NCBI RefSeq assembly: GCF_030684315.1
Contig: NC_081396.1
Coordinates: 5,394,001-5,458,000, forward strand
Source of the DNA: Stegostoma tigrinum
Taxonomy: Eukaryota
DNA length: 64,000 bases
Reading direction: 5' to 3'
Of the stretch, positions 1-64,000 are shown in pieces. The notes beneath the pieces were generated by a model, which had not been told where the DNA came from, did not search any database, and was given only the letters and a program-made list of their open reading frames with translations. Numbering within the stretch: position 1 is the first letter of the stretch; every line of letters begins with the position of its first letter. The translations under genes were made by a program, and so were the position numbers.

Positions 1-29
1 ATGATTTCTCAACACTTTGACATCCCATT

Positions 30-68
30 GGTTCTTGTTCAGGGGAAGCTGAGAGGAGCACTACTGTG
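30..68 (+). promoter_or_regulatory. Recombination signal sequence (23-bp spacer) 5' of J segment
   Basis: Nonamer GGTTCTTGT (30-38), 23-nt spacer (39-61), heptamer TACTGTG (62-68). Confidence 0.9.
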
Positions 69-118
69 ATATTATGACTATGTAGATGGATCCGGAACGG
101 TGGTGACTGTCACAGCTG
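69..118 (+). CDS. NAR-TCR (IgNAR-like) joining segment, YYDYVDGSGTVVTVTA
   Basis: Follows a 23-RSS; xGxGTxVTV FR4 motif with Asp in place of Phe/Trp (as in VNAR-type FR4); phase-1 donor G|GTAAGT at 118/119; splices in frame to the leaderless V at 2892. Confidence 0.88.
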
Positions 119-1933
119 GTAAGTGAATCTTCACTCCACCTTGTTATAAACTGTGTCAGTTAATGTTCAGTTTATTATTATGACCCTCACTTACAAAGCA
201 ACTGAAACAGAACTTTTGGAAGTAATCCACTCTATGATAGTGTCCAAATAGTTTGCAGAATAAGGGAGTCGAGTCCTGGTTTTTCCCGAAGAAAGTATAT
301 GTAATGCCGGGCTCAGGGTCGGCAGTGGCAATGTACCTGGGGCATTCTTTACCGGTCAGTAGTGTGATCCCATCAATATGGTGGAGAGTGCTGACACTAG
401 GAATATGAATGACACTAGGTAATTCCAGACTTTACCTGTGACTGAGGGCCACTTAGGTCACGGGAAAAGGCACACAAAGTTCTGGACCAAGCAAATCTTG
501 AAGTCTGGATGAGGTCCATGAATTGAAAAGTTACAAAAAGAAATGTCTCACCGGAAATTTGGAAGCATCATTAATCGAAAGTCAGACGTAACAGATCCGT
601 TTGCATGCCTTGATGAAGTTGCCTTTTAGGGGAACTGGTGATAAGAATGATTGGCTTGACATTTCTTTGCACAACGTTCATATATGTCTTAATATAACAA
701 ACTATTTTCATACTTTTCCAACCTCAGAACTAAACGTGCAATTGTAAGCATTCTTTCAAAAAAAGTAGATGCTTTGAAATATCAATTTGTTGTAATGTAA
801 CTTCTCACTGGAAACGATGCAAACTGGGAGAATGTCCATTTATAACCGGCAAGACGTAATAAATCAAAAGGGAGAGGAATATGTGACAATTTCTGGGGCA
901 TTGTCGAAGAGACAATCCTCACCACTGTGAGCTTTCTGTAGAGAAACAAATGGTGGGTAAACGTTTCCTCTCCAATCGATTTATTTTGGAATAAGTGCAG
1001 CTATGATTCATCAGGCAATCTCCTGAGATAAAGTTGCTGTCCTTTGTGAAGCAGTTGTGAAGTCTAACGTACATCACGTAGAGCTTAAAAGGAAAAGTGA
1101 TCTAATTTGAACGTATACAATTATTAAAGGATAAGCATTTGGGGCAATATACTCTGAGCTAAAACGTCTGTACAATGGTCACAATTTGAGATTAAGGCTT
1201 AGGACCTGGTACTGCAATGAGAAGAGATATTTCAGCCAAACCATTGTTTTGAATCTGTGGCATTCTGGACCTCAGAAAGCGGTGGGTGCTCAAAAGTTGG
1301 CTGTTTTGCCGGACAAACAGAGAAGCACCAAGTGACCTCATAGAAATCCCATGTACTGTGCTCCAGTGACTGGGATGGATGAGACTGATCCACGAGAAAA
1401 GGGCAATTAAAATATCACGTTCACTAACGAAACAAATCAACTCAAGAACTTGAAAAAGTGAACAATAAACGGTGGTGGAATGTGGAATTTGCCACAAAAC
1501 AGAATAATTTTGGTGCAATGCATTCAGTCATTTAAAGAGTCTTCAGAAAACTGCAAAATGCATCTACTCAACGCACTGAATAGATAACGTTAATTAGATT
1601 TCGGTGAGAGTGGACGTTGAGGTATATACACAGTCATAAATCGGTTGGATAGAATGAACTATCCTTACCTTCAACTTCACTAGAAAACTGTAAAAATCTC
1701 CATCCAGAATACCCAGAAGGCAATAAATCGATGCAAGGAATTGTAAGTGAGAGAGAGCTGGAAGTTGATTCCCAATAAGCAACAAAAAAAACAGACAATT
1801 AGTGCAGACTGATCCTAAGACTCATCCGGGATAGGTATCTACGATCGCCAGAAAAGCAAAGTGGCAAAAAAAGCAAAAATAAATAATACTAAATCAAAAA
1901 AATTACCTTCAGAAGAAACCATAAAACAATTGG

Positions 1934-2240
1934 AGATAACAAGGTGTAGATCTGGATGAACACAATAGGCCAAGCAGCATCAGAGGAGCAGGAAGGCTGA
2001 TGCTTCATGCCTCGATCCTTCGTCAAAAAAGAACCTCAGGCCTACATGTGCAATTGTGAACACTTTTTTTAAAAAATGTTGGCGTTTTGATATATCAATT
2101 TTTTGTAATGTAAATTGAAGAAGGGTCTAGGATTGAAACTTCAGCCTTCCCGCTCCTCTTATGCTGCTTGGCCTGCTGTGTTCATCCAGCTCCATACCTT
2201 GTTATCTCAGATTCTCCAGCATTTGCAGTTTCTACTATCC
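1934..2240. mobile_element. Penelope-terminus-derived inverted-repeat (hairpin) element
   Basis: Arms at about 1934-2025 and 2115-2210 are reverse complements (GAGATAACAAGG...CTGGATGAACAC / GTGTTCATCCAG...CCTTGTTATCTC) and match the 3' end of the Penelope copy at 5810-5900. Confidence 0.7.
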
Positions 2241-2891
2241 ATAAAACAAATGGATCTGATTCAAAAACAAACAAAGCAAACAAGTTGGTCTAAAACTAAT
2301 CGAATTTCATGGACAAAGGAAAATTCTAGAAAACGATTGACCTAACTGGTTCTGATCAATTACTTCGTTCATATTGGATCTTAGTGTGCATTTAGGTACA
2401 TCTCTGTCGGGTTAACTTTGGACAGCGGTTTTCATAAAGAGTCTCAACTAGTATGAGAAGTTCCCTCGGTTCGTGTTTGACTGCAGTAAATAGAACAAGA
2501 AACATAACATACATCACAGAATCATATAGGGTAGCATTCAGCAGTCGTGTGGTTACAGTTCTTTTTACAGTTCATTTCAGTTCATCCTACTGTATTTGTT
2601 ATCCCCCCATAGCCCTGCGTTTTCTGCCTGTTCAACTGTTGTCCACTACCCATTTTACTGTTCAATCAGGCCAAAAGCACTCGTATTGGCAGTTCATTCC
2701 ATATCATACGAAGACAACTTAGAAAAGAAAAATGTCACCTTGTTTCTTCAGCAGTTTATGTTTCGATCGAAGAGAACAGGTTCAAATGGGCTATCGACAA
2801 AGTTAACTGTGACAGAAATCAGAACGATTCTTTGGTTATTTACAATTTTCCTGTGGCTGAATAATTAATAATGCGCAATGTCATCCCGCAG

Positions 2892-3201
2892 ATTCCAGTT
2901 CGCTGGTATCCCAGAGTGTCCCTGTCCAAACTTCTGCTGCTGGTGACACCGTTACTCTAAGCTGCACATATTCAGGATTCTGTCAGTACACACTTTATTG
3001 GTACAGTCAAACCCCAGGACAGGGTCTGAAATACCTCCTTCAAAGAGATACTGCAGGAGAGAAGAATAAAGAAAATGCTTCGAGGGGACGGATGTCTGCA
3101 TCTATTGATCCTGAGGCGACAATCAGTCGGTTAACGATCTCTCAAACTCAACACGCTGATTCTGCTGTTTATTACTGCGCAAGGATTCGGCGCTCGACAC
3201 A
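2892..3201 (+). CDS. NAR-TCR supporting TCR delta V segment (leaderless V exon)
   Basis: Acceptor CCCGCAG at 2885-2891; open frame (D)SSSLVSQSVPVQTSAAGDTVTLSCTYSGFCQYTLYWYSQTPGQGLKYLLQRDTAGEKNKENASRGRMSASIDPEATISRLTISQTQHADSAVYYCARIRRST with C23, W41, YYC104 and an extra CDR1 Cys; no leader exon found between J and V; followed by a 23-RSS. Confidence 0.92.
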
Positions 3202-3240
3202 CACAGAGATAGAGAGCATGGAGGGAACTGTACAAAAACC
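3202..3240 (+). promoter_or_regulatory. V-proximal 23-RSS
   Basis: CACAGAG (3202-3208), 23 nt, ACAAAAACC (3232-3240). Confidence 0.93.
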
Positions 3241-3540
3241 TGAACATGCTGAGGATTACCAATGCAGTGATACAGAACTGGCAGAGGGCAGTATAAAAAT
3301 TTGATTATGGTGGGATTGCAGACACACAGTGGTACAGACCACAAAGTGCGCTGTACAAGAACCAGAACATGTTGGGAATTACCAATGCAGTGATACAAAA
3401 CTGGCAGAGTGCAATATAAAAAATTGCTTATGGTTGGATTGCAGACAGACAGTGGTACAGGTCAAGGATAGAGCTGTACAAGACCTGAACATGGTGGGGA
3501 TTACAGGCAGAGTGACACAGAAGAATCTGTATAAATCCAT
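3202..3540 (+). repeat. Tandem array of RSS-containing 61/62-bp units (123-bp higher-order repeat)
   Basis: Heptamers at 3202 CACAGAG, 3263 TGCAGTG, 3325 CACAGTG, 3386 TGCAGTG, 3448 GACAGTG and 3508 CAGAGTG. The first five each have exactly 23 nt before a nonamer (ACAAAAACC, ATAAAAATT, ACAAGAACC, ATAAAAAAT, ACAAGACCT). Confidence 0.92.
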
Positions 3541-5325
3541 ATTTGCAGAGGTTTGTCGAGCTCGACTTTGAGGCCAGGCTGAGTGGATTGCCGGTCCGGA
3601 CTGTTCAGGATCGTTTGTCACCAAACTCTCCGTGAGTAAATGGCAACTACTGTTTAGCAATCCACTGTCTGTCGGGTAAATGCCTTATTCATAGGAAGAA
3701 TTCTGGGTTTGTTGTAAATTAGCATGTGATATATGTTGCTACAACTTTACACATTATTAATGTAAGTCAATCAGTAAAGCTGGCGTGTTACATTTTACAC
3801 AAGAGTTGCGCTGTATGAGCACATTCATCAATAATATTTGTATTTTAATTGGACAAGTATTGGAACAGGCTATCTGTGTTGCACTATTGAGAAACAGCAA
3901 GGGCCTGGGGACTGATTGGTTTCCACTTTTATGGGTATGGGGCGGATGCATAGTTGAATAATATTACTCTGAGTTGTATGATTTTATGATTTTAAATTTC
4001 ACTTCCTATTTGTTTAAGAAAGAAAATTCAAGTAAGCATTCCCACATCAGTGAGACATTTAATTTCCAGAATCATGTTTCCAGGAATGACCCAGTTGCAT
4101 TTTATCACTGTTCCCAGAAAGATCTATCTAAAAGCATAGATTCATTAAATTGAACACCGAAGATCAGAAACAGACACTTCTGACAGAATGAGACTTTAGG
4201 AAACGTTCTTTTCGTGTTTCAGTTCAATTTTCTCTCTATTTTCAGCCATTAGCGGGCTCAACATCATTGGCTTCAAATCGATTGGAATTCCACAGTTCAT
4301 TTCATCGTATTTCTACAATTACTATATTCTGTTTGTGGTTTGTGCCACCGTGGGAGCTTCTCCCAAAGTTGTCAGTTGATTTCAGTTTGTGCAGGCTCCA
4401 CTGTGGTTTTACTGTTACTCACTGAGAACTGCCTTCTCAGCGTCTCTGACAGCTGAAATTCCCTCCAATCCATTATTCGATTCTCTCCCATGTTCCATGG
4501 CCCTAGCTTTCTCTGAACTTCATATTACGCATTAGTTCCGAAGAGGCACAGGATATTTGCCAAATTTGACAGCACTTATGTTTATACATCACATGAGTCT
4601 CTCTCTGCACTACGTATAGTGATATTTCAACAGTTGGAGACATGTACCCATTTATTCCCTTCTCCATACAGTATTATCTCTGTTCCACCCTCTCTGAATC
4701 TCAGTTGTTGTATTCTGTTCTAATGTCTCTTTGTATGAGTACTTTTTTCTGAACATCTCTTCATGTTCTTTCAGTGACTTTTGGTATTGAGAGCTCTATG
4801 CCATGCAGTCATGCAGAACAACGATTTTCAGAATTTGCTTCGCTTAATCCATGCATCATATATTAAAAAAAAATCAGTCACCTCCTGGTTCTGTGCCTTC
4901 CTAAGAAGAGAGATCCAACCGTTTCAAATTCTTTAGAAAGATCTAAATTGCTGAGGCACTTTTTTGCACTCTGAGAATGAACCGCCCTAACTTAAAGATT
5001 AGAAATACGGAGGTACATTACAACCTCGAATTGGCTCTGCCATTTCATTTAATAGTGGTTGAACTTCTCGAGGCTAACATAATGTCCCCACTTGCCTGGA
5101 TGAGTTAAACTCTAGTGAGACCCAAGGCATTCGAAGTCATTTTGTTCAAAAATACAGCTACTTTGGCTCTCACTGCACACTTTATATCAGACACGCAATA
5201 ATAGGAATATGCACAATCTACATGATGCACTGCAAAATGGAGAACATTTGAACATGATGAATTTCACATAGTATATGAATCGATCTTGATACTTGTCGGG
5301 ACAAACGCAAATTATTTGAATTTGA

Positions 5326-5902
5326 ATGTCCATCATGGGCCTCCTGCACTGCCACAATGATGCCACCCGAAGGTTGCAGGAACAGCAACTCATATTCCGC
5401 CTGGGAACCCTGCAGCCATATGGTATCAATGTGGACTTCACCAGTTTCAAAATCTCCCCTTCCCCCACTGCATCCCTCAACCAGCCCAGTTCATCCCCTC
5501 CCCCCACTGCACCACACAACCAGCCCAGCTCTTCCCCTCTACCCACTGCATCCCAAAACCAGTCCAACCTGTCTCTGCCTCCCTAACCGGTTCTTCCTCT
5601 CACCCATCCCTTCCTCCCACCCCAAGCCGCACCCCCAGCTACCTACTAACCTCATCCCACCTCCTTGACCTGTCCGTCTTCCCTGGACTGACCTATCCCC
5701 TCCCTACCTCCCCACCTACACCCTCTCCACCTATCTTCTTTACTCTCCATCTTCGGTCCGCCTCCCCCTCTCTCCCTATTTATTCCAGTTCCCTCCCCCC
5801 ATCCCCCTCTCTGATGAAGGGTCTAGGCCCGAAACGTCAGCTTTTGTGCTCCTGAGATGCTGCTTGGCCTGCTGTGTTCATCCAGCCTCACATTTTATTA
5901 TT
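5326..5902 (+). mobile_element. Penelope-like retroelement 3' fragment (GIY-YIG tail, C-rich UTR, terminal repeat)
   Basis: ORF MSIMGLLHCHNDATRRLQEQQLIFRLGTLQPYGINVDF resembles the Penelope GIY-YIG C-terminus; near-identical peptide on the minus strand at 23.8-24.0 kb; ends in the hammerhead-bearing terminal repeat. Confidence 0.8.
5811..5840 (+). ncRNA. Minimal hammerhead-ribozyme core in Penelope terminal repeat
   Basis: CTGATGA-A-GGGTCTAGGCCC (stem II)-GAAA-CGTC; same motif at 10751, 29629 and on the minus strand at about 10710-10739 and 25375-25404. Confidence 0.6.
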
Positions 5903-8749
5903 TGAATTATACATGTGGCTGTTTCTTAGTTAATGAGTTACCAGTCCTCATTTTTATTTGGCTAATGCCTAGCACGTTAATGTGTTTTCACGTCTGTGCC
6001 TTCGTTAATATTTTCCTTTGTACTAAATACTGTAGTACAAACTCTATCTCTTTTGTGGTTACAATTCCTTATTGGAATTAATCTTAATGCCAGGGTTAGA
6101 ATGTTGAATGGATACAAACTGTAGTTGTACTCTATCTTACTTATTATACATTTCAGTTTTCTCTGTCCCTCTTACTGTCACCAGGCCATGACTATTATTG
6201 TACTAGTCCATGCCTCCTTGATAAATAGACTGAACACGCATTTAATAATAGTACACGACTTTATTAATCAAATCTGATCAAATTACTGCATCAGTTTCTA
6301 TCTCTGTTCGGTTGCATCTCATGGCGTTTAGCATTTCTCACTCAAAATGTCTATCTATTTATTTCTGTGAGACTGGAATCTGCATCAATTACTGCTGTAG
6401 CAGATGTATCATTGTTTATACTTCACGTCATTTCACCATTTCTTATTTTATTCATATTACGCTCCACCCTGTCTTTGTTTACAATAGGCTGCACCATGTC
6501 TCTGCTTGTATTAAGCTGGGCTCCATCTTATTTGTTCTTTGTCGAGACCGTGTCGGTGGCATTTTACAATTACATGTTATTTATTGGTTTCAACCATGCC
6601 TGGGTTCATAATGCACATTGAGCTGTATTAATTGTTACGGAAATATTATATGTCTCTTTTAATGTTTCACATCGTCTGTCTCTGAGAACACTGTAGTCGG
6701 CTAAGTCTTATTTGCTACCATACTAAAATATGAACTTTTCTGCATTACATTAAACAAGTCTTAGTTGCTGATGCACTTGTGACAATATACTTTTTAATGC
6801 CATCTTCAAATTACTCATTAACCTGACGTTTCTCTAGCTATATCAAACATTGGCATTGGTCAATTGTTCCTGCAACAGAAACTCTGAACAGAAAATTCAG
6901 CAATTGATTCTTGCGCTTGTGATTAATCTGATTCGATGAAGGATTTTTTCAGACTCAACGAGATTAAAAGTTCATTTCATAGCCCCCACCATATTAATCG
7001 ACCATATTTGAAAACTATGCTTTCCAATTGACAGCTGTAAATTTACGGAAATGTCCAAGCAACGTTAAAATATTAATTATGAGATCACATAAGAAGTAAT
7101 GGAAAATCTGAAGTAAGGTAACGCTTGAAATCAAAATTAAACATGCAGATGGCAGAACTGACAAATGGAAAATAAAGTTTTGAAACAGGGACTCAGCTCA
7201 GTGTCTACGAACAGCGGATCCACTTCAAAAAGACTCAACACCATTTTACGTGCAGTTGGATGAGCCAAAGAAATTAAAATGAAGCAGTTCCAAAAGTGAA
7301 ATATAATCATTCATCTTGTTGAAAAACGTGATAAAGTGAGTTAATCACTTTGTCTATCGAGCTGTAAGTTCTATGTTGTAATGCAATTGTTCCTCTCAAG
7401 CATATCACGCAGAATAAACGAGGGCCCTTTTAAATGTGTTGCAAAATCAAACTTACACAGTGACAAAAAGTCCTACATTTTCTGAACAAAGATGCTGGAG
7501 CCAGTCATTGCTCTCCCCCGCCCCACCTTTTTTTAATCATTGCTGTTCAATTATCACTGGTATTACAGCTCCTGGTAAGCCGTTGATGCTCAAGAAATTC
7601 ACTTTCATATTCATGATTTACCAGAAATGGTAACTTCTCAAGCATCTTCTAGGAAAGCAAATATATTGCATCTTATAGACAGCTGTTTTAGATATCCTGC
7701 TTGTTCACTCCCTAAAGAATCCAACAAAATTTGTGAGACAGCTTTTTCCCTTAATCTAGGTCTGTCGACTCTGCTTGATTAGGTTGTACATTCCTGAATA
7801 TTCTGCTTTTAAATTCATCATCATGTACTCTGGCATTCTTGTATATGCAAATCTGAAGAAATTTAGTCAATGATTTTTTTTTGTTCTCTCCCCTTTTGGA
7901 ATGAAGATTTTGAAATATAATGCAAAAAATGAGGAACAAACAACGTCAGATGCAGTTACAGCAGGCCGGAGAGATGGGCCCACATACAGCTACTTCGGGA
8001 GAAGCAAAGATCAGAATGAATTTAACGTCCAATGAGAAACGTTAATGTAAAGCGAATTGAACAAAAGCGTTTTTTTAACTGTATGGGACACTAGATATCC
8101 CATGGGGGTTTGTTCTATCTGTTTTTTTTATCTGCTCTGCTAGTAGCAAAAGGACAACATGTCAACATGAAAATGTTAAATAGCTTCAGAACTTTTTAAA
8201 AAGCTGTTTCTTCCACTTTGCGAATATCTTAAAAGACTTTTCATTTCACTTTTTCATAACTTGACGTGCTTCAGAGTTTCCAATTTCTGAAAATCCTGCT
8301 TTTTTATCCAGGGGTGACAATAAAGACTGCACATTGGGCCTGTGTATGGGTTGATGCTACTGTGAATTTAAATTGTTCTCTGATCGAATTGCTCGTGACT
8401 TTCAACCCTCACTAGTGCAGTTGCAAAGATATGCCATCAGAGGTTGGCACTGTGTAACATGAATGATAAGGCGAAGGGATCAGGACAAGAGACAGTGGCC
8501 TTCATTAATTCATTATCATGCCTTCAGACCACATATCTCCCACTGCAGCTTCCACCATTTTTTTTTTCTGGACAGAATTTACATCATTTAACGTATTCTA
8601 CAGAAGAACAGTTCTGATCTTGAACTTGTATCTAACTGAACACTGAGACAGACTAACAACACGATATGCAGAAACATACACACAGAGCACCATACTCAGA
8701 AAGACACGAAAACATATATGGACAGGAAAATAGTCATACAAATACAAAC

Positions 8750-8852
8750 GTGCGCACACACAAACACACACACACACACACGCACGTGCACACACACACA
8801 CACACGCACACACACACACACTCACACGCATGTGCGCACATTCATACACACA
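8750..8852. repeat. Imperfect (CA)n microsatellite
   Basis: CACACACA... tract with CG/TG interruptions. Confidence 0.95.
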
Positions 8853-10604
8853 AATATGTGCACAATAACAGGAGAATGCACAACTACACTATCGATGGTC
8901 TGGAAGTAACAACTGCCCATTGGGTGGTTAAGAGTCCAACGCATTGTTCTAGTCTGGAGTCACATGTAGGTCAGGCCAGGCAAGGAACGTAGATTTGTTC
9001 CCAAACCGACATTAGTGAACCAAATGGGTTTGCCCAAAAATACGCAATGGATTAGTAGTCATATTTTGACTCCTAATTCGAGATATTTATTAAATTCAAA
9101 TTAGATTCGAACCTGGCTCCCCAGAACATTATCTGAGTCACTAGGTTAACATCCAGCGATAATATCATTATGCCATCGCCTGTCCCTTAATTAGTGCATA
9201 TTGTCTTTGGAAAAGGACACTTGAGAAGATGTATTTCGTAGCATTCCTTTGCTGTGCATGGCAGTTTGTGATAGAAGAGTGTAGATAGATATTTTCTCAC
9301 TGCCAAACCTGTCTTGTTGCTATTTGATACTCTCCAGCTTTGTTAATGTTCTGTCTTGCAAGAAGGAACATTTATGAGGAATACAAATATTTGATTGGAA
9401 CTATAAAACTTTAGTACAAGTATTCTATTCCCACTTGTGAAAAGATTTGCATACATGCCTCCAACCACAGATGTCATCCCAGATGGGTGAAGCCTTATTT
9501 CAAATTGTCCAGCTTTAAATGGAATCGAGTGCTAAGATGGCACCACTATAGAATGAAAATATTCCACGAATCTGAGAACGAATGAGACAAAACAGTTGGG
9601 ATAATCGTAGTGAAGGACTGAGATGTCCTTAAAATTAGTCATGGGACCTCAGCTCATATTTTGCCATTGGGACTCCATTTGATGCAGACATCAAAACACG
9701 TGGAAGTGGGTTTCAGAATGTATAAGTAGAACCTCTCATGTAAAGTGCGTGTAATTGTGCATCTTTTGACGTTGCAAATAGAAAGCATGAAACCATGACT
9801 TTTTTTTCTGTTTGTTCACTGAACTGAAACTAAGGTACATGTTCGAAATTAATCGACCCTTTCGAGACCCTGACATGGAATAAATGAGAGGGCTTTTCTT
9901 ACTTCCGTTACATAGTTGAAGCGAAGCATTCCGAGATTTCATCATAACAATTAATGCATGGTCCAGCAAAATGGCCCATTGTATGCCATTTATTATTCAA
10001 CAGTTTTGTTATAGGCGTCCCTAGTAAGTCGCAGATTCCAAAAATAGTTGTTTTTAAATACACCAAAGTCTTTTCCTTTCCATGTCAGGACTGTGTTGTT
10101 TTTTTTTTGATGTTCCCAGCTGATGGGAAGTCAACTGATGTTCCCATATACATACATATAGTTCCCCTATTACGTGATAATTGTGTTCTTGTGTAATCTC
10201 GTGTCATAGAGAAATTCGTAATAGAATATCACCATAGATAATCGCTTTGTGGGGAGATCACTATAGAAAATCTCTAGACCTGCAAAGCAGAAAATATGTG
10301 TTAACCAAACCGAGTACATTATTCATCGATCACGTTAGAGTTAATCTGTATGAATGAAACACGTGTTATAACAGAAATACCTGAACGTAAAATTTATTGT
10401 TGTACTGAATTACATCCATATGCAATATGTAGCTGGATTATATTCAGTCTATTATACTGAGAATTTACAGAACACTTATATATTAGATTATTAAGACAGG
10501 AATTGTATTGTATGCTTCTGCCTGAACATTAATCAGCTAAATTGCTCAAAATTAAATTCTATTGCAACACTTTAAAATACAATGTAGCATTTTTGTTGTT
10601 ATAT

Positions 10605-10844
10605 GGAGATCAGAGGTAATGGGAACTGCAGATGCTGGAGAATCCAAGGTAACAAAGTGTGTAGCTGGATGAACATAGCAGGCCAAGCAGCATCTCAGGA
10701 GCACAAAAGCTGACGTTTCGGGCCTAGACCCTTCATCAGAGCGAGCCTCTCTGATGAAGAGTCTCGGCCCGAAACGTCAGCTTTTGTGCTCCTGAGATGC
10801 TGCTTGACCTGCTATGTTCATCCAGCTATGCACTTTGTTATCTT
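10605..10844. mobile_element. Near-perfect hairpin element made of two inverted Penelope termini
   Basis: Arms of about 97 nt (10645-10741 and 10748-10844) are reverse complements with a loop of about 6 nt; each arm carries the CTGATGA...GAAACGTC core. Confidence 0.85.
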
Positions 10845-12859
10845 GTTGTTAAATGGACACTGTTTTCGAAATTTATGCAACGATTTTATAACAATTTTGA
10901 AGAGGATTACGACAGACTTATGGTTGTGTTGTACGTTAAAATTACATCCAGTAGTTACTCAAGCCAGTTCAGCCATATTTCACAATCTCTCACAGCCAAC
11001 ATACTGGTAATCATAATTCTGTTATGAAAACAGTGCGGATTCTCATGGTGCACGCCAATTATTTGGCAGGGATAACTACCTCCAAGGAAGTCTTATGACT
11101 TATTGAAACACATTTGTCACCTATTCTCCGTTCCTCCTTCTTCTGTTGTTCAAAACTTTGACTGTCAGATACATCCTGGCGGCCAACAAGGTCTGAAGAT
11201 AGAGACCTGGGGTACATTGAGCTTCGGAGACCCAGAGATGTTCAACCCTAAGAGTCACCTTGAACTGCTCCTCATTATTGTGTTCAGCTTCCTCATTCAA
11301 TTGATCACGCACTTCGGAGTGTCTCAGCGTGATAGGCTCTTTAGCACTCAAAATTGAATAACATTTGTACATTCATGCTTCTCCACTGCAGATATCAACA
11401 TTACATTCTCCAAACTTGACATCCATTGTCGTTTAAACTCTGAAATATGAAACTACCAGAAGTTGCCTTTTTAAGGATGAAATGTGAACGTATAGTGATC
11501 ACTATTTTAGATTTCCAGTGATCCAAGCCATTTCATTTCATACACATATCTTTCCCTCCTTTCCTCCTTCTCTCTCAATTGCCAATCTTCTGTCACTCCC
11601 TTCCTACATCTTCCTCATTCACGACTCAGGACTATTGCATGTGCTTACCTGAACCTCTCACATTGTCCTTCATTTTCACACCAGCCTGATGAAAAGCCCA
11701 TTATGCACTCCGCAGTGATCTCTATTTCATGTCATGTCTGGATCGTACAACCTGTGCCACTCTTGATAAAGTTCAGAATTAGTTTATGTCTTTCACAGTT
11801 TCAACAGCTCCAGAGAACTCACTACGCTCCACCACCCTCACACTCCCATGCGCACACATTCTGCACCGAAAGTTAAATTTCAAATTCCACCTTTCCTCTA
11901 CAAACTATGCTCCTGCCCGAGAACATTAACTATGGTACACATTCAACAGGTGTGATTGTACGTTTTCTACTCTCCCACTGTGAATATTCTTAATTGGGTC
12001 AGGATAGTGGTGGATTCAGACAAGGAAGGTACATCAATTTTCAGTCTCTGAAATTGCATATGTCTGGTCTTCATCAGTGAAAGTTATATTATTATGAGGA
12101 GAAACTGTCGTTCCTCCATTGCAAGTATTGTGGACATCATTATTGTTATCTATTTGTTTCGAGTCACACTAGTTAATGTAAAATACATTTAATTCTTAAA
12201 ATGTGTGCCATATATTCTTGCGAATTGAAAATCTCCAGAAAGTCTGTTGCTTATTGTTCACGCTGAAGTAAAAGTGGGAGTATTGGAGGTTCCATTATTC
12301 AGAAAGGATGAAAGAAAAACTGAAAGGTAGATTTCAACACATACCTTTAATTTTCATGGAAAGTCAATTGAAATAAATAGTTGTAATGAGAAGTTACAGA
12401 CTTGAAACGATAACTCTGCTTTCTCCCCACAGCTGCTACCAAATCAATTGATTTTCACCAGCAATTTTTATTTTGTTTCAAGTCTCCAGCATCCAGAGTT
12501 CATTGTTTTCTTATCATGGCACAGAGATAATCAAAAAAGACAATTAATGATAATTCTTACGGTACAATTGAAAGATTGTGAATTTAAAAGCTGATTTTGA
12601 CAAAATCCATTTTTTGTTCACACATTGCAACTATTTGACGAAGTATACGACTTTAAACTTTTCTGTGCAGCATCGGATGCACAGTTTGTTCCCACACCTG
12701 AGACACCCAAAAGAAAATGGTTACAACATTCAAGTTGCATCCCAGCTGCATTGTCTGAAAAAGGGTCTAGGCCCCAAATGTCAGCCTTCCTGCTCCTCTG
12801 ATGCTGCTTGGCCTGCTGTGTTCATCCAGCTCGACATCTTGTTATCTTTTACAAGATAA

Positions 12860-14170
12860 GAAACTGTGATGCCCTGGCAGAACTCAAACTTGCATTCAAT
12901 GAGCAAGTTATTGCTGAGTAAGAACTGCTTGATAGCGCTGTCGATGCTACCTTGCACCACTTTCCGTATGATCACGGGTAGACAAGTGTGTTGGTTGTGT
13001 GTGCAGGGCAGAGATGGGAATTTTTTCATGTTGTCAGTTGGATGACTTCTTTGGAATTGTACTAGAAAAGCTTGGCCACGGTAACGGGATATTCTGGAGT
13101 ACATTTCTTCAGGACTATTACCAGAATGGTTTCAGGTCTCATAGCCTTTTCAGTATCTGTTGCCCCCAACAATTTCTTGATATCATGTGGAATGTATCTA
13201 AGTGACTGAATAAAGGCATCTGTGATGTTTGGGACGACTGGAGGAGGCGAAATGGAGGGTTGTAGTTTATAGTGGAAGCTTCAAATTTATATTCTGGACC
13301 GACGTGCTGGACTCCCCTATAGTTGAGGCGAGGGGCCTCAATCTCCAGTGAGCTTTTTTAAAAAGCCCACCACCATTTACAACTGGATGTGGCAGGTGTG
13401 GTTATTTGTTAATGGGGTCCTTTAGCGCTGGCTATCACTTGCTCCTTCTGCCATCGAGCACACAAATAGCCCTGTTTTGTAACTTCACTAGGATAACATC
13501 GTGCTTTATGTGTTACTGATGCTCCTTCCATGCCCCTTGCATTCTTCATTTAATTAGGAATGATCCCTTTACTTGGTGATATGAGACAGTAGGGAAAATT
13601 CCGTGCCATGGCAGTACAGATTGCATTGGATTTTGTTCCCACTGATGGCCCAATTTGTCTTACGGGTGCCTAGTCTTGAGTTGGTAGATCTGTTCGAAAT
13701 CTGTCCCATTCAGCACAGCAACAATGCTGCTTCACATAAAGGAGGGAATTCTCAATGTGAAGTTGAAACTTCTTCGCCAGATGGATTGTGCAGCAGTTGC
13801 AATGGGCAGTAGTGTTGTGGACAAATGTTTTTGCAGTAGGCAGATTCGTGATCAAGTATGTTTGTTGTATTAGTTTCCCTGGGATCTGCAGCAGACCTTG
13901 CCTAACAAATAAATCCTTTAGGAGTTAATTAGTTCAATAATTAGAAGGGCTGCCGAACCACGCTTGCTGTGATATTGCAGGTCTCCCAGGCAAAGTGAGT
14001 TCTGTCCCTTTGACATTCTCAGTGCATCCTCTAAGTAATCTTCAATACGGAGCAGCACTAGTTCGTCAGATAAATGGGTGAAGAATGATAACAATCAGAA
14101 GCTTTCCTTGCCCTCGTATTATGTAATGCCATGAGACATCAGATGCCTGGAGTCAATGTCATTTAGGAGC
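12860..14170 (-). mobile_element. Decayed non-LTR (CR1/L2-like) LINE fragments
   Basis: Minus-strand peptide ...LPVIIRKVVQGSIDSAIKQFLLSNNLLIECKFEFCQG resembles RT domain 1-2 (IxKxxExxIxxxIxxHLxxNNLLxxxQFGF). Confidence 0.55.
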
Positions 14171-14730
14171 TCTTTCTTGTGTTTCCAGTTTACCAAGAAG
14201 ACTGAAACGTTTGCACATTTGCCAGAGTTAGCATGTGATAGTTCGACCTCAGATACCCTCCCACTTAATCTAACAGCAATTCTATGTTTTTCATCGTTGA
14301 ATCTCAGACAATTCTTAAGCAACATTAATGCATTAGAATGTAAAACTCTGCCAAAGCATTCACAAAAATGACTGCCAAGTGAACAGAATTGTTTAGAATG
14401 TGGCAGATATAAGAATAGTTGCTTAAGATTAGAGATAGAAGCTCCACTCAGTTATGTCAGCAAGGCCACTTGATGAAAAGCAAAAATATGGTTTATCGGT
14501 GGGGAATTTCTAGCCACCAGTTAGCTGACAAAGGAAAGTGAAGTACCAACCCTCCCATTGATTCAAGTGAATGGCATGAAATGTTGGACTAATGTGCTTG
14601 TTCACTGAATTGTAACTGAGGTGTATGGTGCAGTTTAATTATTCCTCTGAAGACTGTCATTTGAAATAAATGAGAGATACATTGAATGCGCCACTGAGAC
14701 GAGGGATACAGTTTTAACTTCTTACAGATG

Positions 14731-17700
14731 ATGCACTGACGAGCGAAAAACCTCTTCTATGCCATTTGCTATCCTATTCAATCTGTAATAGACGCTCCAG
14801 GTAAGGAATAGATTCCTAATAAGTCAGTGATTCATTTTTTGCAATTAGTTGGAAATTGTAGTGCTGTCATTTCAAGATTGGCTAAACCTTCACAATAATA
14901 ATCGGCATTGTATGAAAGAAGAGGGACACCAGCCCATGCATTGTATTTTATTGTGCTGTGCTATTCTAATTAGCATGCATTAACTGAGCGCAATTCGGTG
15001 AATAGACATATATGATTCTATGTATTTTTCAGTACATTTATAAAAATGTACTTTTAATAGTTTGATGAAGTATACATTGTATACTATGTGATGTGAAGTG
15101 AACATAATTCTGTATTTTATTCAGGTTTTGGCACAATTCTCCTTTTGAGGAAATACACTAGCCTCTACTTGAGAACTCTGCATAATAATCATTCACTACA
15201 TAGTAAATCAACAGCTTTGCTGGTATTATCAATGAATCAAAAATGGACTATAGCAGTGTATTCATTACTTTTTAAAATGCGAACAGCAACTTTTTAATCT
15301 CTGTCGGATGTGGATCTGTCTAGCTGGACTAGCAGTTAATTACCCATCTCTAATTGCTTCTTGAGGAAGTGGTGGTGAGCTGCCTTCTTGAACTGTTGCA
15401 GTCCATGAGATCCACAGTGAAGTTAAGGAGGACATTTCAGGATTTCTATCCAGTGACAGTGAAGAATTTGCATCATATACTACATTCACAGATTATACTA
15501 CTCAGCAGTGCAAATCATGGGCAGGATTGAATAGTTCCAATGTAGAACGTTGCCTTTTGGCAGTCTCCATTTTTGACGTGATTTAATTGATTATTTGCGG
15601 ACAGATATGATTTAGTGGTGAGTGGATTAATGTGTTTTGTATTGTACTGATACATTTTGAGCATTTAGTTTCATTGACGAGAATTACATGTAGTTATAAA
15701 TAACAGAAAATTCCTGTTACTTGCAAGCGTAACATTTGTTGCTCATCACTAATTTCCATTTGAGAAGGTGTGTCTGGACTTGCTTCTCAGCCCATTCGAG
15801 TGTGTAAGGTCGGGATTTTTTAAATCTAAATTTGATGATACCTAACATATGGGACTATCAAAGCAAATGAACAAAAAACATCAACAGCACATCATTGAAG
15901 AGCGTCCCGAAGAAGACGAGACAGGTGGGGACGTTGATTTAGTGACCTCCAGAAATCGGGGTGAGTCAGCTTTAAAAGCTGATGAAGGAATTAGTATAAA
16001 ATTGCAGCCATTCTGAGAACAGAGGCAGTTGCATAATGTAAACTGGGTAGAATTGTCAGGGCTATGAATGTATTTGAAACTTCCAAAAATAAGATTACCC
16101 AAACTGCAATTTTTCCTGATGGGAGAAAATGTAAATCAATGAAAGTTAGGTTGGTTAAACAGCAACTTTTAAAGATGTCTTGTGGGATTTGAGCCTTCCA
16201 AGCTGTGCCAACAGATAATTGCCTACCTCTCGATGTCGTTTGAGTATGTGGCAGTGAGCTGCCTTCTTGAGCCACAGCAGCCCGTGAACTGTATGTCAAT
16301 CCACAGTGCATTAGGGAGGAAATGCCAGGAAAATCGGCCCAATTACAATGAAGGAACAATAATATAATCCAAGTCAGGATGGTCAGTGGCTAGAGGGGAA
16401 TTCCCAGGTGTCTGCTTCCCTTGTCCTTCTAGATGAAAGTGTTTATGTGTTTGAAGTTGTTGTCTGAGGATCTCGTGATTTTCTGCAGTGCCTCCTGTAG
16501 ATGGTGTCGCTAATGAACATCAATGGAAATGGATACTTCTGGATGTCGTGGCAATAAATCAGTTTACTTTGTCCTGGATGATATTAATTTTCTTCAGTGT
16601 TGTTGCAGTTGCATGCATTGATTCAATTGGTGCGTCTTCTGTCACACTCCCAAATTGTGCCTCGTCGATCGTGGGCAGACATTGAGGATTCAAGAAGTGA
16701 ATTATGTGCTGCAGGATTCTGAGCTGCTGACCTGCTATTTCAGTGCTTCATTTATGTGTCTGGTCCTGTTCAGCTTCTGGTCAGTGGTAACACCCGGGAT
16801 GTTAACCGTCGAGGATTTAAATTGGATATCTGGCCACTGATATTGACTGAGAGACAACGAAGTGGTTTTCATGGTGGAGAAACAAAGCGTTCTTGTATAC
16901 ATTTTTTTTTCTTTTGAGAAACGTCGCCTGAACTTTGGAAACTGAAAAATCGTCAATTGGAACAACCAGCGTTTGGAATGGAAACGTGATTGAACAGAAA
17001 ATTTTCAGTAAAATTCGGTATCAGGCGGGAATGCATATTTGGAGACCACTTGTTGATGTTGTTCGCCATTCATCTCTCACAGCCAATTTTGTGGCGATTG
17101 CGATCATATCCCAAAGACATTTAAGTCTGTCCCTCTGTGTCACCTACTAACTGATAGCCATAGCCGCGTCATCATCACTGGGTGCATCCGCAACCACATT
17201 AGACGTATTTATTTTAGCTACAGTGTATTCTCGACAAAATGCTGCCTCAGTGCTACACTGGTCTATACTCAGTCTGGCCTTCACCATTTACAATTTTGTA
17301 GCCTTCAACTGCCAGATTCTGAAAACTAGATACTGCATTGAAAAAAAACTGCTCCAGTGATTATTGGAATAATAGGTGATCTGAGCTGTGTCAAGAAAAT
17401 CCAGTTGTATTTCATCTGCCAGCCTTTGTACATCGTGGACATCGTGCCGTGGTTTTGTGGTATCAAGTTGACCTTCCACACCTCACCCGCCCAGCAGACA
17501 TACAACTGGCTTGACCGCATACTTTCTCCCATTCCTTCTTATTCTGCTGTTCAATGTCTTGAATATGATGCGTATCTTAGCTGCAGGTAGAGCCCGTAAG
17601 AGCCTGTGGGTTTCTGAAAATGGTGGAGACTCAGACCGCAAGAGGCTCATTGCCCTGTTCTTTGCCATCTCTTCAACATTTTGCTCTGAAGGGCCACGTA

Positions 17701-17920
17701 CTTTGCACCATTCCTGTACAGAATTGTTATGGGTGACGAGTACATCTCAAGCCTGGGATTCAGTAACTTGCAGTAAATTCTTCAAGGGGTGAACGACATG
17801 TTCCAGTTACTTGGTTATTGAAACAGCATCTCTATTTGTGTGGTGGGGCAGGACAAGTTTAACAAGGAGTTGAAGAAGATACTGGTGTGTCCGTTCACCA
17901 GGATCATTTTACGTAATGAA
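14731..17920 (+). pseudogene. Shark GPR139/142-like GPCR pseudogene 2 (near full length)
   Basis: Exon 1 (14731-14800) MH*RAKNLFYAICYPIQSVIDAP G|GTAAGG. Exon 2 from 17083: ANFVAIAIISQRHLSLSLCVTY*LIAIA, then frameshifted pieces ...FVAFNCQILKTRYCIEK, ...YNWLDRILSP/FLLILLFNVLNMMRILAAGRARKSL...RKRLIALFFAISSTF and ...KFNKELKKILVCPF. Confidence 0.85.
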
Positions 17921-18699
17921 CAATGCTGCATGTAGGACCTTTTTCAATCCCATCAATCTGGCCCAATGGGGGCCAGGTCTTTCAATCTCTTAATCGTGTT
18001 AAAAAAACACCTCATCTTCCAGCTTCTGCATTTAGAGTTATAAGGCCTATTTCCTTCTTTGCAATCCGAAGGAATGGTGAATTATCTGAGCAGTGGCCTT
18101 CATGATGTGATCTCAAACCATGGAATATATATTGGTGCCACCATTTCAGGAATCAACTGGAAGAATACACTTTCTGCTTTTAGTTTTTATTATAACAGGA
18201 AAATACATATTTTGCAGGGAATTTTTTTTCTGGACTCCAACTCACTGCACGAAGTTTGAAATAAAAATTGAGTAACGGACCGTTTGAATTTTCCCTTATC
18301 AGAGGCAACAGTGATGCTGTTGCAGTTTGCCTTGTGTTTACATTGTCTCTCTCCAAGCTTCTGAAAGGAGAGAAAGTAAAATGTTACCTTGTTGGGAACG
18401 ATAAATTGAAGAAATTTTTCATGCTGTATCATAACTTATACTGATTGGTTAGTCAGCAGAAATATTCCAGGTTAAAGTCACATGAGGTGAGCATCTTGTT
18501 GAAACCTCTGGTACCCTGAAATTGCTCTCTCATATCTCAAGTTCTCTTTACCTCTTTAAATCAATTTTCGCTCACCTTTGGACCGTGGAGTGATTCATCC
18601 TGGTCCCGGTTCTTCTTTGACTTCTCTACTCGTTTACATTTGTAGAAAGTGAGGCCGAAAAGCTGTAATTTTTTAAAATCTGTGATTGACAACACCACA

Positions 18700-19010
18700 C
18701 TGGCTTTACAACACCAGTGGCTGGGGCTCGATTCCCAGCTCAGGTGATTGTTTATGTTGGATTTTACAAGTTTCTCCTCCATCCCCACCGTATCTATGTG
18801 CGCTACTTTTCTCCCAAGTGCAAATATGTGCATGTTAGTTGTATTTACCACGCTAAATTACCCATCGCGTTCAGGCATGTGTCGGTTGGGTGCATTAGCG
18901 ATGGAACAATATAGGGATACAGGGATAGATCTGACTTGGAAAATGTTCGGAGGGTTTCTATGGACTTGTTGAGCTGAAAGGCCAGCTTCCACACTGTGGG
19001 GATTCTACTT
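18700..19010 (+). mobile_element. HE1-type shark SINE (decayed)
   Basis: tRNA-like head, then ...GCTAAATTACCCAT... and tail TGGACTTGTTGAGCTGAAAGGCC...TTCCACACTGT. Confidence 0.65.
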
Positions 19011-19389
19011 GAAAAAAACAACACTTGGTCCTCACAATTTCTCTTCCTCAGTAAAGTTCCAATATTCTCGAAACGGTTGCATCTGCTGTTCCTTCAGCTA
19101 TTTCTCATACTTTCACAATTATCAGTATACACAGTTTTAGATTCTTTTCCGATGAATATCACAGAATTCTGTGTTTTCCCGAGATCTGATTTGCTTTTCC
19201 CATGTGGAGACACTGGAGAATGGAATGCCTGATCAGTGTTGCCATGGCTACTTGTCAGCAGTTTCTAACTCACATCGAACCATGCATAAAGTCTCTCAGC
19301 AGTGTCAACTTGCTGATGTGTCACCAGGTGTGATGAGTGAACAAAACTCTTCGCAGACTTTGTGCAGGTGAACCCTTTGGTGTATAGAT

Positions 19390-19670
19390 AGATTGGATGG
19401 CAGCGTGAATCACTGAGGTTGTTGATTTCTTGGCTGAGCTGGTATGTTGGTTTGCAGATGTTTTATCACCATACTAGGTAGCATCATCAATGCACTTCCG
19501 ATGCATATTTGATCTGTCGGTTGTTTATGTGTTTCAGTCTGATGTGTTGGTTGACCACACCTCGGGTTCGGCTTCGTAGTGGTTGGTAAATGGACTCTTT
19601 TCCCACATGTTTGTTGATGAATTTCCTGTTTGACCACAAAACATCTTTGGTTGAATGGCTGACTGGCAAT
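19390..19670 (-). mobile_element. Penelope-like 3' fragment
   Basis: Similar to 54490-54780; minus-strand ...WSNRKFINKH... resembles the GIY-YIG tail. Confidence 0.5.
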
Positions 19671-22419
19671 TAAAAGCTGATGTTAACAAGTGAGTTCGTT
19701 CCTACCTGGGCTGAGGTTGCCATGAGTTACCCTACTTCCCAACATCAACTTGGTCATAGTGACACACACGGTTATCTGCCACTAGTAGTCTCTGTCTCAC
19801 AACAGGTCAGCCCTATTGCCTGTGTGGACAATTTGGATTTCGACTGCTCCCACTTCCCTTCCAGGCAGCACATTCCAAACTACACAAATTGTTACTCTCA
19901 AAGGGGATTGCCTCACTTAGTTTATTTCCTAATCATCTTAAATATGCGAATACAAGTCAGTTTGCCACCAGTACTTGAAATGTTTTCTATTATTCACAAA
20001 ACAAAGCTCACATTCCTGAAACGATATTCCACAAAACAACTGATGATTTTGAAAACGTGAATGAAATCGCCTGTAATCTTGACTGATCTTCAGAGAACAT
20101 ATTTGGCTGGCCTAGCTTCTCACAAAGGTCTAGTCAGTGAGCGCTGGTACTGTTGTAATCAATCGCCGATCCAGACCTCATTAATAAGGTTTAGTGTTTG
20201 CAAGTGAGCACAATATTTCTCATCAGCAGTACTGAAATGTTTGGCATAACATTTTTATGCTTTTGCGCATTGCGGGTTACAATAAAGCCAGACATGACTT
20301 ATAAACAGCAATCTCAACCTCACCAGCCATTTGGAAAGACTAGTGTGCATGCACTTAATGATATTATGAACCTATTTAGAAAAGCACATATTTTACATGC
20401 GTGCCATATTGCTTCTCCCCATTAACCTACCAAAATGCACCAATTACAACTCCATCTGAAAGAAAAAATAACCTCAAACATGTTTGACAAGTAAACTCAA
20501 CTGTTGATATCCCCCTAGCTTCAGCCACTTCAGTATTAATTAACTCTCAATTACATATCAGCTGTAATTTTGAAATTGAACTATGTGTGTACTGTATGAC
20601 CATACTGCAGCTTGCAAAAAATAATTTTGTTCTGAAGAGAAGTTGTCATGCAGAGGCTGTAACTTCTATCTAAGAAAGTAAACAACGTGTTAGGCCTTTG
20701 AGATGCTTTTAAAATTGGAAAAATGAAAACAGTCTGAGTTTGGCCAGCTCTCACAGACTAGGCTCTCCAGTATTTATTTTTAGTTTATAGGGTCAGCTTT
20801 AAGCAGAATCTATCAGAGGTGCAAGTTTCAGTGAATCACTGAATCGCTATTTCATATTCATTTTAGTCTCTGAATTTCATCTTGATTTTATTTTTCGACC
20901 TGAATTGGAATACGACATGTAAGAATCTGTGTCTGAATTTTCCTTTTTGCAAAGCGGTGTGTTTAAGGGATGTTACTATGTTGGATCAGTTAATTATTGA
21001 TTCTTATTTCATCTATTATACTGTAAAGTTTTTCAACCGAGTTAATTCATTCCAAATTTCCTTTTCTTTGTTTGTATTTAAATAAGTTGTGTTGCTTTAC
21101 GTGAAATAGTTTGACCAGTTGCATTGCATCTGAGAAACTTTATCTTTGCCTTTAAAATAAGAAAAGTTGAGGGTGTGGCCTCATTTCTGAAAACATGTTG
21201 TGGGGGCCTCGTCTGGTCCATAACATATGCGAACCTCGGGACATCAACTTGAATGTTCAGTTACATTTGTACAACTACACCACAATCCCACTTCCTTCTA
21301 CTCTCTCCCCATCTTTCCATCTATCCATTCATCCCATCTTGAATTCATTTTACACCCATTCGTTCATCCATCTATCCATTTATTCTATGTTACTCGCAAA
21401 ATCCTGTAATAAGCATTTTTTTCTGTGTGAACATGTAATCTTCTTTCAACAAAGAAACACCTTGTAGAATGCAAGTGCCAGTTAGAACTAAATAGCTCTC
21501 TGGTTTTCTGAACGAGCCCCAACAGACCCCATGGAACCCTTTGGCCTTTTTATTCCTTGACCTTTCGATTCTCCTCAAAATTGTTTTAAAAGTCAGCAGT
21601 CATTCAACTTTGGATAAATCCGCTGTTTGGAAATGAATACCTAGGCAGAGAATTTCAATATCTGATGTTGTCAATCGCTATTTTTTCCCCCTTAACAAGG
21701 TGCGTAGGCTAAGTTTCTTGTTCCAGACTAAAATGAATATGAAATAGCGAGGATGTGCTAATAACGAAATTAACATATTGAGCAAAAAGGAAGTCTTTAT
21801 AATGTGTATCATGGGATTCAGACCAAGCCATACCAAACGAGAAAGACAATCAATTTCAATGTGATGGATATCAACTTTAGACTCAACAATGAACATCGTT
21901 GCCGAGGTTCTACATTAATTGGGACACCTTTGTGTTTATCCACCATGGTTATCAGAATTAATGTTGTCGACTTGATGATCCAATGATCTCTACTCAGAGT
22001 GGACACTGTTTTTTTTTTCTCTCTGAACTGACAGGCGCTTCAATTCTTCAAGAGATGAAATATGTAATAAAAAGGGTTCTTCGGCATTTTCTGTCAGAAA
22101 ATTGGATTTGGAGGCTACAGACAGGAATAAACTTGTATTATCCTTGGAAATGATAAACCTGCGAATAAACAATTGTGAAACAACGATAAGATATAAAATA
22201 AATCATTCATGTCGTGCCTCTCACAATGAAACCATTCACCAAAGATCCTTGCAAGGGAGTCGTGTGAACATCGCAACGCGAGTTACAGAACAATGTTTTC
22301 ATAAATATGTAGAGAGGAAAGAGATTTTTTAGAGTCAGTCAAAGTTAAAGCAATAGGCTACTACAGCACTCAAAAGGGACCTCAGACCTATTGCGTCAAA
22401 GAGAGGCAAAATAACAGTC

Positions 22420-22930
22420 TAACTACTCTAATCCCCACTTTCCAATATGCCTTTGTTTCGCAAGTCACATCTGTGTACTTCATAAATGTTATTAGTCTTT
22501 CCGCCTTGTCTACCCTTAGAGGCTATGAAATCTACTTTGCCCACTAGTCTGTCGGTGAAAACATTTTCCATGTCTTCCTCTAAGGTCTGTTGCCCTTGAC
22601 CCAAAATATATGCCTCTCGCCATTGATTCTCCAAGGAGAAAAGTTCCTCACTGACGACATAATCGATAACTTTTATAATTTTAGTCATTTCAATCAGAGA
22701 CGTCTTCAAACATCGCTGCTCCAAAGAAAACAGCCCCACACTATCCAATCTCTCTTCATAACTGAAACTCTCCAACCTAGACAACAGCCTGTTTCATCTC
22801 TCCTATGCCACCTCCAATGTAATTATTTCCCTCCTATAATGCAATTCCACTATAAGCACAGCAATTTTGCTGCGACCTATACAATGTTTTGTGCATTTCC
22901 TGAATGACACCCTTGCTTTTAAACGAAATA
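22420..22930 (-). mobile_element. CR1-type LINE 3' fragment
   Basis: Minus-strand SYEERLDSVGLFSLEQRCLKTSLIEMTKII is the CR1 ORF2 C-terminal motif. Confidence 0.8.
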
Positions 22931-23761
22931 CCAGGGATAATAAAGTCACGTATCCTTAATATGTCCTTACCCTCTTCATTTACCAGTCCTTCTACATTAA
23001 GGGGCTGGCACACCACGGTTTGGCTGACCCTCAATCCTTCACAGGATATCAATTATTCCTTTGACTGTTTGTCCTTCCCAAGTACAAACCTTCACACCAG
23101 TCTGAATTGAATTCTATTTGCTATTGATCAACACATCCAATTTCCCGTTGTCAAGCATTGGTGAGACAACATCTGGAATATTGCGATAATTTTAGTCCCG
23201 CTTATTTGAGGAAGAATGTAGTTGTATCAAAGCCAGCTCATTCCAGATCCCTAGCTGCTCTTCAGAAGATGGAAGTCAGTTGTTTTCTTGAATTGTTGCA
23301 GTCCCTTTGCTGTTGATAGACCTGCAATGCCCTTAAGACTGTAATTCCAGGATTTTGATTGGGCGACTCTGATGGAGCAACGATGGCCCGTGGCTCGGAG
23401 GAGAACGTCAAGTACATGCATCTGCTGCTTTTGACCTTCATAATAGAACTGTTCATGTGATTAGAAGGTGCTGTGGAAGGATCTTTGGTAGATTTCTGAA
23501 GTACATTTGGTTAATTGCACACAGTGCTGCTCCTGAGTATCGGCAGTGGGGGTATGTAAGCTTGTGGCTTTGGTGTCAAACAAGGGGGTATGTGTTGTCC
23601 TGAATAGTGTCAATCTTCTTGAATGCTTTTGGAAACGCAATCATTCACACAGGTGGGGAGTATCCCATTGCTTTTCAATTTTATAAGACATATATCGGCA
23701 TTAGATAAACCAATTATTTTCGGAATCAATCTAGTAAACCTCCCGTGAACTTCCTCCACTT

Positions 23762-24290
23762 GAGGAGGAGGTTGCGGCTTGAGGTGGGAGGATGGGATTG
23801 GTGGGAGAATGGGCAGGTTATGGAGACAGAGACGAGCTCGGATGGCTTTGGGATCCGGCAGAGGGAGGAGAGATTTTGAAGCTTGTGAAGTCCACTGTGC
23901 TAACATCGGGTTGCAGGGTTCCCAAGCGGAAAATGAGTTGCTGTTCCTGCAATCTTCGTGTGGAATCGTTGTGGCACTGCAGGAGGCTCAGGATGGGCAT
24001 GTCATCTGAGGAATGGGAGGGAGAGTTGAAATGGTTTTTGACTGGGAGGTGCTTAGTGTGAACCGAGTGTAGGCGTTCTGCAAAGTGGCCCCCGATATGC
24101 AGGAGGCCACAGCAGGAACAGCTCATGCAGTATACCACATTAGCGAATGTGAAGGTGAACATCTGCTTAATGTGGAAATTCTTCTTGGGGCTTGGGATGG
24201 GGTTGATGTGGAGGTGTAGGGACAAGTGTAGCACTTCCTGCAGTTGCAGGAAAAAACTGCCAGGTGTGGTGGGGCTGGAGGGGAGTTCTG
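23762..24290 (-). mobile_element. Penelope-like GIY-YIG fragment
   Basis: Minus-strand ...FHIKQMFTFTFANVVYCMSCSCCGLLHIG...HLPVKNHFNSPSHS...RRLQEQQLIFRLGTLQP. Confidence 0.85.
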
Positions 24291-24521
24291 TGCTTTTCCA
24301 GCTTCATATCTTTTGACTCTGGCTTCAAGAATTTGCAGTCCTTGCATCTTCACTCCATGTCGCTGCATGTATTCTTTCACTGGATGCTCATGTAAGTCCA
24401 TCCAAGCAGTTACGGCTAATCTACCTGTTCTTCCCCTAATTTTTACCACTTTCTTTCCCATTGTATATTCCCTGTAATTGATCAATCTTTGCTTGCTGAC
24501 TCCCCTGAATGTTCCTCCCCA

Positions 24522-24965
24522 AGTCTCAATCTTTTCTTGCCTGCATTTTCTCACACGTAAAAACAAATAATTATCCGAGGTCAACACAGTGTGAAGCTAT
24601 GGGGACATAACAGTTCAGGCAGCATCAGAGGACCATTAAAGTCAATGTTGGGAGTCCGGTACCTTCGGCAGACCTATCTCCAATCATTTAAACTTATGAC
24701 CCACCATAGATGGCGATCTAATCTATTCCACGTCCTCGACGCAGATCGAGTCTCAATCTTTTTCCTGCTTGCATCTTCTCACACGTAAAAACATCTACTT
24801 ATCCTAGATCAACACAGTGAGAAGCTGGGTGAACATATCAGGCAGCATCAGAGCAGCAGTAAAGTCAACATTCGGAGTCTGGCCCCCTTCTTCAGACCTA
24901 TCTCCAAGTATTTATCCTGAAGGCCCACCAGATCGCGCTCTAATCTATTCCACTTCTTCGAAGTC
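24522..24965 (+). repeat. Diverged tandem duplication, about 226-bp unit x2
   Basis: AGTCTCAATCTTTT...TCTCACACGTAAAAACA...CAACACAGTG...CAGACCTATCTCCAA...TCTAATCTATTCCAC occurs at 24522 and 24748. Confidence 0.85.
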
Positions 24966-26445
24966 GAAAAATATTATTCTGATCCCTGACCAGTGCATTC
25001 CATGAGTTAGTGCTAGTTAGTCATCTGGAAGCAGGTTTTAATTAATAGTGTATAGCCAGTGCAAAGAAAGCATGTCTATCCATGCGCAGAACAATCGGCC
25101 TCATTCATTGATATCATAAATTCATTGGTATCAAGTCATCTGTTGTCAAAATAAAGTATGGTCCACACTCACTTTGTAGATTCTGTCCACATACAGGAAA
25201 ATGGCAAGAATCTGATGTGGTCAGACTGTCCAGACAAAGTGCATGCGCATCCACTGCACTGTAATACTTAAAACAGACAGAAATGTCAAAGTTCAACCAC
25301 CGTCCCCTCCAGTATAATAAAGTGTGGAGCTGGATGAACACAGGAGCCCAAGCAACTTCTAAAGAGCACAAAAGCTGACGTTTCGGGCCTCGACCCTTCA
25401 TCAGAAAAGCGGGAGGGTAAGCTCATCCTATCCGCCTGGAGCTGGAATTAACCTCAGAACTGGCAGAAGTGAAGGTTACTACCGAGATGGTCCTCCACCA
25501 GTAATTCAGCAGGTATTGCAGAGTCTGTTTTTTTTCTTGAAGAGAATAAATGAAAAATCTGTCTCCAGGGCTGGTTTCACTAAGAATGCAAAAACACATT
25601 AGTTGATCGATTACCCTGGGAAAATGTATAAAAGTTTATTCCCTTGAAAATCAGACTTTTGATTCAACCACCGACTCAATCCCAATTAAACCAATTTTCA
25701 AATAATATAAAACAAAGAACTGCACGTGTTGGAGTTCTGAAACAAAAGCAGAAATTGCTGGAGAAACTCAGCAGTTCCAGCAATGTCTGTGAAAAGAGAT
25801 TTAACTCAGCTCTAAACGTTAGCTTTGTGTTTTCTTCGGCCAGTTAAAATAAGGAAGATGCAAATAAAGAAATTGCAGCATTCATGGCTTTCATTTTAGC
25901 TAAGTACTTTCTGCAGGCAAGTGCTGGACTCAAAAGCTGATTTCTTCTGCTTTGTAGAAATCGCCTATAAAGTGCCTTCGTTTTCCCAATCGATGCAGAT
26001 ACTTCCAGAGGCGGCAGCAACAATTGAAATTCGGAAAAGACATGTTGCGTTTCATTTTTAACAAGTCCGATGATCGATTAATTGATTAAGCATATGTGAT
26101 TTTGTTCTGGAAGAACACCACAGCTCTCATAGTTTGCGATTTCAAATCTCTGCTCGTAAACCGTCATTCCTTTGAAACCTATCAATCACTCCTAACTTCA
26201 TGTAGTAGGAGGCCATAAACTCTTTGCAGTATCAGTGAATTTAAATTGCCATAATCACACTGTTCATCTACACTCTGCTTTGTATTAGCTGTATGGAGAT
26301 GGATAGTCACATCTTTTAATGGGAACCTTCACTATTGATACCAGCATATGAGCTGATCCACTCACTCTGTCCACCTCCCAAACAGAAGGAATTGAGGGAA
26401 CAACATTGCTTTAATTCCTGTCCGGTCAATTCATTGCTGCCCATC

Positions 26446-26453
26446 TGATGTCA
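26446..26453 (+). promoter_or_regulatory. CRE-like motif upstream of V leader
   Basis: TGATGTCA about 180 nt 5' of the ATG; CRE-like boxes are typical of TCR V promoters. Function not shown. Confidence 0.35.
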
Positions 26454-26626
26454 GGAAGAGTCGAATCAGTTTGAGCTGTGTGTAGGTGGAAGGCACTTGC
26501 TGACAATGACAACCACCAGCTAATAAGCAGAGGCTCCGGATGTTACTCAACATTAACACAGTTTGCAAGTTTAAGAATGTTAAGATTAGATTGCTTTTTG
26601 CAAGCCCCCATTAATTAAATACAAAC

Positions 26627-27148
26627 ATGTCCGTTACTTTGTATTCATTCTTCACTGTCGCAGCCTTCATAACTGGTAATTCATCTTAAAATGTATACAC
26701 TCTTCCACATACAGGCATTACTGACATTGTTTTAAAATGCACTTTCTCTCTGTTTCGAAGTTTCTGTCAGTTGCCAGATAATGTTACATACCATAGCATA
26801 ATGATAATATATTGGTGTTCTGTATTCATATATTTCTGCAGGAGTCAGTGGTGCAGACTCGATCTCCCAGGAGCCGGTTTCAGTGATGAAATTTCAAGAT
26901 GATGTGGTGACCATTATTTGCAGTTATTCGACCACTGCTAGCACATATTCTTTGCAACTATATCGTCAGGATCACGACAAAAGCCTGACATTCTTGATCT
27001 TAATCCTTAACTATGGCGATGCTACCAGAGCTCAGGGTGTGGGGCCTCGATTTTCTGTGAATATTGACAGTGTGAAAAGTGAAGGGAATTTCACCATCCG
27101 TGATCTGCAACTGTCTGACAATGCAGTGTATTACTGCGGAGTGACAGA
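26627..27148 (+). CDS. TCR alpha/delta V segment, open frame but atypical (leader 26627-26675, V exon 26842-27148)
   Basis: Leader MSVTLYSFFTVAAFIT G|GTAATT; acceptor TTCTGCAG; GVSGADSISQEPVSVMKFQDDVVTIICSYSTTASTYSLQLYRQ...DLQLSDNAVYYCGVT; W41 is Leu. Confidence 0.88.
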
Positions 27149-27187
27149 CGCAGTGACAGAGACCAGAGGGAGCCTCGTACAAGAACA
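27149..27187 (+). promoter_or_regulatory. 23-RSS with non-consensus heptamer
   Basis: CGCAGTG, 23 nt, ACAAGAACA. Confidence 0.85.
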
Positions 27188-27994
27188 ACATCATTGGGGC
27201 AAGATGAACAACTAAAGGACTTTTGAGCGATATGCATTGATTACCAGTACTTAACAAACTAATTGCAATCAGACAATGGTTTGCACATGACTGCTCTCAT
27301 CAGCTCTGAACAACTCAGTGAAATTCCAGGTTTCAATTAATTCCACGGTGAGGAATTGGCTGGCAAAGCACAGTGAAGTTATCAGGCATCCCTTCACATG
27401 CATATCAAGTATTTGGTTTCTCTTGTTCATTTGTAACCTTTCCCATCTCTGTTTGGATACTGCTAACAGGGAGTGACAGGCGAATATCTTTCCCTATGTG
27501 CGCCACTTAGAGGTTTCTCAGAATTCATTCCTCTGCAAACTGAGACTGAACAGTGACAGTGAAACATAACCTCTCACACTAATTTGATCAACTGCATTCT
27601 TTCATTGAAACCAGTTACTTCAATTCAATAACGGCCAAAATGTCTGTCAGCTCAGTTAGACATCAAGCTTTATTCCCAGTCACTTAGAAATCAAAACGTT
27701 TCTACATGCAATGAGCAATCAAAATTTCTCTCTTCTACTGTAATGACAACTATTTATGTTTATTGATTTATTTTCTACGCATCAGAGTGCAACATTAATA
27801 TCTCTCGCTTCGAACATAAAAACAGACTTGTGGTTTTTAATGTCATCATACTATCCGATCCAGCTCATCGTATCGCATGATCTGCAGGAGCTGACAGCAA
27901 ATTAAACACAGACAATATGTTCAGCTTTTCTTTGTCCAATGTTCTGCATGATTCTGAAGCACAGAAAAATCCCTTGCAGTCTGGAGGAGCAGCA

Positions 27995-29201
27995 ATGCAG
28001 CTGTCTCTTCCCTTTCTGGTCTCGGCGACTTTCACTGTTGGTAAGGGTTTAGACTTTAAAAGAGGGTTTAATGACTGGAAGAATAAATTTGTAAAAAATG
28101 TATACGCAAGTTAGACAAGTATGGGAGTTGGACTAAAACATACTTGGTTTTTGGTGTGCACTTCAGGCCTTTGTCTCACATGACGAATGAAGGAATGTAA
28201 AACACAACGAGAAAAAAAACATGATTTTTTGTTATGTTGCTGGAATTGAGAGATTATAACTGACAGAAAATAATGTGAAGTCTTGGGTTCCTTTCTTTAC
28301 TAATGAGAATACTATGGGTAACGTGACTGTTGCCTTTACAAAGTTGAACATATCGTAGGTTCTGGACTTGTAGTGGAATATTCCACTTCAGTAGGACGCC
28401 AGAATTGTAAATTTTAATAGAAAATTTAAGTGGCACAAAACTATCCAATGACGATTTTAGGAGAGATAATGGGAACTTCAGATGCTGGAGAATCCGAGAT
28501 AACAAAAGGTGGAGCTGAATGAACACTGCAGCTTGGCCTGCTGTGTTCATCCAGCTCCACACGATTTTAGGAGACATTTGTTTAGCCAGAAATCAGATAG
28601 AATGTGTTTGCCATTACCAAAAGGAACATGTAGAATGCGAAACAAAGATGCATATAAAAGGAGACCAGATGAACACACGAGAGAGAACGGAATGAAAAGA
28701 TTTTTTGGTCGAAGTAGAGGGGAAAAAGGCAGAATGTCTGTGGTTATTCGATGCATGACCTATGCCTAACGTTCTGCGTGAGATTTTCTTCTCTAAGTTC
28801 TATCCTTTCTTTAGGTAATACTATGAATTTTCAAATTATGTTTGCTTCACTCAAACATTTAATCGCTGATTGCCATTTTCTCTAACTTGTGTGACAGATC
28901 TGAGCAAAGGGGTATCCGTTGGTCAGCAGGAACCCTCGCTCACACAGACAGAGGGAGAAGATGTCTCTTTAAACCGCACTTACACTGATGATGCTGATTA
29001 CTTCTTCTGGTCCTGCCAGTCACCAGGCAGACAACCTGAGTTCGCACTCTGAATGTTCAAGAGCGGTGGTGCTGAATTGACAGCGGATTTCGCTCAGGTC
29101 CAGTTTTCAGATACAATCCAGCAGTCAGACAATTTGTACCAGTTGACCATTTTGGCGTTTCTGCTTTCTGACACCGCTGTCTATTACTGTGAAATGAGTC
29201 T
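27995..29201 (+). pseudogene. TCR alpha/delta V pseudogene (leader 27995-28040, V exon 28898-29201)
   Basis: Leader MQLSLPFLVSATFTV G|GTAAGG; DLSKGVSVGQQEPSLTQTEGEDVSLNRTY (C23>R)...FWSCQSPGRQPEFAL* (TGA 29050-29052)...SDTAVYYCEMS; RSS CACAGTA, 23 nt, degenerate AGAGTAACT. Confidence 0.9.
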
Positions 29202-29429
29202 CACAGTAATGACTGTGAGTGAAAACTTCGAAGAGTAACTGCCACAGGGTTTTTAGGTCACAGCTGCTGGTTGTTGAGGTTTGCACATACACACGAGAAC
29301 TACAGGACATTCTTGTGAGGGAGAAAAGCCCAAAGGACAAACGACTTACAGTTGCTCATGCCGAATACGAATTCTGAATGTCGTATTGAACGCTTGAGAA
29401 CCGAATTCGCTACTTTAACCTCACTGCGA

Positions 29430-29760
29430 AGCCTCTTCCAGGGATGCCTAACCTGAAGAAGTTACCCTCCTCCCTCCGGACCAACCTCAGGGAATCTCTC
29501 TCCTATTGCAACTCTCTTGTAATCTCTTCGGCCTTGAAACTGCTCCACCTATCTTCTTCACTCTCCATCTTCGGTCCGCCTCCCCCTCTCTCCCTATTTA
29601 TTCCAGTTCCCTCTCCCCATCCCCCTCTCTGATGAAGGGTCTAGGCCCGAAACGTCAGGTTTTGTGCTCCTGAGATGCTGCTTGGCCTGCTGCGTTCATC
29701 CAGCCTCACATTTTATTATCTTGGAATTCTCCAGCATCTGCAGTTCCCATTAACTCTGCA
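29430..29760 (+). mobile_element. Penelope-derived fragment with terminal repeat
   Basis: 29547-29720 is nearly identical to 5727-5900, including the hammerhead core. Confidence 0.8.
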
Positions 29761-29769
29761 ACCTGCCTG

Positions 29770-31800
29770 CCACGACTGTTACAGAGAGGGAGTAGCCAAG
29801 TCCCTGTGCTAATTAAGCTTCACCACATGCCTAACTTGTTTTGAACGGATTAGAGATTCCTTTCTGAGAATTACCGCTCAACATAGTCAGTTTTTAAATT
29901 CACTTGACTTTGAATCCAGCGTGTTTGGTTACTGTTCCACATTTACTCCCAGAACTCCTCTCTGTATAACTCTAAAATTGAAAAATATTTTACCCCTTAA
30001 AGGGCCACAATTGACAATCATTCTACCCAGCTCTGCACCACTTCCTTCATCAGGAAAAAAAAAACTATCATAATGAAAAGGTGGCATCATGTATTTTTGA
30101 ATTTTAACACTATTACATTTTAACACTAAAAACATAGTTCAGTACTCTAATGTTATACCTTTCCATAATAATTCATGAACACATTTTACTAAAACCATGA
30201 TAACGCAGCTGCAACACCTGTTTTACAATCAAAAACATGTACAATCAAGTTAAAAGGCTGTAGCATAAGCCTCTAATGAAATACTCTCATATTTTTGTCC
30301 TTAAATGTTTCCAAAAAGCTGAGAGAGTTACGGTCTGTATACATATTTGTCTCCAAAGCTTTGTTCGTCGCATAAACATTAAAATGTTGTAGAGCCAATA
30401 ACGAACTCAATAATTCCATTTCAGTGGTACAGCATTTGCTCTGATGAATATTGAGTTTCTTTGAAAAGTGTCGATTTGGCCTTTCAATTTCGCCATCATA
30501 CTCCTGCATGAGCACAGCTCCAACGCTTATATCACTAGCAGCAATTGCGACTTTAAAGGTTTTAGAGAAATTTGGAGCGGTGGTTAATACAGCTTTTAAA
30601 TTCTCAAATGCCTCCCGGCATTGTCCGAAATTTTGAGTTCTTCTTTAGCAAATCCATCAGCCCTGCCACCATGCTAATAAAGTTCAGTACAAACTTCCAG
30701 TGGAATCCGGTCAGTTCCAAAAATCAAAGCACCTCTTTCTCCGAGTATGGGCTGGGAAATTCCTCGATGACCTTCGCATTTGTGTTCCTCGGGCCATCCA
30801 TCCATGCTCGATGTTCTGTCCCAAGAACATCACTTGTGCCTTTGCAAATTCAGTTTTTGCTCAGTTTTACCTCCTGTCATCTTTAAAAAGCGTTTCCAAG
30901 TGCACTGTGTGCTCTTTCCATGAATGGCTAAAGATCACAACGTCATCTACATAGACAGCACAATCAGGCAATTCTGCCACAACTCTCTTCATAAGTCTTT
31001 GAAATGTGACTGGTGCGTTCTGCTTACCAAAGGGCATTGTTTAAGCTGATACAGCCCAGTGTAAGAAAAGTACTTGCCAGCAACCACGGAGCAAGTCCAA
31101 CTTTGTCATAGAAGTGGCTTGTCCAACATTTTCCACAAGTCTTCCAACCTTCCAATTGAGTATGAGTCCGATTTAGTTATGTCTTCAACTTTCTGATAAT
31201 CAACACAGAACTATTGAGTGACATCAGGCTTTGGAACCAACGTGATCAACGAGCTCCACTCACTATGACTCGGCTCAATGACGTCTTCTTGCAGCATCGC
31301 TTCCACTTCTTTCCGTAACTCTGTAAGGGTTTAAGGGGATTGAGCTTGTAGGAATGTTGTTATATCGAAACTGCATTCCATATTTCATCGTCATGCGTCA
31401 TAGTATTATTCTTTCCCATCCTATTCCCACCTTTGGACTCATTGCTGCAACCGGCTTTTCAATTCAGTTGACTGTTTCTGAGACAGATATCTCATTATCC
31501 TATCCCACTCTCTCAGGACGTTTTCATTATTTAACTTACTTTGGTTCGTATCAAAATCAAATGACTCAGATTCTCATTCCTCACTGGGAGGGACAGTAAC
31601 TATTAGCTGCTTCTCCATTTGCCTGTCCTTGCCTTAATAGACTTTCAACATATTCACACGACAGATCGATAAAGCTTCTTTCTATCTGGCATCTTTCCCA
31701 GATAATTGACCTGACTCAGCTTCTTCTCAATCTGATAGGGACTGCTATACTTTGCTTTGAAGGGTCACCTACTACTCATAACAAAACCAATGCAAACATG
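29770..31800 (-). mobile_element. Decayed Gypsy LTR-retrotransposon pol (RT-RNase H)
   Basis: Minus strand: YVDD at about 30942-30953; ASDISVGAVLMQE...FSKKLNIHQ...EMELLSSLLALQHFNVY...YTDRNSL RNase H motifs; many stops. Confidence 0.8.
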
Positions 31801-32104
31801 CAAATTTTAGATTCCTGCTTCCTAGAAAAAAAAGACCTAGCTTCTAGTTCAGCTGAAAGCAGAAGCTTTTGGGGTCTCAAAACAGTTGGAAGCTTCACTG
31901 AACCGGCCTTGGCTGATACTCTTCCTGAATTTTCTATTGTTGTTTGATTGGATAACTGTCTGTAAAAACATGTGCCTGAAATTGCCTTTTTACCAAGAAG
32001 TCTCTTTATGGGATGTTACTATATTAGAGCAGTTAGGTAGTTATTCTGTTAATATTATTGCGTAGATTTGTGGCTTGGTTTGTGGATGCTGTGTTTAATT
32101 CTTT

Positions 32105-33640
32105 TGCCAAGTTGGTTCATTACCTGGTATTTGTTTCATTACCTTTCTGGGTAATATTATTAGTGCAGCCTCCGACGAAGCTTTGTGGTATTTTCCTGCT
32201 TGCTATTTAAACTCTGGGGTCAATTGGAGTTGGAATTGGCCAGGTCTACGAGCAAATAAACGGGACACCTGAGCGGTCACCCATTTCTAGACTAATAGCA
32301 GAAGCAGAGAAGCAAAGATTTGAAAGCATGGCCCTTCCATGGGTACAACCCCAACTATGGCTCCAATATGTGAACGACAGTTCCATCAGCATCAAATAAA
32401 CTAAGCTAGAAGAAACACATCTACTTACAAACAACATTTTCACCAGCATCAAATTCACCAGAGAATAAGAAAAGAACAAACAGCTCCCATTCCTGAGAAC
32501 GCAGGGCCAGCGGGGAATTTCTGATCAAGGTATATAGAAAGGCCACACATACTGATCAAGTCCTAAATTTCAACAATAAACACCTCAACACCACAAACAG
32601 AGTTGCATGAAAGCACTATTCAAACAAGCTGCAACACACTGCAGTAACCCAGATCTACGCCAAGATGAAGGAGAATTCCTCTACCAAGCATTTAACGACA
32701 ACTGATACCCAAACAGTTGGGTCCGACACTGCCTGTCTCAAAAACAACACCAGGAAGATAGAACAAAAACAAAGTTGCTGGAAAAGCTCAGCAGTTCTGG
32801 AAGCATCTGTGAAGGAGAAAACAGAGTTAACTTTTTCGATTCCAGTGACCGTTCCTCAGAATTGAGAAACTGAGAACTGAGGGTTCTGAGGAATGGTCAC
32901 CAGACCCGAAACGTTTTCTCCTTCACAGATACTGCCAGACCTGCTGAGCTTTTCCAGCAACTTTGTTTTTATTCTTGATTTACAGTATCCAAAGTTAATT
33001 TATTTTATAACAGGAAGATAGACTATGCCCTGACATTCTTGTCGTGTTACTATACATCAAGGTCATCTTTGTGCCGACCACACGATTCCTACGGCCACTA
33101 GGCATCAGAGTGGCACACAAACCTATATCCACCATGCTTCAACGGCTAACAAGGACCGAAGACCCCTTACCTACTATGGACAGAACGAACATTCTCTAGA
33201 AGATCCCATGCTAGAACTGCAGCAAGCATTACATTGCGCAGGCAGGAAGAAAACTTGCCACCAAAATACATGAACACCAATTATCAACAACGAGACTCTG
33301 TCAATTCTCTTGCCTCCATGCATAAAAACAAGGATGACAACCAGTTGGATTGGGATAATTTCAGAATCCGAGGGAAAACCAAACAGAGACAAGCACAGGA
33401 ATATTTAGAGGCCTGTTTCTCCACCATGAAGACAATCAATAAACGCTTAGAATTAGACTGTATATGCATACCACTGCAATGAAAGTCTGGAAATGATGTA
33501 ATCAACAGACCCAGAGATTAAATAGCAAGAAGGAAAATACAACAACACTTCATCAGAGGCTGCACTGATGATTTTACCCAGAAGAGTAATTAAATATTTG
33601 CAAATTAATGAACCAGCACAGTGAGCGAAACAAACACAGC
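32105..33640 (+). mobile_element. Penelope-like element (RT thumb + GIY-YIG) with inverted pseudo-LTR, interrupted by a hairpin element at about 32760-33005
   Basis: LWLQYVND...IKFTRE..KQLPFL...HTDQVLNF and ...QEYLEACFS..TINKRLELD; 32105-32220 is an inverted copy of 33508-33620. Confidence 0.75.
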
Positions 33641-35725
33641 ATTATTCTGTTAAGTTTTCCAGTGAAGTTAAGTTGTTCTAATTTCCTTTCGTTGGTTATA
33701 TTTTAACGACAATGTTATAGCATTTTTTTTTGCTTAATGTCGGGTAGTTTAATCAATCGCATTCCACCTGGAACAGACAGTTTATGCTTAAAATTTTCAA
33801 AAAAATGTTCTGGGCTACCGCCTTAAAATATGTTAACCTGGGTCAGGTATGGTCCACTAAAAAAATTAGCAATAACAACCAGGCATCTAAATGCAACTGA
33901 TAAAATAATTAACTTTCAACCTTATTTAAACTCTCCTGTTCTCTTCAATGCCTTGAATTTAAGACAAGTTGTATTTCAGTACTTATTTATTCCAGGTTTC
34001 TAAAGTCCAAAGTCGTCACTTGTAATAACACGGAATGAAGCAAGAATTGAGAAAATGATGAACAGTGATTGCAGCCAGGTTTAAATATTGCAGGTACAAA
34101 CTATATAACTCGATTGTGCGTAAACGCTTCTTCTGCAGATACATGCACTGAATAATAAACCCTCTGGCAAGGCTTCGATTAAAGTTGAAATGAAAGGATA
34201 GCTTGAATGGATTGGAGTTGTGCAAAAAGTTAGACACAGAGGTATAACAATAGCATAAAGGGAAAAGGGGAACTTCTGAGGTACAGTAGGTCACACTAGC
34301 AAGGCCAAATTTATTTCACAAAAATAACTGACTACAATCATTTCATAGAAACTTTGATTAATCTGGTTTTGAACAGCAACATGTCCAAATGTCTTAGCAA
34401 TAAAAAAAATGCTCAACTTGGTGCCGCTTGTTCCAATAGATTGCTTCAAAGGGCTTACGAAGTGCATGAAAAGCCTGCGATGTTTATGACTCTGGGGAAA
34501 AAAAGAAACATGTCTCGTATTTTAGTTGACTTATTTTATCCAGACCAAATGTCTCATGTCTCAGAATGGAGTTAAAAAGAAACTTGAAGAAGTTTTTGAG
34601 CAGCATTTGTTCCGAAGAAGGGTCTCCAACTGAAACCTCAGCTCTCCTGCTTCTCTGATACTGCCTGGCTGGCTGTGTTCATCCAGCACCCTTCTGTGTT
34701 ATCTATGATTCAGCATTACCTCGACCATGTGTTTTTAAATTCTGCACTGTTGTATTCAAGTTTTATAATTATTTGGCATGTCCATCCAAGAATAAAACAT
34801 TTGGCTGTCCTGTACAACACTTGTCTATGTTCTGATTAAACAAATGGTTAACTCTACAATTCAAAGTGTTTGCATTCATATTACACTATGCAGTTTGTTA
34901 GTTGTTGCTGCACGCAGCCAGACCTCTTTAAATACTCAATTATAGCTGTCATTGCTCACAAAACATAAGTCACATTCTCGGTTAGTACCATGCCAGAGCA
35001 ATCGTATTTCCATTGCAGGCGTGTGGATATTTTCGATCTACGGCATTATCGCGTATGATGTCGCTTAATGATAACTCTCTTTCTACTGCATCATACCATC
35101 TGTGAAGTATTACTACATCTTATACCATTAATCAGACGCAAACATTTGGACTCTCTTCCTACATGTACAGTTTACCAGGATTAAATAAGAGATCTGCAGT
35201 TGCACTTGCCAGAGAATTTGCATGAGATGGTCTTCCCCTCGGATACCCTTCTATTTCGTGCATAATGTTTTCAAATAGATTTGACATAAATCTATTGAAC
35301 TACTTAAGTGACACCAAAGTAGAACTATTAAAACATTCTAATAAACTAAAGTTACAAATTTAGTAGGCACCTAAACGTACAGATCAATTTATATCATGGA
35401 AGCCATGAGAAGAAAATGTTTTCATTTCATGATTAGACCTCAGCTCAGTATCTAAAGTAAGCAGTTGCACATGTCAGAGGCTAAAAGAGATGGCTTATGG
35501 TTAAAGCGAGGCATCAGCATTTTGCTTACGAGTATAACAACTTCATTCTCCTTACAATTTTGAAAATGAAAGGCATTGAACTGTGATATAAACTTTTTGT
35601 ACAGTATATTGTGAGTAATCCACTGGTTGAAATTTCATTGTCCGTCCGGAGGCTTTCACGAGGTACAATGAGTATGGGACAGAGCTGAGCTATGCAACTT
35701 TGGGAAATGGTTTCATTTCTGAAAT

Positions 35726-38700
35726 ATGCTGCATGGACAAGCTATTGATTCTATCTATGTTACCTGCATTCTGATTCTGGTAGTTGTTGGTATTCCTGGG
35801 AAGGAATAAATCTCAAGTAAGTTATTCATATTTATATTTCTGGAAAATGTATCTCCCCTTTCAGGGTCAGGATGCATTTTTCCAACAACCAACACTATCT
35901 GAATGTAAGGGTCTTCAACCAATTGTCAATGCATGTATAGGCCATGCATGATGTTGTCCTTTGTTATGGTGAGTTATAGTACATCAGTTGAGCTTTATTT
36001 CAATTTATTATGATGCATTTATGGATATACCGTTTGCGTATGGGTGAAATATGAATCTTGGTATCTGGCCTTGTCACATTCATTTGTTATATTGTCGGAC
36101 ATTAGATCTTAATCTATGAGAGCAAACTGTGTTTTTTTTCTGTTTGGGAAGTAGCATGCCAATTGTATGCAGATTGTACTGTGGTCTTATTGTCGTAGAA
36201 GATGAATTATGAGAATATAATCACTATATTAACTGTAATGTAACCTTAAATTAGTTTTGCCGATTGCAAGAATTTATAGTGCAACCTTGAATGAAGTACT
36301 CTTCTGCTGCATGCTGAGATCTAACCGAGCTTTCCTCATTTCTGATGTAATCTTTGGAATTAAGAACGGAAACATATAAAAGTGCAAAGTGCATGTGCAA
36401 TTTTCTTTTCAGTTTACTGTGCATATTGTCTTGTCTGATAGGTTTGTTCATTTTGGATAGATACATTTTTTATTAGTAGTAGGATGGGAGTCTCCCATGG
36501 CATTATTAATTGTCAATCACTAGATTCCACTTTAGAATACAGAGTTGCAGTTGTTGTATTGCATGTGCTGGAATTTTCAAAGAAATTTATCAAAATACAC
36601 TCTTTTCCAAAGATGCACAGATGAATATGCAAGAAAAAAAACATTGTTAATGAAGAAGTTAGAATTTAATTTATATTGTGAAAAAGGAAGGACAGTGATT
36701 GAAGAAGTAATTTCAAAATAGTAAATCTGTAGCAGATAAATGGATGATTGAACTGATGGAGATTTGCATACGAGGAAAGAAGGAGTGAGTAGACTTAAAG
36801 GAATGCTGAGAAATGAGATTTCGTAGAATGTGACTGGGACGAGAGTGGCGAGACAGTGAAGGCGTTTGAAATGTCAGAAGATGAGGTCATTAAATCTTTC
36901 TTCAATCCGTTGATTTTTTCTTCCTTCCTTTTCTTCCACAGCATGGTATAACACTCGTTTTCTCGTGTATTTGATGCTGCTGTGATAGGGTCCAGTTATT
37001 TTACCTTCCTTGTTGCTCCTTCCTTAGATCTAATTCAATTAGAATGAATTAATATGTCTAACTCTATTAGAATGCATTAATATTCCATTGACCTGGCGCG
37101 TGTAATTGATACTTTAATGGCAGTTTGATCGTTTGCAGATTAGGATATAGCTTGTAACTTCGGATCACATACTAAATAAATCCCTCTGACAGGAAGTCCT
37201 GCAAAATGGCAGGGTAAATTTGTTGGGAGTTCTCTCTTGTTCTCTTTCTTACTCTCTCCCTCTTCCATTCTGCAGCAACTAAATAATTCACTGAATGTGC
37301 TCCATTTTTCTAGTATTATCAGTTTCTAGAATTATCAGCTGGTTTCCTTCATCGTGGCTGTATCTTAGTAATGATTATTGCTGCAATTTTCAAACAGATA
37401 CTGTCATTTATTTCCCATTCAGTTTTCTATCTCGTAGACGCAAGCAATTTCCATTTTGCCTTAATTATTCCAACTTCTGAAAGTTCAGCCTGGTTAATGT
37501 TCATTTTCACTTTTTATTGTTTTTTGGGCCTTCCTTGCAAATAAGTGGGAATCGAGCGTTCTACATACAAAATCCTGCCAGCATTGATGTGAAAAACGTT
37601 AAACACCAAAGAGCTTTTTTTATTCACAATTTTAAAAAAACACCTGATTTATTACAGTAGTACAAATATGCACTGAATTGCTCACGTATATGTAAGTAGT
37701 ACAACAGAAATGCTTTCATAAACGAGTCTTAATTTTACCATCCTCAATATGTTCAGTGTGATTCTCTGAGCATTTCCCTTTTTTGCCCATTGATATTGCT
37801 AATTGTGAATAATTTTGCAATAATCTGTCAGAAGGGACAACTTTTGACCTTCAGTGAAAATATGGCTGTTTTCTTTTCAGTTTCCAAATTTCTTCTGGAT
37901 TAATTTCCTATTTCTCAGCATGGATATATTTCCATAGCACTTTGTCACCCGGGCCGTTATAATATCTTATGTTCGATGCATTTTGCTCTCTGTTGTGTGT
38001 CATTATATTAATTTGTATTCTTATTCCATTGGTTTGTTTGATTTCAAATCAGCAGTCATGGTATCCTTACTGTGCAGATAAGCCATTCAATCGATTAAGT
38101 GTTCTCTGACCATCCGAAGTCCCACCCAACCAATCCCCATAACCTCACATTCCTCTTAATTAACCCTCCTAGCTTAAACTGTCCTGGACAATGTGGGACA
38201 ATTTAACATTGTCAATGAAACTAACCTGCACATCTTTGGACTCTAGAAGGAAACCGATGCCCGTGGAAGAAACTTACACATACGCAGAGAGAATGTGCAA
38301 CCTCCACACAATTAGTCTGCCAAGTTTGGAATCAAACAAGAGAAACAGCAGGGCTCATCACTGTGCCACCCAATAATGAACACTTCGCAAATAGAAATAA
38401 TTGTCAGGATGTTAATTGGAACTTCCCATTCAGGTGCATGTCTCAAAAGGATCAAATTTAAAATCCTGTAGAACAGTTTTCGCTATCTAATGATCTTAGA
38501 TTCTGATTCTCCTCTGCTCTCTACGTACATGTGTGTATGCACGCTTCTCACACAGCTAAACTGACACTGATTGTGATCATTTCCCAAAGAAATCTTTCTG
38601 GATGTATTATTTATTACGTAAGGTCCATTGCAGTGGCAGATCTGCTGGTCATGATAACTGCTGTAATATTAAACCAGATTGCTGGAATTTACTTCCATCA

Positions 38701-38990
38701 AGTTTCTTGTACATCACTCCAGTGTGCAGTATGTATGAAGTCATCATTTACACAGCTATTGATTATTCAGCATGGTTAACTGTTGCTTCCAGATGTGTTC
38801 AATTCGTGGCCATTTGCTGTCCGAAGCTGAAAATAAAGCACTGCACAGAAGGACCGTAGTGTTAGTTATTGGAATCATGACAGCACTGAGCTGCATAACA
38901 AGTATGCCCTTCTATTGAAAAAAAAAGAACTTCTCTGCATAATTAATAATGTACCCCACTTCTGCAACAGTGAATTAATATTTTGTACAG
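35726..38990 (+). pseudogene. Shark GPR139/142-like GPCR pseudogene 3 (3' truncated)
   Basis: Exon 1 (35726-35798) MLHGQAIDSIYVTCILILVVVGIP with donor mutated to GGAAGG. Exon 2 from 38556: AKLTLIVIISQRNLSGCIIYYVRSIAVADLLVMITAVILNQIAGIYF / SSFLYITPVCSMYEVIIYTAIDYSAWLTVA...FVAICCPKLKIKHCTE, frameshifted. Confidence 0.85.
38050..38372 (-). mobile_element. HE1-type SINE (decayed)
   Basis: CTAACCTGCACATCTTTGGACT...GGAAACC...GAGAATGTGCAACCTCCACACA...CACTGTGCCACC. Confidence 0.75.
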
Positions 38991-41900
38991 GTTTGAACTT
39001 AAATCAGTCAGCGTTTATTAAACAGGAGAGTGGATACCTGTCAGTTTATGCGCTTCTGCACCAAACGATTTATTTTTGCTGGGACCCAGAGTAAATTTAG
39101 AGCCGAGGTAAAGAATGGGAATACTTGTGAAATGGCGAAAGTTTTGAAAATAACAAAGCCTAACATAAATCAACGTTAAATTTCAACTTCTATTTTTCGT
39201 AATCTCACTTAATATTGTGAGATATGCCTTTCCAAATCGCATGCACTCTTAGATCCTTACCAAGTGGATGGCTTTAGGAATACCGAAGACATTGCACTTT
39301 TGACTCATTGTGCAATTCTGATTGGAAACTATCTAGAATACATTCCCCTTTCTTCTCCCATACTGGCACAGGCCTATGCGTTTCTCAAATCACCAATGGC
39401 ACAAAATTGATATGCAGGTATCAGTAATGTTTCTTGCAGACACGATTATTTTGTTTCATTATTATTCATGACTGTCATAGAGGGCAGTTAGAAACATCCA
39501 CAATGCTGTGGGTCCAGATTCACCTGTATTCTGGAACAAGTAAGGATGGAAGTTAGCGAAACAGATTTTTTTTACCGAAAATGAACAATTGCTTCATGGT
39601 CTTCACTATACAATTTCAGTTCAGATTGTGTCTCATTGAATTTAAAGTCCACCACCTACCATGGTGGGATTCGGATCTGGGTCTCTGAACATTTTTGGGT
39701 CTTTGACTTAATAGTCTAGCGATAATACTAATAGGTCATTGCCTCCATCATATTTTATTGGATTTGCACATTATTAGTATATCTGGCACTTATTGCCCAT
39801 CCTGAATGTACTTTCTCAGGTTGGAGTTCTCTCCAGTCATAGCTTGGATTCACTTCTCCTTCGTCCAGGGAAGAATGAGCAGATTCACTTGAAGATAATA
39901 CAGATGTGTCCATACTGCCATTGTTTCTCCAATTCCTAGCACCATGCTTCTCACTGTAAATGGGCAATAGCAGCCTGTGGGTGAAAACTGTTGCAACCTA
40001 ACAAATTACTTCACCTTGATATTGTTACTTGCGAATGGAATCACAAAACGAAGGAGGCAGTGAGCATGGAAAAGAACACATCAAGATCAAAATGTAGCCA
40101 CCTGGAAAAGCAAGCTAAGAGAATCCCTGAAAATAACGTTCTCCAAATATTATGTTATGCAATAGCATCGAACCGTCAGCAGATTGCAGCATTGGATTAT
40201 TTTATTTATAATAGCAAGCAACAGGGAGAGAGTTTTGACTATTTAATTCATTCAACCTCCAATCTGAATATCTGTCATCACGTGCAGAGTTTAAAACACA
40301 AGCACACCTATATTCATGCAGACAAACGCACATGAATTAGAGAAGCGAAGAGGAACTTCAATGAAGAAAATCGCAAATTTTTCTTTGGCATATAAACAGA
40401 AAAGGGATGTTTAATGGGATTAAGTCAGGTTGGAATATTTCGTCTGGGTGGTCAAATTTCAACCAGTAGGTCTATTTCCATGCTAGACAATTCTATGACT
40501 TTGCAAATGGGGGTTAGAGCCAAACACACACAAAAAATGGAGAATTTCACAAGTACACAGAGGGCATGGCTCAGATTTAAAATGAGTACTTTGTATCTAA
40601 ATTTACAAAAAGAGGGGCTTCTGCATCGACCATGGTGACAGAGGAGGAAATTTTGTCACCAGAAGAGTTCAAAATTTAGAAGGACGAAGAACTGGATAGA
40701 CTGTTGACATTTGAATTTAACAAGGCACTGGAATCGGAAAAGATATATCCAAGAACTTTGAAGGAAATGAGTACAGAAATTGTGGGGTCACTGGCTGAAT
40801 TCTTTCAGGCTTCCATGGTTTCAAAAACGCGTCAGAAGACTTGAGACTTTAACTTTGCTTCTCCCGACACAGACGGTGCCAGATCTTCCCAGTCTCTCCA
40901 GATCGTTGTGCTTTTATATCTGAATAATTGTTCTTTTTGTTCATCGGTGTTAGAATGCCTTCTGGTGGATATTGACTGGAAATATCAGTATGAATTTTTC
41001 TACAGGTTTCTCTGCATCTCTGCAGGGCTTTGGACTGCATAGCACAGAGATGTACGCGCTGTAGCACAGAACTCTGGTGACTTTGAAAATACGTTTCTCT
41101 TTTTAATTTGGGTAAATTATCTGAGCAGCTTCCTTATAAAAATGAAGACTTCTCTTCATTCCCCTTGCTATGCATCTACAATAAATATCTTGGAGATTCC
41201 CAGTAATACGGGGTGTACAGAAACAGGGTGTTGTAGAAGACGTTGTCGAATGATGGCAGTCCAGATTTATGCCTTCTCTTTCCCTGAATTGTTCATTTAA
41301 CTCCATCTTGTGACTTGAAAGGTTTACAATTCGGTCCTGTAATCCAGGTATAAAATGTTTCAAATGACGAGCAATAAATTCAACACCTGGAACGTGCAAT
41401 ACCTATTTAAAAACAAACTCACAAGACAAGACAACAAGGCATTTATCTTCGGTGAGAACCATAGGAAGCAAATGACGCTTGGTTTAGAGTTGAACGGAGA
41501 ATGTTCACACTCCTTGCCCAATATTAAGTGGAACCCAGATCAAGTTCAGACTTTGCTTACTGAGAAATTAGGGTGTTCCCCTGGGCTACAATTGGATGAT
41601 ATCTGTCGGCGGTGATGGTAGCTGAGTGACAATTATTGAGAGCCACAAAAACAGAAGCTTCTGGAAAGGCTCAGCAGGTCTGGCAGCACCTGTGGAGAAA
41701 ATATCAGAGTTAACGTTTCTGGTCTTGAGATCCTTCTGAATTAACCCGAAATGTTGGATCTGATTATTTTCTCCACAGAACCTGCATAACCTGCAAAGCT
41801 TTTCCAGAACTTCTGTTTTGGATCCTGAATTAGAACATCTGCAGTCCTTTCAGTTTTTTGTTTAATGAGAACTATTGGCATTACTTTCCTCTGATTATTT

Positions 41901-42811
41901 ATTTGTCTTCCTCAACATCGCTTTGCCTCTGTCTGTTTGCCTTGATTTCTGTCTCTCTGATGACAGGATCTCTTTTTGAAATGGACATCCAATCTCTAAT
42001 AAAAATGTGTGGCAATGAAAATTGGATAAATAATTGTGGAAATGAACACAAAGTATGGCAGATTGAACACATAGAGCATATACCAGCAGACGGCGAGGAG
42101 ACCATTCAGTGTTTTCTATTTGACATTGGGTTAAAAGTTAATTCATAAAAGTTGTCTCAGTTTTTTTTAACTCCAGTAACAATAATGATCAAAGACCATA
42201 GCAATGGCACCGGAAAATTAACCTTAACAAGCATTGAATGTGGATCTTAAGCAGACACGTTGTAAAAGCTATATCAGCGAAAGGTTTTCTGAATTCTGAG
42301 GCAGCGATTGAGAGAAACAAAAACAAGAAATTGTGTCAGATTTAATAAGTCTAAAATGACAACAATTATTTCAGTTGTAAATATGTGCCAGAGCAAATCT
42401 TCATGAAGTATTTCATCACCTGCTGCACAATGAGAGAAAAGGGAGAGAGAGTGAGAGACAGAGAGAGGAAGCGAGATTCAGAGAAGGATTGACGGAGACA
42501 AAAAAAACAAAAAGAATTCCCCTATGGTGTCATCCAAACGTGACTTGAGACAGCCAGTCCCTGAGTGTGACATTTGATGATGTGTCATGATAAAATCCCA
42601 TAAAAATCCGATTGTTGAGAATACTAACCAGACTCTTATTGTATCAGGAGAATGTAAAGCTCCCCACTATGCACCCCATCCCATCACCGAGTGTCCTGGT
42701 GTTGATACCAAAACCTGGCTTAGAAACAACAGGCTGACTGATTTGTACCCTGTCCATCTTCATCGTCTTGAACAGAAGTCCAACAATTGCTTATTCCTAG
42801 TTTCAGTTCTA

Positions 42812-43225
42812 ATGTTCTTGATATTGTGTATGCATGTGTGTTTTTTTCTTCAATAAGCGAGCTTACTTTACCATTTCTCAATAATTCGTGGTGTTTGAAT
42901 GTTGTCTGTTTTGTTACAGCGGCTTTCTATGAGAACTAGCGCTCAAAGGCTGCTCAGATGCTGTAGCTGGAAAGAAAATATTTTGAACTTCACTGTAGTA
43001 TGTTAATTGATCCTGGGGAAATAATAGCCTAGTGCAATAAAAACACGGTCAGTGGCTCCAACATTTATTGGCTCCATATGCGAGGGCATTGAGACTACAG
43101 GCCGCTACACACTGTCCTTTGACGGAATGAAGAAGTTCAACATCATTTCTATGATAAGCGTTTCTATTTCTATCAGTGACACTGTGTCCAAGGGCACCAA
43201 AATGCATCATTGTGCGAAGGCAGTA
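42812..43225 (+). pseudogene. Highly decayed TCR V pseudogene (tentative)
   Basis: Leader-like MFLILCMHVCFFLQ* with decayed donor GCGAGC; 63-nt intron ending TTGTTACAG; frameshifted remnants ERKYFELHCS / GQWLQHLL / GRYTLSFDGMKKFNIISMISVSISISDT..HCAK; nonamer-like ACAATATTT at 43254. Confidence 0.45.
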
Positions 43226-43504
43226 TGATGAGATGAATTGCAGATCCGTCTGTACAATATTTTTGCTGTACAACTTTTCAGCTGTTGCATTAAACTTTTT
43301 CGATTAGAGAAGTTTTACAGATAACGGTGATACTAAGAAGAGTTATTCTCTGAGGTTCAAACTTGTTTCTGGAATAACCAACAAATCGTCAATAACTTTT
43401 TCTACAGATAATTTATTGCAAAAATCTTCAAACAAATGTTGTCTGTTGTAATATGCTTTGTAAAAACTGAAAGGGCCACCACAAAATGAATTTGCCTTCC
43501 AAAT

Positions 43505-43678
43505 NNNNNNNNNNNNNNNNNNNNNNNNNNNNNNNNNNNNNNNNNNNNNNNNNNNNNNNNNNNNNNNNNNNNNNNNNNNNNNNNNNNNNNNNNNNNNNNN
43601 NNNNNNNNNNNNNNNNNNNNNNNNNNNNNNNNNNNNNNNNNNNNNNNNNNNNNNNNNNNNNNNNNNNNNNNNNNNNNN
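43505..43678. other. Assembly gap (174 N)
   Basis: Run of N. Confidence 1.
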
Positions 43679-45232
43679 AGATACAGGGATGTATCCCGCC
43701 TATATACACGGATATTTTGCTGAATTTGCTTTGTATAAATTATGGCGTGGATTTTGTTTAATTTTGATTTATTTTGTTGCAAATTCTTGTTATTCAGAGA
43801 CAATTGTGCTATAATTTTATCAGGGAATACTCGGACCGTCAGTTTCCCTTCAGCATAAGGTTAATTTTGCTTCTAACGACTTTGAATTCTGATAAAAGCA
43901 TTTCTACAAGCTCCCAAATCTTCACATTCAGGGATGGAAGAATTGGTGTAAGTTTAAACTATCTGTGGATAGTTCTTCTAGCCTCACTGTTAACACAATC
44001 CAGCTGTCAGAAATTGTGTTGTAAAATTCAGATATCAGCATTAAGGGTGGAATTACTAATGTGAAGTCGATCTGGAACATGTCAATGAGCACGTATTTTG
44101 TTATTAACGTGGATAATTGGTAGAACTCAAACAAGTCATCGCAGAATCGTACTAATAACAAACAAAGTTAATAGATAGAATCATAATCGAGCAAAACCAT
44201 TCAGAAATACTCATGAAGACTTGTTGGAGCCTTGTGTTGCAGCATAATTTCTGTGAGGACAATTTCCAGAACTGTCAGTTTATCCCTGACCCAGATGTCA
44301 GCTGGCATTACAGCAACTACTTTTGTTAGGAGCATGTCACTTCTTGCATCAACTCGGTGTTGATTGCAGGGAAGACCGTTGACTGGTTAGTCATATTAAA
44401 CACAAAGGAATTTGTGTGTGGTTTTTGGAGGTCAGTCATTTCAGCCCAGGCCAACCCTGCAGGAGTTCCTTGGACTCGTGCCAAGAACCCACCTTTTTCA
44501 CTGACTTCATCAATGATACTTTGTCAATCATTAGATCAGATAGCAGGCCTGAAGATAGAAATCAAGGACCTGTCTCCTCACCGAGTGCAGGACCACACCC
44601 TCAGGCCGCAGTGATGCAGAACCACCACCTGAAATGACCACAGTTAATAACTATGAGCCTGCCACAGTTCAGCGTCACACTTGTTGGAATCTGCTGTACT
44701 ATCTTGTCCTGGTTCGTAAGAAGTAGAAGTATTTGCTGACACTTGCACAAAATTTATATTGTGATCTTCAGGTGTTGAAACAATTCGTTCTCATGTGCAG
44801 AAATATGAAGATAGTTTCTACGTGTCGCCTGAAGATTTTAAAGTAACATTCGTGTCACACCAGTTCCAGATACAGACCATCTTCAAAAAGGTGAACATAA
44901 CTATTGTTCCAGACTGTCAATCACATCGCCTTCGCTGAAACCCCAGGAGTAAATTTTTGAGGGCTTCTATTCAACAGACACTGGATCAGCCTTATTAATG
45001 CCATGTCAACAAGAGTATTTCAGGGGGGATGAATCACACATCATGACACTAGTGACAGACGCCTCATCGGTTCCTTTTCAATGTTTTGTGTTTCATTTCC
45101 GTTAACATGTATTGTGATCATCTTCCATCAGTTTTTGATTTTGGGCTTGACATCGTCCTTTGATGAACACTAACTAGAAATCTCAGCGTGAGTTTTTGTG
45201 CAGGATCCACAATACCTTTGCAGCAAACTGGG

Positions 45233-45714
45233 CGATATAGCACAGAAATGCACAGTGCTATCAGAATTGAGAATACAGATGATTATTAGTTTGGTGATAT
45301 TGATAGTTTCCTCAGTCACTGAGGAAAATCGAACACTGATGCAATTATTCTTGCCCACATCTCTCCTAATAAGCCAAAACACCTTTGGTGACGACTGCCA
45401 GTATGTTTCCTGTACCAGTGAGCATAAAAGTTAGACATGTTGGTCTTCAAGTTGCAGTTTAGCATGATATTTTTGCCATTTCAAACATCATTTCAGCAAA
45501 TGGCTGTCCCATTGTATCTGGCTGGCTCCAATCTAGCATATGTAAGGTAAAAAGAAATGTCAATGAACGTCAGCCCTAAATAGCTCAAAATAATCCTTAC
45601 TATCATATCAAACAACAATAACATTTGTATTGTAGCACTTATTTATTTTCTGTGAAGGGGATACTTACTGAGAATGGATGCAATGATGCGATACTGTGAG
45701 AGACATTTCCGCAT
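45233..45714 (-). pseudogene. Inverted TCR V pseudogene (leader 45714-45669, V exon 45532-about 45233)
   Basis: Leader MRKCLSQYRIIASIL |GTAAGT; WSQPDTMGQPFAEMMFE / GKNIMLNCNLKTNMSNFYAHWYRKHTG / SPKVFWL...VRFSS...LNSDSTVHFCAIS with two frameshifts; nonamer ACAAAAACT at 45199-45191; heptamer decayed. Confidence 0.85.
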
Positions 45715-46749
45715 GTTGATTTCTGACTCTGTATTTCTGCAGAGCAGGAAATTCACTGTCAGAGCAGAAAATCAGTTCCACAACCCACGACGATGCTGAT
45801 GAAATTAATGATAAAATTTTACCAGTCGCATCAATCCTTCCAAGAACATAATTGGACCAGAAAGAACGACAGGGAGAGAGGCATAGAGCAAGAAATAGAG
45901 GCTATGGGTCGAGATACCAAAGACTGAATTTGACACTATATGCCGTGATTGTCAGTTGCTCTCGGAGCTGATGGAATGGAAAGAGTATCAGCAGTGTTTC
46001 CAATCTGTGACCTGCACTCTAAACAGGAAACATTAGTTATCATAGTTCAATACTCTACATGTTTTGTAATACCTACAGGATGTTTGATCCGGATGGAAGT
46101 TTAAACATGGGAAAGAACGTTTCTGAGTTTTAGTGCCATTTCTCCCGCCAGGGTTTCGGGAATGGTTAAAAGTGCAACCAGGACAGAGCAATGGGCAGTA
46201 TAAATTCTGGCCGATCCACCATCTTTACATCACACATGGACATCATCACTCTGTCACATTTTAAACCAAGGAACTATCAACAAAATTCATTTCATTTTGA
46301 ATTTAAATTTGGTAATTTTTTTTATCGTTTTCATACCAGAAAATATAAATAATGAAAGAAGGGTCAGCAAAACAACATGATGCAATGTAAATTTCAAGGG
46401 CGGATGATGGTGCCATGGTAATATTACTGCACAAGAAATCCAGAGTCTCAGAGTAAGACTCTGCAGCTCGGTAGCCTGGTGGTATGTAATTTCAGTTGGC
46501 GAATTTTCAAGCCACTCCGTTCAAGGGCAATTATGAAAGGGCAACAGATACTAAATTTCCCATGACACCCACATGTCTTGAAGGAATAACGTGAACACAA
46601 CACCATGACACACTGAAAGCATACATATCCTTATGATGATCACCTATCATGTAATTATTTTAAATGTAACTATCGTAATTTTCTGCTCACCCTTAAGCCA
46701 CAGGCTTATTTCAAAATAGTTTTGCGTGTACTGTTAATGGAACTTTGCC

Positions 46750-48060
46750 CACAGAGCTACCTGTGGCACAGTTCCAAAGACTTAGAGCACCCTAAGAGAT
46801 GAAATTCATCTTCGTCTGTCTTAAAGTGGTGCCACTTGATTCGAAACTATGCCTTGTGTGCCTAGAGACTTCTGTGAGTGAAAACTTCCTCACAGCACTT
46901 ACACTTTCAAGTTCCTTAAGAATCCTGTATGTTTCACGATGAACACCTCTCATTTTTCTGACCTCCAGTGAGCGGAAGCCAAACCTGTTAAATGTGTGTT
47001 CATAAGAAAATCTCTCCAGACCAAGAATCACCCCTTCTCTGGACTGAATATAACAGAATTGTATGTTCTTTCTGTAAAGGAACCAAAACTACTCACAGTT
47101 CTCCAGAAGTGATCGCTGCAGTAGGTAATCCCTATTCTAAACCCTCAACAATCTGGAAATAAAGGCCAATATTGCTTTAGCCTTCCTGATTACCTGCTTC
47201 TTCTATGTGCAAGCTTGCTGTTTTCCATGCACAAGTGTCCCTGAGTCTCTCTGTGTTGCAGCTTTCTGCAGTTTATATGCAATTCAATAATAATGTGTTA
47301 TTTTGCTCTTCTTTTAAAGAAGAACAATGTCACGTTCACCCACGTTATTTTCCATTTACCAACAGTTTTCCCATTTAATTATCGCACCAATTTCGCTGTT
47401 GAACTGCCTTGTACCTTTTTGCACAACTTCCTTTCCACCTATTTTGTTGCCATCCGCAAATTTGGCTACAGTGCATTCTTTTCCTTGCTCCAACACAGTA
47501 AGTCGTGTAAACATTTATGGTCCAAGCACTGATGCCTGTGGAACCCAATGATAACAGGTTATGGACAGACAATGAACTTATTTTCCCCACTTGCTGTTTC
47601 CTGCCATCAGCCAATTCTCTATTCATGCCAAGACACTACTTCCAACACAGCGGAACTCTTACCTTATGGCTTAATCTTTTGTGATGTAAATGTCGAACAT
47701 ATTTTGGAAGCCCAAAAAGACACATCTGCTGGTTTTGCGCTATCTATTCTATTTGAGACTTGTCCAAATGAAAACTTTTGGAAATTAGTCTGACACCATT
47801 CCCCTTTCAGACAGCCATATTGGCCATTTTTTTTATTAGAAAAACAATATTCCAACATGTGCTTGACTTCCTGACTAATTTAATCCAATACTTTTCCAAC
47901 AAGCAGTATCAGCCTTAATGGCCTGAACTTATCCATGTTTTGCATTTCTGTCTTTTTTTGATTGGATGGGTCAACCTGGCTATTAGCCAATTCTCTCGTA
48001 CTTTTCCAGAGTTCAACAATTTTTGGAAAATGATTACCGACAATCTTTTTGTTTCCTTTG
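46750..48060 (-). mobile_element. CR1-type LINE ORF2 remnant
   Basis: Minus-strand KFRPLRLILLVGKVL...ADVSFWASKICSTF...GLERFSYEHTFNRFGFRSLEVRKMRGVHRETYRIL. Confidence 0.75.
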
Positions 48061-48157
48061 AAATATGCTGACTCGTGGCACGTCATTTGATATATGGTCG
48101 TATCAACGACATTGCATCCGAAGGAAGTTTAAAAGAATTATCTTTAAGCTGAGGAAG

Positions 48158-48224
48158 AGGCACTGCCAGGATTTGAAATGAGAATTGCCTGTATACTGGT
48201 CCGGCGCCAACGAGGCCACAGCCC
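48158..48224 (-). pseudogene. tRNA-Thr(AGT)-derived pseudogene
   Basis: Reverse complement GGGCTGTGGCCTCGTTGG..CGCCGGACC-AGT-ATACAGG...TTCAAATCCTGGCAGTGCCT aligns by eye to vertebrate tRNA-Thr-AGT, with a D-loop deletion. Confidence 0.55.
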
Positions 48225-51200
48225 AACGGGTGGACTGCTTCTACACATTGGTACACCGATTTCCTCAGAAACCCGTCCGTAGGAGCTCAGTTTTTTTTTT
48301 TCTCTTTCAATGTCATTGAGTAAAAATTTTAATTATCTTCCACTTTTGCAAAAACGAAGAGTTCACAGCTGTACAGTCTCCTGAGAAAAGGCACAGAAAG
48401 TTGCAATCTCCTCTTGCATTTGTTTAGAAGTGAAAGTTTCAGCTGCTAAATTTACAGCAAGAAGGGGGTCCTGTCGGGGCCCAATAACCGCATTAATATG
48501 TCAAGATGAAACCTCATAAAAAGAAGGGGTCATTGTGGTTAATCGATGAAGAATGATGTCTGAGCCAGTGTGAACTAAACAGTGGTGAATGGATATGAGT
48601 AGCGTTACAAAGCTGGATAGAATAATCGTGAATTAAAAAGCAAAGGCTGGTCCCTTTAATGGGTAAAGTGTTTTAAGCTCAGAATTAAGCGGAGAAGCGA
48701 TCTGTGAGCAAATGGCAATAGCATTGACAGTTCTAACTTTGAAACATGTAACAATTGACTTTGTTGTTAGATACCTTCGGCTTTTTTTTAATGTAGCTAA
48801 TTAATTTAATCCAAACATTCAGCTATTCAAAGCTGATTGAATTTAAAAACTGATGGCGTTAACAGCCTGAACCCAATCATAGTGTGAGAATTTGTTGCAT
48901 CACAAATTATTGCCTCTCCCAAAAGAAATGATACCATCATAATATTCTGTTGAAGTAGTTGGTACCATTTTTTCTCAGTGTGCGGCAATAATCAGAAAGA
49001 ATTTGTGGACTTTTGTTTCACAACATTGACAGAATTTTGACATCTATTCAAGCCAGAATAAACGGTAAAGGAATTGCATTTGCATGGCAAACAGAGAAGT
49101 GAAAAATACTTGAAACTGGATACAAATGACACGCAAATATCAGAGAACCTCACCATGAAATGCCTCCAGAAGACAATAAAACAATAAAGAAAGCACACAA
49201 TGGAAACAATGAAAGTGGCCACAATGTTCTGAATATTTTAACAATTTTGAGCTGAAAATACTGCAAAATGCTCAGAAAATGTTGTTCAATATGGTTACCA
49301 AGAGAGGGCAATGGGTAAATGTTTTCACTTGATTAAATTAAGTCGTAGGCAATTTCTAATCTGAACATAATTCTTCTGGAAGATAGTTGAAACGTATGGC
49401 TTTTTGGGAACGTAACCATCATGTTTTTAGTGGCATCACCCTTTTATTGTTCATTGCATATTTGAATTCTGAGTCGCCCATTGTATTATTATTGTATCAT
49501 TACATGCAAATGGGTAGACGAAGAAATGATACCAATTCAATGATGGCCAAGTGACGGATATTATCTTCTATCTCTTTGCATTAAGGCTTGAAAGCAATGA
49601 ACAGGCAAAACGTCTCCACAAAAATTCACAGGTGTTTAAAATGGCCCAGTTGTCATAGCTGAAAGGTAGACAGAATCGGAAGGAAAATAGCAGATGGCAA
49701 TTTAGAATGGACCTAAATTAATAGACTAAGAGGACACCGATTCAGGGATTAGAAGGCAAACAAGCAAGACACAAATTAAAAAAGAGGAAATTGTTAAGGC
49801 AGAAAAACAGGCGACTGAAGAAACGACCATTAAATCATTGAAAAAAGTGAATGTTAAACACAACTGTTAAAAAGAAATTCAAGAGAGAGAAAATAAAATC
49901 AGGAATAAGCTAAATTGCACAAGATTTTATCACTTGTGATTGTACAGCCAGTTATAATAATCTCCCTAAACATAAATTGCCTTCTTTCAATGACCCTGAA
50001 GATGATAATAATCTGCATTAGTCCAGGCTTTCTTCTGACAGTATGATTTCCCCAGAGATACCGCTATAGGTCGCCATAGTCATGTTTATCGCTAATTTTC
50101 AAAATGAATATCAGAGCAGCAACAAAGGGACTCTCGCCCTCAGCTTTCCTTTGCTGTTCTCACATTTGCTACAATGCCCACACGACGTGGTTCTGGGTTT
50201 TCATTAGTAAGATTAGCCGTGACGTAAAGCAGTACAATATATTTTTGCTCAGACACGGAATAATTTGGATTGCAGTGCTTTGGAATCAGTTCGCACCATG
50301 CAGATGCTTCTTGCACAATTTCTTACAATTATATCATTTATCTCTGTCTCCTTTCCATCTCATTTCCATTCTCCCCATGTTGTGACGAATTTATTGTCAC
50401 GGGGAGATACTAACAGAGGCAATAAGAACACTATTATTATTGGATCTAGTTTTTTCTTTGAGTAGAAACTTCAAGCAACCTTAGAGCAGTTGATCCTTGA
50501 AATGATGTTCACAAATGGAAAACGTTTGTCGCAGTAACCCTGTATCTTTAAATTAAGTAGCAGTTGAATGTGTCTGTACTTCTATAGCCATAATTGTGGA
50601 CGACATAAATGCAATGTCATTCGTATTTTGGTAAGGAATATAATGAGGAATCCAAACGTCACATTCAATGTTTGAGAGAAATGGCAAAATTATCAATCAC
50701 CAATTGGCAAACTGACAATCAGCACCACACTTGCTCTGACTAGTTTATTTTTTATTCCTGTTAATTAACTGTTTAATGAGACGGAACATAGATATGAGAA
50801 GTTATTGGATGTGTCCTCATGATAGCCTTTTTGCTTGTGAACTTACAATCGGAGAGCTCTGTTTATGAGCTGCAGCGTATATTCGCAGATCACTGTATCA
50901 CGGATCAAAACAATGTCAAATGGGGCGCATTAGACATTGGTTGCTGGAAAAAATTCAGCTGCTCTCGTGGCATCTGTGAAGAAAAAAGCAGGGTAAATGT
51001 TTAAGGTCCGGACACACTTCCACAGAACTGCGTGTCTTCACATATGTAGCCAGGCCTGTTGAGCTATTGCAGCAACTTTAGTTTTTGTTCCTGATTTACA
51101 GCACAGGCAGTTCTTTCAGTTTTTATTCATTCAAGGCATTGTACGAGCATACTATCTTGCACTGTCAGCTGTCTGAAACTGTCAGACAGTATTTGCACAG

Positions 51201-52869
51201 AGTCTCTATGTAATAGGAAATAGGGAACTTTGGAACAAGGAGCAAGATTAGACTTTGTGACCCCTGGAGTCTCTTTCACTATTGAATGAAATCTTGACTG
51301 ATCTGATTGTAACCAGACATACCATTGACTTTTAGCCTCGACGATCTTTCACCCTCTTGTTTATCAAAAATCTATCTATTTCTGCCTCTAATTTTTTTTT
51401 AAAAGACTGTACGTCTATTGCCTGTTCATGAAGTGAGCTCCAAATTTCATGACCTGCCAAGAGAGAGAAAAAAAACTTCTTATCCGTGTTATAAAGCACC
51501 ACACTTTTTTAAAAAGACCTATTTTGAGACGTTCCAAGGAGAGGAAACATCCTTTCCAAGTTTACCTTATGAAGACCCCTCAAACAAAAACCGCTGACAG
51601 TAAATGCCTCGCATTTCACACGCATATTTACAGTCGATGCAGATGACAAAACCTAATCATTTTTTGAAAATTGTGACCATGCGATATTTTACATTTCAAT
51701 TGAGAGGTTTAACACAAATTGTGAGATGGTAAATCACACTGGAGTCAGCGCCACTTATCGTCCAACGTTCTCTGAGCATGGATCATGGAGTAGTCTGTCA
51801 TGTGAGAGTGAGGATTCGAAATCGAAACATTTTGATTTAGATTTGAGAGAGGGTGCTGTTTATTCCGAAACTCTGATGGAGGAGCTACATAAAAATATTA
51901 TGCTATGTTTGTCTTTCATGGATTAAATAAACTCGTAATTCTGGTCAACGGACAGAGAATCAACTTCTTCCGTTTTCATGGAACTTGCTCTGGGGTAGCA
52001 TGTACATGAAGACGTTTTTGCAGAAACTGATTAACTGGAGCAGATGCATCATTTCTTGAAAGATGTTACAAGGGTCATTGCAACCCACACCAGTGAAGTA
52101 TCACTAATCTTACGCCAGCTCATGGAGGAAAAACCCTTTATCGGACCATCTACGGTACATAGCTCCACGAGATGGCAAAGAGCAGGGTAAATGACCTCCA
52201 GCCATTGGCCAGCACCGTGTCTTGTCGAATTTCGAGGCACATGAATTTCTTGTGGGCTCTGCTGCCCGCTAACATAATGTCGTGTGCTTTCAACCAGGTC
52301 CATTCGGCCCCTCAACTTATTGCCTCTCTGTGCAAACATGCAAAAATATAATGGAGGAGACGAGAATAATTTCCCTTCACTTCACGTATTGTGGTTGGAA
52401 ACAATGGTGGACTTGAATCAGAAGGAAAACCATAAAATTTCCAGGGTTACTATGATTTAAAATGAGGCACAGGCTCAGACTGATAAATTGCTCAGATGAA
52501 ACTTTCATTTAGCCACCTGCTAAAACGTTCATAATGCAATAGGTTTTCAAACATTGTTTTATTTTTGTGTTTGCATGTGTGCATGTATGAATGTGTCTGC
52601 ATGTGTCTGTTGCTGTGAACATGGCCGTGTCTGAGTATTTACGAAATACTCATTTACTGTCCACAGGAGGGCACTGTCTGATCACTTAGTGAAGATCAGC
52701 ACTTGCGCTTTGACAGGCAATTGTGGTTTGGGAAAAAAATTAAAATGGGCGGGGAGTGATGAAACGTCAGTCAATTGTACCATATCCTTGAGCTACTTCA
52801 GCTTTTGCAGTTCTAGATCGGGTACGGAGCGTGTTTATTGTCTCAGTTTCTGGAGATCAGTTGGGAAAT

Positions 52870-53351
52870 ATGGGAATAAAACTCTGCCTGGCTCTGGTTG
52901 TTCTCTTGGTTACAGGTCAGTTCTGCTGAATCTCCAGACTAAATACACAAATCATCATTTTATTTTCCAGTTCAATCTCCAGGAGATTACTTCTTTCCCA
53001 ATCCTTCTCTAACCCATTTTTGGTTCGCTGTTTCATTTCAGACATGAGTAATGGAGACTCGGTTTCCCAGTCAGAACAAGACGTTGAAGCAGTAAAGGGT
53101 GAAGATTCAACAATACCTTGCACTTACACAGTATCTGATGCAGCAACAAGTTATAACCTGTTCTGGTATCGCCAGTATCCGCAGCAAGCTCCTCAATACT
53201 TGCTCAGAGCCGATAGTTATGGATATAATGATACAGCTCCTGGCTTTGGGCACTTAAGTGGGAATCTCAACAAGGAAAAAGGCACTTTCCACTTGAGCAT
53301 GAAGGATTTGAAGCTGGCAGACAGCGCAGTGTATTTTTGTGCACTGAGGCC
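52870..53351 (+). CDS. TCR alpha/delta V segment, canonical and probably functional (leader 52870-52915, V exon 53042-53351)
   Basis: Leader MGIKLCLALVVLLVT G|GTCAGT; acceptor TTTCAG; DMSNGDSVSQSEQDVEAVKGEDSTIPCTYTVSDAATSYNLFWYRQYPQQAPQYLL...LKLADSAVYFCALR with C23, W41 and C104 intact. Confidence 0.95.
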
Positions 53352-53390
53352 CACAGTGAATGATGGTGCCAAGCACCCTATACAAAAACT
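53352..53390 (+). promoter_or_regulatory. 23-RSS
   Basis: CACAGTG, 23 nt, ACAAAAACT. Confidence 0.95.
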
Positions 53391-53974
53391 GCCTCAGATT
53401 GACAATTGGGGCACCAGGGAATAATAAAACAAAAACGTTTTCAAAACAGTGAGAAGAGTAGGTGGCGTTTTCTTTTTCATAGAACATGAAACATCTTAAG
53501 CTGCCATGAACATCTGGATTCTGAGGTAATTATATTTTTTCTTTGCGAACTTGGAACCAGAGGGAATAATTTAAAATTATCGCCCTCCCATCAAAGGAAG
53601 TGAGGACGCTTTTCTATCTCTCCTGGACGGTCCTTTGCTTTTGGAATTTGTATCTCTCAGAGCAGTGGAGGTTGGGCCATTGAGTATATTCAGGGTGGAG
53701 TTATACAGAGCTTTGATAAATGAGAGACAAAAGTATTCTGGAGCCTGAAAGAGAAAAAGAGCTGAGGCTACAAGCAGAGCAGCCATGATATTCTGAATAG
53801 GAAGGAGCATGTTCAAGGGATCAATTATGTGCTGCTGTTCCTATTCAGAGCGTAATACAGCATGGAAACAGGCCCTTTGGCCCAAACCAGTCCATGAAGA
53901 CCATGGTGCCACTCAACTATTTCCACTTGCTCACATTTGTTTCATATCTTTCTTAACCTTTCCCATTCATTGAA

Positions 53975-54355
53975 TCAAATCCCTACAGTGTGAAAACAGC
54001 TCTGCAGCCCAACAATTCCACATCAACCCTCAGAACATCCCATCCAGATCCATTCCCATAAAATCGACCTAATCTACACCTCCTTGAATACCGTGTTTAT
54101 TGTCTCAGTTTCTGGAGATCAGTTGGGAAACATGGGAATAAAACTCTGCCTGGCTCTGGTTGTTTAGCATGGTCAAACCACCTAGCCTGCACATCTTTGG
54201 ACTGTGGAAGGAATCCGGAGCACCCAGAGGGAACCCACGAAGAAACAGGGAGAATGTGCAAGCTCCACACAGACAGTCACCCGAGTATGGAATCAAATCT
54301 GGGTTCCTGCTGCTGTGGGGCAGCAATGTTAACCACTGAGCCACACTGCTGCCCC
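53975..54355 (-). mobile_element. HE1-type SINE carrying a 73-nt insert copied from the neighbouring V leader
   Basis: TCCCTACAGTGTGAAAACAG...TTTAGCATGG...CACCTAGCCTGCACATCTTTGGACTGTGG...ACCACTGAGCCAC. Confidence 0.85.
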
Positions 54356-54392
54356 AAGAAACACAATCAGTGCTTCACGGCAGAACTCAACA

Positions 54393-54465
54393 CACCTGAG
54401 ATGGGACTTGAACCCGCAATCCCTGATTTAGCAGGGCAGTGCCTTATCCATTAGGCAACGAGTAC
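54393..54465 (-). pseudogene. tRNA-Arg(CCT)-derived pseudogene
   Basis: Reverse complement GTACTCGTTGCCTAATGGATAAGGCACTGCCCTGCTAAATCAGGGATTGCGGGTTCAAGTCCCATCTCAGGTG (73 nt) matches the tRNA-Arg-CCT layout; acceptor and anticodon stems are mispaired and the anticodon now reads GCT. Confidence 0.75.
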
Positions 54466-54487
54466 AATTAAGCCATGAGTACCTATG

Positions 54488-55008
54488 AGCGAGTTTTGAG
54501 AAGATTTGTAGCTCAGGTTGAGGTTCTGGATGTGAGTTTGCTCGCTGAGCTGGAAGGTTAGTTTTCAGACGTTTCGACACCATTCTAGGTAACATGATCA
54601 GTGAGCCTCCGACGAAGCGCTGGTGTTATGTCCCGCTTTCTATGTATCTGGTTAGGTTTCCTTGGGTTGGTGATGTCATTTCCTGTTCTTTTTCTCAGGG
54701 GATGGTAGATTGGCTCCAAATCAATGTGTTTGTTGTTGGAGTACCGGTTGGAATGCCATGCTTCTAGGAATTCTCGTGCATGTCTCTGTTTGGCTTGTCC
54801 TAGGATGGATGTGTTGTCCCAAATAAAACGAACGTCATCTACAAAATACCTTGCAAGAACTGTTACAAACACTACATTGGACAAACTGGCAGGAAGCTAG
54901 CCACCAGGATACATGAACATCAACTAGCCACAAAACGACATGACCCACTGTCACTCGTATCCTTACATACAAATAAGGAAGGACACCACTTTGATTGGGA
55001 CAACAGGG
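54488..55008. mobile_element. Penelope-like element, two GIY-YIG pieces in inverted orientation
   Basis: Minus strand WDNTSILGQAKQRHAREFLEAWHSNRYSNNKHIDLEPIY; plus strand NVIYKIPCKNCYKHYIGQTGRKLATRIHEHQLATKRHDPLS...EGHHFDWDN. Confidence 0.85.
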
Positions 55009-55552
55009 TAAGATTGATTTGATTAAAGTAGCTAGGTAAAAAGAGAAAAAATGTTTATCATGGAGATATGTCAGTAGCGAAAGGCAGAACTGATGCAGTT
55101 GACCAATGACCCATGCAACTACAACTGAAGATCTATACTTCACCTGGCACTCCAATTGTTGCAATGACTGTATAGCAAATAGCAAACATCAGACCTTTCG
55201 GTATTCGGTGCATTTCTGACACAAACTTCGATGTATTCTGCATTTCACAGAAAAAAAAGGCATCATGTTTATAGCTGGTGGCAGGTCTGCAAGGAGGTAA
55301 TTACATGTTTGATCTTTTACATTAATTAAATTTAATGAAACAAAAGAGGTCAGTGCAACTGCTGTTCACCTGACGTTTCTGATGAGATTCGACTGATTGT
55401 TTGTCACAACAAACACTGCTACAATAGAGAATGGCCAGAGACAGCAGGAATGTCTCAGTCACATTTCTTCATATGTAAGTAAGCTAATCAACTGGATTTG
55501 GGGCCAAATATTCCATACCTGACCAGTCTTGGAAGGATGAGTTGCCTTGGAT

Positions 55553-56247
55553 TGAAATGTTAATGGGATACCATCCCATTGATTTTTATACTTGTATACA
55601 TTAATGTCCTTTACCTGCCTACACATAGGTATGCAGGCACTGACCTAAAGCTTCCTGCCCAGCGAGGAATTCAGTGTAAGACTTTGTAACTCCTTATCTT
55701 CCTACACATCGGTATGCGGACACTGCCTTGAGCTTCCTGACTGAATAAACTTAGAGTTAAACTGTCTCAAATAAGGGTAAGTGAGGAACATTTGTAAAGG
55801 TGTGAGACTTCTGAAGTATGAAATTTCGGTCGCTGACAAAGGGGCCAGGGCATTGACTTTGTTCCAGCCAGACACATTGGCAACTTGAAATTACAATCTG
55901 TCTCGTCAACAACTTGAAATCACTTCCTGCCATTAACAGCTACTTCACAAACGATCAATACTATATCCTGGTCTTTTATGTGCTTGATGTAATAATTGCT
56001 TTGTATCCTGTCTTTGTGAGATGTGAAATTGTTTTATGTATTATGTACTTTGTAAAGTATTAAAAGCAGGGACTGTCTGCTGCTCGGGGAGAATTACTTA
56101 TGAGATTCTGCACTCTGTGCCGGGTTAAGTACAGTGATTCTCCATAGCTTGTCGTTGCTTTGTAATAAAGGATTTGTGTTTTTCGAAACAGGTCAGTGTC
56201 TTGTTATTGCGTCAAGTCCGTGAGGATCTCAGAAAACAAACCTGACA
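55553..56247 (+). mobile_element. Solo LTR (ERV-like)
   Basis: TG...CA ends (TGAAATG...CCTGACA) flanked by a GGAT 4-bp direct repeat (55549-55552 and 56248-56251); internal duplicated block of about 50 bp, TATA-like TATTAAAA at about 56058, AATAAA at 56164. Confidence 0.6.
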
Positions 56248-59200
56248 GGATTACATAAACGTCTTCTCACTCCTGTCAAATAGTGCATCTGCTTGATCAC
56301 TCGTCTCGTGAAAAGTGATTTTGGCATGCTGTAACGCAATTGATAGCGCCAAAAGTGTCGACAGATCGATCAAAGTAGTTATATTATAGGTGCACAAACC
56401 CAGACTTCACCGAGACCTAACCATACATGGCCAGGTTTGTGCTGATAAATATAAAGTGACAGGTCCAGAGTGTTACATTCAGTATAAACAAGTCTAATTA
56501 AGACTGGTGACACATCCCAAGATATCGTTTTCGTCTCATGCTGATGTTCAATAAAAACTAGGGCAATAGGTACATACAATTTCTCATCAGCGTGGCTTTG
56601 TCTACCAAAAAACAGTTCAAGGCCCCATGCAGACTGAAAGAAAGTTGGCTTAAGCTTGGCTCGAATTCAATGTAGTCACATCCAATAGTGCATTAAAAAA
56701 AAACAACAATCCCCTACTTGGACAAAAACTCTACCCCGCAAGAGAACTGCAGCATTCTAATCCTTTACACGAATTGATATAAAACTACTAAGTTAACAAG
56801 GAGTTAGCAATTTGGTGAAATTTATTGTGACGTGCTTTGAGGTTGGGGGGGGGGGTAAATAATTAGCATGTTTTTGTCACTTTAGTTTGAAGCATTCAGA
56901 CGGAAAAGAAGAGAGTTATCATGAGTAACTATTTGGATGAGAAGACTGGTCTCCAATGCCATATCCCCACCTTTGAAGACCCTGGGCAGGATGCTAAATA
57001 AAGAACTTCACAACGTTGTGTGTCGTATTCCTACGGGTGGTGTTCCATACAGGGCACCTCTGAACTCACGACAGTGGTATATCTACACCATTTATCAAAG
57101 ATAAACGTATGAAAACTGGGAGTGATTCGATACAGTAGCTTGTGTTTCCTGGAATATCTGAAGAAAATATCACTTAAAAGTCAAAGCCAGGAAATATCTG
57201 ATAATCAATCTTCCTGGATCAAAGTTGTGTACAGCCACTTGAAAACTCTTTTGAACTCAGAACAGAGGCTTTCATACTCAGCAGCAGAATATAGAGCACT
57301 TTCCTATCACAAATCAAGACACGGATATCTTGTTGACATGCAAGTGACTGCAGAATAATTTGGGAAAATATAGCAGGAGAATAATGCAGACAAGAAGATG
57401 CTGAAGAAAAGCGATAGAAATCCAACTGTGGCAGCGCTGCTCTAAGCTACGATTGAACCTGGGTACCTGACATTGGAGATGGCGACGTTCTGCCTGAGCA
57501 ATGTATTGTGCCATTCAAAGACTCTATTCACCTGAGAATTGCAGCCTTAGGGGTAAACTTTGTAGTTTTGTTATTTTTCTGACTCTGACATCTAATAGCA
57601 GAGTTGGGGGACTGAACTGAATGTTTCCTTTTCTTTGGCTGTTTATTTTATTTCCGCTTCTGCTTTTATTCTTTTCTTTTGAATTTGGGTGGTGCTAGAG
57701 AATGGCAACTTTGAACGTTTTTAACTATATTGCTCTATTGCTGTATTCAAATATTGTTGGCTATCATATCCAAATCTAAAAATTTATATCTAAATCATAA
57801 CGTTAGCTTTCTGTTTGAGATACTTCCTCTGGTTTCCTGCCATTGCAAAGGAAATTCTACACTCAAAGATGAAAACGCAAAAAATCGTTGAAACTATCCA
57901 TGTTCCCCGCATCGTAATAACATTCTCAATCTGCCTACTGCCCACCACTCTTCTTGGTACCCCATATGGAACAAGCTTCCTGAGCAAGCTGTACGAACAG
58001 TATCATGGGGATCAAAGTTTGAAGAAAAATACCAGACTTTCAATAATATGTCCCTTGTAAAAACTTCCATCTGGAAAACACAGGCTTTGGTCTATCATGA
58101 CGAGCGTTGTCCGTGCTGAACGGGTTTAGAAAATGCCAAGACCCCTGTATCCACACCTACACCAGTGACATCCAAACACAAATCCTTGTTACACTTATGG
58201 AGAGACACCTACAATACTGTTCATAAATTGGGAGAGTATTGTCTAAACATTAAGTGGTAGGATATACACCTTACACTCATAAAATAGTTTATCGCTTGTC
58301 TCCAGGAATTTAATTAAAAATTGAACAAGCATGCATCATTTTCTATTGTTATAAATCTTCATTCTCGAACATTTCGTAATAACATCTGCAAATGTGATTT
58401 GGCAGGATGTACGAAGTGGTTGTGTATCCGACTTGATGCAGATTTGATATACAATCTAATCATCCATGATTTATTGAATGACAGAACAGACCTACTAGCG
58501 ACCCTCACAACCATACACCGATACAGATGATAATATCAACTGATACTGGCCTCTTGTAACAATGCGGCGTTACTCTCACAAATATGGTTACAAGCACATG
58601 GATGATTGGAAATGTCGGGAATGCGGTGTAGTTTGAACTTAGACTAGGATAATAGATCGACACAACATCGTGTGCCGAAGGGCCCGTACTGTGCTGTACT
58701 GTTATATGGTCTACGTTTGATATTTTACGTACAAATCAAGTGACGAGTGCTCTTTATGTGATCTGTGCTGATCATCATAAATACTGGATCTCAGCCAATT
58801 CGATTTCCTCTACATCATCTCAAGTAACAGATTAAGTCTCTGGGCTTCGCAAGAGCTTTGAACCTTAACAGCAATCCAGTAATAGTGTTAAATAATTGTG
58901 CTCCAGAATTTGTTGGCCCATCTCAGGTTATCAGTTCATTTAAACCATATATGTCTGCCTGTCCACTCTCATGGGATAAATAAACAACCGTTCACTATAA
59001 TTGATTTTTGAAATAAAAATGAGCACATAAGCATACCACTTAGGGCAGTATAATGCTCTCAAGACCTGTATCACATATGCAGATGTTATTCCAAAATGCT
59101 TCAGAATGAACTTGAGGTTTATAGAAAAGGGTCAAATGACACAAGGCCACGTGTGCAAAAGGCATAGCTAAATCTTGGATTAGAAATTATTCCACCAGCT

Positions 59201-60064
59201 GCAGAGAGATGCTATCTATGAAATGTAAAGTAGGACATGCTGTAATGTGGTAATAACTTACGTAGAGCTCATCATAGCTGCCACCGCGGTGGAATAATAT
59301 GAGAAGTGACACAGTTTTGTGCTGCGGTCACAATAATAGCTCAACCTAGCATAATGTTAGCACAGACATAGTCGAGTGCAAATGTTGGTATCTGGTTAAA
59401 TGGAAACAAAGACATAGCATACTGCCATGTCCTGATGGCAGGGCAATCATGGCATACAAACAGAGGTACGGTCATGTAAAATAATTATGTGTATTATTGT
59501 GCCAAGTCAACGTTAATGCAGTGATATCAATGTATTTTTTGAGTTCCAGTCCCGCAAGAGCTGAGGCAAAGTTTCATCTAACACAAAGAATAATCTGTCT
59601 TTTTTTTGAGAAGTTACCCGAATATCTATTGTCTTTCTGGGTCCAATGTCGTCCTGTCTGTGCAGTTGTGAACATCAGATAAGTTATACGGAATAAAAGA
59701 ATAAGAATCGGTCCCCCGCCTCATTCCGATGGTAGAAATTAATGCAGCACAATTGACTGACTGAAAAAGACCATCCCCATTCATTGACTTCGGACAAACC
59801 CGTGAGTCATATTTATATGGGGACCATGTGTTTGGATGCAAAGCTAAGTTATCTCTCTTTGAGCCTGTCAGTATTCACATAATATACAGTCCATGATTGG
59901 GAACCATAACATCCATGAATGAGCTCGCAGAATTTGCTGGTGGAGATCAGCTCGATCATTTCAAGTACTTCAGCCCAGCGCCAAAGTCCAGTCTCCCAGA
60001 ACAGATCAGGCCTGCAGTCCCCAGCTGCCCGCCATATAAGCCATCAGCTGCAAGCTATGGAAAC

Positions 60065-60447
60065 ATGGGAATCTTTGTTCTTTTCGCTCTGTGTATCTGA
60101 TTAACCCGTGAGTACCTATGAAGATTGCTCTTTTGATTCAATGTAACTTTGCCCACGACCATGCCATTGGAATGTCGCCACTGGGTTTGTGTACTTTGTT
60201 GTTTTGAATTGATCTAATTGCCCACTAAAATTCCTTCTGTTTAATTCCCAGGCTCTATCAGTCAGTCAGTCAGAGCCAAACAATGGTCATCAGGAAGGAG
60301 TGCCAATCTCTCGCCATCACTAGTATGTACAATAGGCACATGTGGGGTTTTCAATGAATGGAGAAGAAACGACATTTTCACTGGATATGTGAGAATTGAA
60401 GACACCGCCACCGATGACTTGTAAAGCTCATTTTGATTGCTATGAAA
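60065..60447 (+). pseudogene. NAR-TCR (IgNAR-like) V pseudogene (leader 60065-60107, V remnant 60252-60447)
   Basis: TATAA at 60035; leader MGIFVLFALCI*LT |GTGAGT resembles the IgNAR leader (MNIFLLSVLLAWLP) with W>stop. V remnants VSQSQTMVIRKECQSLAITS (FR1 with non-canonical Cys, C23>S) and TFSL / VRIEDTAT / CKA; central part deleted; heptamer-like CACAATT at 60448. Confidence 0.75.
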
Positions 60448-60756
60448 CACAATTTAGAACACCTCAGTATATGAAACCTGAACAACTGCAATAAAGGTAC
60501 AATTAAAATATGGTGCTTGTGGTTCCAGATTGTGAATTACATTCTTTCATATCTGTATATGTGACACAATTTCCTTTCATCTTCCTTTTTGGTGCCGTAA
60601 TTCTGTGATACTCTTTTCCATTTTCATGATGCACAAAACTATGGTCAATGTTCCTCGGCAATCTCGCTAGTATCTCAGAGTCTCAGAAATGAACGTTTGA
60701 GCTAATAGAGTCTGAGAAATATGAAATATTGTTAATTGGTCACAATCTTAGGAATA

Positions 60757-61420
60757 TTAGGCAGAGCCTAATGGCGTGTTGGCCTTCATAACAAGAGGAA
60801 TTGAGTATATGACCAAAGAGGTCCTTCTGCAGTCATGCGGGGCCCTGGTGAGACCGCACCTGGAGTATTGTGTGCAGTTTTGTCCTCCAAATTTGAGGAA
60901 GGGCATTCTTGCTATTGAGGGAGTGCAGCGTAGGTTCACGACGTTAATTACCGGAATGGCGGGTCTATCATATGTTGAAAGATTGGAGCGACTGGGCTTG
61001 TATATGCTTGAGTTTAGAAGAATGAGAGGGGATCTGATTGAGACGTATAAGATTATTAAGGGATTGGACACGCTGGAGGCAGAAAGCATGTTTCCGCTGA
61101 TGGGTGAGTCCAGAACCAGAGGACACAGTTTAACAATAAGCGATAGACCATTTAGAACAGCGTTGAGGAAAGACAACTTCACCCAGAGAGTGATGGATAT
61201 CTGGAATGTTCTGCCCCAGAAGGCAGTGGAGGCCAAGTCTCTGGATACTTATAAGAAAGAGATAGCTACAGCTCTTAAAGGTAGTGGAATCAAGCCTTAT
61301 GGGGATAAGGCAGGAACAGGATACTGATTGTGGATGATTAGCCATTATCATAATGAATGTTGGTGCTGGCTCGAAGGCCCGAATGGCCAATTCCTGCACC
61401 TGTTGTCTGTTGTCTATTTC
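60757..61420 (+). mobile_element. 5'-truncated CR1-type LINE (relatively young), inserted between NAR-TCR V and J
   Basis: 183-aa ORF LAFITRGIEY..KEVLLQ..ALVRPHLEYCVQF...GVQRRFT..GLSYVERLERLGLYMLEFRRMRGDLIETYKII...RTRGHSL, plus 3' UTR GCTGGCTCGAAGGCCCGAATGGCC. Confidence 0.92.
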
Positions 61421-61487
61421 CTGTTGTCTTTGTCTATTGTTTAACCAATTGTCTTCTCACATCGAATCGTCAGACTAACCTACGAGG

Positions 61488-61525
61488 GATTCTTGTACTG
61501 GGTGAGTGAGAGCAGTGTGACTGTG
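61488..61525 (+). promoter_or_regulatory. RSS (22-nt spacer) of second NAR-TCR J
   Basis: GATTCTTGT (61488-61496), 22 nt, GACTGTG (61519-61525). Confidence 0.75.
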
Positions 61526-61577
61526 AAGGAAAATTATACTCTGAATTGATCTGCTGCTATTGTGACTGTCACAGCAA
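61526..61577 (+). pseudogene. NAR-TCR J pseudogene, KENYTLN*SAAIVTVTA
   Basis: Shares GTGACTGTCACAGC and about 50 nt of downstream intron with the J at 69-118; first Gly of the GxG motif is TGA; donor A|GTAAAT. Confidence 0.85.
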
Positions 61578-61639
61578 GTAAATAACTCTTAATGCCGCCT
61601 GTTACAGCCTGTCTCAATTAATATTCCTTGTCAGCTCAT

Positions 61640-62760
61640 TTTTGAGCATTTTGTTCCTTCAATCTTCCTGTGGGAGCCCAGAGAGAGAATTCCCATATCT
61701 GGGTGAGTTGTATCAAAAGCGGTTGTGGGAAAAGAGAGCAATTCAAGGAGGCCATGACCCAAACCTTTAATTTCATTCTGGCCACATAGGAGTTCCAAGA
61801 GAACTGGAGGCTGCCAATGCAGCTCCAATTTTTATGAAGAATGGTAAAAATAAACCAGGGAATTGTAGACCATTGAATATCATATCAGTGACAGGGAAAC
61901 GACTACAGAATATTTTGAAGGACAAACTCGATTCCACTTAGAGACACAAGGCTTGATCAGACACAATCAGCATTTTTTTTTTTGTTTGTAAGAGGCCATG
62001 TTTGCCAATTGATTGAACTTTTCAAGGTGGTGATCATGTGTGTAGATAGTTAATGCTGTCGATGCATTTTATATGAATTTTAGCAAAGCCTTTGACAAAC
62101 CAGGTGACTGATAAGTAACGTAAAATTTCTTGGCAAATTGGATCCAGTTTGGCTCAGTGGTAGAAGGCAGAGGTAACTGATAGAAGGTTGTTTTTGTGAC
62201 CGGAGGCCAATGCACAATCGTGTAACCAGAGATTTTTGTTGATCTCCGAACGGTAAGGCAGAAATTCTTGTGTTAAAGGAATGTATAGGCAGGTTGCTCA
62301 GCTGGGCAGATCAATGACAGATGGAATCTAACTCCGAAAATGCCCTTAAGGGATAGAATCGGCCATATTTACCTGTTCTGTCCTACTCGTGAGTCCAGCC
62401 TCACAGGAATGTGTTTGACTGTTACTTACCCCACAGACCGTGAGAGATGGAAGTGAGAGATGGACAAAACTTGTTAATATAAATAACATGCCCACACCCC
62501 GTGAAGATTGTTATGAAGGTGATGCATTTTGGAAGAAGTACCAAGACAAGGGAGCCCCAATGAATGACAGGAAGCTTAGGAGTTAAGAGAAACAGAAGGT
62601 TTTTTGGATGCTTGTCTACAGATACCTGAAGCAAGAAAGGTTGCTTAATACAGCAGTGAAGAAAACATACAAGACGCTATTTATTAACCATCATAGAAAG
62701 ACTGAAGAGCACGGAGGTTATATACGAGCTGTACAATACTTTGTTTAGTCCACGCCTGTG
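61640..62760 (+). mobile_element. Decayed CR1-type LINE ORF2
   Basis: PGNCRPLNIISVTGK, YMNFSKAFDK, QLGRSM.MES / VMHFGRS remnants with many indels. Confidence 0.7.
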
Positions 62761-64000
62761 AATTTATGCTTCAGAGATTCAATACATACAGTAATGGCCT
62801 AATGGCCTTCTTTTGCTCTCGGGTCATCCTGTAGCTCTATTTTATGATTATTTGACGGCTCTCGGGTTGGATCAAGTTGCATACAGTCGAATCTTGCTTT
62901 GGGCTGAGATGTAATATAGGAAAAGCCAGCAACTGCAACTTCCTCTCCAAGCAACTTGGCATCCTGATGTGGAACTATGTTGCCATTCTTTCATTGTCTC
63001 CGGTTCAAATCTGGAAAATCCCTCCCTAATGACGTTGTGTGTGTAGTTGCAGTTTCTTGTTTTTAAAAAAGCACAACATCTCCACGCTCTGTGACTTTTT
63101 TTATTGCTTTACGAACCTGCTTCACACCTCTAAAACACTGCTGCCCATGACTTCGTGTTCATGTTTTATGAATAGCTACTGTTAAACAAACTTCTTACAT
63201 ATACTACAACTTCTAGCTCCGTGTTGTCGCAGCGTCTACCTGTACAAACCTCTGCTGCATTTAAAATTAATTTAATCTGTCAGTATTCACGATGCAATCA
63301 GTATACAGTTTAATTGTACCATCAGTCCTTAGGACAAACTCTGAAGCACCTGCTTCAGAGGCGCAGTTAACAACTCGGTAGCAGAATAAAGAAAATACTG
63401 CCAGAGGAATAATTCCTGCTTCCACTGATCCTGCGGCAAAAATCAGCCAGTTAATGGCCACGAAAATACAACTAAGCGACTTCACTGTCTATTCCAGTGC
63501 TTGAATTGATGCTCAGCACACACATCGATACACAGCACAGAGGCATTTAGAAAAAAAAAACTTACAATGAAGCTTCGTAACTATGAGGCTGGAATATTAG
63601 AAAATTGAAGATGCAGTCTATTTCTTTCTAATATTTGGTAATTGATTTGTTATAAAGGAAGCCTTACAATTTAAAGTATTAATCTGCATGTCACGAAGAT
63701 TGCCTAAACTTCAAGCTTACTAGATCATTGTTGTAGCAGGACGTGATGAAAAAGATAGGCCGTCAAAACTTAAACAGGTATGCATAGATTTAGCAATGAA
63801 TTACACGTTTGGTTGGACAAATATTGGAACAAATCAAATATGTAAATTCTGGGGAAGATGCAACGATACAAGAACTAATTGGGCTATACCTTTCGGGGGT
63901 GGGAAGATATACAAATAAGATCATCCATATTGTATGATTCTATATTTCGAAATTTCTATTTATATTTTACTTCTGGAAATCTAACCAAAAGCAGCATTCT

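Follow-up and report, generated by a model that had tools for sequence, protein, structure and literature searches.

V segments normally carry one RSS, and the knobs of bovine ultralong CDR H3s come from a long, Cys-biased D segment together with hypermutation. The closest described relatives of the locus studied here are the supporting TCR delta V segments of NAR-TCR in cartilaginous fish, in which a J segment and an intron precede a leaderless V with a CDR1 Cys and a 23-RSS at its end (PMC1845163, PMC12227049, PMC3457774); the absent leader and the CDR1 Cys characterize the TCR delta V that is associated with NAR-TCR (PMC1845163). Assembly of a NAR-TCR takes two independent rearrangements (PMC5931798, PMC12227049), and its supporting V is not regarded as the domain that binds antigen (PMC3457774). 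Use of an alternative RSS has been described at mouse TRBJ1-7, TRBJ1-2 and TRBJ2-6, where a farther RSS is, rarely, cut and the nearer RSS is kept in the coding joint (PMC6857471).

The window analyzed here, a stretch of 64,000 nucleotides from Stegostoma tigrinum, holds a NAR-TCR J segment at 69..118 of the plus strand (YYDYVDGSGTVVTVTA, GT donor at 119-120), and the RSS scan located its 23-RSS on the minus strand at 30..68 (heptamer CACAGTA, nonamer ACAAGAACC). The J motif at 69..118 is the one that links VNAR to the supporting V in homologues. A V exon that lacks a leader was found on the plus strand at 2892..3201 (AG acceptor at 2890-2891) and ends in YYCARIRRST. The splice phases of the J segment and the V exon match, giving TVTA-DSSSL as in the homologues. 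The exon was recognized as Pfam V-set (E 2e-15), has the extra CDR1 Cys (YSGFCQY) and was up to 75.5% identical to the second V domain of shark VNAR-J-V models, the supporting V homologues lying at 54-76% identity. By these sequence features, the array-bearing V is identified as a supporting Vdelta without leader from a shark NAR-TCR cassette, whose VNAR and D segments would lie before position 1. This V differs from the described supporting V segments in that five RSS units, instead of one, lie behind it. This tandem RSS array is a real variant and possibly an undescribed one; the available portions of the literature searched (PMC12227049, PMC1845163, PMC6795676, PMC5931798, PMC13433984, PMC3457774) contain no description of an RSS array behind a NAR-TCR supporting V, and a prior mention is possible.

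Unit alignment placed the whole array at 3202..3507 (+) and divided it into five units of 61, 62, 61, 62 and ~60 nt, each consisting of a heptamer, a 23-nt spacer, a nonamer and a linker of ~22 nt, with a possible weak sixth remnant at 3508-3559. Tandem Repeats Finder yielded a period of 123 (2.3 copies, 84% matches) and also a period of 62. The V-proximal 23-RSS, RSS 1 (3202..3240, +), has the heptamer CACAGAG, with an A at heptamer position 6, and a perfect nonamer. RSS 2 (3263..3301, +) is decayed (TGCAGTG, ATAAAAATT); the TGC of its heptamer is the Cys codon of YQCS, and a TGA that is a stop in the V frame lies directly 3' of its nonamer at 3302..3304 (+). The best signal of the array is RSS 3 (3325..3363, +), a near-consensus 23-RSS with CACAGTG and ACAAGAACC. 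RSS 4 (3386..3424, +) is a decayed copy of RSS 2, again with TGCAGTG and followed by TGC in place of TGA; units 4 and 2 are identical at 56/62 positions. RSS 5 (3448..3486, +) has the nonamer ACAAGACCT and a heptamer, GACAGTG, that has lost its CAC. An earlier note on this DNA had named the 3325 RSS and had taken the CAC at 3448 as not intact. A CAC heptamer, a 23-nt spacer and a nonamer were present together in two of the five units (3202 and 3325) and absent as such at 3263, 3386 and 3448. These two sites were the only matches to a strict RSS pattern in the 64 kb, and 0/100 shuffles reached two. In zebra shark P0045, the closest homologue (75.5% identity), the first heptamer has one mismatch, compatible with the CACAGAG change, and a weak V-proximal heptamer may be common to P0045 and the window.

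Contigs from sequencing runs X1 and X2 showed 0 differences from the window over 2650-3850, which, as they may be from the source DNA, is a check of the assembly and not of the population. An assembly error at the TGA was not supported, both contigs matching exactly (though possibly source DNA). The bisulfite runs X5 and X6, of which ~1% was read, yielded 1 and 3 reads, none covering 3304.

In mouse/mammalian RAG assays, pairing is almost lost when a 12-RSS carries an A at heptamer position 6, and the loss of the third C of the heptamer blocks cleavage in mammalian RAG assays (PMC7337519). We tentatively prefer, at somewhat less than an even chance, the reading that the array acts at the DNA level as a set of extra RAG targets, with the Cys-containing frame as a by-product; the RSS anatomy at a 61/62 period and the unconserved peptide described below support it. 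No distal-RSS join was seen in the records analyzed, which counts against it. With two NAR-TCR rearrangements needed in cis, additional signals would let the leaderless V be captured more often. If a distal RSS were joined, RSS 1 would also stay within the joint and, as a second try, could be paired once more with a 12-RSS still present downstream. Either effect would be useful because NAR-TCR needs two rearrangements. In this cassette, 3325 would often be cut first because the RSS 1 heptamer is weak, and its joint would hold the TGA and be non-productive, so that a second join at 3202 would be needed. If mammalian RAG rules hold for shark 23-RSSs, the cassette would depend on that second join or would be poorly productive. 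The TGA sits 21 nt inside the 3325 coding end, and the earlier claim that a 3325 join is non-productive unless about 21 nt are trimmed was correct, 21 nt being needed.

A signal left after the first join likewise permits a second rearrangement in VH replacement, through an embedded 3' cryptic heptamer (PMC3526766), and in TCR alpha receptor editing (PMC5931798), whereas in the shark array the V would retain a full 23-RSS of its own and would be the donor again. Germline DNA is retained at mouse TRBJ when the farther RSS is cut, as is proposed for the array, but the extra signals there are single, dissimilar, cryptic and rarely used (PMC6857471), in contrast to the tandem homologous units at a fixed period that appear to exist in several shark lineages.

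The V frame was found to continue through the array in units of 61+62 nt, with the peptide, coordinates and frame given in the earlier note, and its single internal stop, the TGA at 3302-3304, does lie opposite a TGC at 3425-3427. The open reading frames that start at 3092 (ATG) and 3329 (GTG) and end at 3302-3304 and 3569-3571 are all in the V frame. When stops were compared by frame, 3200-3571 contained one in the V frame, 5 and 6 in the other plus frames and 2, 2 and 2 in the minus frames. With 5000 shuffles for each null, the probability of at most one stop in the fixed V frame was 0.0016 for a dinucleotide shuffle and 0.007 for a repeat-aware shuffle; with heptamers and nonamers fixed, it was 0.021 for the V frame and 0.030 for any of three frames. 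The V frame is modestly more open than expected by chance, and this openness beyond the nulls (P 0.007-0.02) counts against the DNA-level reading and in favor of the earlier note. For the 41 codons that a 3325 join could carry, the corresponding probability was 0.16.

Much of the openness follows from the sequence of the unit itself, which sets the phases of the stops. In the majority unit, no stop occurs when the heptamer begins at codon position 3, one at position 1 (the TGA behind the nonamer) and one at position 2, although this argument is partly circular, the majority unit having been built from the same five window units. Along the 123-nt dimer, the V frame takes heptamer positions 3, 1, 3, 1 and 3; two stops are expected and one was seen. 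The frame would be mainly open because a unit one base longer made a 123-nt dimer, so that the V frame meets only the 0-stop and 1-stop phases, and the second expected stop would have been lost by one A-to-C change. Nonamers 1 and 2 have TGA behind them, and a further TGA partly coincides with the end of nonamer 5; nonamer 3 is followed by AGA and nonamer 4 by TGC. As TGA is the majority state after the nonamers, it is likely the usual sequence there and TGC likely the derived one, which reverses the earlier view of the TGA as a broken TGC.

That view belongs to an alternative in which the array encodes a Cys-rich module of 41 aa, kept by selection to build ultralong CDR3s rich in disulfides, and in which a TGC was recently damaged to TGA. 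We consider this very improbable. The V-frame array does contain 8 Cys in 124 codons with one stop, its TGA stands opposite TGC, and its openness exceeds the nulls, but TGA is the majority state, found also behind nonamer 1 and over the last bases of nonamer 5. Moreover, it is the decayed heptamer that encodes the Cys of YQCS, its TGC accounting for one Cys per copy. The description of the repeats as Cys-rich suits copy B, with 5 Cys in 41 aa, and does not suit copy A, with 2 Cys plus the TGA stop; only copy A can be reached from an intact distal RSS (3325), and copy B needs the dead 3448 signal. A Pfam search of 3305-3568 gave no match. The two copies differ at 21/123 bases (9, 8 and 4 by codon position), and 1 of the 19 altered codons is synonymous. 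In the V frame, pN was 0.194, pS 0.09 and pN/pS 2.15, from 21 differences only and with low power; in the other two frames pN/pS was 0.56 and 1.07, also from few differences with low power. No purifying selection on the array peptide was detected in this low-power comparison of copies A and B.

The homologue set consisted of 82 proteins minus 4 non-shark proteins, and a supporting V was present in 68 of the remaining 78; in VNAR-J-V gene models from sharks and a sawfish, it is the V domain that comes second. Thirty-two of the 68, all non-orectolobiform and one of them a partial record, stop no more than one residue from the first heptamer, and back-translation makes CAG TGA the most likely stop. 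Another 15/68 are spliced, rearranged or unrelated past the V, and 21/68 read through into apparent genomic sequence. The orectolobiform supporting V ends 4 nt longer before the heptamer, which puts the first-heptamer stop out of the V frame there. The window array was matched by 17 of the 21 read-through tails in tblastn, with 0/100 shuffles as good. A second unit is entered by 12/21, which come from Rhincodon, Hemiscyllium, Stegostoma and Pristiophorus and include the contig product P0006. From such back-translated protein records, whose searches favor open frames, we infer tandem arrays in whale, zebra and epaulette sharks, a sawshark and P0006, and an array that is old and common to other sharks. 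Five full RSSs can be fitted to the tail of P0006, at 22, 83, 144, 205 and 266 nt and hence at an exact 61-nt period (0/200 shuffles), and the tail is open for 102 aa across the five signals; P0006 is missing the CDR1 Cys. A word-index search with the array part of P0006 returned only P0006 itself, and a full HMMER scan added P0014 alone. Metagenome scans for the tandem-RSS pattern gave 0 matches, and 2 metagenome matches to a 21-base window motif were set aside as chance, neither having a V or an RSS. In the window species, X1/X2 contigs of other cassettes aligned to 3157-3281 without gaps (20 differences); by eye, among the matches listed, they have linker-like loose ends, one with a lost heptamer.

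The distance from the Cys codon to the first heptamer is 22 nt in P0006 and P0037, against 26 nt in the window and most orectolobiform tails, so that the frame entering the array varies among lineages. The idea that the V-end frame is private to the window was dropped, the 26-nt offset being common to orectolobiform homologues. The periods, as back-translated, were 122-nt dimers in P0014, 120-nt dimers in three Hemiscyllium models and plain 61-nt monomers in P0006; the 123-nt period of the window is not common to the homologues, which, with the single synonymous change between copies A and B, argues against a Cys-rich module. The 21 tails were 4 to 102 aa long and contained 9 Cys in 615 residues (1.5%), with 0-2 per tail. 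Two tails, of 34 aa in whale shark P0038 and of 32 aa in zebra shark P0050, end where the window TGA lies, a further point against a recent lesion. Whale shark P0014 has Lys at that position and no stop, and the stop-free relative that the earlier note had imagined does exist; the stop-free homologues are Cys-poor, however, and the Cys-rich, knob-like route to CDR3 drawn from it is not supported. The likeness to bovine knob antibodies is confined to the proposed outcome, a long Cys-containing CDR3; the shark array is without a D, has a stop in frame 21 nt from the coding end that a knob-type donor would use, and has no conserved Cys (2 in copy A, 9 in the 615 residues of the tails). The Cys-containing open frame is likely a by-product, and this holds under the DNA-level reading and equally under the neutral and Cys-poor readings considered below.

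Nine of the 21 tails (P0006, P0014, P0037, P0041, P0046, P0048, P0049, P0054 and P0082) stay open as far as a later CAC-compatible heptamer, ~60 or 120 nt on, which counts against the DNA-level reading, though the protein search favors open ORFs. Together with the openness of the window frame (P ~0.02) and the rare alternative-RSS joins of mouse TRBJ (PMC6857471), these tails would fit a route by which RSS choice extends the CDR3 of the supporting domain in steps of ~20 aa wherever the frame is open, giving a Cys-poor spacer or loop, with the window cassette disabled. We judge this unlikely. The other 12 tails end without having reached a further CAC heptamer spaced by the period, 32/68 homologues end at the first heptamer, frames vary among lineages, no purifying selection was seen, and a distal nonamer is visible among the tails only in P0006 and P0046, the former without the CDR1 Cys. 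Array sequence was found in 0/2 rearranged V-J-C proteins, P0040 and P0044, whose CDR3s are 19 and 14 aa (two proteins, from other genes); genome-based models spliced to J/C (P0020, P0027-P0030, P0067 and P0068) were excluded from the expressed junctions. For the RSS-choice route of the earlier note, alternative-RSS use at mouse TRB is a precedent (PMC6857471), and the Cys-rich product is not supported. The compound claim that the arrays are ancient and undescribed across sharks and that RAG choice lengthens the CDR3 in ~20-aa steps where the frame is open appears improbable.

A second NAR-TCR cassette, which is broken, lies at 60066-63560. It has a leader with a stop at ~60066, a VNAR start fragment at ~60252, a J with RSS at 61488-61577, a frameshifted supporting V at 63211-63520 that is 68% identical to the first, and a decayed RSS with an A-tract nonamer at 63521; no RSS array was found behind this supporting V (63.2-63.6 kb). 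The missing array of this pseudo cassette is in line with a neutral relic, in which an ancestral tandem duplication of the RSS was spread by cassette duplication and unequal crossing-over and has since decayed, with only RSS 1 of any importance and the open frame again a by-product. This explanation is possible, though we doubt it. Three of the five window heptamers are without CAC, which fits neutral decay as well as it fits extra RAG targets and so counts against the latter; a dead unit was duplicated alongside a live one (units 2 and 4, 90% alike), unit 2 looks dead in several homologues, and unit lengths drift among homologues, to ~59-63 nt by back-translation. Pure decay is harder to reconcile with the units back-translated from orectolobiform sharks, a sawshark and P0006, the last of which allows five consensus RSSs spaced by exactly 61 nt, or with the distribution of differences between copies A and B, which by raw counts affect 3/32 signal bases, 12/46 spacer bases and 6/45 linker bases.

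The linkers might also be D-like segments that retained only their 3' 23-RSS, their G-rich core recalling, as we presume, TCR delta D segments. They look conserved to the sawshark tail P0037, with 8/9 residues identical over 3312-3338. This origin is scarcely credible, however; no 5' 12-RSS was present in the array on either strand at the thresholds of the RSS scan, and TCR D segments are flanked 12/23 (PMC3457774), so that a V with a 23-RSS could not join such a linker.

A tandem RSS array maintained, across several shark lineages, behind the supporting V of a receptor that rearranges twice would represent a novel means of tuning V(D)J recombination: one V might be captured more often, a second try might be built in, or CDR3 might be lengthened step by step. 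Were CDR3 extension the true reading, recombination-signal DNA would itself be read as receptor protein. A disulfide-rich knob route would be more striking, but the comparative evidence opposes it.

Other elements of the window were also recorded. A conventional, intact-looking TCR V at 53010-53390 ends in YFCALRP and has a single near-consensus 23-RSS at 53352, with no RSS array behind it. A lone perfect heptamer with a 23-nt spacer and a three-mismatch nonamer at 7456-7494 has no V-like frame upstream and is probably a chance RSS-like site. A V pseudogene at 28870-29230 has an in-frame stop and no good RSS, and an assembly gap of 174 N spans 43505-43678.
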